From positions 52,287 to 116,286 of the IMG/VR virus record IMGVR_UViG_3300031998_000027: a stretch of 64,000 bases of DNA, one strand, 5' to 3'. Source of the stretch: a virus. Taxonomy: Duplodnaviria; Caudoviricetes. Both the position numbers and the translations under genes were made by a program. The notes under the pieces are model-generated. The model saw only the letters and a program-made list of their open reading frames with translations. It did not search any database and had not been told where the DNA came from. Shown here in pieces: positions 1 through 64,000 of this stretch (positions are counted from its first letter, which is position 1; each line of letters begins with the position of its first letter).

Positions 1-464
1 ACCAGATGGTTCGCCTTTGCAACATTGTTAAGTCCTATGGCCAGGGCGCCACGATTTTTGCGCCGCCCGAGTTCATCGCTGCGATGGGCCCCGATGCTAT
101 AGTTCCTGTTGCGACCGGTACCGGCCAAGGCATCTATCATCCTCAGGATATTGAGCGTATCCACTATCAGGGCTACATCAATATCTTCCGTGGCAATCCC
201 GTTGTGTCCTTCCGTCAGTCTTATGTTGACGATGAGAACACCAAGGTCGCTATTGACCCGCAGTTCGCTTACATTCTTCCGACTGGCGGCGAGCGCATAG
301 TCAAGGTTGTTCTTGAGGGCCAGACCCAGGTTTGGGATTGGACCAATAAGGACCAGTCCATGGAGATAGACTTCTACAAGAAAATCGGTGTTGGCATCCT
401 TGCTACCCGTAATTGGGCTATCTATCAGAACACTGCTATCACCACTCCGGTGTACGGTGGCTAA
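1..464 (+). CDS. Major capsid protein, C-terminal part (5' end outside window)
   Basis: Frame open from window edge; highly-expressed codon style; followed by strong terminator and head-tail genes; capsid-like C-terminus (IDFYKKIGVGILATRNWAIY). Confidence 0.75.
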   Translation, partial: QMVRLCNIVKSYGQGATIFAPPEFIAAMGPDAIVPVATGTGQGIYHPQDIERIHYQGYINIFRGNPVVSFRQSYVDDENTKVAIDPQFAYILPTGGERIVKVVLEGQTQVWDWTNKDQSMEIDFYKKIGVGILATRNWAIYQNTAITTPVYGG

Positions 465-486
465 GTCCTACGGTATATAAAAAAGT

Positions 487-516
487 GGGGAAGGGGATTT
501 CCCCTTCCCCTTTTTT
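487..516 (+). terminator. Intrinsic terminator after capsid gene
   Basis: GGGGAAGGGG-ATTT-CCCCTTCCCC then T6. Confidence 0.85.
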
Positions 517-553
517 AAAATAAAAATTTTTGAGTGAAAAGGAGTATGAAAAA

Positions 554-1045
554 ATGGAAAACAAGCAAGTAGTTTTAACTAGTACAATTGACGCTTTTGT
601 CAATGTTGATGTGCCAGAGTTACGTCTTAAGAGACTTTGGGAGCGCAAGGGCGCGAAGAAAACCATTCCTCTTGATGTACTGAGAGAGGCTTTTTATGAG
701 CCAAGTGTTGAGTATTTACTGCGGCAGGGTATCCTTTATATTGATGATTTAGATGTTAAGATTGAGCTTGGCCTTGAGGAAGAGTCCGCGAGAGAACCTA
801 ATGCGAAGCTTAATATTCAGATATTAAAGGACGAAGATATAAATCGTCTTTTAACTGTTGTTCCTATTTATGATTTTAAAGATAAGCTGAAGGATTATAC
901 GAAGGAACAGATTCAAGAAATCGTGGATTATGCAATAGCGCATGATTTTACTAACTTTGATAAATGTGAATATTTAAAGGAGCTTAGTGGTTTTGATATT
1001 ATCAGAACTGTTCAGTTGAATCACCAAGATAAAGAGGGGGAATAA
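554..1045 (+). CDS. Hypothetical protein in head gene cluster
   Basis: AAGGAG SD upstream of ATG 554; lies between capsid and connector genes. Confidence 0.6.
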   Translation: MENKQVVLTSTIDAFVNVDVPELRLKRLWERKGAKKTIPLDVLREAFYEPSVEYLLRQGILYIDDLDVKIELGLEEESAREPNAKLNIQILKDEDINRLLTVVPIYDFKDKLKDYTKEQIQEIVDYAIAHDFTNFDKCEYLKELSGFDIIRTVQLNHQDKEGE

Positions 1046-1048
1046 TAA

Positions 1049-1477
1049 ATGACTCCTTATTGGAAGGTCTATGAGGCCTTTCTTGCAAAAACTCTTGAAG
1101 ATGAATGGGGTCAATGGATGCCAGAAGAAACAGAAGCAGATTTACAAGCTATACTGAAAGGCGCGATTCCCTATTTTAAGTTTCCAAGAGTTAGTTTAGA
1201 AAGAGATGACCGCGGTTTTATTGAAGACTTGAATAATGAAGAAATTCAAATTCTTGCGACTTATATGAAGTGTGAATGGTTAAATCGGTCTATTATGACT
1301 TGGGAGAATGTAAAGCCGCTTTATGAGGAAAGAGACTTCTCTCAAGCAAATTTATTGGACAAATTAAAAAGTACCTTGGAATACGAGCGACTTAATGCCG
1401 CGCGCCTTGAAGGTTTTTATTATCGTTCAATAAAAGGGCAGTCTTATAAATATAGTAACTTGGCAGGAAGCACTTGA
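1049..1477 (+). CDS. Putative head-tail adaptor/connector
   Basis: 142-aa helical protein; synteny after capsid. Confidence 0.5.
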   Translation: MTPYWKVYEAFLAKTLEDEWGQWMPEETEADLQAILKGAIPYFKFPRVSLERDDRGFIEDLNNEEIQILATYMKCEWLNRSIMTWENVKPLYEERDFSQANLLDKLKSTLEYERLNAARLEGFYYRSIKGQSYKYSNLAGST

Positions 1478-1743
1478 TGACTTATGTTGAGTCTATAAAA
1501 GAAGGCTATTATAATAAACTTCGTAATAAACTCTTTGGGTTACTTTGTGAATTTGAAAAAGGTAGAGAATGGGAGAAGTTCTTAGACTCTATTTTAATTG
1601 AATTAATGGGGTTCCCAGATGAGGAAAAAACCATTAATTATTTCACACTTTTTTATAAGATTTCAACCTTAAGATATTTGAAATATGAGTATTTTCGTTC
1701 AACAATTTTTGATTGTATGGATTTATTAGGCAAGGAGGGATAA
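1474..1743 (+). CDS. Hypothetical protein
   Basis: Coupled 89-aa ORF in structural operon. Confidence 0.55.
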   Translation: MMTYVESIKEGYYNKLRNKLFGLLCEFEKGREWEKFLDSILIELMGFPDEEKTINYFTLFYKISTLRYLKYEYFRSTIFDCMDLLGKEG

Positions 1744-1744
1744 T

Positions 1745-2485
1745 ATGGATAGGAAACCTCCGGTTGGCTATTATGATATTTATCTAAAAAGATTAAATAG
1801 ATATGGGTTAAATTATCAAGAAAGAACTCAAAAGAAAAGAGAACGCGAGTTTGAGGATTATATGCTTAAAAGCGTTTATCTAATTGAGTTTGAATATGAT
1901 GATGAGACCCATCCAGGCATTTTTGAACGATATAAACAAGATGAAACTGAAACTTTACATTATCTTTTAACGCGCACTTCTCTTAATATGCCGAATGGTA
2001 CGATTTTAATGTTACCTAACAAAGACGATATTAAACAGCCTTGGATGATTTGGTATCTAGAGAGGATTAAAGCTAGCGGATATAATCGCTATATTATGTT
2101 AAGGATGACCCATTTTCTTACTTGGACAAGTAGGGATAAGGTTACAAGAACTTCTTGGGCATATATGTATGGTCAAGAAAATAATATGTTAAAAGATGAG
2201 CTACAATCGCGCAGCCGTATGGATACGCGATATACCGAAAATTTAAAGCTAAGTTTCTTTGTTATGCCTACTACTCCATATTTAAGAAAAGATGATTATT
2301 TAGAAATTGGTGAAGGACTTTTACAAGAGTCATATCGTGTAACCGGTTATGATATTCAATCTTCTGCGGGAGTTGAATATGTAAGTGTTGACCCAATTTA
2401 TAAATATGATTTAACTCCTCCACCTGAGCAAACACCTGAAGATAATCCAGAAGATTTCTATTGGTTAAATGGAGGTGGGTCATAA
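1745..2485 (+). CDS. Putative head closure/neck protein
   Basis: 246 aa, GGAGG SD, beta-rich, synteny. Confidence 0.45.
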   Translation: MDRKPPVGYYDIYLKRLNRYGLNYQERTQKKREREFEDYMLKSVYLIEFEYDDETHPGIFERYKQDETETLHYLLTRTSLNMPNGTILMLPNKDDIKQPWMIWYLERIKASGYNRYIMLRMTHFLTWTSRDKVTRTSWAYMYGQENNMLKDELQSRSRMDTRYTENLKLSFFVMPTTPYLRKDDYLEIGEGLLQESYRVTGYDIQSSAGVEYVSVDPIYKYDLTPPPEQTPEDNPEDFYWLNGGGS

Positions 2486-2982
2486 TGGGAGTTAGAAATT
2501 GTCGAGATATAGGCGAAAATCTTCAAAAGATTGTAACTCGTTTAATGGCTAATGATAAATTAGTTAATCTGCTTTATTTTACAGATAAAGACCCACTTTC
2601 TCATAATCCTTTACAAGAGGGAGAAAAGAGAGACCTAATCTTTGATAAGCTTATTAAAATTGTCCCACGACTTGGCGCTGAAGAGAAAGAATTAGCAACT
2701 TCTATAATTTCTATCCGTGTTGTGCGCGGGCGCCAGAATAGTGAAAATAGTGAATTTAAGGATATGATAATTGAAGTTGAGACTTTTGTTCCTTTGACTC
2801 AATGGATGATTAAAGATTCTAATTTGCGGCCTTTTGCTATTATGGGCGAAGTTCAAGAAAGTCTTAATGGTAAGACTATTAATGGACTAGGAAAAATGGT
2901 TGGTGGAGATTTTGACTTAAACTTTTTGTCTGAAGAAATATCTTGTTATGTGCAGATGTTTTATCTAACAAGTTATGAGTAA
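2485..2982 (+). CDS. Putative tail terminator/completion protein
   Basis: GGAGGT SD before ATG 2485; upstream of tail tube. Confidence 0.45.
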   Translation: MGVRNCRDIGENLQKIVTRLMANDKLVNLLYFTDKDPLSHNPLQEGEKRDLIFDKLIKIVPRLGAEEKELATSIISIRVVRGRQNSENSEFKDMIIEVETFVPLTQWMIKDSNLRPFAIMGEVQESLNGKTINGLGKMVGGDFDLNFLSEEISCYVQMFYLTSYE

Positions 2983-3745
2983 TGAAACAACCTTTTTAGG
3001 GCTTCCTAAGGATTTTCATCATAAGTTTTTAATTTATCCGCCTACCGTTAAACAAGTTGTTGGCAATCCTAAATTCTCTCAATATAAGACATTATTAACC
3101 CTTTCTCAAGAAGAATTAGAAGATGTCTTCATTAAAAATAATAAAGAAAAAGGGTTTAATGATTATGATAAGTTTAAAGTTCCTACACCTTTTGAATATT
3201 TATTTGCTAATAGTTATCATAATAAAGAAGTAGAAGAAATTGCTAAAGAAGCCTTCTATTTCTTTACAAAGCAAGAAATAACTTTTTTATTTGAAAAAGG
3301 CTTGATTTTAATTGGTAATTTAGAAGATGAATTAAAAAGAGTTAATGGTAATGTGGATGCATTAGTCTTTTTAAAAGAAGAAGAATTTTTTGAGTTTCAA
3401 AATGAAATTCGGAATTGTCTTGGAGAAGATAAAGTAGACCCACCTGACCCAACGCTTCATCCTAGGGCGCGCCGCATGAAAGCACTTGCGCGCTATAGAG
3501 ACAAGATAAAAGCTCAAAAAGGAATGGGAATTAATTTAGAGACAACTTTGGTTTCAATTTGCTGTATGGGAATTGGAATTACTCCACTTAATATTGGAGA
3601 GTTAAGCTATGCGTCATTAAGCGAAATAATGCGTCGATATCAAGAGAAAGAAAAATATGAGATTGATATCCGAAGCTTACAAGCTGGCGCAGATTCAAAG
3701 AAAATAAAACCAAAATATTGGATTAGGAATTTAGAAAACAAATAA
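2975..3745 (+). CDS. Hypothetical tail-region protein (possible tail assembly chaperone)
   Basis: 256 aa coupled ORF directly before tail tube gene. Confidence 0.4.
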   Translation: MSNETTFLGLPKDFHHKFLIYPPTVKQVVGNPKFSQYKTLLTLSQEELEDVFIKNNKEKGFNDYDKFKVPTPFEYLFANSYHNKEVEEIAKEAFYFFTKQEITFLFEKGLILIGNLEDELKRVNGNVDALVFLKEEEFFEFQNEIRNCLGEDKVDPPDPTLHPRARRMKALARYRDKIKAQKGMGINLETTLVSICCMGIGITPLNIGELSYASLSEIMRRYQEKEKYEIDIRSLQAGADSKKIKPKYWIRNLENK

Positions 3746-3767
3746 ATAATTAGGAGGCCATAAAAGA

Positions 3768-4667
3768 ATGAATATTCTTGATAGATATGGTATTAAAGAG
3801 GTCGCTGACGTTACCTTCTATGACTTAAATGCTGATGGTACTCCGAAGCATCCTGTTTTATACCTGGACACCTTAAAGGTTACGACTATCGAGCAGACCG
3901 CCGAAGAGACTGAGGCCCGTGGCGGCAAGGGTAATGCGGCCCTTATAGCTTGGGACTATGGTAAGGAGATTAATGTTAGCATTGAGGATGCGCTGTTCTC
4001 TGCGAAGTCCATGGCTATCATGTTTGGTAATGGTACTGTTGCTGAGTATCTGACCACCACTGGTAATGATGCCTATAACGCCTTCATTATGAAGACCGAG
4101 CAGTTTAATCCGACTGGCACTACAGTTCCCACGAATGGCGGTTCTGGTTATAGCGATACTAGCGGTTGGAAGGCTAAGTTTGAGGCTCCCGATGGCAAGC
4201 TTTATACCAAGTATAATCCGAAGTTCTATGATGCCAATGGTAATGTTGCTACTGCCTTTATTGTTGGTCAGACTTACTTCTGCACCTATGATATAAAGGT
4301 CAACGGCGCTGTTATTGAGATTTCTGCTAACAGTTTCCCTGGCACCTATTATGTCACTGGCGATACCTTTGCTCGTGCCGAGGCTTCTGGTAAGGATGAG
4401 TTCTTCCAGTTTATTATCCCCAAGGCTAAGGTTCAGTCCGAGAACACCATTACGCTTGAAGCCGAAGGTGACCCCTCTGTCTTCAACATGAACCTGAAGG
4501 TTCTGCGTCCTGCGGACGGCATTATGATGAAGCTTGTTAAGTATGACCTGGCTGAGACTGGTACTGATAAGGCTGCTGAAGACCTTACCATTTATCACAA
4601 CCACTGGTTAGACGTTCCTGCTACTACGGCGACTCAGGATGCCGAGTATCAGACCGACGATACCTGA
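3768..4667 (+). CDS. Major tail tube protein
   Basis: AGGAGG SD; highly-expressed codon bias; motifs EARGGKGN..LIAWDYGKE and IPKAKV..LEAEGDPSVF; precedes tape measure. Confidence 0.8.
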   Translation: MNILDRYGIKEVADVTFYDLNADGTPKHPVLYLDTLKVTTIEQTAEETEARGGKGNAALIAWDYGKEINVSIEDALFSAKSMAIMFGNGTVAEYLTTTGNDAYNAFIMKTEQFNPTGTTVPTNGGSGYSDTSGWKAKFEAPDGKLYTKYNPKFYDANGNVATAFIVGQTYFCTYDIKVNGAVIEISANSFPGTYYVTGDTFARAEASGKDEFFQFIIPKAKVQSENTITLEAEGDPSVFNMNLKVLRPADGIMMKLVKYDLAETGTDKAAEDLTIYHNHWLDVPATTATQDAEYQTDDT

Positions 4668-4692
4668 GTAAAAATTTAATTTCGTTGAAAAT

Positions 4693-4727
4693 GGGTGGAT
4701 GGCCGGCGCTGTCCACCCTTTTCTTTT
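4693..4727 (+). terminator. Intrinsic terminator
   Basis: GGGTGGATGG/CTGTCCACCC hairpin plus TTTTCTTTT. Confidence 0.75.
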
Positions 4728-4738
4728 AGGAGGAACAA

Positions 4739-5530
4739 ATGGAAAACGAGTTCTCACTTAAAGAATTGTATGAAGTGTTCTTAAAAACTACTTATCCTAT
4801 GGAGATTGCAGGAAAGCAGTTTCAAGAGGGAGAAAACCTCTGCATATTTGATAAAATTCAAATAGCAAGTTTTAATGAGAGAAAGGAAGTTGTTACCGCG
4901 CACGGCGGCTTTGAAGATAGAGACCGAGTTTTTTGGGAGACAACCAAAGAAATTGATATAGATTTTTCTCAAGGAATTTTTAATAGTTTACAGTTTGCTC
5001 TTTTAAATAATTCAAAATTATTAAGAACTGTTGACAATACTGCTTTGAGAATTCCTATTAGAGAAAAAATTGAGAGTAATAGGCAAAAGAAAGTTATTTT
5101 AACAAAGGTACCTTGCGCACATACTGAGGTTTTCTTTTATGATGCACAGACGGGTGAAAGAGTAAATTTAACTTTTGTTCAGGAAAGAGCATATGAGGCG
5201 CCAACTGCTTTTAAAGAATATATTTGTGATTATTATTATGATTACGAAAATGGCGCGCAGTATGTTACAATAGGAAATAGAATGATAAATGGGTTCCTTC
5301 GCTTAGAAGGAAAAACGCGAGTAAAGGATGATATTACAGGTAAAACTAGAACCGGAATTATAGAAATTCCTAAATTAAAATTAATGTCTGGTTTATCTAT
5401 GAGATTGGGGAAAAATGCGAACCCTGTGGTGGCTAATTTTAGAACCTTAGCTGTGCCAGTTGGGGCGAGAGAAAGTAGTTCTGTAATTAATCTCTATTTC
5501 CTCAATGATGATATAGATAGTGATATGTAA
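4739..5530 (+). CDS. Tail-tube paralog (minor tail protein)
   Basis: Collinear similarity to 3768-4667 (KELYEV/KEVADV; AHGG..W.T.KEI/ARGG..W.YGKEI; IPKLKL..P.V.NF/IPKAKV..PSVFN). Confidence 0.6.
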   Translation: MENEFSLKELYEVFLKTTYPMEIAGKQFQEGENLCIFDKIQIASFNERKEVVTAHGGFEDRDRVFWETTKEIDIDFSQGIFNSLQFALLNNSKLLRTVDNTALRIPIREKIESNRQKKVILTKVPCAHTEVFFYDAQTGERVNLTFVQERAYEAPTAFKEYICDYYYDYENGAQYVTIGNRMINGFLRLEGKTRVKDDITGKTRTGIIEIPKLKLMSGLSMRLGKNANPVVANFRTLAVPVGARESSSVINLYFLNDDIDSDM

Positions 5531-5534
5531 ATAG

Positions 5535-5572
5535 AAATCAGCATTAATTTTAGATTAATGCTGATTTTTTTT
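5535..5572 (+). terminator. Hairpin/terminator before tape measure gene
   Basis: AAATCAGCATTAAT/ATTAATGCTGATTT plus T-run. Confidence 0.65.
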
Positions 5573-5587
5573 ATTGGAGGGAATAAG

Positions 5588-8500
5588 ATGGCTGATAAAA
5601 AGTTTAATATCACATTTGATGTTGATGCTAATATTACGCCAGTAAAGAATGCGATAAGCGGGCTGCAAAGCGCACTTAGTAAGATTAATATACCCGAGAA
5701 TTTTAAAAAGGGATTAACAGATACTTTTACCAAATTAGATAATGAAATTAAGAATTTTGAGTCTATTGCTAGTAAGGGATTTACTAATCTTGCGGATGTC
5801 AATAAGGCCGAAAAGTCTTTTGATAGAGTTACAGATTTACTAAGTAAATTAAGAACTGAAGCTGCGCGATTAAAGGGAGTAGATCCAAACAAGTTATTAC
5901 CGAAGGAAACGATTGATAAGACCAAAGCTTTACATTCTGAATGGGTTAAATTAAAGGCCGCGATGGATAAAGGTTTTGGTAATACTGCAGAAATTGCAAA
6001 GCAAAATCAAGAGTTAGATAAACAAAACAATAAATTAGAAGAACTTCAAGGTAAATATAATGACCTCGCCGCGGCGAATAAAACTATGGGTGCGAGAAGA
6101 GGAACTTTATCTCAATCCTTAGATGCTGACACAAAAAAGGCTACAGAGCTTGTTGCAAGAATGCAAGAGCTTGAAAAAGTCAAAGGTGGTAACAGAACTG
6201 CTGAATATAAACAATTAAGTGGCCAGTTGGAAGTTTTAAATGGTAGCATTAAGCGAAATCAAACTGAATATGATAACTTAGGTAAAAAAATTAATGAGAA
6301 TAAAACAGCAATGGCTGGTTATTCTACTCAAATCACTTCAACTGGAAATACTATATCTCAGATTACTGCAACAATAGAACAGTTAAAATCTGCGGCGCAA
6401 CAGACTCCTGAAGGTTTAAACCAGTTAAGAGAAAAACTCGCAGAGGTTAAAGGGGTTAATTTAAACGAAATTCCAACTGATATTGATGCAATTGGCAGAG
6501 AAATTCAAGATTTAAATGTTGATCAAGTTCGACAATTAACTCAGTCAATAGATGGATTAGAACCGCCATTAAAAGAAGCTACTAATGCCACTCAAGGCTT
6601 AGGCAATGCAATGGACACAGCCTCTGGTCAAATGCGTGAAATGACCGCCAGAGAGAAAGAAATTGAACAACTTGCAAATCGAGTAAAGTATTTCTTCTCA
6701 ATTGGTAATACTGTCCAACTTTTTAAACGAGCTGTTAAATCTGCTATTAATACAGTTAAAGAACTTGATGAAGTAATGACTCAAGCCGCTGTGGTTACTA
6801 AGTTTGATGTCAGTGGTATGTGGGCTCAATTACCTGAGTACACGAAGCGCGCGAATGAACTTGGTGTCACGGTTAAGGGTGTCTATGAAGCTTCAACTCT
6901 GTACTATCAACAGGGTCTTGAAACTGAGCAGGTTATTGGAGTTACAAATGAAACTCTGAAAATGGCTAAGATTGCTGGCCTTGACTATGCAACAGCAACT
7001 AACTATATGACTTCTGCCCTTCGTGGGTTCAACATGGAAGTTAATGAACTTTCTGCACAGAAAGTTAACGATATATATTCTCAGTTAGCGGCGAAGACGG
7101 CATCTAATGTCGAAGAAATTTCTATAGCTATGTCTAAAGTTGCTCCTCTGGCACATAATGCTGGTATGGAAATTGAGACAACTGCTGCAATGCTTGCTCA
7201 GATGATTGAGAAGACTCGTGAAGCACCTGAGACTCTCGGTACTGCTATGAAAACTGTTATAGCACGCTTCCAAGAGTTAAAGAAAGACCCCGCGCTTATT
7301 GAGCCAGTTGATGGTGAAATGGTTGATGCTAATAAGGTTGAAACTGCACTTAATACAATTGGTGTTGCATTAAGAGATACAAGTGGCCAGTTTAGACAAT
7401 TAGATGAGGTTTTTCTTGAGATTTCACAAAAATGGGATACTCTTGATGTTAATACACAAAGATATATAGCTACAATTGCGGCTGGTTCTCGTCAGCAATC
7501 TCGTTTTATTGCTATGATGGCTGACTACGCAAGAACTACAGACCTTGTTAAATTAGCCAATAATTCAGCTGGAGCAAGTAGCGAACAGTTTGAAAAGACT
7601 CAAGCTTCATTAGCAACAGCTTTAAATAGATTAAAGAATGCTTGGGACCAGTTTGCAATGGGTCTGGCTAATAATGAAGTTATTAAAAAGGTTATAGATT
7701 TAATTACTGGATTTATTAATATTGTTAATAAGGCTATTGATACGATTTCTCGTGGAAATAGTATCGTCAAGTCTATTCTTAATCTTGGTGCTTTATTGGG
7801 TGGAATTAAATTAGCAAAAGCTGCTTTTACTGGATTTTTTAATTGGTTACTAAAAGGAAGTAAATTAATTGGAGCTGAGGCTGGAGCCAGTTTTGGTGCG
7901 AATATTAGAAAATCATTAAAATCATTAGAAAAGGCCTTTGCTAAAACAACTTGGGTTGGTCCAAACTTAACTGCAGCTAGAGTTGAGGTACAAAAATTAG
8001 CTGCGGCTGATTTAACTACGGCAGATGCACAAGATAGATTATCTGCTGCGCAAGCAATATATAATAGGTTATTAAAGGAATCAATATCTGGTTTAACGTT
8101 GACTAATGCTCAACAAGCCGCCGCTAATACGTTAATTGGTATGGGTGTTGATGAAACGTTAGCTCAAGCCGCTGCACTTAGCGGACTTACAAAAGAAGAA
8201 GTAGATGAAATTATAACCAAGGGAATTAATAATAAAGAAACAGAAGAACAAATAACAGCAAGATTAGTTGAAGTTGCAACAATAAAAACAGAAGCCGGAG
8301 CAGAAGCTGGTTTAATTACTACTCAAAAGATGGGTATTTTAACTAGATTAAAATATATAGGTCTTTTAATATTTGGTACTAGAAAACAAAGAGAAGACGC
8401 CTTTTCTAAATTAGGAATGGCTGGGGCGACTGCTACAGCCACAGCAGCTCAAGAAGCTTTTAATGCATCTCTTTATGCTTGTCCGATAGGCTGGATTATT

Positions 8501-11500
8501 GCTGGTATTTTAGCATTAGTTGCTGCAATGACTATATTGGTAGTTCTTGTTGCTAAGAAATTTTCACTTACAGAAAAAATGAAAAATGCTGCAAAAGAAA
8601 CCGATGCGGCAAAAGAGTCTGCTAATGAAGCCAAGCAAGCATATGATGATCTTTTAGGTGATAATGAAAAATATGATGAATTACAAAAGACTTTAGAAGA
8701 TTTAACATATGGTACTATAGAATGGAAACAAGCTTTAGTTGAAGTAAATAATCAGGTTTTAGAATTAATTAATAAATATCCAGCTTTAATTAAGTTTTTA
8801 GAAAGGGGCCAATTTGGACAGTTACAAATTAGTGAGGCTGGTTGGGATCAATTAATTAAAGAGCAAGAAAATACTATGTTAAATACTCAAGGAGCTTTAA
8901 CTCTTGCTCGTAGCAAGGAATTTGAATATCAAGCCCAAAAAGCTTTACAAGATGCCAAATCATTAGCTATTTATACTTCATCTACTGTTACTGGAGGAAA
9001 TGCTCCTGTTGCCTCTTATACTAGCATTTTTGATGAAGATACTTTTAATTATGTTAAAAAATTAGTAGATGAAGGTCAAGTTAAAGATTTTGCGGATTCT
9101 GTAAAAAATGCCGGAATTGCTAGTCTTTTATCTGCTGAAGAAATTGAAGATTTAGGACAAGCTTTAATTAATTATAGAAATGTCGTAATTGATACAAATA
9201 ATAAAATAAATAGTAGTTTAGAAGCTTTCTTTATAACTGCTATCTCTGCTGATAAAAGCACTCTTTTAGGTGGATCTGCTGGTAATATAGCACACGCTTT
9301 TAGTAAAAAATATTCTACAAATAATGAAAGGAGTATTCAAGAAAAATCTGAAAGTATTTATAAAGATGATGGTTACGCAGAATTTCGTCATAATGAATAT
9401 TTCCAACAATTAGCGGCGAAGTATGATGTTTCTGCTCAAATGGTTGGTAAAGATCTTGAAGATTTGCAGACATTATATAAAGCAGTAAAAGGAGTAGAGA
9501 CCATACCTCAAGAAATAGAAAAAAATAAACGAGCGCTTGCTAATGCAATAGCAGAAGTAGAATTATCAGAGGTATATACAGAAGCTATTAATAAATTTAC
9601 AGATCAATTTATAACCTTATCTAATAATGAGCAAGAAATTTTAAACCTTGTAATGTCTGAGGGTTTAAATTATATAGATAAAAATCCTGAGTATTTAGGA
9701 GATTTTTATAAAAAGAATCAAGAATTATTGGATCAGTTATATGGAAGTAAAGAGGGTTTTGTTCATGCATGGACCGAAGCGGTAGAAAATGGAAAACAGG
9801 AAATTGCAGAAGCAAAAGCAAAACTAATTGATACTGGTATTTTACCAAATGCAGATGAATTATTTGGAAAAGGATTAGATGCTGGCGCGATTTCTGGTCT
9901 TTCAGAAAATTTAATAAAAGTTTTTGAAGTATCTGGTACTGAAGCTGCTTCTACTTTAGCTAATTCTATTCAAGATATAGTAAATCAAATTAGTAATCCA
10001 GAAGATGCTGCGAAATTTGCAACAGTATTAAACAGTATTGATTGGTCAAAAACCGAACAAATTGAAGGATTAAGCGATAGTTTAAAAGAATTAATTACTT
10101 CTACGGACCTTTCTGAAGAGGACTTAAATGAATTAGAAAATCAAATGATTCTTCTTGCTAAAGCTACTAGGACAGTTGATTTAGAAAAAGTTGCTGATCA
10201 AATAAAATCATTAAGTAAAATTCAATATAATATTAAAAATGGCGAACAAAAGGGGACTTTTTCAGAAGAAGATTATAAAACTTTAATTGATGCTGGAGTT
10301 GCTAGCGCAGGAGATTTTGTTTACAATTTAGCAACCGATTCTTGGGATTATATTGGCGGCTCAATGGAAGAGCTAAATATTGCATTAGATAATAACACAA
10401 AGGCTTTATTAGGACAAGAAGATTTAGAGCGTGGTATTGAAATATCTAAGGCGGCAAGGCAAACTATTGAAGAAGTAGATACTGTTAATTTTAGTGATGC
10501 CACTAGCTTAGGAAACGCTTTAGGGACATTTTTAGAAAAAACTGGAGGGAATAATGGAATTGTCTCCGAAGATTGGTTAAAATATAATCAAGGAGATGTC
10601 GATGCATTAGCTGAAAAATGGCGTGAAGTGGTTGGCGAAGCTGTTATGCTTGAAGACAGAGAAAATAAACTTTCTGATGTCATAAGAACAGGTGAGGTAA
10701 CTCGCGCGCAGAATAATAGTATTTCTTCTAATGTTACTAGAGCAATGGAAGCTACTGGTGGAACATTATCAGTTGAAAAAACTCCTATGATATTTGGTGC
10801 AAGTGAATATACTGATGCATTATTGGCACAAGGGAAGGCTTTAGAAGTAGACCAAGAACTTCTTGACAAATTTAATAATAGTTTAAAGGAAGGACAATGG
10901 AGCTATGCAGGTCTTTATGCGCAACAAATAGCTAATATTGCCGCGACTTATGAAGAAGCAAAAGCAAATGAAATTGATATTGAAAGTGTTAAACAGCTTG
11001 CTGATTATTACATAAAAAATGGGACTCTTACTGAAGAACAAATTGATGAAGCAAATAAATTAGCTTTGGCTATTTTAAAACAAAAACAAGGTCTTGAATC
11101 TTTATCAGATAGTTATGAAACTTGGTCTAATAATATTCGTACTATGGATAAAAATTCTGATGAATATCGGGATTCTGTAGAAGGTATGCGGAAGGCTATT
11201 AAACAATTAACTAATACTTCTAAAGACTTATCAGATGAATTTTTAACTAACGAAGATACCCTACAAATGGTTCAAGATGTGTTAGATGGAACAGAGGGTT
11301 CTGTTGAAAAATTACAAAAAGCTATTGGGCAAAATTTTCTTGATGGCTTAACTTTTAGCGGAGACCCGCAAGCTCTAATAGACGGTATTTTAGCCTATAA
11401 TCCTGAAATTGAAATTGGAACTACCATTAATAATAATGAATTTTTAAACGGCTTATATGATATGATGATAGATGCTGATGCTACTGTTGCGCAAATTCAA

Positions 11501-13528
11501 GATTTGTTTAATGCATTAGGATGGGATCCAGAGTTTCAACAAGTTCCAATTCAATCTGATGCAGTACAAGATCAATTAATTGAGTATCAAGATCCTTTTA
11601 CTGGTGAGACAAAAACTTATAAAGTTAGTGCTGAAGAAGCCGCAGCTGGATACATAACAGTTCCTACTCCAAAAGGTAAATCGCATAATTTTACTAAAAC
11701 TGGTTTTGATGCAAAGTCTCTTGCGTCTACTTTGAATGGAGGCGGAAGTTCTAAAAGTGGCGGAGGTGGAGGAAGTAATCCCGAATGGGAGAACCCATAT
11801 GACAGACTTTATAATTATCTTAAAGAAATAAATGGTCAGCTCCGCATCCGTGAGCAGCTTGAAAAGCGTTATCAACGTCTTCTTAATACCCATGCTGAAA
11901 CTGGTAAACTTCTTAAAGAAAATATAGATAATCAGATTGCTTCTCTTCAAGAACAAAATCGTTTACAAAAAATTATTAGTGATGAGCGTTTAAAGGATAT
12001 AAGAAAAATTCAAGCTGAAAATACTGACCTTAATAAATATGCCTATTTTGATGAAACGATTGGAGTTGGCGGCGAAGTTCAAATTGATTGGGATTTAATT
12101 AATGAAGTCGACGCTGCAAACGACGAAGAGCTTGGAAAACGCATTGAAGACTATATCAGCAAAATGGAAGAATGGGCAGACTCGCGCCATGAAGCCATTG
12201 ATGCAATTGAAGATAATACTGATGCAATTATTGAGTTGCGCGAGACTGGCAAAGAAGAATATAAAGATCTTGAAGACCGCGCGCTTGACGCTATTATTAA
12301 TCATCAACAAAAAATAATTGATGAGCAAGAAAAACTCAATGACGCAATTACTGAAGCTAATGAAGCTTTAACTGATGCAATTTCTAAAAACATTGAGAAA
12401 ATTCGCCAAGACCGTCAAAACCAAGAAACTGAGACTTCTCTTGCTGAGAAAGAGCGTCGTTTAGCTTATCTGCGTCAAGATACAACAGGTTCTAATGCAG
12501 TAGAAATCAAAAAGTTAGAACAAGACCTTGAGAAAGAGCGTCAAAACTACACCGATAGTTTAATTGACCAGTCTCTTAATGACCTAAAAGAACAAAATGA
12601 TGCGGCCGCGAAGCAACGTGAGAAACAAATTGAATTAATGCAGTCACAACTTGATTGGCAAACTGAAACTGGTTATTATGTAAATCAAGTTACTGAAATG
12701 GTTCAGAAGATGGTTGCTAAAGGTATAATTGATGAAACTGACCCATTATATGCATTACTTCAAGAAAATGAAGCTTATTATGAAAAGACTAATGCTTCTC
12801 GTCAAGAGTGGTTTGAAGAATTGAAGAAAACAATTGCAGAAGCTTATGTCTATCAAGAAAATGGCGGCACTGATAATGGTGGCGGCATTATGAGCAATAT
12901 GCTTACAGTTGCCGAGGCACAAGATTTAGCTACTTTTGCTGGGCTTGAACAGCAAAGGAATGAAAAAATCCGCTCTCAAGGTTTACAAGATGAATGGCCA
13001 GAGACTCGCATGGTCCAAAATTATAATAACGGTAAACAACAAAATATTGATACAGTAAATTCAAACTATATGCAAGATATGATAAATTCTGCGAATAGTG
13101 GTAATTGGGCTGAAGTTTTTAAATATGCTGGAATGCGAGATACAAAAATTGGAAATGATACAACAGAATCTTTCTGGGAAGCTTTTAGAATGTGGTATAA
13201 TGCAGGTCAACGCTGGAGCCAATATGCGTCTGGTGGTTTAGCTGATTATACTGGTCCTGCTTGGCTTGATGGCACAAAAACTCGACCTGAAATGGTTCTC
13301 AACGCGCGCGATACTCAAAACTTCCTTGAGTTGAGAGACCTCTTAAGTACAATGGCAAGCTCTGGTACAGGTAATAGTTCTGTTGGTAACTTCTATTGTG
13401 ACATTGATATTAATGTTGGAGAAGTTAGTAGTGACTATGATGTTGACCGCATAGCGGCGCGCATTAAACAATCTATTTATGAAGACACAACCTATAGAAA
13501 CGTTAATGCAATTAATTTCTTAAAATAA
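5588..13528 (+). CDS. Tape measure protein (~2646 aa)
   Basis: GGAGG SD before ATG 5588; long helical protein with TP901-type TMP core (GTAMKTVIARF), hydrophobic segments and C-terminal YASGGLADYTGPAWLDGT..PE motif. Confidence 0.92.
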   Translation: MADKKFNITFDVDANITPVKNAISGLQSALSKINIPENFKKGLTDTFTKLDNEIKNFESIASKGFTNLADVNKAEKSFDRVTDLLSKLRTEAARLKGVDPNKLLPKETIDKTKALHSEWVKLKAAMDKGFGNTAEIAKQNQELDKQNNKLEELQGKYNDLAAANKTMGARRGTLSQSLDADTKKATELVARMQELEKVKGGNRTAEYKQLSGQLEVLNGSIKRNQTEYDNLGKKINENKTAMAGYSTQITSTGNTISQITATIEQLKSAAQQTPEGLNQLREKLAEVKGVNLNEIPTDIDAIGREIQDLNVDQVRQLTQSIDGLEPPLKEATNATQGLGNAMDTASGQMREMTAREKEIEQLANRVKYFFSIGNTVQLFKRAVKSAINTVKELDEVMTQAAVVTKFDVSGMWAQLPEYTKRANELGVTVKGVYEASTLYYQQGLETEQVIGVTNETLKMAKIAGLDYATATNYMTSALRGFNMEVNELSAQKVNDIYSQLAAKTASNVEEISIAMSKVAPLAHNAGMEIETTAAMLAQMIEKTREAPETLGTAMKTVIARFQELKKDPALIEPVDGEMVDANKVETALNTIGVALRDTSGQFRQLDEVFLEISQKWDTLDVNTQRYIATIAAGSRQQSRFIAMMADYARTTDLVKLANNSAGASSEQFEKTQASLATALNRLKNAWDQFAMGLANNEVIKKVIDLITGFINIVNKAIDTISRGNSIVKSILNLGALLGGIKLAKAAFTGFFNWLLKGSKLIGAEAGASFGANIRKSLKSLEKAFAKTTWVGPNLTAARVEVQKLAAADLTTADAQDRLSAAQAIYNRLLKESISGLTLTNAQQAAANTLIGMGVDETLAQAAALSGLTKEEVDEIITKGINNKETEEQITARLVEVATIKTEAGAEAGLITTQKMGILTRLKYIGLLIFGTRKQREDAFSKLGMAGATATATAAQEAFNASLYACPIGWIIAGILALVAAMTILVVLVAKKFSLTEKMKNAAKETDAAKESANEAKQAYDDLLGDNEKYDELQKTLEDLTYGTIEWKQALVEVNNQVLELINKYPALIKFLERGQFGQLQISEAGWDQLIKEQENTMLNTQGALTLARSKEFEYQAQKALQDAKSLAIYTSSTVTGGNAPVASYTSIFDEDTFNYVKKLVDEGQVKDFADSVKNAGIASLLSAEEIEDLGQALINYRNVVIDTNNKINSSLEAFFITAISADKSTLLGGSAGNIAHAFSKKYSTNNERSIQEKSESIYKDDGYAEFRHNEYFQQLAAKYDVSAQMVGKDLEDLQTLYKAVKGVETIPQEIEKNKRALANAIAEVELSEVYTEAINKFTDQFITLSNNEQEILNLVMSEGLNYIDKNPEYLGDFYKKNQELLDQLYGSKEGFVHAWTEAVENGKQEIAEAKAKLIDTGILPNADELFGKGLDAGAISGLSENLIKVFEVSGTEAASTLANSIQDIVNQISNPEDAAKFATVLNSIDWSKTEQIEGLSDSLKELITSTDLSEEDLNELENQMILLAKATRTVDLEKVADQIKSLSKIQYNIKNGEQKGTFSEEDYKTLIDAGVASAGDFVYNLATDSWDYIGGSMEELNIALDNNTKALLGQEDLERGIEISKAARQTIEEVDTVNFSDATSLGNALGTFLEKTGGNNGIVSEDWLKYNQGDVDALAEKWREVVGEAVMLEDRENKLSDVIRTGEVTRAQNNSISSNVTRAMEATGGTLSVEKTPMIFGASEYTDALLAQGKALEVDQELLDKFNNSLKEGQWSYAGLYAQQIANIAATYEEAKANEIDIESVKQLADYYIKNGTLTEEQIDEANKLALAILKQKQGLESLSDSYETWSNNIRTMDKNSDEYRDSVEGMRKAIKQLTNTSKDLSDEFLTNEDTLQMVQDVLDGTEGSVEKLQKAIGQNFLDGLTFSGDPQALIDGILAYNPEIEIGTTINNNEFLNGLYDMMIDADATVAQIQDLFNALGWDPEFQQVPIQSDAVQDQLIEYQDPFTGETKTYKVSAEEAAAGYITVPTPKGKSHNFTKTGFDAKSLASTLNGGGSSKSGGGGGSNPEWENPYDRLYNYLKEINGQLRIREQLEKRYQRLLNTHAETGKLLKENIDNQIASLQEQNRLQKIISDERLKDIRKIQAENTDLNKYAYFDETIGVGGEVQIDWDLINEVDAANDEELGKRIEDYISKMEEWADSRHEAIDAIEDNTDAIIELRETGKEEYKDLEDRALDAIINHQQKIIDEQEKLNDAITEANEALTDAISKNIEKIRQDRQNQETETSLAEKERRLAYLRQDTTGSNAVEIKKLEQDLEKERQNYTDSLIDQSLNDLKEQNDAAAKQREKQIELMQSQLDWQTETGYYVNQVTEMVQKMVAKGIIDETDPLYALLQENEAYYEKTNASRQEWFEELKKTIAEAYVYQENGGTDNGGGIMSNMLTVAEAQDLATFAGLEQQRNEKIRSQGLQDEWPETRMVQNYNNGKQQNIDTVNSNYMQDMINSANSGNWAEVFKYAGMRDTKIGNDTTESFWEAFRMWYNAGQRWSQYASGGLADYTGPAWLDGTKTRPEMVLNARDTQNFLELRDLLSTMASSGTGNSSVGNFYCDIDINVGEVSSDYDVDRIAARIKQSIYEDTTYRNVNAINFLK

Positions 13529-13582
13529 TTGAAAGTTGGTAGGCGGCTTCGTGCCGCCTACCTCCTAAAAGGAGTTGAAAAA

Positions 13583-14647
13583 ATGAGTGCGCTAAAAGGA
13601 GATTTTATTGGTTTTACCTTTAATGGAATTCACTCAAGTGAACTTGGGTTAATTAGAGTTAGTGGAGGTAGTCGCTACGATGAAAATCTACTCCCGACTA
13701 TTCAAGACAAAACCGTCCAAGTACCCGGCGCTGACGGCACCTATTATTATGGAAGCTATTTTACTCAGCGGCCTATTAATATTTCTGTTGCTTTTGATAA
13801 TTTGAGTGAGGAACAGTTTCATAGGATTAGAACGGTTTTTGGCGACAAGAAAATTCACGATTTAATTTTTGATGAAACTCCTTATAAGGTTTATCGGGTT
13901 AAGGCCACAGGCACGCCTAATTTGAAATATGTGTGCTTTGATAAGGAACCTGATGAATTAGATAGGGATTATAATAGAGAGAAGATAATAAAGTCAAAAC
14001 AGGACTTATATGGTATTGGCGCGAGGTCACCTTATGGTAGGGTTTATAAGGGTGAAGGGCAGTTAAATTTTGTTTGCTATTCACCTTTCGCGCGGAGCAG
14101 ATTTAAGTATATTGACCAATATACTATTGATAATATACCCGAATGGGGTTCTATGGATACAATTTCAGCTAATGATGTACATTATAACTTATATGATTGG
14201 GTTGATAGCGCGGGACTGAAGCTGTCTAATGCGGCGGTCAATGGGAAGGTTATCGACCAAGTTACTAGTGAAGGAGTTATGTATTATAATCCAGGAGATA
14301 GGCCGACGGATTTTATTCTTAAATTTGTTATAGGACAAAATGAAAGTTTTAGCGGTATTACAATTAATGAAGCAATAAGTGATAAATTTATTACTATTGC
14401 ACCGTTTTCATTAATTAATGATGATATTGGTTTTCAAATTAACACAAAATTAAATTTAATTGAGGGATTAAAAGAAATTACTGGTTCAGACCATCAATAT
14501 GAAGTTTCTGGAATTATTTATAATCAATATATTGAAGAAGGAGACTTTTTTAAGCTGCCAATAGTAGAAGATTTAAAATGGCTTTCTTTTGATGATGATA
14601 TAAGTTTTACTTCTGCTTCAATTGAGTACAATTATCTCTACTTCTAA
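13583..14647 (+). CDS. Distal tail protein (Dit-like)
   Basis: AAGGAG SD; FTFNGIHSSELGL..VPGADG..LIFDETPYKVY N-terminus; follows TMP. Confidence 0.75.
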   Translation: MSALKGDFIGFTFNGIHSSELGLIRVSGGSRYDENLLPTIQDKTVQVPGADGTYYYGSYFTQRPINISVAFDNLSEEQFHRIRTVFGDKKIHDLIFDETPYKVYRVKATGTPNLKYVCFDKEPDELDRDYNREKIIKSKQDLYGIGARSPYGRVYKGEGQLNFVCYSPFARSRFKYIDQYTIDNIPEWGSMDTISANDVHYNLYDWVDSAGLKLSNAAVNGKVIDQVTSEGVMYYNPGDRPTDFILKFVIGQNESFSGITINEAISDKFITIAPFSLINDDIGFQINTKLNLIEGLKEITGSDHQYEVSGIIYNQYIEEGDFFKLPIVEDLKWLSFDDDISFTSASIEYNYLYF

Positions 14648-14659
14648 GGAGGGCTTACA

Positions 14660-17600
14660 ATGGATGAATTAAAAAAACCTTATAAAATAACCCTCTGGGA
14701 AGATAAACCTCAATATACTTATGACCAGCAAGACAATGTAAAAAATCAATGGTTAGAAGAAGTTTGTATTGCGACGATTGGCTCTAATACAATGGATACA
14801 CCAATTCGCGCCTTCAACCCAATTTTAACAGAGGATTTAAATGGAAGTAAAACCTTTACTTTTACAACTTATTATCGTTATTGGGATGATGAAGCTGAAG
14901 ACTTCAAAATAAATCCTTTTACAAACCTTCTTGTAAACGAAAGAAAAGTTAAGCTTAAATATGATGACCAATGGTATGACTTCGTCATAAAACAAGTTCA
15001 AGAAAACTCTGAAACTAATACATTTACTTATACTTGTAAAGATTTGTTTGTAAATGAGCTTGGTAAGACGGGTTATGATGTGGAATTAAATGTTGAACTT
15101 CAAAATAATATGGGTACTGTTACCGAATTAGGTAAAGCCATATTAGACGGTTCAACTTGGACCGTTGATGAAGTAAATTCAGATACTCTGCGGCAGTATA
15201 ATAAGGAAAGTTTATATATAATTCAGATTGCTAGTTCTCAGACTACAACTGATATGTTAGATGATAATACTACGATTACAATTCCTGCGGATACTCCTCT
15301 TTATGTTTTCTATTCTTGTGTTATTAATAAAGAGGCGCCAGGTCAAATATTGTGGGTTGATGGAGAGCCTAAAATTGACGACCAAGGCTTTATTACTAAT
15401 GGAATTAACTGTAAGATAAGTATATCAAATGAAGCTTATGAAGCAGCAGTGCCTGCGACTTATTTTGGTAGTAAATTAATTCAAAAACAACAATCAAAGT
15501 TCTATCCACAAATAGAAGAAACCTGTTATCTTTGGGAAAAAGATGGTTCTCAATATTATGCTTATACTGAAACTGAATATACCTCATCTGCGGAAATTCA
15601 GCAACTTTTAAGTAATAATAGTGATTTTATGACTACTAATGGTTGGTCAAGAGATGTGGATAGTGGCTCAACTGTTATGCTTGGAACGATTGAGTTTGGA
15701 AATACTTTCCATCAATCAATTCATTTTGCGGCAGGCCCTGGAAATACAAGCTATGTACATAATAGTGGATTTTATGATAATCGCGCACAATTTTCACCAG
15801 GTGGTACAGTTCAAGGAGAGCCTTTTATTTTAGCAGTTAAGACTAATAATAATAGTTTAATTAGTGGTGCTACTGTTGTAGCATTACATAAAGATGATGC
15901 AAGTAACAATAAGAGTTTGTTTACTTTTTCTACTACTATATTACCGGATACTGATACAGGACTATTAAAATTAGATGAAGATGGCTATAAGATTTTTAGA
16001 GCGGCTTGTGCTAATTCAATTGCTTATCAATCTTTAGTAAATGAATATGGAAATATTGATTTTAAGCTTGCGTTTACTGCCGATGTAGATTTAATTGATA
16101 TAAAAGTCTTCAAACAAAGATATGATAGTGAAGGAAATACAATTATACCAGATATGGATAATATTTCCTATACACAAATTAATAATCCAACTGGTAATCC
16201 TCAAACTCAAGGCTGGTATGAAGACGGCGCGAATGGAGTTAAAGTTCCAACAACAGATACCTCTGTTGTAGAAGGAAAGGTTTATTATTCTGGTGCGACT
16301 AATTCTATTATAAGAGTTTATTACAATATGTTCCCCTCTAACACGAACTTTGATGAGGTTTATGGGAAAGAAGATTTAGAAATTATTGCTAGAGTTGAAG
16401 GTCCAGATGGTTATACTCCTGTTCTTTCTACAAATTATGAAAAGGTTACAAGCATAACCGGCGCAAAATCAAATCGTTTTAATTTAATCCAAAATTGTTG
16501 TGAAGCTTTTGAGTGTTGGGCAAAATTTGTAATTGAACATGATTCAAAGGGTAGAGCGGTTTATGAATATGTGCCTTTGGCTGAACAAGAATTTGAACTT
16601 GGCGGCCGGTACTATCAACGTACGGACGGACAGTCCGGCGCATCCTCAGACGATAGCAAGTTCCAAATTTATACTGGAGAGACATATGTTAGCGGACTTT
16701 ATAAGAAGGTTTATCATAAATATGTAGTCTTTAAAGAGTTTATTGGTCAAGATAATCCTGTTGGGTTCCGTTATGGGATTAACCTTAAATCAATTACGCG
16801 GCAGTTAGTTTCTGACCAAATTGCCACAAAAGTTATTGTTCAGGCTGCGGCTAACGACTTGGCGCCAAATGGAGTTTGTACTATTCAGCAAGCCAATCTT
16901 AATCCAACTGGTGAAAATGCATTATATAACTTCCAATATTTTATCAACCATGAATTAATAGATAAGGACAGTCTATATGATGATTTATATGGTACTAATG
17001 GCGGCATTGGTTTATTTACAAGACTCCATCAGTTAAATTCTCAGTCTAGACCAATAATTGAAGAGCTTGCAAAGATTGGCGCAGACCTTAATACGCTTGA
17101 AAGTAGAGATACTGTTTATACAACGCTTTTAACTGAGGCAGAAAATAAGAGACAAGATATTATTAATGAGTTAAGTGCGGCCGGCTATAGTGACGATACA
17201 ATAATGAGCGGCGGTGAGTATATAACAAAATTACGCAATCAGCGTGATAGTTATACTTCTACAATTACTCACTATACTCAACTTAAACAAGAAATTGCTA
17301 ACCTTCTTTATTCAACTCGCAACACTTATCAAGCAAAAGTTCGTTTACTTAATAAAATTATGGAACAGAAAACCGCGATTAATAATGAGTTCCATAGTAA
17401 ATATTCACAGTTCATTCAAGAAGGGACTTGGACTTCTAATGATTACTATGACCCGAACTTATATTTTGATGCAGCAAATATGGTTTCATTTACTTCCGCT
17501 TTTCCACAAGTTTCTTATACAATTAATGTAATAGAGATTAGTGAGATTGAAGGATTTGAACCTTATAAGTTTAAGATTGGTGATAAGACTTATGTAGAAG

Positions 17601-18910
17601 ATATTGAGTTCTTTGGATATGATGATAAACATAGACCTTATAAAGAAGAAATTGTAGTTTCTCAAGTTAAAATTAATTTAGATGACCCTTCACAGAATAC
17701 CTTAACTGTTAGAAACTATAAAACACAATTCCAGGATTTATTCCAAAGAATTGCGGCAACCTCTCAGTCTTTACAATATCATGAAGGTGAATACAATAGG
17801 GCGGCCGCGGCAGTAACTTCTGAAGGTACGATTGATACTGATATAATGCAGAATAGTCTTATTAATAATATGTTAATAATTCAAAATGCAAAGAATCAGA
17901 ATGTTGTTTGGGATGATACTGGAATTACGATTTCCAATTCTAAAAATCCGAATGAGATTGTAAAGTTAACTAGTGGCGGAATTGTTCTCACTGGAGATGG
18001 TGGTCAAAGCTGGACTACTGGTATTACGGGTAGTGGAATTAATGCAAATATAATTACTGCGGGTAGAATTGATACTAGTAGAATTAGGATTTTTAATGAA
18101 GGGCAACAAACTTTTGAATGGAATGGGAAAGGAATTCATGCCTTCGCCATGGATGATGGACAGGTTCAATATGGGCAGTTTGTCAGATTTGATAAATATG
18201 GTTTATATGGATATGCCGGCGGCGATCCAGATTGGGACCCAGATGTGCAGGTACAAAGTGAGACGACTGGTATTAGTAAAGTTATAAGAGACTCGATTTT
18301 TTCATTAACTTGGGAAGGATTAAATATTAATATTCCACCTAATTCACAAACTGTTGATGTTATAAATGTTAATAATGGAACTTTTAAGGTTGACAAAAAT
18401 GGCAATTTAACTTGTAATAATGCTTCTATTAATAATGGTAGTTTTAGTGGTAATATTTATGCTAGTGGTACTATTACTAGTGGTACAGATATTTATTCTC
18501 CTAATATTTATGCACAGAAATTTAGTGTCTTACCATTAAACCCATTACCAAGAGGAGTGGGAGAGAGTTCTGGTTTTTCTATTTATGCCAATATACCTAG
18601 TATTAATCAATGTGTAGAATTTTTTAATATTCATTTAGAGGATGTTAGTGGCGGGACTATGACTCGTTTTCATAATCCTGCAATTGGACCTCTTTCCATA
18701 GAATATAGCACAATATCATTACAAGCCTCAACATTATATTTAGATGATATATCTTTAGTCCTTTTTTCTTCTAATGGTATTGTTAATTTTAATAATGCAA
18801 CTGTAACAAACTTAAATGTTCCAGCTTCTTCTGTGACTGGCCTTACCATATCTGATGTAAGTGGCCTTCGTTCAGAATTAGACCAGCTTTGGGCAGCAAT
18901 TGGCTCATAA
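14660..18910 (+). CDS. Tail tip / Tal-like protein (1416 aa)
   Basis: Follows Dit; GINLKSITR, KIGDKTYV..I.LDDP motifs; coiled coil; C-terminal GITGSGINANIITAGRIDT spike repeats. Confidence 0.75.
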   Translation: MDELKKPYKITLWEDKPQYTYDQQDNVKNQWLEEVCIATIGSNTMDTPIRAFNPILTEDLNGSKTFTFTTYYRYWDDEAEDFKINPFTNLLVNERKVKLKYDDQWYDFVIKQVQENSETNTFTYTCKDLFVNELGKTGYDVELNVELQNNMGTVTELGKAILDGSTWTVDEVNSDTLRQYNKESLYIIQIASSQTTTDMLDDNTTITIPADTPLYVFYSCVINKEAPGQILWVDGEPKIDDQGFITNGINCKISISNEAYEAAVPATYFGSKLIQKQQSKFYPQIEETCYLWEKDGSQYYAYTETEYTSSAEIQQLLSNNSDFMTTNGWSRDVDSGSTVMLGTIEFGNTFHQSIHFAAGPGNTSYVHNSGFYDNRAQFSPGGTVQGEPFILAVKTNNNSLISGATVVALHKDDASNNKSLFTFSTTILPDTDTGLLKLDEDGYKIFRAACANSIAYQSLVNEYGNIDFKLAFTADVDLIDIKVFKQRYDSEGNTIIPDMDNISYTQINNPTGNPQTQGWYEDGANGVKVPTTDTSVVEGKVYYSGATNSIIRVYYNMFPSNTNFDEVYGKEDLEIIARVEGPDGYTPVLSTNYEKVTSITGAKSNRFNLIQNCCEAFECWAKFVIEHDSKGRAVYEYVPLAEQEFELGGRYYQRTDGQSGASSDDSKFQIYTGETYVSGLYKKVYHKYVVFKEFIGQDNPVGFRYGINLKSITRQLVSDQIATKVIVQAAANDLAPNGVCTIQQANLNPTGENALYNFQYFINHELIDKDSLYDDLYGTNGGIGLFTRLHQLNSQSRPIIEELAKIGADLNTLESRDTVYTTLLTEAENKRQDIINELSAAGYSDDTIMSGGEYITKLRNQRDSYTSTITHYTQLKQEIANLLYSTRNTYQAKVRLLNKIMEQKTAINNEFHSKYSQFIQEGTWTSNDYYDPNLYFDAANMVSFTSAFPQVSYTINVIEISEIEGFEPYKFKIGDKTYVEDIEFFGYDDKHRPYKEEIVVSQVKINLDDPSQNTLTVRNYKTQFQDLFQRIAATSQSLQYHEGEYNRAAAAVTSEGTIDTDIMQNSLINNMLIIQNAKNQNVVWDDTGITISNSKNPNEIVKLTSGGIVLTGDGGQSWTTGITGSGINANIITAGRIDTSRIRIFNEGQQTFEWNGKGIHAFAMDDGQVQYGQFVRFDKYGLYGYAGGDPDWDPDVQVQSETTGISKVIRDSIFSLTWEGLNINIPPNSQTVDVINVNNGTFKVDKNGNLTCNNASINNGSFSGNIYASGTITSGTDIYSPNIYAQKFSVLPLNPLPRGVGESSGFSIYANIPSINQCVEFFNIHLEDVSGGTMTRFHNPAIGPLSIEYSTISLQASTLYLDDISLVLFSSNGIVNFNNATVTNLNVPASSVTGLTISDVSGLRSELDQLWAAIGS

Positions 18911-18953
18911 AATTTGATTTCTCCTCAAATTTCTGTTATAATAATAATAGAAA
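18910..18953 (+). promoter_or_regulatory. sigmaA-like promoter, repeated phage motif
   Basis: TTGATT-17-(TG)TTATAAT..TAGAAA. Confidence 0.7.
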
Positions 18954-18971
18954 ATAAAAGGAGTTGACAAA

Positions 18972-19361
18972 ATGACACTTAAATTTTTTGACCTCGCGGC
19001 TTTTACTGATGCGTATCAATCTATAAAAGATACTTCTCTTCCTTTTGCTCTTGCTTATCAACTTCTTTCCATCAATAAGGCAGTAAATGATTGTATTGCT
19101 TTCTATCGTGACCAATATAATAAGCTGCTTGAAGAATATGGAATGAAGAATGATGATGGGACTTATAAAATAAGCGAGGATGGCGCGGCCTTTCTCTTAA
19201 AGGAAGAGACAATTCAAGAAGCTCGTCAAAAGTTCTTTGAACTTGATAATTCTGAGTTTCCGATTGATGTAAAACCAATTCCAATTAGCGCACTTGAAAA
19301 ACTCAATCTTTCTCCCTCCAAACTGACCGGACTCCTTCCGTTTATAGAGAAAGATGAATAA
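18972..19361 (+). CDS. Hypothetical protein
   Basis: AAGGAG SD, own promoter, 129 aa. Confidence 0.65.
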   Translation: MTLKFFDLAAFTDAYQSIKDTSLPFALAYQLLSINKAVNDCIAFYRDQYNKLLEEYGMKNDDGTYKISEDGAAFLLKEETIQEARQKFFELDNSEFPIDVKPIPISALEKLNLSPSKLTGLLPFIEKDE

Positions 19362-19400
19362 AAGAAAAGACCTACTGTTAATTCAGTAGGTCTTCTTTTT
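19361..19400. terminator. Bidirectional terminator between convergent blocks
   Basis: AAGAAAAGACCTACTG-TTAATT-CAGTAGGTCTTCTTTT. Confidence 0.8.
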
Positions 19401-20115
19401 ATTCCCAAACTTCAATTGTTGGCTTTTTAGATTTTGTAATTGCATAGTGCCCAATACCAATGGCATCGGCGCAGTCATCTGTAACTGTTACATCATACCA
19501 CTCTTTTATTCGGAGTTGCATAGAACGCTTTTTATCTGCTCTCGTTTTTCCTTTTATATCACAATAATTGCGCCAGGTAGCTGTATGACAAACCATATAT
19601 TCAATACCAAGTTCACAAATTGTACTCATTAAAATACCTTGAAGGCGCGCGAGCTTAGCATACGTAACAGCGCCAAACTTTTCTTCATATTGAATTCCCT
19701 CAAGTGCGATAAAATCAGGTTCCCAATTACTAATCATTTGGATTAGCCAATTCTTAATCTGAATATCGCGCTTAATTTCATCTTCAATATTAGACTCAAA
19801 GGTTCCATAACGTAGAAGGCGGCCGTCTGAGAAAAGCGCCCAACCACTTATATGCGTGGCTTGGTCTAATGCTAAAACTCGATGTTCGCCTTTTTTCTTT
19901 GGAAGAAGTGTTTGCTCAACTTCTTTGAGTTGATTTTGATTGCAGATGGGGCATTCACGTCTTGCACGAATTTTTTTCCATGTGCTAAAGACTTGATGCC
20001 CCTCTGGACAAGCAAAAACCAATTCGCTATCTAAATTCTTATATTCTTCGGAAAGTAGTGTCCAATTATCTGGAGCTATTTCTTCTTTTATCTGGTCAAT
20101 TGTAATGCGTGCCAT
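19399..20115 (-). CDS. ruvC: RuvC-like Holliday junction resolvase with N-terminal Zn-binding domain
   Basis: VLALDQATHISGWA, IALEGIQ, DDCADAIGIG acidic motifs; CPEGH..CPIC N-terminus. Confidence 0.75.
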   Translation of the reverse strand: MARITIDQIKEEIAPDNWTLLSEEYKNLDSELVFACPEGHQVFSTWKKIRARRECPICNQNQLKEVEQTLLPKKKGEHRVLALDQATHISGWALFSDGRLLRYGTFESNIEDEIKRDIQIKNWLIQMISNWEPDFIALEGIQYEEKFGAVTYAKLARLQGILMSTICELGIEYMVCHTATWRNYCDIKGKTRADKKRSMQLRIKEWYDVTVTDDCADAIGIGHYAITKSKKPTIEVWE

Positions 20116-21047
20116 TAAAGAAGTCCTGTACTACCAAAGCCGCCACCGCGGTTTTCACCAATTTCAGAAACTGCTTCAACTCTGAAAAAGGCGACTTTTG
20201 GTACCTCAGAAAAAACTAATTGAGCAAACTTTTCCCCCTTTCCTATTGTATATGATTGACCGAACTCAATATCAGAAAAATGAATAACTGGATCTTTATT
20301 TTCAATATTCCAATTAGTTATATCAATTTTACGAATTGGAGGGTCAATATTTTCAATTATAACCCCAACTTCATCCCTATAGCCTGCATCAATGGTGCCT
20401 GGCGTATTAGCGATGCGAAGTTTAGTTTTGAGTGCGCGCCCACTCTTAGGACGAACCTGAAGCTCATATCCTGGTGGTAACGCGACCTTAAATCCAGTTG
20501 GAATTAGCTTTGTCTCACCTGGCGCGATTGTATAATCATCAAGAGCATAAATATCTAAGCCGCTATCATCAATATTGGCGTATTGAGGGATTTTGGCTTC
20601 GGGGTGACAAAGCTCAATTGGAACCTGAATTATGCGCTTTGCAATACCCTCAGTTTCTTGAATAGCATTAATAATTGAAGAAATAAATTCAAGGAAAAAG
20701 TCTTTCTTTTGGCGCGAAAGACCTTCTACTTTTTCAATTTCATCAGCCATTGGCATAAAGGCATCAAGGAGGTCCTCAGCCTTGCCGCCAGATGCATTTA
20801 AAGATTGTACGAGAGCAATCTTATCGTTTGGATTATTAAGAGTTTGCTGGAAGCTTTGTAATACTCCTGGTGCAACAAGCTTGAAGTTATCCTCATCCAT
20901 TGAAAGAAGAGTTACTAACTGACGAAAAGGCTCAACAGATTCATCTGTATTTTCATCGCCTAAAAGGTCAGTTAAAACATCTGCGACTTCTTTAACTTGG
21001 TCATGGGTTACTTCTTCTGTCGGCAGTTGGATTATATTTTCATCCAT
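20115..21047 (-). CDS. dut: Trimeric dUTPase with N-terminal extension
   Basis: SGLDI, RPKSG, GTIDAGYRDE, AQL and RGGGFGSTG motifs. Confidence 0.92.
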   Translation of the reverse strand: MDENIIQLPTEEVTHDQVKEVADVLTDLLGDENTDESVEPFRQLVTLLSMDEDNFKLVAPGVLQSFQQTLNNPNDKIALVQSLNASGGKAEDLLDAFMPMADEIEKVEGLSRQKKDFFLEFISSIINAIQETEGIAKRIIQVPIELCHPEAKIPQYANIDDSGLDIYALDDYTIAPGETKLIPTGFKVALPPGYELQVRPKSGRALKTKLRIANTPGTIDAGYRDEVGVIIENIDPPIRKIDITNWNIENKDPVIHFSDIEFGQSYTIGKGEKFAQLVFSEVPKVAFFRVEAVSEIGENRGGGFGSTGLL

Positions 21048-21405
21048 TTGTATCACTTCCTGTGTAGCAAGCATAAGTTATATTTGGATTCTTTGTGCTG
21101 CTATTAATGTAAGCAGTCTTTATGTTTGAGCCAGAAGAGGTTGTAAATTCTGGTGTGGTATTTGAATGATTAGAACCACAAGTCCAAGTAATCTCAGGAG
21201 TTGAGGTAGTTATTGTTCTATAAGGACAGCCCCAATAGCCATAAGGACAACTATTATTATAAATATATGTAGGGAGGGACCCTGAGGCTGCCTTACCAGC
21301 ATTATAGCCTCTATTATATTCTTCTTCTAAAAGCTTTTCAAGCTGGTCTTTAGTTAGGTCGACTTTCTTAGTCTTACTATCAACATAAACTATCACTCTT
21401 CCCAC
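21040..21405 (-). CDS. Hypothetical protein
   Basis: Coupled ORF; EEEYNRGYNAGK motif and Ser/Thr-rich tail. Confidence 0.5.
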   Translation of the reverse strand: MGRVIVYVDSKTKKVDLTKDQLEKLLEEEYNRGYNAGKAASGSLPTYIYNNSCPYGYWGCPYRTITTSTPEITWTCGSNHSNTTPEFTTSSGSNIKTAYINSSTKNPNITYACYTGSDTNG

Positions 21406-21608
21406 ACTCCACTAAATTCCATCACAATCTTGCAAACCCAAGCTTCATCTATAATTTCGCCCTTAGAAGTCTTTTTCTTATAGGTGTAGCCTGCGGCCGC
21501 AATAACATAGCCCTTCTCATCAGCTTCTTTTCTATACTGTTCGATGCATTCCTTCGCGCCCTCTTCGCTATTAGTGCGAATTTCCAGGGTTTCCTTTAAG
21601 AGTCTCAT
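21393..21608 (-). CDS. Hypothetical protein
   Basis: GGAGGAG SD, overlaps thyA stop. Confidence 0.6.
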   Translation of the reverse strand: MRLLKETLEIRTNSEEGAKECIEQYRKEADEKGYVIAAAGYTYKKKTSKGEIIDEAWVCKIVMEFSGVWEE

Positions 21609-22405
21609 TTTTCTCCTCCTTTCAACTTTTGTACTTTTTCCATTATTTTAGGAAGTTCCTCTTCCATTTGCCATTTCCAGTCTTCTTCATAATGATAAGT
21701 TAAATCTTCAAGATTAAACTTATTTATTTTATCAACATAACTTTTTAATGTTGGTATATCTTTTTCATAACAATGAAAGCTATTTGCGCGATGAGTATAG
21801 GTACCCATTTTAACACCAAGCGTATCAGCAATTCTTTTTTGCAGCATTATAAGGGCAAAGGCATTCATAAAAGTAGCTTTACAAGCATCATTAGACCTAA
21901 ACAAAACTTTACAATGAAGTTTTCCATCCCTTATAAAATACTGAATATGCTGAAGACAAGCTGGGTCATTACTATACATATCATCGCTATTATCTCTTAT
22001 ATCAATGACAGCGCGCCGTGAATCAGGATTGCGCCGAAGTTCATCAATTGCGAATTGAATTTGGTCTTTATATGGTTCATTGGGAAATCTAACCCAATTA
22101 TCAATGGGATACCTTACCATTCTATCATGGTAAGTATATTTCCAATTACCTTTATCAATTTCAAAGTCCAAAATTCCATCTAGAATTTCTTTTATATATT
22201 GCTCTAAATCTGCCGGCCCGCCAACAAAAAATTTACTAATCATTGGCTCATAAAGAGGATTATTAACTTCCATTGTCATACTAACTTCAATCTGTGAAGT
22301 ATTATAATCGGGGCAAGGAGATTGTTCTCCATAAACATATAAATCTTCTAAAGCTTTATGATAAGCTGCTGATAATGTTGAAGCTCTAACAAGACATTCT
22401 TTCAT
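21605..22405 (-). CDS. thyA: Thymidylate synthase (ThyA family, archaeal-like)
   Basis: SRRAVI, PACL catalytic Cys, FRSND, dUMP-specifying Asn (FMN), SFHCY. Confidence 0.85.
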   Translation of the reverse strand: MKECLVRASTLSAAYHKALEDLYVYGEQSPCPDYNTSQIEVSMTMEVNNPLYEPMISKFFVGGPADLEQYIKEILDGILDFEIDKGNWKYTYHDRMVRYPIDNWVRFPNEPYKDQIQFAIDELRRNPDSRRAVIDIRDNSDDMYSNDPACLQHIQYFIRDGKLHCKVLFRSNDACKATFMNAFALIMLQKRIADTLGVKMGTYTHRANSFHCYEKDIPTLKSYVDKINKFNLEDLTYHYEEDWKWQMEEELPKIMEKVQKLKGGEK

Positions 22406-22588
22406 TTATTTCTCCTTTATATAGAGTCCACAATGGCAATAACCTTCGGTCTGAGTTCTAAACTCTTTGCACATACATCTTGTATCTTCTGTTTTTTCTA
22501 GCTTACAAGGACAAAAACCATCATTTTCTTTAACCGCGCGCCGTATGCGTTCAACCTCTTTTTTATTCGGATTTAAACTAATTTTCAT
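22406..22588 (-). CDS. Ferredoxin-thioredoxin reductase catalytic-subunit-like protein
   Basis: CPC, CMC, CHC motif pattern in 60 aa. Confidence 0.75.
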   Translation of the reverse strand: MKISLNPNKKEVERIRRAVKENDGFCPCKLEKTEDTRCMCKEFRTQTEGYCHCGLYIKEK

Positions 22589-23088
22589 TAACTAATCCTC
22601 TTTGCATATTGATTATCACTTGCAAGATTTACTCCTAAAACCTCATCAAAATGAGATTCTCTATCAGGGATAAATCTTCCGTATTTAATAATGACATTCC
22701 CAAAATCTATTAAGTTTTTATATAAAACTCCCATTTTTGAGTCTGTAGAAGTGATTTCTTCCTCTGTATATCCAGTATAAATCACTATATCATCATTACA
22801 TTTATATTCATAACGAAAACAACCAATTAATGCAATTAAATCAAAAGGAGAGTCAAATGGTTCAAGTCCTGCTATTACAATCGCACTAGTGAGAGGATTA
22901 TTGATATATCTTTCACAGATTTCTTCTGGGGATATTTCAAAAGTTGGACTTTGAGCTAATTCAGAATTTTGACAAACAGGTTTGCCGCATTCTTTATCAC
23001 ACTTAAAACTACAAAAAGGAAAGGCAATATACATCGCGCACTTTTTATAGTTTACCATATCCTCATCAAGAAGACCTACTATTTTCAT
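22588..23088 (-). CDS. nrdG: Anaerobic RNR activase (radical SAM)
   Basis: CSFKC..C motif, GLEPF, KYGRF, ASDNQ; downstream of nrdD. Confidence 0.85.
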   Translation of the reverse strand: MKIVGLLDEDMVNYKKCAMYIAFPFCSFKCDKECGKPVCQNSELAQSPTFEISPEEICERYINNPLTSAIVIAGLEPFDSPFDLIALIGCFRYEYKCNDDIVIYTGYTEEEITSTDSKMGVLYKNLIDFGNVIIKYGRFIPDRESHFDEVLGVNLASDNQYAKRIS

Positions 23089-23278
23089 TTTTTAATTCTT
23101 CAACTGCCTCTCTATATCCTGCTAAACGCTCTTTTAGCAAGACATTTTTCATTTTATCATATGCTTCTGGAAATAAACTTCCTATTACAAAGGAGAAGGT
23201 TACTTCTTCTGCGCCGACTGCTTCAGATTTTTCAACTATCTTCTTTACTTGTGCGAGGGGAATAGTATACTCATCCAT
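23066..23278 (-). CDS. Hypothetical protein
   Basis: 70-aa ORF overlapping both neighbours. Confidence 0.55.
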   Translation of the reverse strand: MDEYTIPLAQVKKIVEKSEAVGAEEVTFSFVIGSLFPEAYDKMKNVLLKERLAGYREAVEELKNENSRSS

Positions 23279-23726
23279 TGACGTCCTCCCATTCTCTCAT
23301 CTTGCCTTCGGCCTTGCGTTCCTTGCCCCAAGTCTTCATTGGAGTATAGAAGCCAACAATTCTTGTATATTCAGTTGCGACCGGTTCGCCACAAATCGGA
23401 CAAGTTGTGCCAAAGAAAGCGTGATTATGCTTGCAAGCTTGAATTTTTGTATTGAATGCAAAGTATGTAAGACCTTGGTCAGCTATATAGTTTGTTAGCT
23501 TCCAAGCCTGGTTAAAGTTATTAAATGGAGCTTCAATATTAATATGCGCGATTGAGCCGCCATTACAGAAAGAATCAAATAAGGAAGCAATACGAACTCT
23601 CTCTTGCATTGTCGTCTTTATTCCAAGAGGAATAAACTGATTTCCATAAAGAGGAAGGTCATCTACAACCTTATCAGGGAAGAGAAGTGCATCAGCCTTT
23701 TGCATTTTAACTGCGGCGGTTTCACC
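23271..23726 (-). CDS. nrdD: Class III ribonucleotide reductase, exon 2
   Basis: GETAAVK.., NGGSIAHI, CPICG, glycyl-radical motif TRIVGF. Confidence 0.9.
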   Translation of the reverse strand, partial: GETAAVKMQKADALLFPDKVVDDLPLYGNQFIPLGIKTTMQERVRIASLFDSFCNGGSIAHINIEAPFNNFNQAWKLTNYIADQGLTYFAFNTKIQACKHNHAFFGTTCPICGEPVATEYTRIVGFYTPMKTWGKERKAEGKMREWEDVNG

Positions 23727-24949
23727 CAATTCTATTACTTTTATGACCAAATAAATTCTCGGCTCAGTTGAATATTATATTGGGTTAGTTCTTCTGAGTT
23801 TTCGATAAACCATTTTTTAAATTTTTGGGTATCGAAAGAGATATCATCATCATATACTATTTTATATTGATAATTATGTATTTTACAATATTGTTTTAAA
23901 CCTTCAATTTCTAATTCCCAACGAGTTTTATCTTCCCATTCTAAATGCCTCTTTGGCTTTAATTCAATAATTAACTCATTGTTAATTAAAATATCTGGTG
24001 TATAATGATGATTATTAGAAAGTTTAATTTGAAATGGTTCTACAGTATAATTTAAAACAGTATCATCTTTCTCTAGTAAAATTAGATAATTTAATTCTAA
24101 AAGACTTCTAAAAAAGAAGTTTTTTTCATTTTTAGGAGAATAAAAATAACCACTATAACCTCTGCCAGTATTACTTTCTTTATAACACCCTCGCGCCCAG
24201 GCAGCAGAGAGTTTTTCTCTTGTTTCTTTTGAAACTTCATGAGTTGAATAATATTGCTTCAATCCAACTGAGATTTTTTCTTTTATTTCTGGAGTTCTTT
24301 CATATGGAGGGATTTTTCTTCCTCGGCTTTTTTCTCCAATATGTTTTTTTCTTTCTTCTGAAAACTCCCTTCCAAAAGAAGAATTGCGTCGTCCAGCATG
24401 AGAATTGGTATTTATTCCTAGATTTATAAGGTGCTTTCTAGTAGTTGCATAAACCATACCAAATAAAGAAGCAATTTCTCCAATTAAGAGATTGTAATCA
24501 TTCCATAAAATCGGAAAAACAGATTCATCTTTTTCCTTTATTTTTTTTATTAATTCAATATCAGTAATAATCAAAACTGGTTTTGGGTTATTAATAATTC
24601 GTATTTCATTATCGGTTATAATAGTTTCTCCTATAACTTTTCCTGAACTATTCTTAATTTCCATTTCAATAAAACTCTCCTTATTTATTTGGCGGAAACG
24701 GTTCTTCTTTAAGTGGTCTGGTTACCTCTGACCGTTTCTCTCACCCTTCTATATATAAGTGAGTTTAGACTATCGCATCTCCAATAAAATAAGTCAATTT
24801 GGAGGTTCCACATTTAGTCGTTCACGCTACCTTTACGCTTGCGCCTTGTTATCCATAATCCCGCAATTATGGAACTCCAAGTCAATTAGTGGAACTTTTA
24901 TTTTCGCAGTTTATCTGACTTCTTATGCTGCGATTCCCCAGTGATGTTT
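23727..24949 (-). mobile_element. Group I intron in nrdD (1223 nt) with endonuclease ORF
   Basis: 5' exon ends in U (ATCCCT) pairing with intron GGGGA (P1); P7 elements GAACGACTA / GATAGTC; terminal G at 23727; splicing restores EQIP/GETAAVK in frame. Confidence 0.9.
23741..24664 (-). CDS. Intron-encoded homing endonuclease (NUMOD3-like repeats plus TnsA-N-like PD-(D/E)XK domain)
   Basis: NSSFGREFSEERKKHIG and HEVSKETREKLS repeats; FRSLLE..EPF.I..YTPD..IIELKP. Confidence 0.75.
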   Translation of the reverse strand: MEIKNSSGKVIGETIITDNEIRIINNPKPVLIITDIELIKKIKEKDESVFPILWNDYNLLIGEIASLFGMVYATTRKHLINLGINTNSHAGRRNSSFGREFSEERKKHIGEKSRGRKIPPYERTPEIKEKISVGLKQYYSTHEVSKETREKLSAAWARGCYKESNTGRGYSGYFYSPKNEKNFFFRSLLELNYLILLEKDDTVLNYTVEPFQIKLSNNHHYTPDILINNELIIELKPKRHLEWEDKTRWELEIEGLKQYCKIHNYQYKIVYDDDISFDTQKFKKWFIENSEELTQYNIQLSREFIWS

Positions 24950-26413
24950 AGGGATTTGTTCGCAATTTATCTTATAGTCTTTATCAAGCGCGAATTGGTC
25001 TTTGGTTCGATGAATAACCTCAAAAATCTTTTTCCCAAAATGGTCAGCGGCTTCTGTATAGAAGGTATTACCAAACTCATCTTGACGAGTATATCCAAAG
25101 CTTTTCATTGTTTCGTAAATTCCGATGAAGCCGATTGTATTGTAAAGATGTTCAAAGTCGACTAAACCTTTAGAGAAATTAGGAAGAAGTCCTTTCTCAA
25201 CATTGCGCCGGATTATGTGGCGCACAACATCAAGAACCTTACAATCTAATTCAACTAAATCACGAAGCGCAACTAAATATTCCTGCTCTGTATTATATTG
25301 AAGAGCGAGTCGCGCCAAGTTCACAGTAGAAACCTTAACAGAACCAACTTTCAGCGCCGTACCACCTATAGAGTTAAAGTAACCGAGGTCATCTATATTA
25401 GACTTAAGGCGGCAGCAGTTAGAAAGACTTGTAACATTATCATCAATAAAGAGATTTGAGTCACACCATTTCATGTTGTGCTGGATGCCCCAACGCGCGA
25501 ATTCTTCATCCTCAAACTTTCCATCTTTGCGGAGAAGAGATATTGTTAAGACGGGGAATGTAAACATATTATGAGAACGAATTTCAGAAACCTTTTCCAT
25601 AAAAATCTTTTGGAATTGACAAATCCCATCAATTTCATCTATCATAAAGGTTCCATCTGGAAATTCAGAACCACCAAACAAAGCTTCAAGATACGGATGG
25701 TCAAAAACACTTACATTTGTAAAAGCACTCTGCATACCATCACGCACATAGGGCTGATTGACTGCATAAATAAAACGCTGAATTTGCTGTGCGGCATAAT
25801 ACTCAGGCGACTTCGTCGCATAACCTGTTTCACAATCTTTTTTCCAGAAGTAATACATATAGGGGATTAAATTTGGGAGTCCAACCGCACCAGAACTGCG
25901 ATTACTAGCAAAGCTAATATATTCCTTTACAAAATCAACAAAAGTTGAAAGATGTTTAGGAGGTTCGGCATTAAAGGTTTCAAGGAAGAAAAGACCTTTT
26001 TCTGCTAAATCTTTAAGGTCATAAGCAAAGCAATAATGGACATAGGTAGAAGTGTCTGCATCGTGCATATAAAGTGCTTTAGACCACTCTGCGGCGAGCC
26101 ATTCATTTGCAATCTTAAAACCATATTTTTTATTAAGTTCATAATAAATCTTATTGAAAGCGAGAAGTTTACGATGAGACTTAGGCATCTCATTCATAAG
26201 TGTCCTCATATCTTTGTTACCAACATTTGCATTTCCATCTATAGAAGCATCCGCAACAGTCTCGCTATCAATAAAATTATCGATAAAGTCAGTAAAACTA
26301 AGCTGTTCATCTGCAAAACCGTTTAGGCGCGAAAACTCTTCACCATATTCAGCTTGCATTTTATTAAACTGCGTAGTAAAATTCTTATTTAATCTAATAT
26401 TAATACTTGCCAT
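24950..26413 (-). CDS. nrdD: Class III ribonucleotide reductase, exon 1
   Basis: YMHD..YCFAY, SGAVG, QSAFTN, TFPVLT, SNCCRL, TIGFIG; no ATP-cone. Confidence 0.92.
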
Positions 26414-26415
26414 CT

Positions 26416-26622
26416 TTAGACCTCTTGTGCGTTAACCCATTTTATAGCATCAACAGAAGAATATTTCTGTCCATCAACAACAAGTATTGGAGTTTCTTTA
26501 TACCCAAGAGCAATCATTTCATTTATATCATCATGCTCAATATAGGTAATATTCTTTGCCGCAAGCTTCTTCTCAAGGACTCTACACTTGGGGCAATGAG
26601 TGGTATATAAGTCAATTGTCAT
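26416..26622 (-). CDS. Glutaredoxin-like NrdH
   Basis: CPKC active site and TPILVVDG. Confidence 0.85.
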   Translation of the reverse strand: MTIDLYTTHCPKCRVLEKKLAAKNITYIEHDDINEMIALGYKETPILVVDGQKYSSVDAIKWVNAQEV

Positions 26623-26813
26623 TTTTCTTCCCCCTTATAACAATATATACAATAACCATCTTCGAAAACATGGCTACATTGACGTTGAAGCTCTTCATTT
26701 TCCTTTAAAAGAGCAACAACAGGATTATTAAGAGTAAACTTACTAGGAGAAAGAAGACTCTCAATTAACATATTGTTTGCATCAATTTTATCTCTGATTT
26801 CATTACCTGACAA
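26619..26813 (-). CDS. Small Zn-finger protein
   Basis: AAGGAGG SD before TTG 26813; CSH..CIYC. Confidence 0.55.
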   Translation of the reverse strand: MSGNEIRDKIDANNMLIESLLSPSKFTLNNPVVALLKENEELQRQCSHVFEDGYCIYCYKGEEK

Positions 26814-27915
26814 CTTGTAATTCGCCTCCTTTGAAGACTGCACTGCTTGCTTCATAAAACATTGAAAATAGGTTTGGATAGTTTTTTTGTGCATAAGAAA
26901 AAACTTCTATTGCTTCCGGCCGAGTTATAATTTCTTTATGGTATTGCGACTTTTCTCTTAATTCTTTTACAAAAAAGAAAAGAGAAGTGGGTTTTGGCAA
27001 GATTGTTGACCTACCATAAGCCGTAAACAAATTGAACATTTTTTTGATTTCATCTGGAACTTGAAAACTATCGTTATAAGTAAGTAAAAATTGTTTTTGA
27101 TTTATATATAAAAATAAGACTTGAGTAAAAATTTTTATTAAGTCAGACTCTAAAAAATCGTTCTGTGCGTATGATGCAGGGAGAGGATTATAAATTATAT
27201 CTTTCGCGCGACTAAGCTTAATTCGTTGTATGACTTCATTAATTTCTTCATCTGTAAAAAGTCCATTATATTGAAGTTTTAAGTTCACTGAGCTAAAAGT
27301 AAAATTTAACCATTTTTGAAATGCATCAAAATCAAAACAACTAATTGGAAACTTTGAACATAAGCTTGTTTGTATTGATAGTTTATATTTATCAATTATT
27401 TCTTGGATTGTTTCCGCGGCATTACCAATATTATTTAAGTTATAATCGTGTAAGAAGAAAACTCGTCCTTTTGTATTATGAGGAATTTGTCGTTCAAAAT
27501 TTTCCCATATATTCTTTCCATCTAAAGATAAACGAAAATGGATTCCACGAGTTAAGGTTTTAAAAGAGGCCATATTTTGCGCGAGGTTGTCAACAAAAAG
27601 ATTTTTATATTTGTTATAAATAGACGTATCTGGCGCGCACTGCTCAGCCTCTTCTTTCATCGGCGCATAGCGATTATTTGTAAAAGCAAGGCCGCCATAT
27701 GAAAGATTATCATATTTAGTAATATCTAAGGGAAACTCTCCGTCATTATAATCTTTGCGGTAATAAAAGTGGGTATATCGCTCGGGCGTGAAAGAAGGAG
27801 CCATTACTGTAATCTCCTTCTTTCTTTTGAAATAGGTTGAAAGCTTCATTATTTCGAGATTAAAGATTGTTTGATGATATTTGAAGAAGTCTGCATCATA
27901 TAATCCAACAGACAT
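26803..27915 (-). CDS. Degenerate radical-SAM-like protein
   Basis: VGLYDAD..NLEIMKLSTY N-terminus typical of phage radical SAM proteins; LTRG present but CxxxCxxC absent. Confidence 0.5.
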   Translation of the reverse strand: MSVGLYDADFFKYHQTIFNLEIMKLSTYFKRKKEITVMAPSFTPERYTHFYYRKDYNDGEFPLDITKYDNLSYGGLAFTNNRYAPMKEEAEQCAPDTSIYNKYKNLFVDNLAQNMASFKTLTRGIHFRLSLDGKNIWENFERQIPHNTKGRVFFLHDYNLNNIGNAAETIQEIIDKYKLSIQTSLCSKFPISCFDFDAFQKWLNFTFSSVNLKLQYNGLFTDEEINEVIQRIKLSRAKDIIYNPLPASYAQNDFLESDLIKIFTQVLFLYINQKQFLLTYNDSFQVPDEIKKMFNLFTAYGRSTILPKPTSLFFFVKELREKSQYHKEIITRPEAIEVFSYAQKNYPNLFSMFYEASSAVFKGGELQVVR

Positions 27916-30900
27916 TATTCTTCATCTCCTGCGCGGGCGCCTGCTGTTTTTATCTTACCATCTTCACTAATTTCTGTTATTAGTTCAACAAGATGATATG
28001 GAGTGCGCGCATATTTCTTTGCTTGGAAAGAATCTTCGCGCCGAATACCCGTTACAATAATTTTGTTTCCTCTTGATAACCAAGATTTTTCTGTAACGTG
28101 TTTCTTACCATCAGCTCCACGCTCACTAAGTTGCTTATCATAATGAGAATAAACCTGTCCAAAAATCTTTACCGTTACAACACCGCTCTTTGTAAGAAGT
28201 GTTACACTCTTTTTAGCTTTGTCCTTATCCAAAACCGTACCCATAATTCTCTCTATCTTAAAGAGAGGAACTTTTTTACCTTTTATCATTATAATTCTAT
28301 CAACCTCAGGTTCTTCGGGCAATTCAAAGAAATCACTTAATCCATATTCTCTTTCTTTAACTCGCGCGAGTTCATGTTCGTGTGAATAAAAAGAGACAGA
28401 ATCCATTTCCCATTTACTCAAAGACCCAAGGCAATATTTATCCCAAGTATCGCTCATTAAGCGCCAGTTAATTGCTTTAAGAAGTTCGTCGTGATGCGCC
28501 TTTACATAAGGACGAACCTTATCCATATGCTTCTTATAAATATTATCCCAAGAAGATTGTTTAATGCGAAAGCCGCCGTCAGCGCTTTCTAACAAATCCA
28601 TGTCAAAGTTTGCTTCATAGAATGGAAAACTATTTTCATCTAAATAATAATAAGTTTCATCTTTGAATTTCTTTAGATATTTATTGAAGTTAAAAACCTT
28701 ACATTCAAAACTTAATTCTTCTGGCAATAACTCAAAGTCAATCAGCATTTTCATATTTTGAAGAGTTACTCGTTTCTTCTGGTCACTAATACTTTCAACA
28801 TAGCGCCGCATAACTTCAACCCTATCACCTAAGAAATCAAATGCGCCAGACTTTATAAGATTAATGACTTGTGGCTTAGTAATTTTAACTTTTGAAGTTA
28901 AATCTTCAATTGAATTATATGGACGATTTGACAAAATTGCTTTGACTAAATCTTCGCCAATTTTACTTATACCACTAAGTCCATAACGAATTGTATTGTG
29001 AGTTACATCTGGAGAAAAAGTATAAGTTGACTCATTTATATCAGGTGGCGCGACTTCAATACCTGCCATTCTCATCTTTCCAATTGCTGTGGCTATCTTT
29101 CCATAGTTTGTACTTTTGACTTTTTTCTTTTTCTTTCCATTTTTAAGTACAACTACTTCTGCTGGATAACCATCACAATCTTCTTCTTCGTAAGAATCCT
29201 CTATATCTTCTTCTGAGTCATCTTCTCCGAACTCTTCCATTTCGTTATAATAATTTTGTTCGTCCGCACAAGAAATTCCTAATTCTTCTAAATCTTCGCC
29301 GTTCGGCTCATTTTCTGCGCCGCCGCTATCGCTTATTAAACAAGCGCAATTCCAAAAGATTATGGGATATTTGAAAGCTAAGTTCATTTCTTGAAGCCCA
29401 ATTAGACTATATGCGAGCGTATGAGATGCATTAAATCCATATCCACGACTCGTTGCAACCAACACATTCCAAACATATTTACAGAGTTTCTGACTTAAGC
29501 CTTTTTCTTTTACATTTTCAAAGTACTCTTTTGTAAGCTGTTCATATTCAGCGGGGTTTTTCTTCGCAATTGATTTACGGAGTCTATCTGCCCAAGTCAG
29601 GTCAAAACCACCACACTCAGGTATTTGAACAAGTTGCATAAACTTCTCCTGAGACTCACAAATTCCATAAGAGGACAAAAGAATCGGCTCAAGAACTTTT
29701 TGCTCTGCGCGCGTTAATCCATAAGCATTCATTTCATCATACCATTGATTAATGTTTGCTTTGAAGCGCGCGAACTTATTGAGAGGTTGTTCTGCACCTT
29801 TTTCTTGCGCCATTAGACGAATAACAGAATTAAGAGTCGCAAGGTCATCAACAGAAGATGGCTTAGAAAGCGCAATTCCTTGGATACCACTTTGCTTTTC
29901 CATTTGGAACAGACTGAAGATTTCATGGTTCCAAACCATTTCCCACATCTTTGGGTCATCACGTTCTAGATTATAGACACCAATAACACTTTCATAAGTT
30001 TCTTTAAGAGTTGGCTTGCGCTCAACAAAACCCGCATCACAAAGTAAATCAAGACAAATATGAATTTTATCCATCGCTTCTACCGACAGCGCATCATATT
30101 TGATAAGACTTACATCTTCGCAATCATGAAGGTCAAAAGAAGTTATAATCGTATCATCCGGCGCCCGCATCAAAGAGGTTGAGTTTGTAAAAGGTTCATC
30201 AACAAAGATAACTCCACCAGCATGCTGGCCCAACCTATTTACAAGTCCTTCAATCTTATGCGCGACTTGCCAAAGTTCTGGATAGTTTTCAGTCATCTCA
30301 ATTACGAATTGCTTAATTGGGTCAAATCCAGACTCTTCATCACCATACATACATTGGTCAAGAGTTCGAGTCATTCCGCGGTCAGCTGGAATAAGACTTG
30401 CAATATAAGAAGCTGTATCAACATCAATCCCAAGACCTCTTGCCGCAGTTAAAATTGCTGATTTAGATTTCTCAGTTCCAAAGGTTGCGACATTTGAAAC
30501 TCTGTCATCACCATAAACTTCTCTAAACTTTGAGAGAACTGTCGCGCGCCGGCTACCCTCAATATCAAAGTCAACATCAAGTACACTAACTCGCGCTGGA
30601 TTCAAAAATCTCCAAGCAAAAGTCGGCGTCGTTTCACGAAGTGGATTAATCTGAGTTATACCAAGAAGATAAAGAAGAATAAAACCAACACCAGAACCGC
30701 GACCAGGCCCAACAAGACTTCCTGCATCCCAACACACATCAATAATTTTTTGAAGATTGAGATAATATGCGCTCCAATGGGTTTTGTTGACTTCCGATGA
30801 AACCTTTGTCATTTCAAGACATTCATTTATTGCACTATATGTCTTTTCATTTTGAAGAGTTTCATCATCCTTAATTCGCTCAATTATGAGTTCAGAAAGA

Positions 30901-31922
30901 AGTTTATCTCCTTCATAATCAGATATATAGAACTCAAATAACTGAGGAATGAGTTTAAACCATTTGTCTTTATCCGACGTCGACAGCGCCGGCGCCTTCT
31001 TCCAAGTTAATTCAGGTATCTTTAATGGTTTGAGAAGTGAATAGTTTTCACACATTTCTCCAACCTTTAAGATATTTTGATAACCAACTTCAATTTCTTC
31101 TTTTGTTAAGTCTTTTTTGAGATAAGACTCAATTTCTTCCGTTGACATCATATAAGTTGTCGCATAGAAACTATCAACTTCACGATCACCATCTTGGGAG
31201 TTAAGGAAGGCTTTATGAATTGGCGCGTCTTCTTTTTTAAGATAATGGCTATCTGTCGTTATAATGTAGGGGATATTATATTCTTTACTTAATTGAACTA
31301 ACCTTCGATTAACAAAAGATTGTTCAGTTGAAGCGGAAGGCTGAAGCTCAAAGAAGAAATTCCCGTGACCAAACAAATTATCCATTTGTTTAATCCAAAT
31401 ATCAATCTTTTCCATTAAACTTGGGTTAGACTGCGCCCGAATAAGCTGTGTCGGAAGTGCGCCGCCAAGACAGGCTGTGCTTCCAATTACATGGCCAGGA
31501 TTTTCACCAATTATATCAAAGAGGTCTTGATAATAAGTTGGAACTCTACGCATACCGCGCGCCATGTAAGACCTACGCCATGCCCTGGTTGATATTTCTC
31601 TAAGTTGCTGATGACCTATTGTATCTTTCGCAAGAAGAATAAAGTGATAATAACGGTCAACCTCTCTGTTATAATTGTCTGCATTAAGACCATTACGACA
31701 AAGATAGATTTCATTTCCTCTAATAACCTTAAGGTCAGGATATTTCTTTGCTATCTTTTCAACTTTAATATGATTACTTATACATTCGTGGTCTGTTATG
31801 GCGACTACTTTATGACCGAGTTCTGCCGCATATTTAATGAGGTCTTCAGTCTTTATAATGCAATCGCGCAATCTTATATTACTATAATCGGTGTGGTTAT
31901 GGAGCGAACCACTATATTCCAT
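27915..31922 (-). CDS. dnaE: DNA polymerase III alpha subunit
   Basis: PHP (LHNHTDYS, AITDH, DSHY), GPGRGS, LDVDFD, QHAGG, KYDAL, GYGFNASH, OB fold. Confidence 0.96.
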   Translation of the reverse strand: MEYSGSLHNHTDYSNIRLRDCIIKTEDLIKYAAELGHKVVAITDHECISNHIKVEKIAKKYPDLKVIRGNEIYLCRNGLNADNYNREVDRYYHFILLAKDTIGHQQLREISTRAWRRSYMARGMRRVPTYYQDLFDIIGENPGHVIGSTACLGGALPTQLIRAQSNPSLMEKIDIWIKQMDNLFGHGNFFFELQPSASTEQSFVNRRLVQLSKEYNIPYIITTDSHYLKKEDAPIHKAFLNSQDGDREVDSFYATTYMMSTEEIESYLKKDLTKEEIEVGYQNILKVGEMCENYSLLKPLKIPELTWKKAPALSTSDKDKWFKLIPQLFEFYISDYEGDKLLSELIIERIKDDETLQNEKTYSAINECLEMTKVSSEVNKTHWSAYYLNLQKIIDVCWDAGSLVGPGRGSGVGFILLYLLGITQINPLRETTPTFAWRFLNPARVSVLDVDFDIEGSRRATVLSKFREVYGDDRVSNVATFGTEKSKSAILTAARGLGIDVDTASYIASLIPADRGMTRTLDQCMYGDEESGFDPIKQFVIEMTENYPELWQVAHKIEGLVNRLGQHAGGVIFVDEPFTNSTSLMRAPDDTIITSFDLHDCEDVSLIKYDALSVEAMDKIHICLDLLCDAGFVERKPTLKETYESVIGVYNLERDDPKMWEMVWNHEIFSLFQMEKQSGIQGIALSKPSSVDDLATLNSVIRLMAQEKGAEQPLNKFARFKANINQWYDEMNAYGLTRAEQKVLEPILLSSYGICESQEKFMQLVQIPECGGFDLTWADRLRKSIAKKNPAEYEQLTKEYFENVKEKGLSQKLCKYVWNVLVATSRGYGFNASHTLAYSLIGLQEMNLAFKYPIIFWNCACLISDSGGAENEPNGEDLEELGISCADEQNYYNEMEEFGEDDSEEDIEDSYEEEDCDGYPAEVVVLKNGKKKKKVKSTNYGKIATAIGKMRMAGIEVAPPDINESTYTFSPDVTHNTIRYGLSGISKIGEDLVKAILSNRPYNSIEDLTSKVKITKPQVINLIKSGAFDFLGDRVEVMRRYVESISDQKKRVTLQNMKMLIDFELLPEELSFECKVFNFNKYLKKFKDETYYYLDENSFPFYEANFDMDLLESADGGFRIKQSSWDNIYKKHMDKVRPYVKAHHDELLKAINWRLMSDTWDKYCLGSLSKWEMDSVSFYSHEHELARVKEREYGLSDFFELPEEPEVDRIIMIKGKKVPLFKIERIMGTVLDKDKAKKSVTLLTKSGVVTVKIFGQVYSHYDKQLSERGADGKKHVTEKSWLSRGNKIIVTGIRREDSFQAKKYARTPYHLVELITEISEDGKIKTAGARAGDEE

Positions 31923-31940
31923 TTAATCACTTCCTTTCCA

Positions 31941-31983
31941 CCTTATATAATAATTATACCACAATTTTACTAAAAAATCAAAC
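31941..31983 (-). promoter_or_regulatory. sigmaA-like promoter for dnaE operon
   Basis: TTGATT-17-(TGG)TATAAT on minus strand. Confidence 0.65.
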
Positions 31984-32700
31984 TTCTATACCGTGTGGCT
32001 GGCAAACAATTTTTTGTTTCTCTTCGGATGATACAAAATGTCCCCATTGTTCTGCCATAGCTTCCGCAAATCCAGGGAAAGTCTGACTTCTAACTCTAGT
32101 TCTTTCCGCGGCCGGCAGGCTAAAAGATTCTGCATACCAAGCAGGCATTGACTTGCCGCTCTTAAATTCTTTTCTTTTTTCTGGGGTAACCTCGTCTGTT
32201 TTCTTAAGGGGAGGAAGTCCCTTAAGCCAAAGACAGGTTCTTTTTTCAAATGGGTCTCCAAACCAATAGGGTTGAATTATTTGGTCTGGCTTTCTATATT
32301 GCGTAGACATAATTCCTACGGGGTTCTCAATCATTATGTGGTCGCAATCGGCTTCTACAAAAGCCATAAAAAACTTAATAGCTTCTTCTCTCAACTTATA
32401 TCTTTCTCTAGCCTTATCTCCATATTTCTCAATATTAAACCATCTATTACCAGTTGTAGTTAAGTAAGTACAAGGAGGGTGTGCAATTATTAAATCCCAT
32501 CTATCAATATGATAAGAATCACCACTAAGGGTTTCAAAATCACAATTTCCATTCAAAAGCGGCAATACATCTTGCTGTATATGCCACTCAGGGTGGCCGC
32601 CAGATGGTTTAATAATATCGCATGAGAAAGCTAGATGACCGCGCGCCCTAAAGGCACTGCAAACGCGTTGGGACTCTTCACAAGCAACTAAAACTTTCAT
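31978..32700 (-). CDS. Orphan DNA (cytosine-5) methyltransferase, short phage type
   Basis: VLVACEES, WDLIIAHPPC, IENPVG, KRTCLW motifs. Confidence 0.8.
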   Translation of the reverse strand: MKVLVACEESQRVCSAFRARGHLAFSCDIIKPSGGHPEWHIQQDVLPLLNGNCDFETLSGDSYHIDRWDLIIAHPPCTYLTTTGNRWFNIEKYGDKARERYKLREEAIKFFMAFVEADCDHIMIENPVGIMSTQYRKPDQIIQPYWFGDPFEKRTCLWLKGLPPLKKTDEVTPEKRKEFKSGKSMPAWYAESFSLPAAERTRVRSQTFPGFAEAMAEQWGHFVSSEEKQKIVCQPHGIEV

Positions 32701-32710
32701 TTATGCCTCC

Positions 32711-34435
32711 TTAAAAACCAAGGGTATCATCTTGAACTTCATAGGCTTCAATAAAGATTTGAGGAGTATATCTACCTGCCCATTCATTCAAATTCGGCTT
32801 ACCAATCAAATTAATTTTAATTTTACCCATTGTTTCTAATTGATGGATTAAATCTTTTGCAAAAAACTTCATATAGGCGACACCGAACTTTGTAATTTTC
32901 AAAGTATCCTTATTCTTGCCCATAATCTGATAGTCATCTTTTGTAACATTTAAGTCATGAACATAGATAAAAGGTTGGTCATTGCCATGGCCCCAAACAT
33001 CTTCATAATTAGCTAAATCAAAGACTATATCAGCTATATCTTTATCCGCAGCCGCGCGCACAAGATTCACGTCAAATACGTCTTCACCAAAATCAAGGTC
33101 AGCTAGCTTTTCATTGGCATATGCATGAAAGTCTCTAAGGTTTTTGTCTGCGATACTACAGCCGGCCGCATTAGCATGGCCTTGGACATATTCAAAATAG
33201 CCACTATTAGTTAAGAAGGCTTTAAGGTCGCTCAGTGCGCAGTTATCAACGTTTCTAATTGAGCCTCTATCAAAACCTTCAGGGTTAAGTCTTGCAACAA
33301 TTGTGGGTCTCTTATACTTCGCGGCTAGCTTCATCGCAAGCAATCCATTAAGTTCAGAAGGAAGTTTGTCTTCATCTTCAAGTCTTACAAACAGAACTTT
33401 ATTATCTAAAAGTCCATATTTATAAATTCTATCTTCAAATTTATCAACATTACTATCTAGAATTTTATTTTGACGGTTGCGCGCATTAGCACATTCTCTA
33501 ACACTCTCAACTGCGCGAGCCTCAAGAGTACCTTTCGCGCCCTTTTTGCCGCTAGGAATTAACTCATCTCCATGAATAAAGGCTTCAAAAAGACGAATTT
33601 TCTCTTCCATTGTACCAGTTCTAATCATTGCATTTATCATTGGTACAACATAAAAAGCAACAGTAATGGGATTCACCTTTCCACCCATTGAGTAAGATTG
33701 TTTTTCTACTATAGTTTGGAAGAAAAGATTTTTTATATTTCTAAATCCCATATAACAAATAAGACGATTTTCAAGAGTTGTCACGGACCCCATATCGGCG
33801 CAGACACCAAGTGCTGCGAGGTCTAAATAATTATCAGCGCCTTTTTCATATTCAACAGAACATAATTCATCTACTGCACGGCAGAACTGATAAGTTACAC
33901 CTGCGCCGGTTAGTTCCTTATTTGGATAATATTTAGATGTTTGATTATTAATTATAATAGCGTTTGGGCTAACTTCGCAATCAAGTTCATGATGGTCAAG
34001 TATTAGAACTGGGCAATTTAATCTTTCGTGATACTCCTTATCGTTTGAGCTTGAATCTGGGCAGATTATTAAACCCCAATCTTCATCAGCAACATCATCA
34101 ATATGGTCTTCAAGTCCATGCTGTTTCCCGGAGTGAAGACGATAGTGTAGATTAGCATCTGGGTCTAAATACTTAATATATAGATAGATGATTGCCGCGG
34201 AAGTATAACCATCAACATCGCTATCAACAATTATTAAAATTGGCTTATCTTCGTCCAAAGCTTTTGCAAGTGCATCTACACCAGCTTCAATATTATCAAG
34301 AAGCTTATAATCACATAAACAAGTTTTAGAATCTGGATGCAAGAAACTATTTATATCTGTGATACCTCTTGCGCGAAGTAAATTCTTTCCATAATCATTT
34401 TTAAAGTTCTCATTCACTAAACGGTACTTCATCAC
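32711..34435 (-). CDS. recJ: RecJ-like ssDNA exonuclease (DHH)
   Basis: DSDVDG, LDHH, GAGV, GSIR, GHANAAG. Confidence 0.9.
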   Translation of the reverse strand: MMKYRLVNENFKNDYGKNLLRARGITDINSFLHPDSKTCLCDYKLLDNIEAGVDALAKALDEDKPILIIVDSDVDGYTSAAIIYLYIKYLDPDANLHYRLHSGKQHGLEDHIDDVADEDWGLIICPDSSSNDKEYHERLNCPVLILDHHELDCEVSPNAIIINNQTSKYYPNKELTGAGVTYQFCRAVDELCSVEYEKGADNYLDLAALGVCADMGSVTTLENRLICYMGFRNIKNLFFQTIVEKQSYSMGGKVNPITVAFYVVPMINAMIRTGTMEEKIRLFEAFIHGDELIPSGKKGAKGTLEARAVESVRECANARNRQNKILDSNVDKFEDRIYKYGLLDNKVLFVRLEDEDKLPSELNGLLAMKLAAKYKRPTIVARLNPEGFDRGSIRNVDNCALSDLKAFLTNSGYFEYVQGHANAAGCSIADKNLRDFHAYANEKLADLDFGEDVFDVNLVRAAADKDIADIVFDLANYEDVWGHGNDQPFIYVHDLNVTKDDYQIMGKNKDTLKITKFGVAYMKFFAKDLIHQLETMGKIKINLIGKPNLNEWAGRYTPQIFIEAYEVQDDTLGF

Positions 34436-35111
34436 TACCTCCTATTAATTCTATATTATTATATAAACATTGAAATTTTTGAATACAAAAGTCCATGTGG
34501 TAATGACCAAAGTACCACTTTTTAAAACTAGTCTGCGCCGCAACCTGCTCCAAGAAAAGTGTTAATACATCAACCTCATAATATTGGCTAATTGCTTTTT
34601 GAATTGAAGCAGGCGCGCAGTGTGTCAGTATATAATCAACTTTCCACTTATTTTGCTCAAGATTATAAAGAGCTTCTTCATATTCTGCATAATTCGGCAT
34701 TTCTTGCGGCCACCAGGTGACGTAATCGCGTCGGATTTCTCTATCGTGCGATGTAGCGCCGCCCATTGTAAAGATTTTAAGCCCATCAATTGTAAAGACT
34801 TGTCCTCTTGTTAAATGAAAAATAGAGTCACTAACTTGACGCACAACTCCTCCAAACTTATTTTGAGAAGGAAATTGATAGAGAAGTTCAAAATTCTCAT
34901 GGTTTCCATCTACAAACAATGTAGTCCAAGGCTTTTCATCAAGCCAATGGCGCCACCAATAATCTTCTCCATTATTATTCCAAACAAGTCCAAAGTCGCC
35001 GCAAATTATTACATAATCATCTTTTGTAAGCTCTTTTCCTTGTGGGAAGTTATCTGAACTCAATTTATTCATTGTCAGGGAACCATGAGTATCCCCTGTA
35101 ACATATATCAC
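34410..35111 (-). CDS. Calcineurin-like metallophosphoesterase
   Basis: GDTHG, GDFG, DGNHE, THCAP, FGHYH. Confidence 0.9.
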   Translation of the reverse strand: MIYVTGDTHGSLTMNKLSSDNFPQGKELTKDDYVIICGDFGLVWNNNGEDYWWRHWLDEKPWTTLFVDGNHENFELLYQFPSQNKFGGVVRQVSDSIFHLTRGQVFTIDGLKIFTMGGATSHDREIRRDYVTWWPQEMPNYAEYEEALYNLEQNKWKVDYILTHCAPASIQKAISQYYEVDVLTLFLEQVAAQTSFKKWYFGHYHMDFCIQKFQCLYNNIELIGGSDEVPFSE

Positions 35112-36151
35112 TTAATTTTCACCCTTTCCCTAAGTAATTGATTAAAGACTTCTTCTCCTTTATCCACTGGAGAATCTTTCATTTCTAATCTATTATGAAA
35201 ATCATAGATAAAAGAAAAATTCCCATAATTAGAATATTTTTCTCCTAATTTCTTTAGCTTATTAAAATATTTATCATCTAATCCTTCTTCTTCTTTATCA
35301 AAACAAATTATAAACTCTTTCGGTGCGCAAGACTTCATTAAAATATCAATTTGAAACTTATTAATTGAGCTGCCGCAAACTGCGACTCCACAATTGGGTC
35401 GCGCGAATCCATCGGCAATCAAAACACTCTTTTCACCTTCAAACAAACATACATATCCATTCTTTTGAATATTATCTTTTGTTTTATCTAATCCATAGAG
35501 ATTTAGACTTAATGGATGCTTATACCATTTCTGTTCAATTTGAACCGGCATATATTTACCTATATTTTCAACTTCCCACGCATTCAGCGCCCGCCCTCTA
35601 ATTCCAACTAATTCACCATTCTCATTATAGTGCGGAATTATAATTTTATTCTGAGAAATTGAAAATCTAATATTAAACTTATCCATAGTTTCCTTAGAAA
35701 TTCCTTCTTTTATCCATTGAGATGGATAAATTTTTTCAAAAACATCTAATACACCATCTGGATAAACTTCTAACTGCCTTTCGCGCGCCTTGCGCTTGTA
35801 CTTATCTCCAAGAAATTCTCTTTTTTCGACTTCAAGACCTTCTTTTCTTTTTCTTTTTGTTACCAAAAGATAAACATCATTATACCAATCGTAATCAATG
35901 CCGCGCGTCTTATAAACTTGTTCAATAAACTTAAAAACGCTCATGCCGCCGTCTTCAGTATAACAATAGAAGAAATGATTATCACGATAATAATAAAGTT
36001 TCATTGAGGCATTATCAACTTCTATATTATGACAAATTGTTGGAAATATAATTGCTTCTGGAGTCATTTTATAATCATTAACTCCAAAATATTTCATTAA
36101 ATCAATTATATCTTGTTCAGTTAAATCTTCAATTACTTTATTCCAGTCCAT
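35108..36151 (-). CDS. DNA primase (DnaG-like)
   Basis: IIIPH..GIRGR, KY, LYG, FEGEKS Toprim, FDKE, KD. Confidence 0.85.
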   Translation of the reverse strand: MDWNKVIEDLTEQDIIDLMKYFGVNDYKMTPEAIIFPTICHNIEVDNASMKLYYYRDNHFFYCYTEDGGMSVFKFIEQVYKTRGIDYDWYNDVYLLVTKRKRKEGLEVEKREFLGDKYKRKARERQLEVYPDGVLDVFEKIYPSQWIKEGISKETMDKFNIRFSISQNKIIIPHYNENGELVGIRGRALNAWEVENIGKYMPVQIEQKWYKHPLSLNLYGLDKTKDNIQKNGYVCLFEGEKSVLIADGFARPNCGVAVCGSSINKFQIDILMKSCAPKEFIICFDKEEEGLDDKYFNKLKKLGEKYSNYGNFSFIYDFHNRLEMKDSPVDKGEEVFNQLLRERVKIK

Positions 36152-37718
36152 TATTCTTCAATTCCTTATTTAACTTATCCATTAATTCGCCAATTTCTTT
36201 TTTATTTTCTTCAACTTCCCAAGATATAACATTAACCTCATCTTCATTAAAGAAGTCTTGAACTGGTTCAAGCCGACTATCAGTTATAAACAAATCTCTT
36301 TTTTTCATTGTGCCGCCGTCAAAATAAGACCAAATCCTAACTTGAGTCCACGCGCCACTTCTAACCTTAAATATATCAGTTACAAGGTTCGGCTTCTGAA
36401 TTGAAAGCTTATCTAATACTTCTAATTCTTCATTTGTCGGTCTAGTACAAACACAAGCATTATCAGCTTTATTAATAATACTGCGGCTGCCCGCGATAAC
36501 GCCTTCATTTTTTATATCTCTATTATCTTCAATTTTTGCATTAACCTGAGTTGATGTAAACACTGCCACATTTAATTCAATTGCGAGGTCTTTTAATGCA
36601 GTTGAAAACATTAACAATGCTTCATCATTTCTAATATTAAATCCTCTAAATTCAGCCAATAACATCGGATTAATAAAGATATAATCAAAGAATACATATC
36701 CAATATCATGCGTAAGACAATTCTCTCTAATCATTGTCTTCGCGAGTTCAATTGTCGGGTTCGGCATTCTTACAATCTGGAAGTTCTCACTATAAGTCTT
36801 TATAATCTCTTTCGCTTGATAAATTCTCATAGTTTCTTCTTTTGTGAAATTTCCATATTTGAATTTACTTTCATTTACATCACTTAAATAAGCAATAATC
36901 ATTTTCAGTAATTGTGAAAGCTTCTGCTCGGTTATTATAAATAAAACTCTCTCACAATTTCCTTCCATAATCCAAGAAGCTGTAGAACTATCATATCTAA
37001 TTGGGTATGCCAAAACACAGGCATCAGCAACAGCTTGCCTGGTCTTAAATGTACCACTCGGCGCGCTCCTAATCGTGAGGGCTCCGCGCTCTGCACCATT
37101 TATTATTTTGTTGAAGATTGCACCCTGAACTGGGAGTCCTATTTCATCAGGACTACCAAATCCTTCTACTATTTCGTCAATTTCATCTGCGGCAGTCCAA
37201 CTTTCAACTTCTTCAGACTTAGAATATTCATTCTCAAGCTTTAGAATTTTCTTTTTTATTATTGCAATAATATCTTGAATTGAAAGGTCTTCAAATGCTT
37301 GATTGACTTCAATCGCGCGGACATCAGTTAAATCTTCAATATAAATATCACTTATATCAATTCCTTGCTTCTGAAAATCACTTAATAGATTTAACTTTTT
37401 TAGCTTATTGTAATAATAAGGAAAATTCTCCTCATTTGAATATTCTTCTATATCTTGAAGATATTCTATTCCGTTGTTGTTGGAAAAAGTTTTTGCCGCA
37501 CTTTCATTTGTACTTAAGTAGTTTTCAACATCAAAAGCAGAAATTTTCTTCGCGCCATTATAATATAATCCTTGAATTGCGCCAAAGATATATCGTTCAA
37601 AACGTGTTGGAAAATCTGCCGTTGTAAGTCTATACTTATCAACTTCACTTAAATACTGTGGACTTTTTAGAAGGCATCCAAGGACTTGCTGAATACATTT
37701 CTTGTCAACAAATGCCAT
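36138..37718 (-). CDS. dnaB: Replicative helicase (DnaB-like)
   Basis: SAPSGTFKT Walker A, ITEQ, FDYI, STQVN, KAD, KVR.G. Confidence 0.85.
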   Translation of the reverse strand: MAFVDKKCIQQVLGCLLKSPQYLSEVDKYRLTTADFPTRFERYIFGAIQGLYYNGAKKISAFDVENYLSTNESAAKTFSNNNGIEYLQDIEEYSNEENFPYYYNKLKKLNLLSDFQKQGIDISDIYIEDLTDVRAIEVNQAFEDLSIQDIIAIIKKKILKLENEYSKSEEVESWTAADEIDEIVEGFGSPDEIGLPVQGAIFNKIINGAERGALTIRSAPSGTFKTRQAVADACVLAYPIRYDSSTASWIMEGNCERVLFIITEQKLSQLLKMIIAYLSDVNESKFKYGNFTKEETMRIYQAKEIIKTYSENFQIVRMPNPTIELAKTMIRENCLTHDIGYVFFDYIFINPMLLAEFRGFNIRNDEALLMFSTALKDLAIELNVAVFTSTQVNAKIEDNRDIKNEGVIAGSRSIINKADNACVCTRPTNEELEVLDKLSIQKPNLVTDIFKVRSGAWTQVRIWSYFDGGTMKKRDLFITDSRLEPVQDFFNEDEVNVISWEVEENKKEIGELMDKLNKELKNNGLE

Positions 37719-37734
37719 TCCAATACTCCTTTAC

Positions 37735-38265
37735 TTAAATATCTTCAAGAGAAACTGCTTTCTTCTTTCTAATTGTTGCCTTTTTAGTCTGGCCGACTAC
37801 ATTAACTCTTTGCATCATTTGCTCTCGCGCCTGTTGCTCTATTCTTTCAATTATTGTTGAGTCGCGCCTAAAACGTTCTGTCCAATAATTGCAACTATCT
37901 TGATAGACTAATGAAACAATACCAATGCCGCCTTGACTCTTATCCTTATCGCCATGAGTTATATCATAAAAATATCTCATAGCAAAATAAATACCTTTTG
38001 CGGTTTTCTTTTGCTTCAAATAATTAGTCCATTGAGATGTTAGTTTCTTCCAATCAATCGGTGCTTTTACTATGTGATTAAGATAATATTTAAGTGCCTC
38101 AAACCATTCTTCATCACTTAGCTTTGCTTCCAAATCTCCTTGTTTTCTTGCCCACTGGTCATAACAACCTTTATGATAATAATGATTTACCGATGGCATT
38201 ATCCACGGCTCTTTCTCAGTGTCGAAGACTTCGCCACACGCTCTGCACTTAACACGATGTGCCAT
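37735..38265 (-). CDS. Zn-finger protein upstream of helicase (possible loader/initiator)
   Basis: CRAC..YYHKGC; position. Confidence 0.5.
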   Translation of the reverse strand: MAHRVKCRACGEVFDTEKEPWIMPSVNHYYHKGCYDQWARKQGDLEAKLSDEEWFEALKYYLNHIVKAPIDWKKLTSQWTNYLKQKKTAKGIYFAMRYFYDITHGDKDKSQGGIGIVSLVYQDSCNYWTERFRRDSTIIERIEQQAREQMMQRVNVVGQTKKATIRKKKAVSLEDI

Positions 38266-38280
38266 TTAATCACCTCATTT

Positions 38281-38325
38281 CTTTCTAATTTAATTATACC
38301 ATAAATTTGAAAAAAATGCAAATTT
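38281..38325 (-). promoter_or_regulatory. sigmaA-like promoter
   Basis: TTGCAT-17-(TGG)TATAAT..TAGAAAG. Confidence 0.65.
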
Positions 38326-38327
38326 AA

Positions 38328-38351
38328 AGGAGTAGGTATACACCTACTCCT
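38328..38351 (-). terminator. Terminator hairpin
   Basis: AGGAGTAGGT/ACCTACTCCT followed by TT on minus strand. Confidence 0.6.
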
Positions 38352-38373
38352 CTAAACCTTCGGTAATATTGAA

Positions 38374-39333
38374 TTAAAGGGACTTCATTTCCGCGATTGC
38401 AAGTTCAAATAAATCTTGCTGGTCTTCGGTAATTTCAGAAAGTCTTATAGGATGCCCAAAAATCTCAGTAACATACTTCATAATTTTTTCTGCATTCTTT
38501 TCATCTTTCTTTACAAGAGTTTCCCAAAGAGCACGACCTTCAGCAACAGTTTCTTCAAAAGGACGCCCTTCTTCTTTCTTAGGAGCTTCTGTCGTAACAG
38601 AAGCACCGGCGCTAACTTCGGCATCTATCGCGCGAACAATTGCGTCCTCAAGGAACTTATATCCAAATGGAATCCGCGCGTCAAGATGCGCCCAACGAGA
38701 GCCAGCTGTTATGGTAGGGGTGGCTTTTGTGAGAAGCCAACGCTGACTCTGTCCATTTTCATCCCAGGTTTGCTGAATTACACCAATAACATCAACAAGA
38801 CTATTAACAATCGGTAAACAACGCTTATCCAGGTCAGGCTTCATGGCAATTATATCAACATCGTCTTTAGTGCCGACAGTTGTTTCTTTGACATGGCAAG
38901 TAAGAATAAGACCATAGTCTAACATAATAAATGCACGAAGTGTATTAGCGAATTCATCGTCACGGGCTTTATAGCCAGCTCCATAAGGAATTTCGCCAAT
39001 CTTGCTAACGCCATTCTGCGCGCAAATGAACTGTGTGCAGAGGTCCCAAGCGACACTTATTGTATCAAAAGCTACATTATCATACTTTGCCTTAAGTTCC
39101 TCTTTCTTTAACTGTTGGAGATACATCTTAATGTCGCTCCATTTAGTAATAGGAACCTTATAAACACCTGGATGAGCATTGTAACCATTTTCTAGGTCGA
39201 AGATGAGGGTACGCGGACTAGTCGCGCACCACTCACTCTTACCTATTTTCGGCTGGCCGGCAAGAAGAATAGTCTTGCCAGACAGACTTTTATTTATCAC
39301 GGAAGGTTCAAGGTCAAGTAAGTTTACTGCCAT
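38374..39333 (-). CDS. AAA_24/Sak4-like ATPase recombinase
   Basis: GQPKIGKS, DLENG, VAFDT, GAGY, TCH; adjacent to SSB. Confidence 0.8.
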   Translation of the reverse strand: MAVNLLDLEPSVINKSLSGKTILLAGQPKIGKSEWCATSPRTLIFDLENGYNAHPGVYKVPITKWSDIKMYLQQLKKEELKAKYDNVAFDTISVAWDLCTQFICAQNGVSKIGEIPYGAGYKARDDEFANTLRAFIMLDYGLILTCHVKETTVGTKDDVDIIAMKPDLDKRCLPIVNSLVDVIGVIQQTWDENGQSQRWLLTKATPTITAGSRWAHLDARIPFGYKFLEDAIVRAIDAEVSAGASVTTEAPKKEEGRPFEETVAEGRALWETLVKKDEKNAEKIMKYVTEIFGHPIRLSEITEDQQDLFELAIAEMKSL

Positions 39334-39344
39334 TTAAACCCTCC

Positions 39345-40265
39345 TTAGAAGCCCAGGTCTATCCTACCTTTCGAGTCTGCGGCGGGCGCATTTCTCGTCT
39401 TGCTAGTAGAATTAGCGGCATCTTCCTTCATCTTATCCAGACGAGCCTTTCTATCAGCAAGGGCTTCCTTTATATCACTTATATCATAGGCACGCTCACC
39501 ATCAAGCGGAGTGGCAGAACCACCCGTAATGACCAGCTCGCTCACGGAGAAGGTACGAACAGTCTCCTGCGGCTCACCAAAGTCAACCTCCTTAACAACA
39601 GTCTCGGTGCGAGAACTGAAGTTCAGGCGGCCGATGGCGCTAACAGTGTCATTCTCATTCCAATACTGGTCAATTGCCTCAATAACCTTTGGATTGGCAG
39701 TGATGAACTCAACGACATCAACCTTACCACCAAACTGCGGCAGAACGCCAGTAACCTTATAACGACCAGTCTCAACGCCTTCCTTATTAACCTCGGCGCA
39801 CTTCTTACCAACAACGAAAGTTGCAGTAAAAGTAGCCTCAGGCTTCATGTCGGCCTGACTAATCTTCGTAACAAAAGACGCATTAATGCGAGGATAAGAC
39901 GAAATCTCACCCATGCGGTTCGCGAACTCGTTTACAACAATCTTACCATTCGTAATACGAACAGCATCGGCGCCCTGCACACTGCCGGCGGCCGCAATCG
40001 AAGTAAACTCATTCTTAATCTTCTCAATGCTCTGATAAGCGGGATTCTTGCCACCCTTGTTGGTTATCTCGGATGCAAACATATGAACAGGAACCTCAAG
40101 CATAACGGCCTCGCCATTAATAACCTGATTGACCTGAATCTTAATGGTACCACCGATTGAATTAATCATCTCACCAGTGGACTTCTTCTTAAAAGAACCG
40201 TAGTTTAAATCAACTTCAGACAGTATACCCTCAATACGAACATTATTTTCAGCTTCTCTAATCAT
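39345..40265 (-). CDS. Single-stranded DNA-binding protein (tandem OB-like)
   Basis: NNVRIEGIL start, DLGF tail, highly-expressed codon bias, next to Sak4-like gene. Confidence 0.65.
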   Translation of the reverse strand: MIREAENNVRIEGILSEVDLNYGSFKKKSTGEMINSIGGTIKIQVNQVINGEAVMLEVPVHMFASEITNKGGKNPAYQSIEKIKNEFTSIAAAGSVQGADAVRITNGKIVVNEFANRMGEISSYPRINASFVTKISQADMKPEATFTATFVVGKKCAEVNKEGVETGRYKVTGVLPQFGGKVDVVEFITANPKVIEAIDQYWNENDTVSAIGRLNFSSRTETVVKEVDFGEPQETVRTFSVSELVITGGSATPLDGERAYDISDIKEALADRKARLDKMKEDAANSTSKTRNAPAADSKGRIDLGF

Positions 40266-40316
40266 TATTTTCTCCTTTTTTGTTTCAGTTTAGGTTCTTT
40301 TAACTAAGTAAGTAAA

Positions 40317-40336
40317 AGGGGTAGTTGCCTACCCCT
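40317..40336 (-). terminator. Terminator hairpin
   Basis: AGGGGTAG/CTACCCCT plus T-run on minus strand. Confidence 0.55.
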
Positions 40337-40341
40337 ATATA

Positions 40342-40593
40342 TTACTCAGCGACGAAAGCCTCGCCAGCGGGAGTCAGCTTGACATAGGTCACAGGACCAT
40401 CATGACCCTCGACCTCAACCTTCTCACGGATGCAAAGCTCCTTCTTGCAAAGGTCAGTAACGTTAGCATTGATAGAGCGAGCGGTACGACCCGTCGCGTT
40501 GACTATCTCATCAATAGAAACACGGCCACCATTGCCCTTCACATAGTTAAAAACCGCAGCGCTCTTCTCAGTAATCTTAATTCCTTCAGCCAT
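40342..40593 (-). CDS. Small winged-helix DNA-binding protein
   Basis: SIDEIVNATGRTARSINANVTDL..YVKLTPAG; highly-expressed codon style. Confidence 0.7.
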   Translation of the reverse strand: MAEGIKITEKSAAVFNYVKGNGGRVSIDEIVNATGRTARSINANVTDLCKKELCIREKVEVEGHDGPVTYVKLTPAGEAFVAE

Positions 40594-40665
40594 TTTTTTC
40601 AATCTCCTTTTTTAATAATTTTTTGCCATTTGATGGCCTTTTTATTTTTTGAAAGCCTCTTTTGA

Positions 40666-40710
40666 CTTTCTAAATATATTATAAACTAAATTTGGTAAAA
40701 TTTCAAATTT
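40666..40710 (-). promoter_or_regulatory. sigmaA-like promoter
   Basis: TTGAAA-17-TATAAT..TAGAAAG. Confidence 0.6.
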
Positions 40711-40717
40711 TAAGTCC

Positions 40718-43063
40718 TTATAAATTTGCTATTTCTTTTATTTTTGAATTTTCAGGAAGTTTAATCGCGCGTGCGCCCTGAGTACCACGAGAAAGCTGTG
40801 GTATATCAGCTAGACGAATACGAATTTGAGAAGTTTCGGCGGTTACTAATATGTCTCCAGCGCCGGCCACTGGTAGAAAATCACATAGATTATCAGTCTT
40901 TTGGATTTTAACACCCTTAGTGCCGCGCCCTGTTGTCCGAAATTCAGAAAGCTCAGTTCTCTTTATATATCCATCTTCCGAGATGGAAACAACTTCCTTC
41001 GCGTCAGAACCTATAGCCCGCGCGCTAACAACGTAATCAAAACTATCTAACTTTATTCCAATAATACCTTTTGCGGTGCGTCCTATTGGTCTAATATCCT
41101 TTGTTTCTATTATAATAAAGTTACCAGATTTGGTTGCAATTCCAAGTTTCTCTTCATTCATAAAGAGGATTGAAGTAACTTCATCACCCGTATTTAACTC
41201 AAGTGCTTTAAGTCCATTCTTCGCGCGCTTTATATTATATTCTGAAAGAAGACTCTTCTTTAACATTCCATTTTTAGTAATGAAAAGAATGTGGCGCGCT
41301 GGATTAGAATTTGAAAGATTCGTAAGCGCGCAAACTCTTTCATTTTGCGAAATAGAAAAAAGACTTTCAATCACAATCTTTTCTCCTATGGAAAGTGCAT
41401 TAGCTTCATAAGCATAAACATTTCCAGTTTGTGTAAAGAAGAGAAGGTTGTCGGTATTTTGGCAAGTCGTTGAGGCTATTACATACTCACCCTTATCAAG
41501 CTTAAATTTTGAGCCTACACCGCCGCGTCTCTGTGAATAGAGGGAAGAAGTTTCTTCAAGGAAAAGATTATTTTGATTAGTAAGATTTACCATTAAAGAT
41601 TTAACTTCTATTGTCTCATCATTATTTTCAGAGAGGTTTAAAATTGTGGTGCGGCGCGTATCTCCAAATTTATTGGCGACCTCGCGCAATCCTTTTTCAA
41701 TCTCCTTTTTGAGGAGATCGGGATTATCAAGTATCTGCTGAATTGAGGCCGCGCGCTCTGTAAGCTCATTTTGTTCGCTAACTAACTTAGTTATATCCAG
41801 TTTACTCAGTTTAGAAAGCTTTAAGTCCAAAATTGCTTTTGCCTGAGCCGCATTAATTTCCAAAAGTTTTTGGAGGGCGAGACTCGCCGTTGTTGTGTCG
41901 GCCGCCGTCTTAATTGTCTGAATAACCTCATCAATCATATCGTAGGCTTTAAGTAATCCTTCAATGATATGAAGTCTATCTTTAATTTTCTTGAGGTCAA
42001 ACTTAAATCCATTTGTATAGACAATGGTTTCATGGTCAAGATGCGCCTGAAGCAGTTCTTTCCAAGTGAAGACTTTGGGAAAGCGCCCATTCTCCAACAT
42101 CGTAAAATTAACAGAATAGTAAGATTGAAGGGAGGTTTCTTTAAAAAGGGTTCTAAGAACTTTATCTGGGTTAGCATTACGCGTTAAATAAATTTTAATG
42201 TTTGGCGCCATACCAGTAAGGTCATTGAACCGATCAATACCGGGGTTCTTTTCACTATTTATAATCTCTTCAAGTTCTTTACAAATTGTTTCTGTATAAA
42301 CCATGTAGGGAATTTCAGTTACAATAAAGCATTTTTCTTTGGGATCATAGTCAACTTTACTGCGTAACTTACAAGCAAAACCATGTCCCTCACGATGGCT
42401 TTCTTTGACCTCATTTGCGTTGAGGAGAATTGCGCCAGTTGCAAAGTCCGGAACACAGTAAATTTCCTCAAAATCAATCCCTGGATTCCAAAGTAGCTTT
42501 ATTAAAGCTTCATTCAACTCTTTTAAGTTATACTGAGGAATACTGGAAGAAGCACCTACCCCTATTCCATATGAACCATTGACGAGATTGAAGAACCCTT
42601 TAGAGGGTAAAATCATTGGATATTGTTCAGTATTGTCGTAGTTATCACGCCATTCCTCTATTGTGTCTTTCTGAATATCAGCAAAGAGGTACTCAGCAAG
42701 AGGGGTAAGGCGCGAAGCTGTGTAACGAGGCGCGGCCCAACTGCCGGCCGCCAACAGCGTACCATAAGAACCTTCAACCTCAATTAGAGGATAGCGCATA
42801 GCAAAAGGCTGCGCCGCCCTCATTATGACACCTTCGGCGCTGGAATCGCCATGGATATACATACGGAAAACAGAACTGATTGCTTTTAGAGTCTTTTGAT
42901 AGGGTTTAGAATGGATAAATTTATCAGTATAAAGGCAATAGAAGATTTGACGAGCCGAAGGCTTCATACAATCACGGGCATCGGGAAGTGCGCGGCTCTG
43001 TAGAACGGCTCCTGCGAATTGAAGAAAACTATCTTTAATTATTGGTGTTAAGTTTTGTTCCAT
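40718..43063 (-). CDS. gyrA: DNA gyrase subunit A
   Basis: RALPDARD, IHGDSS, catalytic AAPRYT, GyrA-box-like QRRGGVG, beta-pinwheel repeats. Confidence 0.9.
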   Translation of the reverse strand: MEQNLTPIIKDSFLQFAGAVLQSRALPDARDCMKPSARQIFYCLYTDKFIHSKPYQKTLKAISSVFRMYIHGDSSAEGVIMRAAQPFAMRYPLIEVEGSYGTLLAAGSWAAPRYTASRLTPLAEYLFADIQKDTIEEWRDNYDNTEQYPMILPSKGFFNLVNGSYGIGVGASSSIPQYNLKELNEALIKLLWNPGIDFEEIYCVPDFATGAILLNANEVKESHREGHGFACKLRSKVDYDPKEKCFIVTEIPYMVYTETICKELEEIINSEKNPGIDRFNDLTGMAPNIKIYLTRNANPDKVLRTLFKETSLQSYYSVNFTMLENGRFPKVFTWKELLQAHLDHETIVYTNGFKFDLKKIKDRLHIIEGLLKAYDMIDEVIQTIKTAADTTTASLALQKLLEINAAQAKAILDLKLSKLSKLDITKLVSEQNELTERAASIQQILDNPDLLKKEIEKGLREVANKFGDTRRTTILNLSENNDETIEVKSLMVNLTNQNNLFLEETSSLYSQRRGGVGSKFKLDKGEYVIASTTCQNTDNLLFFTQTGNVYAYEANALSIGEKIVIESLFSISQNERVCALTNLSNSNPARHILFITKNGMLKKSLLSEYNIKRAKNGLKALELNTGDEVTSILFMNEEKLGIATKSGNFIIIETKDIRPIGRTAKGIIGIKLDSFDYVVSARAIGSDAKEVVSISEDGYIKRTELSEFRTTGRGTKGVKIQKTDNLCDFLPVAGAGDILVTAETSQIRIRLADIPQLSRGTQGARAIKLPENSKIKEIANL

Positions 43064-43066
43064 TCT

Positions 43067-44920
43067 TTACTCCTTAATCTCCGAAAAGTCAATATTTTCC
43101 CAAATAAATTCATGCTTTGACGCGGAGTCTTTTCCCATCAGTTGCTCTAACAGTATAAGACTTTCTCCATCCTCTTCCAATACATCAATTCTTTGAAATT
43201 CTTCCGTAAACATACTTCTACGTGCTTGTTCTGGGTTGAGGGCGCCAAGTCCTTTATTGCGCTGGACTTCACCTTTAATCTTGCCACGGGCCGCATTGAA
43301 CTCTTCATCAGTAAAATAATAATCTTCTTTACCTTTATTCTTTACAATATAGAGCGGTGACCTTACCCAACAAAGTCGTCCTTCCTCAATAAATTTTGGA
43401 GCAACTTTATAAAGCGCGCACATTATCAGAAGTCCAATTGCATAGCCATCAGCATCAGCATCGGTTAGAATTCCAATTCGTCCGTAACGAAGCTTCTTCC
43501 CATCATACTTTCCAGGCACAATATTCATTGCACTTAAAAGTAATTTAACTTCTTCATTCTGATAAAATTTCTCCTCTTCATTTGCAAAAGCATTTATCAT
43601 TTTACCACGAAGAGCCAGAATACCATATTTCTTTTCATCGCGCGCCATAGCTATTGAAGAAGCCGCGCTAAGTCCCTCAACAAGAAGTAGGGTTGAATCT
43701 TGTCCAAGAAATTCTGCATCTTTTAATTTATCACTTGCAAAAACTTTCTTTTTCTGATTCTTTTCTACATCCTTTGCTGCTTCTAGAACTTGCCGGCGCG
43801 CCTTTTCAGCAGCGGCTTCGGCTTTCATTTCTTTTGTTAGTAAGTCAAGAACTTTATCAAACTCATCTTTGTGACGTCTCTCAAAGTCTTCCAACATTTG
43901 AGTAGTTGCACGCTGACAAAGCCCTCTTAGTTCAGGATTATTAACCTTTGTTTTTGTTTGATTTGCAAAAGAAGGATTTGGAACCTTACAACTGACTGCA
44001 TAGAATAAACCTTTTCTTAAAATTTCGGGATTGGCTTCACCTTTTAGTTTTTTCTTAAAAAAGTTTGTAAGGGCAGTTTTAATACCCGTAAGAGAAGTGC
44101 CGCCTTCAACATTTTCAAGACCATTTGTAAAAACGTGCCAAGTTTCAGAGCGACTATCTGTCCATTCCATTACTATTTCGGCTTCAATTCCGTCTTCTTG
44201 GACTTCAATTTTAAGAGGAGTTTTATTAAGAGCGCGGCCGCCTTGTTCTTTCATAAAATCGGTTAGACCATTTTTAGAAAGGTAAGTAACCTTTTCATTT
44301 GTAATATGGTTATGAAGAATAAAGGAAACTCCTTTTGAAAGATAAGACCAGTTTTGGCACATACTTTTTATTTCTTCAAAATCTATTGAAATGGGTTCAA
44401 GATTATAGACTTCTGGAGAAGGAATAAATTTAACTACTGTGCCGGTTTTATTTTCTTTTAAAGGAGAAACAGTAAAGCTTTCCTTAATTCCTTTATTTAG
44501 TTTTAGATAACCACATTGTTTATCACGATAACTCCAAACTTCAAATTTATCTGAAGAAAGCGCAACACCTTTCGCGCCGATACCATTCATACCTGCGACA
44601 TTTTGAAAAATTTTATCATCAAACTTCGCGCCTGAGTGCGCCATTGTGTAAATGGCTTCAAGAGCTTCTGTCCCATCTTCTCTAATTCCAAACGGACAGC
44701 CGCGGCCCTCATCGGCAATAGCAATACAATTTCCTTCATAAAGGTCAACATAGATTTTATTGCCGAAACCCATTGTCGCTTCATCTATTGAGTTTGTAAT
44801 AATTTCTCTGACACATTGAAGGACACCTTGGTTATCCGCGCTACCCATATACATGGCAATGCGCGAACGGATTGCAGTGCGGAAATCAAGGGTTTTTATG
44901 TCATTTGCATTATATTCCAT
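43067..44920 (-). CDS. gyrB: DNA gyrase subunit B
   Basis: EIITNSIDE, DEGRG, GMNGIG (GHKL); VEG.SA, LRGK, TDADADG (Toprim); RNKGLG. Confidence 0.92.
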   Translation of the reverse strand: MEYNANDIKTLDFRTAIRSRIAMYMGSADNQGVLQCVREIITNSIDEATMGFGNKIYVDLYEGNCIAIADEGRGCPFGIREDGTEALEAIYTMAHSGAKFDDKIFQNVAGMNGIGAKGVALSSDKFEVWSYRDKQCGYLKLNKGIKESFTVSPLKENKTGTVVKFIPSPEVYNLEPISIDFEEIKSMCQNWSYLSKGVSFILHNHITNEKVTYLSKNGLTDFMKEQGGRALNKTPLKIEVQEDGIEAEIVMEWTDSRSETWHVFTNGLENVEGGTSLTGIKTALTNFFKKKLKGEANPEILRKGLFYAVSCKVPNPSFANQTKTKVNNPELRGLCQRATTQMLEDFERRHKDEFDKVLDLLTKEMKAEAAAEKARRQVLEAAKDVEKNQKKKVFASDKLKDAEFLGQDSTLLLVEGLSAASSIAMARDEKKYGILALRGKMINAFANEEEKFYQNEEVKLLLSAMNIVPGKYDGKKLRYGRIGILTDADADGYAIGLLIMCALYKVAPKFIEEGRLCWVRSPLYIVKNKGKEDYYFTDEEFNAARGKIKGEVQRNKGLGALNPEQARRSMFTEEFQRIDVLEEDGESLILLEQLMGKDSASKHEFIWENIDFSEIKE

Positions 44921-44981
44921 TTATTCAACTCCTTTTGTCTATCTCTTATAGCATAGACAAAATTTCTAAAACTTTCAAATT

Positions 44982-45548
44982 TTAATGACCGAATGGCTCA
45001 ATAGAAATCCAATGAAAGGTTGAGTCATCCCACTCAGGTTCTTCTATTTTTTTAAAATATTCATCTATCGGTATAAAATGTTCTCGTTTTTTTTCTGCAC
45101 AGTCATCGCACCATGGACAAATCCAACCTGTTGAAATTTTCGTAGCAGGTGCGCCGCAAATAAAACAAGTCCGTGCGCTCAAATCTTCATATTTTCGAAT
45201 TATTTGATTAAGTCTTTCTTTAATAGATTCTGGAACAGAACTATCATACCAATGAAGATAACCGAATTTCTCTTTAATTTGTAAAATTCTATATTTATAG
45301 ACCCAGTCAGCCTCTTCAAGTAACTTCTGAATTTCCTCACACATCTGTTCTCCAAAAGCTTTGCGCCAACCATCTGGCATTGCGTCGAGTTCAGTCCAAC
45401 TATAATCAAAATCTTCGATTTCTTCGTCTGTCCAACGATTGCGCGGAATAAGCCAGGGAAACATTAGACAAAGCCAATGATTATGGTCTTCAGTACCGAC
45501 TGGCGCGTCTCTAAGGTCATGAAGCCAATCTAAGTATTCATTACTCAT
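44982..45548 (-). CDS. Conserved phage hypothetical protein with Zn ribbon
   Basis: QIKEKFG.L.WY motif; CFICG..CDDC. Confidence 0.6.
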   Translation of the reverse strand: MSNEYLDWLHDLRDAPVGTEDHNHWLCLMFPWLIPRNRWTDEEIEDFDYSWTELDAMPDGWRKAFGEQMCEEIQKLLEEADWVYKYRILQIKEKFGYLHWYDSSVPESIKERLNQIIRKYEDLSARTCFICGAPATKISTGWICPWCDDCAEKKREHFIPIDEYFKKIEEPEWDDSTFHWISIEPFGH

Positions 45549-45573
45549 TATTAAAACTCCTTTTCTCCTATTA

Positions 45574-45615
45574 TTCTATATTTATTATACTAAAAATTTA
45601 TAAAAAAATCAATTT
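45574..45615 (-). promoter_or_regulatory. sigmaA-like promoter heading the replication block
   Basis: TTGATT-17-TATAAT..TAGAA. Confidence 0.6.
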
Positions 45616-45632
45616 TTTTAAGTCATTTATTA

Positions 45633-45698
45633 TTTTTGTATAAAATATACAAATTTGACAAGATTGCGTTGGCTAAATTTGTTAAATTTATACAAAAA
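45633..45698. repeat. 24-bp imperfect inverted repeat at the divergence point
   Basis: TTTTTGTATAAAATATACAAATTT / AAATTTGTTAAATTTATACAAAAA, 18-nt spacer. Confidence 0.7.
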
Positions 45699-45727
45699 TT
45701 ATTTCTACTTTATAATGGTGGGGGAAA

Positions 45728-46111
45728 ATGAAATATATTTTTTACAATCCAAATCCTTTAGGTTTATCAGTTGGAGATTGCACAGTGCGCGCAATTTCAA
45801 AAGTGACAGGTCTTAATTGGCAAGAGACTTATCTTTATTTACTAATCCAAGGTTATATGATGTCCGACATGCCTTCAGCCAATAGAGTATGGGGAGAACT
45901 CCTAAAAAGCTTTGGTTTTAAAAGACAACTCTTGCCAGACACCTGCCCAGATTGTTATACAATACGCGATTTTTGCCGTGATAATCCAATTGGTACTTAT
46001 CTTTTAGGAACAGGAGAACATGTCGTCGCAGTAATCGACGGAAACTACTACGATTCCTGGGATTCAGGAAACGAAATTCCAATTTATTTTTTTGAGAGGT
46101 TAGAACAATGA
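45728..46111 (+). CDS. Putative papain-like cysteine peptidase (cassette gene 1)
   Basis: GDCTVRAI..GEHVVAVIDG..YDSWDS suggests Cys-His-Asp triad. Confidence 0.55.
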   Translation: MKYIFYNPNPLGLSVGDCTVRAISKVTGLNWQETYLYLLIQGYMMSDMPSANRVWGELLKSFGFKRQLLPDTCPDCYTIRDFCRDNPIGTYLLGTGEHVVAVIDGNYYDSWDSGNEIPIYFFERLEQ

Positions 46112-46497
46112 CTTACAATTATTATCAACAGCCATATGGCTACAACTCAAACTACACTTTACCTTCTCAGCAAAATTCTTATCAACCCTATCAAAGTTAT
46201 CAATCATCGCAACCAAATCCCAATAATGGCTTTAATTGGGTTCAAGGAGAATTTGCTGCTCGCGCCTTCAACGTAAATCCTGGAAGCAAAGCTCTTCTTT
46301 TAGACTCAGAAAAAGATGTCTTTTATATTAAATCAGTTGATATAAATGGTACTCCTGCGCCGCTTCGTATTTTTGAATACAAAGAAGTTTTTGCAGATGG
46401 CGCTAATATGTCGCAAGCAGGACAAGAAAATCCTCAATATATTACAAAGAAAGAATTTGAGGAACGCATTGCTGAAATCGAAGAATTATTAAAGTAA
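46108..46497 (+). CDS. Hypothetical protein, Q/Y/N-rich N-terminus (cassette gene 2)
   Basis: Coupled ORF; WVQGE..LLDSE..FYIKS core; C-terminal YITKKEFE helix. Confidence 0.7.
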   Translation: MTYNYYQQPYGYNSNYTLPSQQNSYQPYQSYQSSQPNPNNGFNWVQGEFAARAFNVNPGSKALLLDSEKDVFYIKSVDINGTPAPLRIFEYKEVFADGANMSQAGQENPQYITKKEFEERIAEIEELLK

Positions 46498-46507
46498 GGA
46501 GGCAACA

Positions 46508-46723
46508 ATGGCTAATTCAATTTTAAGTTCTTTATCCCCCGCTTTTAGCAGCGGTGTTAATGGTTTTCTTTCGCATTTAGATGAGTTTAATAACTTTAAA
46601 AATAATTTTAGTGGAAACCCACAAACTGAGGCGCAGAAATTGCTTCAGTCTGGGAAAATGTCTAAACAACAGTTTCAACAATATGCTCAATTAGCTAATT
46701 TAATTCGTCCATTAATTGGATGA
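46508..46723 (+). CDS. Hypothetical protein (cassette gene 3)
   Basis: AGGAGG SD; NPQ....LLQSGKMSKQQF. Confidence 0.7.
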   Translation: MANSILSSLSPAFSSGVNGFLSHLDEFNNFKNNFSGNPQTEAQKLLQSGKMSKQQFQQYAQLANLIRPLIG

Positions 46724-46753
46724 TAAAAAATATTATATAGGAGGTATATTATT

Positions 46754-47506
46754 ATGGCTTTAACGAATGGCGAATTAAGCGCGGCTGATATCGCGGCTGT
46801 GACTGGAGGTAACGGCGGTAACGGCTGGGGTGGCGATGGCGCTTGGTGGCTTATCGTCCTGTTCCTCTTCGCTCTTGGCGGTCGAGGCTTTGGCTTCGGA
46901 GGGAATGGCGGTGGAGACGGCGGTTATGCTACCTCTTCTGAAGTGCAGCGTGGCTTTGACCAGAGCGCCGTTATGTCTGCTTTAAGTGGCATCAATACTG
47001 CTCTGGCCGGCGCGGAAGTTTCTAGGTGTAACACTCAAGCCAATATCCTTGGCGCGATTAATGGGTTACAGACGGGTCTTTCTTCTCAGTTAGTTCAAAT
47101 GCTCATGGCACAACAAGAGTGCTGCTGCGAAAACAGATTAGGTCTTGCTAATCTGAACTCGACAATTCTGGCCGAGAACTGCGCCGACCGCGCGGCTCTG
47201 TCTGACGGTATCCGTGATATTCTGACTAATCAGAACATGGGTATTCAGAGGATACTTGACCAGATGTGCAACGATAAGATCGATGCGAAGAACGAAAAGA
47301 TTGCTGACCTTGAGCGTCAATTGACGATGGCGAACCTGGCTGCTTCTCAGGGCGCGCAGACCAGCCGCATCCTGGCGGATAACGCGGCCCAGACTGCGGC
47401 ACTTGAGCAGTATCTCGCTCCTGTCCCTCGTCCGGCTTACATTGTGCAGAATCCCAATGGTTGCGGATGCAACTATAATGGCGGAAACTGCTGTGGCTCT
47501 TTCTAA
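46754..47506 (+). CDS. Gly-rich hydrophobic segment plus Cys-rich coiled-coil protein (cassette gene 4)
   Basis: GGAGGT SD; GWGGDGAWWLIVLFLFALGG; QQECCCEN; GCGC..CC tail; highly-expressed codon bias. Confidence 0.75.
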   Translation: MALTNGELSAADIAAVTGGNGGNGWGGDGAWWLIVLFLFALGGRGFGFGGNGGGDGGYATSSEVQRGFDQSAVMSALSGINTALAGAEVSRCNTQANILGAINGLQTGLSSQLVQMLMAQQECCCENRLGLANLNSTILAENCADRAALSDGIRDILTNQNMGIQRILDQMCNDKIDAKNEKIADLERQLTMANLAASQGAQTSRILADNAAQTAALEQYLAPVPRPAYIVQNPNGCGCNYNGGNCCGSF

Positions 47507-47521
47507 TTAGGGGGTATTACA

Positions 47522-47956
47522 ATGGCGGAATTTACAAGTAATGCGGTTCAAACTGTGGCCGCTGGGCAAAATGTCTTGTTTACCGAAACCGCTGTGCCTT
47601 GCAATAGAGGATATGTAATTCATAGAGAAGGCGCCGGTATAGTGACTTTGCGCGGAATTGTTAATAACCCTTGTGCGTGTTTTGCGAGATATAAGATTTT
47701 CTTTGGTGGTAATATAGCTATTCCTACCGACGGCACTGTTGGCCCAATTTCTGTTGCTTTAGCGATAGATGGGGAAGCAATCCCAACCAGCTCTGCAATT
47801 GTGACCCCAGCCGCGGCTGGAGACTTTTGGAATATTGCAGAGGCTTTATTTGTAACAGTACCAAAGGGTTGCTGCTATACAATAGCCGTTGAGAATACTA
47901 GTGACCAACCAATTGAAATTCAAAACGCGAATTTAATTGTAGAAAGAACTGCATAG
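47522..47956 (+). CDS. BclA-C/TNF-like beta-sandwich protein (cassette gene 5)
   Basis: QTVAAGQNVLF..YKIFFGGNI..ALAIDGE..NANLIVER beta pattern. Confidence 0.55.
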   Translation: MAEFTSNAVQTVAAGQNVLFTETAVPCNRGYVIHREGAGIVTLRGIVNNPCACFARYKIFFGGNIAIPTDGTVGPISVALAIDGEAIPTSSAIVTPAAAGDFWNIAEALFVTVPKGCCYTIAVENTSDQPIEIQNANLIVERTA

Positions 47957-47971
47957 GAGGTAAAAGAGAAA

Positions 47972-48379
47972 ATGGATAAATATACAGTTGATGCTCTTAA
48001 GGCCATGTTATGCAGAGAGTTAGATGAATCTGTAATGAGAGGAATTAAAACCTACCAGGATTTAGATAACGTCAAAGATACGACTGAGGCGCTGAAAAAT
48101 TTATATAAGATTGAGAAGCTTTCAATGGAAGAACCGATGTATAGTCAGCGCGGAGGCCAAGATGGCGGAAATTATATGATGGGTAATTCCTATGCTAGAC
48201 CTGGTGAAGGTGGCGGAAATTCTCGTATGTATGACCCATATCTAATGGAACGGCGCTATAGTGGCACTGATGGAAAAGAGCAAATTATTAAAGAATTACA
48301 TCGACTTATGGAGAACACAGGAGATGAGAGAATGAAAAGTACTCTTATGGAATGTGTTGGGAAGATGGAAAAGATGTAA
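47972..48379 (+). CDS. Hypothetical helical protein (cassette gene 6)
   Basis: AGGAGG SD; helical ends, Gly/Tyr/Arg-rich middle. Confidence 0.7.
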   Translation: MDKYTVDALKAMLCRELDESVMRGIKTYQDLDNVKDTTEALKNLYKIEKLSMEEPMYSQRGGQDGGNYMMGNSYARPGEGGGNSRMYDPYLMERRYSGTDGKEQIIKELHRLMENTGDERMKSTLMECVGKMEKM

Positions 48380-48390
48380 GGAAGAAGTTG

Positions 48391-48423
48391 AGAGAAGGGA
48401 GAAGAAACTCCCTTCTCTTTTTT
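48391..48423 (+). terminator. Intrinsic terminator closing the six-gene cassette
   Basis: AGAGAAGGGAG/CTCCCTTCTCT plus T-run. Confidence 0.85.
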
Positions 48424-48496
48424 ATAGAGTTAATGGGATATTGGTTTACTTTTTATTAGTAAGATGGTGACATTTTTTAATAAGGAGGCTTATAGA

Positions 48497-48730
48497 ATGG
48501 CAATTAAATTATTAGCTGTTAATGATGTTTATAATATAAGAGAAGCCAAATATATAGTTGATGAAGAAAATGAGAAGGATTTAATACCGGATGAAGATAA
48601 GGTTCAAGGTACTAAGGTTTTAGTTATTAAAGGAAATAAGGAATATAGAATGGATTCTGCTGGGAACTGGGTTGAAACTACGAAAGTTCTTAGAGTTGTT
48701 GCCGTAGTAGGCACAGCAGAAGTCGAATAA
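48497..48730 (+). CDS. Small hypothetical (possible virion fibre-associated) protein
   Basis: AAGGAGG SD before ATG 48497; resembles N-terminus of 49214 ORF. Confidence 0.55.
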   Translation: MAIKLLAVNDVYNIREAKYIVDEENEKDLIPDEDKVQGTKVLVIKGNKEYRMDSAGNWVETTKVLRVVAVVGTAEVE

Positions 48731-48744
48731 GGAGGTAATTATAA

Positions 48745-49197
48745 ATGTCATATACACCGAATAATTGGCAGACTGGAGACATTATTACGGCGCAGAAACT
48801 TAACAATATGGAAAGTGGAATCGCGGCCGCAAGTAGCAGCGGCGGCACGGAGATTTTGTACTTTTATATGCAGTATCCCGCAAGTTTCTTCCATGACCCC
48901 AACGACGGAGAAGAAACCCCGCTGACCGTTGCCCAAGTGACCGCCGCGCTTGTGGACAACCCGACCGCGTATGCTTTTCTCCCGATGGAAGTGCCTACCG
49001 CTCCCGTTTTCGGGGCGGTCGTCCTTGGGCATCTCGTTCTCAACTATTTTGTAGACGATGCAACGTCGCTGACCCTCTACAACGTAGATTGTGACCCGTA
49101 CGACCCGATGGGCGGTGTTTCGACACCCCACACTATCGCTTATGCGGAAGCGGGCGGCGCAGTTGTCGAAGACCCCATAGGCGAGTCTATAGACTAA
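48745..49197 (+). CDS. Putative fibre/adhesin protein
   Basis: MSYTPNNWQTGDIITAQKLNNMESGI N-terminal motif typical of phage fibre proteins; GC-rich C-terminal module. Confidence 0.55.
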   Translation: MSYTPNNWQTGDIITAQKLNNMESGIAAASSSGGTEILYFYMQYPASFFHDPNDGEETPLTVAQVTAALVDNPTAYAFLPMEVPTAPVFGAVVLGHLVLNYFVDDATSLTLYNVDCDPYDPMGGVSTPHTIAYAEAGGAVVEDPIGESID

Positions 49198-49213
49198 CCG
49201 CAGGAGGTAAAAA

Positions 49214-50248
49214 ATGGCTATTCAACTTGAAAAAGAAAATGGTAAATTTAATATATATGAACAGCACTTTTTAATTGATAGTGCCGCGGATCTTCAAACT
49301 CTTGAGAGTGAATATAGTTGCCATCAAGGTGATAAAGCCGAATTGCCAGATGGAAGCTATTATATAAGGCATTCGGATGACTATCAAGGAGAAAAATGGG
49401 AGTTAGCAAAGAGTTCTAGTGGCGGTGGAGGAGGCGGCTCTGACCTACCCGCTGTGACTTCGGCTGATAATGGCGACCTGCTCGGTGTGGTGAACGGCGC
49501 GTGGGGCAAAACTGACCCGCCGTATAGTGTAAGTGAAAGCCTACAGACCATTATAGCCCAGCAGACTTTGGAAACTATGGATATGGGCGGCATTTATCTT
49601 GCTCAAATATCCTGCGATACGCCGCCCGAAAACGGAACGGCGTGTGTTGTTACGCTGAACGGCACAGACTATGAGCTGACAGCCGCTGAAGCTGGAGCTA
49701 TGGGTGGCGGGACGGCGGTATATTTGGGTGTGCTGAACGGCGAGACCCCCGATTTTACCGATTATCCATTTTTTATGGCGTTTGCGCAAGGTATGGCGAT
49801 AATATATGCTACTTCTGCTAATCCAGTAATTAAGGTGCAGGGCGTATTGAAAGAGGTTACACCTGCTGATGATTTTAGCACCGCCGTGCATAATGCGATG
49901 AGCGACATTATAGACACCCCGCTCCCCTATGTTCTTGTGCTTGAATGGGACAGTATCACATCTGCTTATGTGCCAAAAGATATCACATTTGAAGATGCGG
50001 CATCGGCAATAGAAATGGGACACAGTAACACATACCGACCTACAATGCTTTATTTTGCCTTTGGCGGATACAATGGTTATTTCGCTCCCGCAAATGTTGT
50101 CCGTTTGACTGGGTATAATGGCATCTGGGCTGATTTCGTGCATAAAGGTTTATCCAATTCAAGCCTTTACTGGGCACACATTGAATGGACGGAAGCAGAC
50201 GGCGTAGTAATTACAGAGACAAAGATAACTACCACCTCGACCACCTAA
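49214..50248 (+). CDS. Putative fibre/adhesin protein
   Basis: SSSGGGGGGS linker, LPAVTSADNG.LL.VVNG.W motif, beta-rich modules. Confidence 0.5.
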   Translation: MAIQLEKENGKFNIYEQHFLIDSAADLQTLESEYSCHQGDKAELPDGSYYIRHSDDYQGEKWELAKSSSGGGGGGSDLPAVTSADNGDLLGVVNGAWGKTDPPYSVSESLQTIIAQQTLETMDMGGIYLAQISCDTPPENGTACVVTLNGTDYELTAAEAGAMGGGTAVYLGVLNGETPDFTDYPFFMAFAQGMAIIYATSANPVIKVQGVLKEVTPADDFSTAVHNAMSDIIDTPLPYVLVLEWDSITSAYVPKDITFEDAASAIEMGHSNTYRPTMLYFAFGGYNGYFAPANVVRLTGYNGIWADFVHKGLSNSSLYWAHIEWTEADGVVITETKITTTSTT

Positions 50249-50336
50249 CCCCAGCAACATAAAGAATAGTGAAGTTTATAATATTTTAGTTACAAACTCA
50301 GGGCTTAACCCTAATGCTAACTTTATAAATTAAAGA

Positions 50337-50388
50337 AATTTGATTTTTCCTCCTATTTCTGTTATAATAATAATAGAAATAGGAGGAA
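50337..50388 (+). promoter_or_regulatory. Promoter inside an 18-bp inverted repeat that includes the RBS
   Basis: TTGATT-17-TATAAT; TTCCTCCTATTTCTGTTA / TAATAGAAATAGGAGGAA. Confidence 0.75.
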
Positions 50389-50395
50389 TTTATAT

Positions 50396-50806
50396 ATGAA
50401 TAATTATGAACTTTATGATAAAATAATCTCTGCAACTTATACAAATCTAGCAATAGAAGCCATAAATAACAAAGGTATCTATTTTAACTATTTCACTACT
50501 AATTCTCCGACTAAAAAGGTTTTTTTAAAAGTCGCTTTTATGGTCGCAAATTTTGAAAATGTTAAAATTTACCTTAATTGTCTCAATCTATCTGACTTCT
50601 TAAAAATTGTCTTTGACAATTATTCTTTATGGGATATACTTAGAGGCAAATGTGTACTTCGTCACAGATTTTTACCCAGTTATTCTGGTACTGATATTGG
50701 CGCGATTGCTGTCTTTGAAGCAAAAGATTTTGGAACTGATATAGGAATTTTTAAAGAAATTTGGGACGAATATTATGAAACTGACAACAAAAGAACCAGA
50801 AAATAA
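50396..50806 (+). CDS. Hypothetical protein
   Basis: AGGAGG SD, own promoter. Confidence 0.6.
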   Translation: MNNYELYDKIISATYTNLAIEAINNKGIYFNYFTTNSPTKKVFLKVAFMVANFENVKIYLNCLNLSDFLKIVFDNYSLWDILRGKCVLRHRFLPSYSGTDIGAIAVFEAKDFGTDIGIFKEIWDEYYETDNKRTRK

Positions 50807-51356
50807 GCCCGTAGAAGGACAGACTTATTTTAATACTAAAGAGCGAAGATTTTATAAATATAAAGAAGGGAAGTGGAGAGAACCAATGGGAATTGAAATC
50901 TACACTGATGGAGCAACCTCATCCAATGGATTAGTCGGTGCATATGGCGGCTGGGCGTATATTGTCCTTGAAAATGGTATGAAAATAGCCTCGGGCGCCG
51001 ACTACGTAAAACCTGCAACAAACAACATCTGTGAACTTCTTGCAATTCTCAATGCTTGTAAGTTCATTGAGCCCAATTTAAAGGAGTTTGATTCTGTCAC
51101 AATCTATTCAGATTCAGCTTATGTTATAAATTGTATCCATCAAAAATGGTATCGCAAATGGCAAGCAAATGGTTGGATTACTTCTCAAAAGAAGTTCGTA
51201 AAAAATAGACCACTTTGGAAAGAACTAATCCCCTTCTTTGAAGACCCGCGCTTCAAATGGGTTAAAGTAAAAGCACACAATGGTAATTTTTGGAATGAAG
51301 AAGTAGATAAAATGGCAGTTAAGGCTAAGGAGAAAAATGAAGGTAATAGTAATTAA
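50775..51356 (+). CDS. rnhA: Ribonuclease HI
   Basis: IYTDG, TNNICEL, YSDSAY, KNRPLW, WVKVKAH, NEEVDKMA. Confidence 0.92.
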   Translation: MKLTTKEPENKPVEGQTYFNTKERRFYKYKEGKWREPMGIEIYTDGATSSNGLVGAYGGWAYIVLENGMKIASGADYVKPATNNICELLAILNACKFIEPNLKEFDSVTIYSDSAYVINCIHQKWYRKWQANGWITSQKKFVKNRPLWKELIPFFEDPRFKWVKVKAHNGNFWNEEVDKMAVKAKEKNEGNSN

Positions 51357-51870
51357 TGGAATGCCACGGTCAGGTAAGTCAACTTTTGTAGAGTTTTGTT
51401 TAGAAGAACTTGGCGCCTGGGGCATGGAAGTTTCAACAGTTGACTTCGTCAAAGAGTTAGCTTCAGAATGCGGCTGGGACGGGTCAAAGACACCCGAAAA
51501 TAGAAAGTTTTTGAGTGACCTCAAAGACCTTTTGACTAATTGGGGAGATGTCCCTTATAAAAAAGTAATGGAAGAAAAAAGAATTTGGGAATTTAGTTTT
51601 GAAAACTATGGAATTTCTTCCAAAGACTGTTTCTTTTTTATTCATTGCAGAGAGCCGCAAGAAATTCAGAAGTTTGTAGACCGAATTGGTGCAGAGACTC
51701 TTCTTATACGGCGCGCAGAAGTCGAAAATGAACTTCAATCAAATCATGCAGATGCAGAAGTCTTTGATTTTACTTATGATACTGAAATTTGGAATGATGG
51801 TAGTTTAAAAGATTTAAAAGATAAGGCGAAGAAATTTTTGAAAGAAAGAGGTTGGAAGAGAAAATGGTAG
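51337..51870 (+). CDS. P-loop deoxynucleoside monophosphate kinase-like protein
   Basis: NGMPRSGKST, GWDG.K...RKFL, HCRE, NHAD, IWNDG. Confidence 0.7.
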   Translation: MKVIVINGMPRSGKSTFVEFCLEELGAWGMEVSTVDFVKELASECGWDGSKTPENRKFLSDLKDLLTNWGDVPYKKVMEEKRIWEFSFENYGISSKDCFFFIHCREPQEIQKFVDRIGAETLLIRRAEVENELQSNHADAEVFDFTYDTEIWNDGSLKDLKDKAKKFLKERGWKRKW

Positions 51871-52049
51871 GAGAAAAAGTGTGTCGGCTTTGTAATAACG
51901 GGGAAAAATATGCTACCTTAGAATATGGAGATACTTTATATATAAGTAGTAGTTGGGATGGTGGAATTTCATTTGATTATATTGAACCAGTAAAATTTTG
52001 TCCTCTCTGTGGCACAAAATTAAAAGTTGAAAGTGAGGAAGAAGAATGA
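51864..52049 (+). CDS. Small Zn-ribbon protein
   Basis: CRLC..FCPLCG. Confidence 0.65.
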   Translation: MVGEKVCRLCNNGEKYATLEYGDTLYISSSWDGGISFDYIEPVKFCPLCGTKLKVESEEEE

Positions 52050-53149
52050 AAGGATTTGTTGATGGGTACGATTGGGTTAACTCTCCTGCGATGCTTTATT
52101 GGAGCTATCCCTCCGGTTATAAGAAAGACTCAAAGGCTGAAATTCGCAATTATATTTTTGGTGGCGATTATTGCGGCGCGCTTAAGGTAGATGGATACTA
52201 TCAGAGAGCGGTAGTTGACGAAGATGGTAATTGCTTTATGATTGCGCGTAATAAGGATGTTAATGGTAATCCTATTAATAAAATTGATTGGGTTCCGCAT
52301 CTTAAGCCCTTTTTTGAATCTCTTCCAAAGGGGACTGTTCTTTTCTGTGAAATCTATCTTCCTGGTAATGAAGGTAGCCGTAAAATTACTTCGCTTCTTG
52401 GATGCCTTAAAGATAAATGTATACAGCGCCAAGAGGCTGACCAAAAACTTCATCTCTATGTTTTTGATGTTGCCGCCTTCAATGGTGAAAATTATATTAA
52501 TCTTGGGATGAAACAGCGAGCGGCCAATCTCGACTTACTTCGTGAGCGTTTTCCTAATCCCTATGTTGAATGGGCGACTTATTATTGGGGAAAAGAGCTT
52601 TGGGAGCATCTTCAGGATTATCTTGCTGCAGGGCGTGAAGGTATGGTTATTTATCGAAATGACTGCCCGATTTACTTCAAGCGCACCCCTGCGCGCATGA
52701 CTATAAAAGTTAAAAAAGAAATTAGCGAAACAATTGATTGTTTCTTTACTGGTCATTATCTTCCTGCAACTGAAAAGTACGAAGGCAAGGAAATTGAAAC
52801 TTGGCCTTATTGGATTAATATAATTACAAAAGAAAAAATTCATGGGCAGAAGTATCTAGATTATTATAATGGCGCGCCGATTGAACCTATTACTAAGCCT
52901 TTCTTTAATGATTGGGCTGGAAGTCTTGAAATTGGACTTATAAAGGATGGAAAAGTTGTACCTATTGGTTATCTGAGTAATTTAACTGAGGAAATTAAAG
53001 CCAACCCAGACCTTTATAAAGGAAAAGTAATAGAGGTTACCTGTATGGAAATAAATGAAGAAACAGGTGGTCTGCGCCATGCAAAGATGTTAGGTTTTAG
53101 GGATGATTTGACAATTAAAGATTGCACTTGGGAGAAGGTATTTCAATGA
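52046..53149 (+). CDS. ATP-dependent DNA ligase
   Basis: KVDG adenylation motif, CEIY, YVFDV, EGMV, KVKK, LRH...FRDD. Confidence 0.88.
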   Translation: MKGFVDGYDWVNSPAMLYWSYPSGYKKDSKAEIRNYIFGGDYCGALKVDGYYQRAVVDEDGNCFMIARNKDVNGNPINKIDWVPHLKPFFESLPKGTVLFCEIYLPGNEGSRKITSLLGCLKDKCIQRQEADQKLHLYVFDVAAFNGENYINLGMKQRAANLDLLRERFPNPYVEWATYYWGKELWEHLQDYLAAGREGMVIYRNDCPIYFKRTPARMTIKVKKEISETIDCFFTGHYLPATEKYEGKEIETWPYWINIITKEKIHGQKYLDYYNGAPIEPITKPFFNDWAGSLEIGLIKDGKVVPIGYLSNLTEEIKANPDLYKGKVIEVTCMEINEETGGLRHAKMLGFRDDLTIKDCTWEKVFQ

Positions 53150-53265
53150 TATTTGAATTAGATTTAGCTTCTTATATAATTGGAGTTCTTACAACTGGAA
53201 TAATTCTTTTAATTGGCTTTTGGATAGATGATAATTTTAGACCAAGGCCGCCTCGTAATCCATGA
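53146..53265 (+). CDS. Small membrane peptide (39 aa; not in ORF track)
   Basis: ATGA-coupled at both ends; MIFELDLASYIIGVLTTGIILLIGFWIDDNFRPRPPRNP. Confidence 0.6.
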   Translation: MIFELDLASYIIGVLTTGIILLIGFWIDDNFRPRPPRNP

Positions 53266-53627
53266 GTAATTATGAGGATAAGATTATACAAATACTGCGC
53301 GCGGCTTCTATAAAGTTTGAGCGCGAGAAGACTTTTGAGGATTTGCGCCAGGGCCGTTATCGTTTTGACTTCTATCTCCCTGGTCATAAGATTTTAATTG
53401 AAGTTGATGGTCAGTTTCATTGGAAGCCAATTCGCGGACGCAAGGAACTACTCGCGCAGCAAGAACGAGACCGGCGCAAGAACTCATACTGTCTCGCGCA
53501 TGACATCCCTTTATATCGTATTCCATATTGGGAAATTGAAAACCTTCATAACTTCAAAGACTTAATTCAAAAAAAATTTCGTGTAACTTCTCGTTATCAC
53601 AATGATTATTTGAATGTTCCAAAATAG
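53262..53627 (+). CDS. Vsr/DUF559-like endonuclease
   Basis: RFDFYL..IEVDGQFH..D..KN.YC..IPLYRI. Confidence 0.75.
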   Translation: MSNYEDKIIQILRAASIKFEREKTFEDLRQGRYRFDFYLPGHKILIEVDGQFHWKPIRGRKELLAQQERDRRKNSYCLAHDIPLYRIPYWEIENLHNFKDLIQKKFRVTSRYHNDYLNVPK

Positions 53628-53681
53628 TGTACCAACTTTCTCTTTTTTCTACTTTTTTAAAGTAGATGGAGGTGAGTTGGA

Positions 53682-54176
53682 TTGTTTGAATTCCTTCAAA
53701 GTCAACCCGTTATAAATTTTATAGGCGGTTTGATTATTTTTCTTTTCTTAGTATGGCAAGTAATTGAAAAAGCTTTTGGTAATATTGGTTGGTTCAAAAA
53801 GCGGAAGGAAGCTCGTGAAATGGCTCGCCTCTTAAGACAAGAAAAAGAAATTACTGATTTAGTTTCAAAAAATATGCTGCCGCCTATTTTAGAAGAGATT
53901 GAAACAATAAATGGTGAGCAAAATAAAAAATTAGATTTATTGGTTAAATCAAGTAATGATACAATGCGACTTGAACTTTTGCGTGTATATTTCCACTATC
54001 GTCCATATAAACAAATTCCACAATGGGCGAAGGAAGCCGCAGTAAAACTTCATGATGATTATGTGGCGCAAGATGGTAATACATTTGTTGCAGACCTTTG
54101 GGATCAAATGTCAAAATGGGAAGTCGTACCAAGTGAAGAAGATATAGTTGGATATAAAGGTAGAGAGGAAATTTGA
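53682..54176 (+). CDS. Single-TM protein, possible holin-like
   Basis: GGAGGTG SD; N-terminal TM, basic stretch, Y..DGNTFV..LW. Confidence 0.45.
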   Translation: MFEFLQSQPVINFIGGLIIFLFLVWQVIEKAFGNIGWFKKRKEAREMARLLRQEKEITDLVSKNMLPPILEEIETINGEQNKKLDLLVKSSNDTMRLELLRVYFHYRPYKQIPQWAKEAAVKLHDDYVAQDGNTFVADLWDQMSKWEVVPSEEDIVGYKGREEI

Positions 54177-54212
54177 TTTCCTCTCTATTTTTTGTTATAA
54201 TATAATTAGAAA
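54169..54212 (+). promoter_or_regulatory. sigmaA-like promoter
   Basis: TTGATT-17-(TG)TTATAAT..TAGAAA. Confidence 0.65.
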
Positions 54213-54234
54213 AAATAATAGGAGTATAATTAGA

Positions 54235-55236
54235 ATGGAAAAATTTATAATTCCCGTCATTCTTTTTCTTCTTTTATTTTTCTTCTTTCTTTTTTTTATA
54301 ATAAGAGAAAAAAAGAAATATAAGCGATTAAAAAATTTACAAGATGAAGATTTAAGAAAACGATTTGAAGCTGAATATCAAAAAGAAATTTTAGAAAAGA
54401 AAGAAGGAATACGAAGTTTAGAGAGAGAAAAGGCAAAAATTCAAAGTGAAATTGAAGAAAAACAATCTTTTAACAATTCTTTGTTTAAGTTGCGCGAAGA
54501 AGAACTAGACCGGCTGATTGAGCAAAAGAAAATTGAAAAAGAAAAAGCGTTAGATGAATGGCTTCGCGCCGAAGACGTACAAAAACGAAACGCATATAAC
54601 CAAACTTTTTTGAATTGGACGCAAGAACTTGAAGTTCAAAAGAATGGTTATCTAAATGACTTTTTAGCACTTCAAGAAGCTTATAAACAACAACTTGCAG
54701 AAATCAAAGGTGAGCTAGATGAATTCCAGGCAAAACGAGAAGCAGTCAATGAGGCTATTTTAAGAGAACGAGAAATAGAAGAAGCAGAAAACTTCTACCG
54801 AATTGATGTGCCGATTGAAGACCAGGAAGACATTGAAGTCCTCAATACAATAGCTCCGCGCCTTCGAAACAAAGAAGCTCTCAATAAACTAATCTATTCT
54901 GTCTTTATACAGCGCCCGATGGATGAAATGATTAAACGAGTCACGGGTGGGCGCGATATTAGCGGAATTTATAAAATTACTTATCTAAAGACTGGCGAAG
55001 CTTATATCGGCAAAACCACTAATATAAAAAAGCGATGGGGAGAACATATAAAGTCAGCACTTGATATAGGTACAATCGCGCATTCTTCTTTCCATACTCG
55101 TCTTAAAAAAGATGGTATATGGAATTATACTTTTGAAATTCTAGAAGAAGTACCAAAAGATAATTTAACAGAACGAGAAAAATTTTATATACAATTATAC
55201 GGGACTGACACCCAGTTAAATATGAAGGTTGGATAA
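54235..55236 (+). CDS. Membrane-anchored coiled-coil GIY-YIG nuclease
   Basis: N-terminal TM, long coiled coil, SGIYKIT..AYIGKT..RW.EH..ERE..N. Confidence 0.75.
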   Translation: MEKFIIPVILFLLLFFFFLFFIIREKKKYKRLKNLQDEDLRKRFEAEYQKEILEKKEGIRSLEREKAKIQSEIEEKQSFNNSLFKLREEELDRLIEQKKIEKEKALDEWLRAEDVQKRNAYNQTFLNWTQELEVQKNGYLNDFLALQEAYKQQLAEIKGELDEFQAKREAVNEAILREREIEEAENFYRIDVPIEDQEDIEVLNTIAPRLRNKEALNKLIYSVFIQRPMDEMIKRVTGGRDISGIYKITYLKTGEAYIGKTTNIKKRWGEHIKSALDIGTIAHSSFHTRLKKDGIWNYTFEILEEVPKDNLTEREKFYIQLYGTDTQLNMKVG

Positions 55237-56307
55237 ATGGAATATATAAGTGATTTACAAAGAGAAATAATAGAAGCAAAAGAAAAAAATATATGTGTTT
55301 TATCTTCTGCAGCAAGCGGAAAAACGACAGTTCTTACAGAACGAGTTAAATACCTGCTTGAGAATGGGGTCGCGCCGGAATCTATAGTCGTATTCACTTT
55401 TACAAATGCGGCCGCAGAAGAAATGAGAAAGAGAATTGGTGGACTTGGCGCACTCTGTTTTATCAATACAGTCCACTCCTATGCCTATTACCTTTTAATG
55501 AAAAATGGAATTGACACAAGCACAGCAATAAATGAGGAAGATTTTGATGAGTTTTTTAACTTAATCCAACAACATCCAGAGGTTATAGAACCCGTTGATT
55601 ATTTATTGCTTGATGAGGCGCAGGATTCAAACCTTCTTCAGTTCCAATTCATTCTAAAAATGATAAAGCCAGCTCATTGTTTTATTGTTGGTGATGCGCG
55701 CCAATCAATTTACAGCTTTAATGGCGGCCGGCCAGATATTTTAATGGCGATAGCTAATGACCCGAATTTTACACTCTATGAGTTAGATGAAAATTATCGC
55801 AATGGGCCGCACATTTTGAACTTCGCGCGCAAAATAATCCGAGGAAACGAACTTGGAGATTATGCCTTATATGACAATTCAATCTGTATGAATCCCGAGC
55901 GCGAAGATGAAGTAAATGAAGTTGAATATTTACCAAGCCGTGTGGTCGCACAAATAAAAGCTGACCCTCGCTATGGACGGTGGTTTGTTTTAACTCGTAC
56001 AAACGGTCAACTTGATAATGTTGTAACCTATTTAACGCGCGCCGGCATCCCATGCGTTACATTTAAGAGAAGCCAAATTACCTCCGAAGAATTCCAAGAA
56101 AAAATGGCAAGTGATAGTGTTAAAGTTCTAACAGTCCATTCTGCCAAAGGACTTGAAGCTGACAATGTAATTGTAATTGGTGTGTCAAAGTGGTCTACAA
56201 AAGCTGAGGAGCGTCGTGTTGCCTATGTTGCAGCAACTCGCGCCCGCGAAAAGCTAATCTGGATGCGGTCGGCGCCGAAGAAGCAGAAGCTTCAGTCTTG
56301 GGAGTAA
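55237..56307 (+). CDS. Minimal UvrD/Rep-like SF1 helicase
   Basis: AASGKT, FTNAAA, LDEAQD, VGDARQSIY, NYR, TVHSAKGLE, YVAATRA. Confidence 0.88.
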   Translation: MEYISDLQREIIEAKEKNICVLSSAASGKTTVLTERVKYLLENGVAPESIVVFTFTNAAAEEMRKRIGGLGALCFINTVHSYAYYLLMKNGIDTSTAINEEDFDEFFNLIQQHPEVIEPVDYLLLDEAQDSNLLQFQFILKMIKPAHCFIVGDARQSIYSFNGGRPDILMAIANDPNFTLYELDENYRNGPHILNFARKIIRGNELGDYALYDNSICMNPEREDEVNEVEYLPSRVVAQIKADPRYGRWFVLTRTNGQLDNVVTYLTRAGIPCVTFKRSQITSEEFQEKMASDSVKVLTVHSAKGLEADNVIVIGVSKWSTKAEERRVAYVAATRAREKLIWMRSAPKKQKLQSWE

Positions 56308-56310
56308 AAG

Positions 56311-56354
56311 AAATTTGCAAAATTTTTATTTTTCTGTTATAATATATATAGAAA
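56311..56354 (+). promoter_or_regulatory. sigmaA-like promoter
   Basis: TTGCAA-17-(TG)TTATAAT..TAGAAA. Confidence 0.65.
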
Positions 56355-56375
56355 ATAAAGAAAGAAGAAATTAAA

Positions 56376-56579
56376 ATGAGAGATGCAAATAGAGTTTTTA
56401 GAGTAACGAATAGGGTCGCCAATGAGTGGTATAACAAGTGTTCTGATTGGCGTTTTATGCAGATGATTTGTAATTTTATGACTTGGCTTGGGTCTGATGG
56501 ATTTTATCTTGAAGACGACAAGTTCGAGGAGAAGTTTAATGAATTTATGGAAGGAGTAGGCCGCGATGGGACTCGATAA
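56376..56579 (+). CDS. Hypothetical protein
   Basis: MRD..R..DWRF.Q..D.FY.ED small phage protein. Confidence 0.6.
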   Translation: MRDANRVFRVTNRVANEWYNKCSDWRFMQMICNFMTWLGSDGFYLEDDKFEEKFNEFMEGVGRDGTR

Positions 56580-57000
56580 TGGTTTTCTGGTTAAAAGTGA
56601 TAAAAGACAGTTTACTAGAGAAGACCTCCCTCATGGTATTGATTATCCTTTTAGCACTGATTATTATCATGCGCCAGAAATTGTCTATTGGCGCAAGAAC
56701 TGGGGTCTTCGCAATGCTGTCATTGAATATCTGAATGATGCAGAGTCTGACAAAGGAGAAAGCAACGCCGATGCCGAAGATGGCTATTATTATGTTGATA
56801 CTCCCGAACAGGTACTTAGAATTGTTGAAATAATTTTTCATTTTCTTGATGAAGATAATTGGGACGAGTATGGTGATTCTATCTGGGAATATGAAGAAGC
56901 TAGACCTGGTCTTCAGAGAGATATTATAAATCTGATACTTATAATTCCTTTCCTGCGAGACCATCCAGATGCATATCTTGAATTTTATGACTCATATTAA
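56566..57000 (+). CDS. Hypothetical protein
   Basis: MGLD..YWRK..FYDSY acidic phage protein. Confidence 0.65.
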   Translation: MGLDNGFLVKSDKRQFTREDLPHGIDYPFSTDYYHAPEIVYWRKNWGLRNAVIEYLNDAESDKGESNADAEDGYYYVDTPEQVLRIVEIIFHFLDEDNWDEYGDSIWEYEEARPGLQRDIINLILIIPFLRDHPDAYLEFYDSY

Positions 57001-57011
57001 GGAGAGTTGAA

Positions 57012-57308
57012 ATGGCGCGAGCAATTACTGAAGAAGAAAAACTTAAAATGAATGAGTTGTACCTTAAAATTGGTACTTATAGTGGAGTTGCTAAAGAAAT
57101 TGGTTGCGCGCCCTCAACTGTCAAAAAGTATATAATTCCTGGTTTTGTTCCTGAGGATAAGGTTGAAAAAAAGATTTTTAAGTGGGAAGATTTACCCGAA
57201 TTTTCAACTGAAGGACTTAGAAATATAGATAACTGGGGCAGTCTTTGTGTACTTAATAAAGAGGAAAAGGAAGAAATCCGCGAACTTTGGAGTGAATTGT
57301 CAATATGA
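57012..57308 (+). CDS. HTH-domain protein
   Basis: TYSGVAKEIGCAPSTVKKY. Confidence 0.7.
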   Translation: MARAITEEEKLKMNELYLKIGTYSGVAKEIGCAPSTVKKYIIPGFVPEDKVEKKIFKWEDLPEFSTEGLRNIDNWGSLCVLNKEEKEEIRELWSELSI

Positions 57309-57670
57309 GAAAAGTTTTTTATATGGATGAGTCAATCAATAACCCTGGCGAATATATGATAAGGGTTAATGTGGATTTGCTTCCTTTTACAACTACGATT
57401 GGAAGCCTTAATGTATTGCCCGCGCGCCTTCTAAACCTGACCTATGCGCAGTACCTTCGTTTTTGTAGAGATATACTCGGCGCGAAAATTCGTGGAAAGA
57501 ATTGCGGCTATCCCGTTGCCTATTTCCATAGAGATGAAGTTCTAAATCAGTTTGTAAAGCTGTTAAATGCGCGCACCGAATTCGTAATTTGGGAAGATGA
57601 ACATCCAGATTATAAAGAGCATCAAAAAGCTCTTGAGGAACTTGAGAGAAAAAAGTTGAAAAATTCTTAA
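57305..57670 (+). CDS. Hypothetical protein
   Basis: ATGA-coupled ORF. Confidence 0.6.
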   Translation: MRKVFYMDESINNPGEYMIRVNVDLLPFTTTIGSLNVLPARLLNLTYAQYLRFCRDILGAKIRGKNCGYPVAYFHRDEVLNQFVKLLNARTEFVIWEDEHPDYKEHQKALEELERKKLKNS

Positions 57671-57696
57671 ATTTTTAGTATAATATATATAGAAAG
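57654..57696 (+). promoter_or_regulatory. Promoter for tRNA array
   Basis: TTGAAA-17-TATAAT..TAGAAAG. Confidence 0.65.
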
Positions 57697-57821
57697 TGAG
57701 AAGATTTCTTTTCAATCCTTTCTTTATCTTCTCTTTATAGGAGGAGTGGTTGCCCTTCTTTACATAAATAGCAACCATTTTTATATGCCGATGTGGTGGA
57801 ATAGGCAGACACAAGGGACTT

Positions 57822-58545
57822 TCAGTAATGACGAGAGCACTAGAGTAGGAAACTCTCTAAGTGAATGCTGGCTAATTCAGCGAAAGACTCTTTGAGTTAA
57901 CGCCGAGCTAAATTTTGGTGAACACTCAAAAAGATATATTGTATGTATACTTTTTTTACTTATAATTAGAAAGGTAAAAGGTAAAAGGAGGATATTATGC
58001 GTACAGATATTTTTGAGAAAAAAGAAGAAATTTTGCGATGGATTAGTGAAAAGCGTTCAAAAGCATTTATGTGCCGTGAATTACATTGTAAACAAGATAC
58101 CTTAAATCGATATTTAGATAAGATGGGAATTGTTTATGAAGGTAACATGAGCGGGAAAGGATACTCTAAGCAAAAAAATGGTATGAATTTAATTGAATAT
58201 CTTAATAATAGTAATGATATTCAATCTAATAAAGTACGAATTAAATTGCTTAATGAGGGCTATAAAGAACATAAGTGCGAAAATTGTGGTTTAACCGTGT
58301 GGATGGGACAACCCATTCCATTAGAGTTGCACCATATAGATGGTAATAGAGATAATAATACATTAGAAAATTTTCAATTGTTATGTCCTAATTGCCACGC
58401 TTTTACTGATTCATATCGTGGAAAGAATTCTGCCAAATAAATGTGTAGAGACTATATACCAGCCACCTAAGGATATTATCTATGGTGAAGACATAGTCCG
58501 GACTACAACGCAGTAATGCGGCCATGGCGACATGGAGTAGTGAAG
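57822..58545 (+). mobile_element. Group I intron (724 nt) in tRNA-Leu anticodon
   Basis: Follows exon U34, ends in G; core elements AATTCAGCGAA, AACGCCGAGCTAAA, GTAGAGACTA, AAGACATAGTCC. Confidence 0.9.
57997..58440 (+). CDS. Intron-encoded HNH homing endonuclease
   Basis: AGGAGG SD; CENCG..LELHHIDGNRDNN..N..LCPNCH; N-terminal HTH-like segment. Confidence 0.88.
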   Translation: MRTDIFEKKEEILRWISEKRSKAFMCRELHCKQDTLNRYLDKMGIVYEGNMSGKGYSKQKNGMNLIEYLNNSNDIQSNKVRIKLLNEGYKEHKCENCGLTVWMGQPIPLELHHIDGNRDNNTLENFQLLCPNCHAFTDSYRGKNSAK

Positions 58546-58658
58546 AAAATCCCTCGTCAGAAATGACATGCGGGTTCGACCCCCGCCATCGGCACCAAAA
58601 TTTATACATAATCGCTGCTCGTTATGTATATCTTATATAGAAGCAGTAAAACCACGAG

Positions 58659-58848
58659 TATGGTGGTCGGCAAGCCCTAAGTCGTTAAAGGCGAGGTTAA
58701 GCTGAATGGGCATTTTCCTGTGAAATTCAGGTATAGTTAATCAACTGCCCAATGGAATAGTAAATATTGTATAATGTTTATGTTGATTAGCCGAAACGCC
58801 ATAAGGCGTGTATTTAAGGATTGGCGTGGGACCTACGACAGTGCCATA
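58659..58848 (+). ncRNA. Candidate structured ncRNA (~190 nt), unassigned
   Basis: Closing TATGGT.GTCG/CGAC..GCCATA; GTTAATCAAC/GTTGATTAGC; ACGCC-ATAA-GGCGT; crossing TGGGCA/TGCCCA. Confidence 0.45.
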
Positions 58849-58869
58849 TATTTTTTTAGGAGACTTAAA

Positions 58870-59010
58870 ATGAAATTTAGTGAAACACCATTTGGGCTTT
58901 TCCGTTATCGTGGAATTGTCTATTCTAAAATATCAGATACTCAAGCAGTTTTAATTACAATGGGGAAAATTGTAGACTTCAATCCAGATGATGAAGTAGA
59001 AGCATTTTAG
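58870..59010 (+). CDS. Small hypothetical protein (46 aa)
   Basis: AGGAG SD before ATG 58870. Confidence 0.55.
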   Translation: MKFSETPFGLFRYRGIVYSKISDTQAVLITMGKIVDFNPDDEVEAF

Positions 59011-59019
59011 GAGGATATT

Positions 59020-59148
59020 ATGATTCGTTCTGTACTTTATTATGAAAATAGAATTAACCTTTTGAAATACCGACAGAAAGATAATCAAAAGATTATAAAA
59101 AAGCTTGAGCGTTGTCTGCGCGCTGCTAAGGAAAATACGCGCTCATAG
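59020..59148 (+). CDS. Small basic hypothetical protein (42 aa; not in ORF track)
   Basis: AGGAGG SD; MIRSVLYYENRINLLK..; stop lies inside tRNA-Lys. Confidence 0.55.
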   Translation: MIRSVLYYENRINLLKYRQKDNQKIIKKLERCLRAAKENTRS

Positions 59149-59214
59149 TTCAGTCGGTAGAACACTTGCCTTTTAAGCAAGGAGTCGTGGTTTCGAGTAC
59201 CACTGAGCGCACCA
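59139..59214 (+). tRNA. tRNA-Lys(UUU)
   Basis: GCGCTCA/TGAGCGC; CTTGC-CTTTTAA-GCAAG; CCA. Confidence 0.9.
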
Positions 59215-59217
59215 CAT

Positions 59218-59291
59218 GGGGGATTAGCGTAATGGTAGCGCGCTGGGCTTTGAACCCATACGCAGAGGTTCGACTCCTCTATCCCCTGCCA
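59218..59291 (+). tRNA. tRNA-Gln(UUG)
   Basis: TGGG-CTTTGAA-CCCA; GGTTCGACTCC; CCA. Confidence 0.88.
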
Positions 59292-59294
59292 TAT

Positions 59295-59369
59295 ATCCTG
59301 TTAGTATAGTGGTATTATACCAGACTCTTAATCTGTGAGACCTGGGTTCAAATCCCAGACAGGGTACCA
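59295..59369 (+). tRNA. tRNA-Lys(CUU)
   Basis: CAGA-CTCTTAA-TCTG; GGTTCAAATCC; CCA. Confidence 0.85.
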
Positions 59370-59392
59370 ATTTTTTGAAAGGTGTGAATTAT

Positions 59393-59534
59393 ATGAATAT
59401 TCAAAGTTTATCTATTGTTGTGCCAACGGGAAAATGCTGGAACCATTGTAAATTTTGTGTATCTCATATGCATCATGAAGACTAATGGTCATCTCTATTC
59501 TAGATGGGATGATAAAGGTAGTTTAATTTTTTAG
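59393..59534 (+). pseudogene. Internally deleted radical SAM gene remnant
   Basis: MNIQSLSIVVPTGKCWNHCKFCVSHMHHED* (CxxxCxxC), then out-of-frame NGHLYSRWDDKGSLIF*. Confidence 0.65.
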
Positions 59535-59543
59535 GGTGATAAA

Positions 59544-60401
59544 ATGGAAATTATAAAGCCAGAAGGATTATCTTGTATTACAATTTATAAAGTTCCCTTT
59601 GCGGAAATAGAAAAGCTTGACTTCGCGCAATGCGCGCAACCTACAGAAACTCTTGAGCATTTTTATAATCGTCAGGAGAAGAAGCCAAAGCTTCTGTTTA
59701 ATGGCGGTTTCTTTGATATGGATAATGGGAACACTGTCTTTTCTTATGTGGATGAAGGGGAAATTATAAACCTTGATGCATCATTTGTGGAGGGAATTGG
59801 TCTCAAAAATAACAGACCAGTTTTAGACCTTTATAATCCTTCTTATAAAGATTTTATAAGCGGCTATCCCGTTTTAATGAATGATGGTATACCAGTTAAT
59901 ACCTCTATTGGGTCTGAAATTAACTATAAAACGCGTCGTACTATTATGGGTTATGATGAGTTTAACTTCTATATGTTAATTATTGAAAAGCCAGGATATA
60001 ATTTTAAGGAACTGAAAGAACTTCTGTCTATGTTTAATATTCCAAATGCAATTAATTTGGATGGCGGCGGCAGTACAAGAATCCTGGTTGATGGAGTCAA
60101 TAAGAGCGAGCAAGTTTATTCGCGCCCAGTTGACAATGTAATTGCTGTTTATCTTAAAGACCCAGTTATTTATAGGGTTCAGACTGGCGCTTTTACAAAA
60201 AAGGCTAATGCTGAAGCTTATAAAAAAGAAATTCAAAATCTGACTGATACAATTGGAGCCGGTTATAAGAATGCTTACGTTAGGATAGTTGACGGTCTTT
60301 ATAAGGTACAAGTCGGCGCCTTCAGCGTAAAAGCTAATGCTGAACGGGTTTTAAGAGATTTACAAGAAAAAGGTTATAATGCATTTATAACTACTAAATA
60401 A
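59544..60401 (+). CDS. Phosphodiester glycosidase (NAGPA-like) with SPOR domain; candidate cell-wall enzyme/endolysin
   Basis: FNGGFF, RT.MG, AINLDGGGS; two YRVQTGAF/YKVQVGAF SPOR repeats. Confidence 0.8.
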   Translation: MEIIKPEGLSCITIYKVPFAEIEKLDFAQCAQPTETLEHFYNRQEKKPKLLFNGGFFDMDNGNTVFSYVDEGEIINLDASFVEGIGLKNNRPVLDLYNPSYKDFISGYPVLMNDGIPVNTSIGSEINYKTRRTIMGYDEFNFYMLIIEKPGYNFKELKELLSMFNIPNAINLDGGGSTRILVDGVNKSEQVYSRPVDNVIAVYLKDPVIYRVQTGAFTKKANAEAYKKEIQNLTDTIGAGYKNAYVRIVDGLYKVQVGAFSVKANAERVLRDLQEKGYNAFITTK

Positions 60402-60402
60402 T

Positions 60403-60488
60403 GGAAGCGTGTCCGAGAGGTTTATGGTGAAGGTCCTGAAAACCTTTGTACGAAAGTACCGTGGGTTCAAATCCTACCGCTTCCGCCA
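60403..60488 (+). tRNA. tRNA-Ser(UGA), C33 variant
   Basis: GGAAGCG/CGCTTCC, G73; AAGGT-CCTGAAA-ACCTT; long variable arm. Confidence 0.88.
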
Positions 60489-60491
60489 TAC

Positions 60492-60578
60492 GGAGGATTG
60501 GCGTAATGGTAACGCAGTGGATTGCTAATCCATCCTACCTTTTTGGTAGTACAGGTTCGATTCCTGTATCCTCCGCCA
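60492..60578 (+). tRNA. tRNA-Ser(GCU)
   Basis: GTGGA-TTGCTAA-TCCAT; long variable arm; CCA. Confidence 0.9.
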
Positions 60579-60581
60579 TTT

Positions 60582-60656
60582 GCTGATGTAGCTCAGCGGC
60601 AGAGCGGCCGCCTTGTAAGCGGCAGGTCGAGATTTCAAAATTCTCCATCAGCTCCA
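60582..60656 (+). tRNA. tRNA-Thr(UGU)
   Basis: GCCGC-CTTGTAA-GCGGC; GCTGATG/CATCAGC; CCA; atypical T arm. Confidence 0.85.
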
Positions 60657-60700
60657 AATTTGATTTTTTTTTAAATTTTATATATAATATATATAGAAAG
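60657..60700 (+). promoter_or_regulatory. sigmaA-like promoter
   Basis: TTGATT-17-TATAAT..TAGAAAG. Confidence 0.6.
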
Positions 60701-60720
60701 TTAAGAAAAGAGGTTTTCTG

Positions 60721-60912
60721 GTGTATATTTGTCCAATTTGTAACAGAACCTTTGATATTGAAGATCAAATAGCAAAACATTCTTTAAGGTGCTGGCGGGA
60801 ACATAATCCCTATCACAAATCTAAGCCTGCGCCGCATACAACAGATCTTAATGAGAGAAAAGTTAATAATGAAGTTTTAGATTTTTTTGCTAATCTACAG
60901 AAAGGAAATTAA
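60721..60912 (+). CDS. C2H2-like Zn-finger protein
   Basis: YICPICNRTF..HSLRC. Confidence 0.65.
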   Translation: MYICPICNRTFDIEDQIAKHSLRCWREHNPYHKSKPAPHTTDLNERKVNNEVLDFFANLQKGN

Positions 60913-60913
60913 A

Positions 60914-61264
60914 ATGCAAGAAGTAAGAATTAAAACTCATTTGATAATTACGGGTATGCATGAGGAATATTTTGTAGATTGGTGCGGCAAGATAGCTAAC
61001 ACAAAACCTCTTCTTAAAAATGGTCTTCCTATCTTCGTTATAATTGGGTCTGAGGCGCGCATGGAACTCAACACAATTGATATAAAGAGAATTGAGGAAA
61101 ATGCGAAGAGGATGACTCATCCGCATGGGCGTCAGGCAGTAACAACTGACATCGCGCATATTTATATTAAAGAGGAAGATGGGAGTGAAACTCTAATGGG
61201 CCGAGTTATTCACAACCATGTGAAAGAATATCGGCAGATGTATGATAAGTTTGAGAAGATATAA
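60914..61264 (+). CDS. Hypothetical protein
   Basis: AAAGGA SD before ATG 60914. Confidence 0.6.
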   Translation: MQEVRIKTHLIITGMHEEYFVDWCGKIANTKPLLKNGLPIFVIIGSEARMELNTIDIKRIEENAKRMTHPHGRQAVTTDIAHIYIKEEDGSETLMGRVIHNHVKEYRQMYDKFEKI

Positions 61265-61320
61265 AAATTTGATTTTCTTTTAATTTTTTTTGATATAATA
61301 ATTATAGAAGGGAAAATAGT

Positions 61321-61581
61321 ATGGAAATAATAACCGACTCTTTTAATAAAGAAGGGAAGTGCCCCGATTGTGGATCTACTTTCTTTTATAACCTTAATGA
61401 TATAGAAAAAATTAAAATGGAAAATGCTATCGCAAAAGAAACAGCAGAAAAGATCCTTGAACGATCCTCTATTATAAAAGGACAGTGGTTTCAGATATCT
61501 GGAGAAATGATTAAGTGTCCTTGCTGTTCTAAGCATATAGTAATAAAAAATCCTTCAATTGCTTTTAAATCACATTCTTAA
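61321..61581 (+). CDS. Zn-ribbon protein
   Basis: CPDCG..CPCC; upstream promoter motif at 61265-61310. Confidence 0.6.
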   Translation: MEIITDSFNKEGKCPDCGSTFFYNLNDIEKIKMENAIAKETAEKILERSSIIKGQWFQISGEMIKCPCCSKHIVIKNPSIAFKSHS

Positions 61582-61637
61582 AATTTGAAAAATTCAGAAA
61601 ATTCTGATATAATATATATAGAAAGTGAGAGAAAAAG

Positions 61638-61820
61638 ATGGCTTATCAGATTGGTGATACAATTCGTATTATCTCAATGGATGGTGAACCGCAGTATAGC
61701 GGGCGCGAAGGTATTATTGACCACATTGATGATGCTGGTCAGCTCCATGGAACTTGGGGTGGACTTGCAGTAATACCTGGCGAAGACCATTTTACTGTTA
61801 TTAGAAAAGCTTCTAATTAA
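61638..61820 (+). CDS. Small SH3/KOW-like protein (DUF4314-like)
   Basis: IGDTIRIISM..G.IDHIDDAGQLHGTWG..IPGED; promoter motif at 61581-61625. Confidence 0.6.
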   Translation: MAYQIGDTIRIISMDGEPQYSGREGIIDHIDDAGQLHGTWGGLAVIPGEDHFTVIRKASN

Positions 61821-61869
61821 AAGGTTCCCACTCGCCTACCAGCTTTTGCTGCGTGAAAGAGTGTTTTGA

Positions 61870-61918
61870 AAATTTGATTTTTCTATAAATTTTTGATATA
61901 ATATTTATAGAAAGTCAA
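61870..61918 (+). promoter_or_regulatory. Promoter driving the ncRNA block, inside an inverted repeat
   Basis: TTGATT-17-(TGA)TATAAT..TAGAAAG; TTGATTTTTCTATAAAT/ATTTATAGAAAGTCAA. Confidence 0.7.
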
Positions 61919-61970
61919 GAGAGGCTTTGGACTTAGGAAATCCTTGTAAGTAGTTGTTTAGGGACAATAA

Positions 61971-62225
61971 CCTCTTAAATTCAATAGGCTCGCGGTCAAC
62001 TGAGACAGCCTTGGGACGATGGCACAATAAGTGCGCGCTGAGTTGTGTTCTTGGGTTGTAGGGAAATACGTCCTATATGACGATATAGGAGAATACCTTA
62101 CGGATTTAATTATCTCCAGTAAACCTATTGAATTTTGAGGTCGTAATGACTTCCCTACGGCCTCTATGGCGCTAGTATGGACAGCCTGCTCGTGGCGGCG
62201 CTGCTTACGCAAATTTTAGTCCATA
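61971..62225 (+). ncRNA. Structured RNA domain upstream of the ROOL-like RNA
   Basis: CCTCTTAAATTCAATAGG/CCTATTGAATTTTGAGG helix; crossing GTTGTAGGGAA/TTCCCTACGGC; TCCTATAT-GACG-ATATAGGA. Confidence 0.55.
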
Positions 62226-62226
62226 G

Positions 62227-62816
62227 TCAGTATTATATACCTCGGTGAAGACGAATACCATCGCGCCGAGAAGTCGTCCGGTCTGCGGATTGAACTAGAA
62301 TTGGGAAGATAGAGGATACCCTATCGCTCCTATAGATGGCTTCTATCGTGAGATAGAAGTTGCCTGCACCAAAGGGTGTGGCTAGAGGATGACTGTGCTG
62401 ACAAAGTCGCAATCAAAAATACTGTCTCATCGCTTCCACAATAGAAGTTAAGCGTTAAAAGCGTAAACTGAAGCCAAGTTAGGATGTTCAGCGTGGCAAC
62501 TGGGTCAAACCTTGGTAAAGCCAATAAGGGAGTCTGTAGTGAGGTCATAGTAATATGACTATAAGATGAGGTCAAGGTGCGAGTAGCCCAGATACAGAGA
62601 CTCAGAAACTGATAGGGATAATTATTGAAAATTATTTTACTTTTCTGAACGGTGGGTGAAAGTTAGAGGTAATCAATCCTCTCAAGGCTTGTGCCGCTAT
62701 GCGGCAAGGGCAAGAAGTTATAGGGTCGCTACCTATGGCTCAGACTTGTTCTCCTTGTGATTGAAAATGGTTGAAGGCTTAACAGTTGGTAGGGCGAAGG
62801 CCCATATAATTACTGA
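62227..62816 (+). ncRNA. Large ornate ncRNA, ROOL-like (GOLLD as alternative)
   Basis: ~590 nt closed by TCAGTATTATAT/ATATAATTACTGA; GNRA-capped hairpins; no credible ORF; in a phage tRNA array. Confidence 0.65.
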
Positions 62817-62962
62817 ACCCCTTTTCAATATCGCTCCCTATTAATTATGCGCGAGGGACTTGAGCAACTGTAAGAGAATTCCATGAAAATGGCTTGTACT
62901 GACAAAACGCGCGGGTGAGTTTAATTGTCTTCTCACCCTTATGTCAAAAAGACAATTTATAT

Positions 62963-63036
62963 AGAGGATGTGGTGTAAGAGTAGCATACAACATTTGGGA
63001 TGTTGTGGAGCCGTGCAAATCGGACATCTTCTACCA
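62963..63036 (+). tRNA. tRNA-Pro(UGG), atypical
   Basis: CAACA-TTTGGGA-TGTTG; AGAGGATG/CATCTTCT plus ACCA; T-loop TGCAAAT. Confidence 0.72.
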
Positions 63037-63185
63037 TTTAATTTCTATTTTGAAACGGTTCAGGTCCTATCGGCCGATTAGGCAGGCGAGGGAAGTGAGG
63101 TAGGTTGCGAAAGCGTAAAATCCTCCGCCTTGTAAGCGTAGTTATGAAACATGAACTCCGCCTAATCTTTAAAATAGAAATTAAA
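63037..63185 (+). ncRNA. Candidate structured ncRNA (~150 nt), unassigned
   Basis: 18-bp closing helix TTTAATTTCTATTTTGAA/TTTAAAATAGAAATTAAA; GATTAGGC/GCCTAATC; AGGCG/CGCCT. Confidence 0.5.
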
Positions 63186-63278
63186 ACCAGGCCAAGTATG
63201 CTACTGTTGAAAAACCCTAACCGATAGGGGTGTGTGATTTACACACTTAATCACACAAAATAGCCTGTTAGTAAACGC

Positions 63279-63547
63279 CCTTTTAATTAAGGTATGGTTG
63301 AAAGCAGAGCAAATCGTTAACGGAGGTAGTGCTCATGATTATGATAAGAACTTCCCGCAACGAGAGAAATCCGAATATTCGGATTTGACGTCCGCTTAGC
63401 GTCATTAAATAAATGAGCCTTCCGTCGTAGACATGGATTTTTTAAGAAAAATCTTTTTCAACTACCACCGGCACTCAACCTCGGTGTCCTTTGAGATATG
63501 CGGGTCAGTGATATGTGGCATTGTGGCTAACGACGTTAAATAAAAGG
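63279..63547 (+). ncRNA. Candidate multi-pseudoknot ncRNA (~270 nt), unassigned
   Basis: CCTTTTAATTAA/TTAAATAAAAGG closure; ACGGAGG/CCTTCCGT; GCTCAT/ATGAGC; CCCGCA/TGCGGG. Confidence 0.5.
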
Positions 63548-63576
63548 CAAAGTAAAAAAGATTTTTATTAATAGAT

Positions 63577-63650
63577 GGCGGGTTGGTGTAATGGTAGCAT
63601 AGTAGACTCATTATCTACCGATTTGAGTTCAAGTCTCAAGCCCGCAACCA
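63577..63650 (+). tRNA. tRNA with CAU anticodon (Met or Ile2), atypical
   Basis: GTAGA-CTCATTA-TCTAC; G1:A72 mismatch; U37; CCA. Confidence 0.8.
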
Positions 63651-63654
63651 TTAC

Positions 63655-63678
63655 GCGCCCTTCGTGGGCGCATTTTTT
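63655..63678 (+). terminator. Terminator-like hairpin
   Basis: GCGCCC-TTCGT-GGGCGC-ATTTTTT. Confidence 0.6.
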
Positions 63679-63684
63679 ATATTT

Positions 63685-63760
63685 GCTCCCATCGACAAGC
63701 GGCCAAAGTCACTGCCCTTTCACGGCAGAGTCGCCAGTTCAAATCTGGCTGGGAGTACCA
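63685..63760 (+). tRNA. tRNA-Glu(UUC)
   Basis: CTGCC-CTTTCAC-GGCAG; GCTCCCA/TGGGAGT; CCA. Confidence 0.9.
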
Positions 63761-63774
63761 AAAAGGAGAATAAT

Positions 63775-64000
63775 ATGGCTGAAAAGGAAATTTCCGAAGT
63801 TATTGAATTTATCCGGCGCCGCTTCCCTCAAGATTGTAATTGGCTTAATGGTAATTGCTATTGGTTTGCCGCAATTTTGAGGGCGCGTTTTCCTTTTCTA
63901 AAGATTTTTTATATGCCCATGTCTGGCCACTATGTGGCAGGCGCGCAAAATACGTACTTCGACTGGACTGGAAAAGTTACTCCTTCTGAGCCAGTCATAC
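63775..64000 (+). CDS. Hypothetical protein (runs off window)
   Basis: AAGGAG SD; MAEKEISEVIEFIRRRF..GNCYWFA..GHYV..FDWTG. Confidence 0.6.
   Translation, partial: MAEKEISEVIEFIRRRFPQDCNWLNGNCYWFAAILRARFPFLKIFYMPMSGHYVAGAQNTYFDWTGKVTPSEPVI

Follow-up and report, generated by a model that had tools for sequence, protein, structure and literature searches.

Organization of the locus

The DNA analysed here, called the window, makes up the rightmost 64 kb of a virus record of 116,286 bp. Towards its right end lies a promoter-to-terminator unit of about 1.77 kb that is free of open reading frames and enriched in GC (0.41-0.46 across 61900-63700, compared with 0.30-0.36 in the flanking coding DNA; the tRNA clusters are likewise raised). 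Its parts follow one another in the order promoter, Y-shaped module (Y-module), hairpin domain, conserved block, ROOL RNA gene, hairpin, tRNA-Pro, stem-closed element, pseudoknotted element, tRNA-Met and terminator (Table 1). The same order was found in two relatives, L004 (IMG/VR, 32.9 kb) and L200 (a metagenome contig).

Table 1. Features of the RNA unit and of the ROOL RNA gene within it (window coordinates).
Feature	Position	Strand	Evidence or remark
Sigma-70/SigA-type promoter, extended -10 (TTGATT-17-TGATATAAT)	61874-61902	+	Conserved in L004 and L200
Y-shaped module of ~62 nt, closing helix AAGAGAGG/CCTCTT	61917-61978	+	Alignment A5, 27 distinct copies
Variable hairpin domain of the leader, closed by AAATTCAATAGG/CCTATTGAATTT	61977-62136	+	Closing stem conserved in L004 and L200
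Conserved 3' block of the leader	62167-62216	+	Nearly invariant in window, L004 and L200
ROOL RNA gene (RF03087), full length	62217-62823	+	Rfam match; 79 pairs/50 compensatory; pseudoknot covariation; natural variants
ROOL terminal helix	62227-62238/62804-62816	+	Strands of 12 nt and 13 nt, with one bulge
ROOL hairpin GGCTTCTATC-GTGA-GATAGAAGTT (GUGA tetraloop)	62338-62361	+	Rfam ROOL consensus helix
ROOL helix GAGTCTGTA/TACAGAGACTC	62530-62538/62593-62603	+	Outside Rfam consensus line; core CUGUA/UACAG covaries
ROOL hairpin GGTCATA-GTAA-TATGACT (GUAA tetraloop)	62543-62560	+	Rfam ROOL consensus helix
ROOL stem AGAGG/CCTCT, bearing the invariant GUAAUCAAUCC loop	62664-62668/62678-62682	+	Rfam ROOL consensus helix
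ROOL stem TGCCGC/GCGGCA	62692-62697/62701-62706	+	Rfam ROOL consensus helix
ROOL hairpin GGGC-GAAG-GCCC (GAAG tetraloop)	62792-62803	+	Rfam ROOL consensus helix
Hairpin GGGTGAG-N12-CTCACCC in the ROOL/tRNA-Pro interval	62915-62940	+	Conserved in L004 and an X4 contig
tRNA-Pro(UGG), divergent T-arm	62963-63036	+	cmscan 36.5 bits against gathering score 29; relaxed-threshold ARAGORN
Stem-closed element (TTTAATTTCTATTTT/AAAATAGAAATTAAA), 15-bp stem	63037-63186	+	Fold
Pseudoknotted element, ~140 nt	63424-63561	+	Stem A 63425-63428/63530-63533 crosses stem B 63452-63458/63555-63561
tRNA-Met(CAU)	63577-63650	+	Rfam scan and ARAGORN
Intrinsic terminator GCGCCC-TTCGT-GGGCGC + T-run	63655-63680	+	Only strong same-strand terminator after the promoter

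The original prediction had placed a large structured RNA in a tRNA array, and nine tRNAs were indeed counted within 59139-63760. Eight of them were returned by ARAGORN and Rfam. The ninth, tRNA-Pro(UGG), was overlooked by ARAGORN at its default settings and by the Rfam scan of the whole window, and was recovered when the small region was searched alone; a tRNA-Pro(UGG) occupies the equivalent place in L004 and L200. The RNA unit is followed by a gene for a 97-aa YunG-like protein (PF24591), which occupies 63775-63999 and continues at the start of the genome record. In L004 and L006, homologues of this protein (60% and 45% identity, respectively) follow closely after ROOL or the tRNA block.

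The record is annotated with a terminal repeat, which is an exact 127-bp assembly overlap. The genome was therefore assembled as a circle and the place of ROOL near the end of the record is arbitrary; a reading of this direct repeat as a true genome end near ROOL was rejected. The phage encodes topoisomerase II, a DnaB-type helicase, RecJ, a Sak4-like annealase and an ATP-dependent ligase, together with homing endonucleases and an anaerobic ribonucleotide reductase. Its RecJ-like protein is nearest, at less than 40% identity, to proteins of Bacillus, Staphylococcus, Lactococcus, Enterococcus and Enterocloster phages, and the locus occurs in runs of bovine and sheep gut metagenomes. Because of these phage genes, the relatives of RecJ and the occurrence in gut metagenomes, the host is likely to be an anaerobic member of the Bacillota of the rumen.

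A full-length ROOL RNA gene

When the whole window was scanned against Rfam 15 with cmscan, a ROOL match (RF03087) was obtained at 62217-62823 on the plus strand, with 319.8 bits compared with a gathering score of 99.1 and an E-value of 9.1e-73. The match runs from end to end of the model (positions 1-574 of 574) at about three times the curated threshold. It was reproduced in whole-genome and regional Rfam scans, and ROOL is present once in the genome. The original prediction had preferred ROOL to GOLLD on the grounds of length and context, had proposed a comparison with the Rfam covariance models of both, and had set the ends of the RNA at 62227 and 62816. The comparison bears out this preference: the ROOL match is full length, and no GOLLD match was found at E<=1 within 58500-64000 or at the gathering threshold across the whole window. 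The proposed ends lie within 10 nt of those of the model match. Other Rfam families, GOLLD included, were ruled out for 62217-62823, where ROOL is the sole family that matches.

The strings conserved in the model, GUGAAGA, GGAUAC, CCACAAUAGA, GCCAAUAAGG, AGUAGCCCA, GGGUGAAAGUU, GUAAUCAAUCC, GCUCAGACUU and GGGCGAAGGCCC, are identical in the window ROOL. Some base pairs in the 5' third were scored as non-canonical in the cmscan alignment. An internal linker at about 62598-62650 corresponds to the unconserved loop of the model, and both its length and its sequence vary among seven ROOLs.

The helices that had been listed beforehand were all located by direct reading at the coordinates given for them, and in the cmscan alignment all but one fall on helices of the Rfam ROOL consensus (Table 1). 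In the remaining one, CUGUA (62534-62538) and UACAG (62593-62597) connect an unpaired stretch with the flank of the variable linker, and this core is therefore a pseudoknot. In a position-specific test, seven different 4-mers were found at the 5' site among nine ROOLs, and the exact Watson-Crick complement stood at the cognate 3' site in eight of the nine, compared with 4 of 68 non-cognate pairings. When a generic longest-helix test was applied to this pseudoknot, it did not tell cognate and non-cognate pairs apart.

Covariation among homologs had been named as a further check on the structure. IMG/VR was probed with a ROOL motif, which gave seven phage contigs, each carrying a full-length ROOL. 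RNAalifold, run on seven ROOLs including that of the window, predicted 79 pairs, 50 of which are retained through double changes. Natural variants of the window ROOL point the same way. C62343U and G62356A, found in runs X3 and X4, affect opposite partners of a single base pair in the GUGA hairpin and compensate each other. The same ROOL is carried, with 17 differences in 720 nt, by an 86-kb contig from an independent bovine-gut sample of 2024; a faeces contig of 2023 also carries it and shares C62343U and G62356A with the 86-kb contig, so the RNA persists in independent samples. We regard 62217-62823 on the plus strand as a functional ROOL RNA gene, with a probability of about 0.88, in a virulent-type phage of about 116 kb that infects an anaerobic, probably Bacillota, bacterium of the rumen.

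Promoter, leader and modular layout

A promoter upstream of the RNA had also been predicted. Such a site is present; its position was corrected, since it lies 315 nt upstream of ROOL with a conserved structured leader between the two. It is the only good same-strand site before ROOL (10/12, with TG), and transcription would start near 61909. Many contigs from other samples contain the surrounding cassette (61869-61913). It is a reused module, because the match of those contigs is confined to the cassette and stops at its edges. Within the window, two near-identical promoter cassettes (TGATATAATAT...ATAGAAAGT) are seen, at 61585-61613, where the cassette drives a DUF4314 gene, and at 61874-61902, at the head of the RNA operon.

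The whole leader folds with z = -2.15. The interior of its hairpin domain is diverged in L004 and L200, and the domain is absent or replaced in runs X4 and X3; in the 3' block, the X3 and X4 contigs have no listed difference from the window. In close relatives from other samples, loss or replacement involves not only this hairpin domain but also 62938-63255 (including tRNA-Pro) or the block 63037-63348. The RNA unit is thus modular. At about 3560-3810 on the minus strand of L200, the leader of the ROOL relative has an insertion of about 250 nt, which contains a T-arm-like GGTTCGACTCCCGC and may be a fragment derived from a tRNA or a tmRNA. A 15-mer leader probe returned mostly chance matches and became usable once a second block was required, and a search for relatives through the neighbouring NAGPA/SPOR protein confirmed no locus.

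Proposed transcription and processing

We lean towards a model in which ROOL would be made by host RNA polymerase from 61874-61902, as part of a protein-free polycistronic unit of about 1.77 kb, and would then be cut out by the host nucleases that process tRNAs. Host RNA polymerase would start at the extended -10 promoter, and a single transcript would read from the Y-module through ROOL, tRNA-Pro, the further modules and tRNA-Met to the terminator at 63655-63680. RNase P, RNase Z and an endonuclease, in freeing the neighbouring tRNAs, would also excise ROOL. Co-transcription and processing are deduced here from the positions of promoter and terminator and from synteny. This model of one processed unit fits the observations that in L007 ROOL begins 27 nt past a tRNA, and that elsewhere ROOL abuts the pseudoknotted element. 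The unit may also contain an internal promoter of low strength or a terminator that escaped recognition. One candidate is the hairpin at 62915-62940, which is not a typical terminator because it has no U-tract; it was not called in the terminator scan.

Contigs containing the ROOL core of relatives were found in two bovine metatranscriptome libraries; these are contigs and not reads, RNA libraries can hold DNA, and the ROOL of the window phage is uncovered in them. Run X8 holds two exact 151-nt contigs of the phage, one of which begins upstream of the predicted start site. These contigs and the uncovered stretches speak neither for nor against transcription, contigs being unable to show starts, ends, strand or level.

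It may be asked whether the leader is removed at all. If its ~310 nt were kept, the product would be a 5'-extended ROOL of about 915 nt with an extra domain outside the cage that could act as a cargo or targeting arm. The leader and ROOL are conserved together in the window, L004 and L200, with no promoter or tRNA between them; TATGGAC in the 3' block of the leader (62177-62183) is able to pair with GTCCATA among the first ROOL bases (62220-62226); and fusions engineered at the other, 3' end of ROOL are tolerated and radially displayed (PMC12515178). However, close relatives gain and lose the middle part of the leader freely, and most ROOLs have no such leader. The Y-module, moreover, stands alone before tRNAs and mRNAs elsewhere, which suggests a separable unit. 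Retention of the leader seems unlikely to us.

Alternatively, ROOL might be transcribed independently from a promoter and terminator of its own that escaped recognition, the leader and the downstream modules being separate small-RNA genes that happen to be near. Phage tRNA islands are built as mosaics from portable modules, and in another contig the element 63050-63176 stands directly behind the same type of promoter, which would suit this arrangement. Nevertheless, the scan of the plus strand found no promoter-like site in 61902-62217 and only weak terminator-like sites in 62823-63655, and the synteny is conserved across the window, L004 and L200. An independent ROOL transcript is thus distinctly improbable, and the processed polycistronic unit remains the model that we prefer.

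Integrity and coding potential

The ROOL might be a decaying remnant without function that is passively carried in the tRNA island. The non-canonical pairs in its 5' third could be taken in this sense, and so could the dispensability of ROOL in one bacterium, Ligilactobacillus salivarius, where it is non-essential according to a passage of PMC12286853 that cites this result. A remnant would hardly be expected to match the model over its full length at three times the threshold, with the conserved loops intact and with compensatory substitutions both among close relatives and between samples, and we consider decay very improbable. No credible ORF was found in 61821-63576, in agreement with the original prediction for the ROOL region. 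That this region codes for protein is next to impossible: its longest frame (81 aa, minus strand, 62330-62575) is open and has a TTG start, but it shows no third-position bias against L004 (12/9/12 substitutions over the codon positions), is broken by a 2-nt indel in that comparison, and lies where the plus strand is fully accounted for by ROOL.

RNA modules flanking ROOL

The Y-module was collected in 27 distinct copies from IMG/VR and metagenomes. A near-invariant 48-nt core (GGCUURGGUAAGAGGACCUUGUAAGUAGUUGAUAGUGGAACAAUAACC) is enclosed in a closing helix that covaries, three of its pairs occurring in four Watson-Crick types each with 7-14 double changes (alignment A5). In the window the module begins about 10 nt after the predicted transcription start. 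Elsewhere it precedes tRNA genes (by 5-10 nt), a tmRNA-like start or a Shine-Dalgarno sequence (by 15-20 nt); the protein genes whose SD-ATG it precedes in other phages include an HU-like gene and a 176-aa ORF. Candidate roles for it are those of a riboswitch-like aptamer, of a put-like antitermination element, and of a handle for processing or stability.

The pseudoknotted element was found in 61 IMG/VR contigs, mostly from phages of 80-180 kb. Its crossing stems surround an invariant AACTACCACCGGC...GATATGTGGC, and the invariant core is AACUACCACCGGC...GAUAUGUGGC. Across 48 distinct copies, 91.2% of cells are paired; shuffles gave 64.6%, and none of 500 reached the observed value. Covariation scored 0.573, and slid controls did not exceed 0.112. 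Three positions covary jointly (CAYGG / AGYGG / GCRAAG), hinting at a base triple or at alternative pairings. A reading of 63424-63561 as a group I intron, in which GAUAUG resembles J8/7, was rejected because the order of the helices (A5', B5', hairpin, A3', B3') does not fit P3/P7/P8. Conservation with L004 around the element begins at about 63322. Within this conserved stretch, 63335-63388 contains a frame of 17 codons with GGAGG 8 nt upstream, which is open and of equal length in L004, and also hairpins with compensatory changes (GGAGGU/ACUUCC; AAAUCCGA/UCGGAUUU compared with AUCCAA/UUGGGU). A micro-ORF may be present there, or the stretch may belong to the structured RNA.

Inside arrays, the pseudoknotted element is spaced as a tRNA would be. 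ROOL was present in the fetched flank at 21 of 62 loci of the element, and all 11 ROOLs tested there are full-length Rfam ROOLs; in six other phages the element directly touches ROOL. Conversely, among six lineages of ROOL loci that were fetched without reference to the modules, three have the pseudoknotted element and two the Y-module. The link between the pseudoknotted element and ROOL is frequent and not obligate.

Part of the stem-closed element, 63047-63109, recurs at 12 other phage tRNA-island loci with 79-90% identity. The block is absent from the X3 and X4 relatives, and the element was seen in contigs of two bovine metatranscriptome libraries. A 23-mer taken from 63037-63186 found no match in IMG/VR.

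Rfam holds no match for the Y-module, the pseudoknotted element or the 63047-63109 module, and a full-text literature search with the core motifs of the first two yielded irrelevant matches only. The 62-nt Y-module and the ~140-nt pseudoknotted element look undescribed.

Probable cage assembly and possible function

The original prediction had described ROOL RNAs as large non-coding RNAs that are found near tRNA genes in phages and Firmicutes and form RNA-only cages, which agrees with Kretsch et al. 2025 (PMC12286853). Cages are known from cryo-EM and mass photometry of other family members: the env-120 and Enterococcus faecalis ROOLs are octamers and the Ligilactobacillus salivarius ROOL is a hexamer, with the variable linker inside the cage and the termini facing outward (PMC12286853, PMC12990946). 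By analogy, the ~600-nt RNA of the window probably self-assembles without protein into a hollow dihedral cage, hexameric or octameric, in which the variable linker would be inside and the 5' and 3' ends would point outward. The 3' fusions mentioned above, which include a tRNA precursor, leave assembly intact (PMC12515178). Therefore, operon precursors that are unprocessed or only partly processed could still assemble.

The literature up to late 2026 contains no test of any ROOL function. Since ROOL shares the transcript of tRNAs, the cage would be made in stoichiometry with the phage tRNAs. This implied co-production, together with the constant linkage to tRNA genes, is the reason for proposing a role in translation. 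The cage might be an abundant particle of infection time that serves the translation or tRNA economy of the phage and encloses, protects or sequesters tRNA-sized RNAs or a factor of translation or defence; we offer this as a speculation that is unlikely to be right. A further idea, which we judge improbable, is that of a composite ROOL. The Y-module and the 3' block paired with the 5' end of ROOL would stay attached on the exterior of the cage, and ROOL, the pseudoknotted element and the Y-module would act as a set of interacting RNA tools of phage tRNA islands and not be unrelated neighbours. If this were true, ROOL would serve as a natural scaffold for the display of a recognition handle shared with phage tRNA and mRNA units, or that handle would regulate it.

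The assignment to ROOL adds little by itself, and its value lies in the context. The locus offers a complete, circularly assembled phage with a compact all-RNA operon from promoter to terminator, whose order is conserved in the window, L004 and L200. Precursor processing and co-production with tRNAs thereby become directly testable. The Y-module and the pseudoknotted element, both without an Rfam family, accompany ROOL and tRNAs and are leads that could eventually explain the purpose of the cages.

Comparison with known systems

ROOL RNA was first found in the tRNA islands of rumen phages. The family (RF03087) reportedly goes back to work of Weinberg et al. and of Cousin et al., both in 2017. 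The ROOL of the window is of an already known kind, a member of a structurally solved family in its canonical context.

It shares with the known ROOLs the same helices, the conserved loops, the internal variable linker and the pseudoknot (PMC12286853, PMC12990946), as well as the habitat, cattle rumen or gut, and the position in a phage tRNA island. It is about 82% identical to its nearest IMG/VR relative, that of L004, and is therefore new in sequence. It differs from the other six aligned ROOLs in a longer hairpin after CCACAAUAGA. The structured 5' leader of about 310 nt between promoter and ROOL, conserved in the lineage of the window, is missing from most ROOLs.

Two other RNAs invite comparison. 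Drum RNA (RF02958), like the modules that flank ROOL here, is a small structured RNA interspersed with phage tRNAs; it is absent from the window. In three contigs it is located beside ROOL and the pseudoknotted element (L123, 4600-4727; L131, 393-520; L135, 6116-6209), and because the three co-occur there, several families of structured RNA share the niche of the tRNA island. GOLLD resembles ROOL in being a large ornate phage RNA of tRNA islands that forms an RNA-only cage. It differs from ROOL in its greater length (>800 nt), its fold and its assembly into 10-14-mers.
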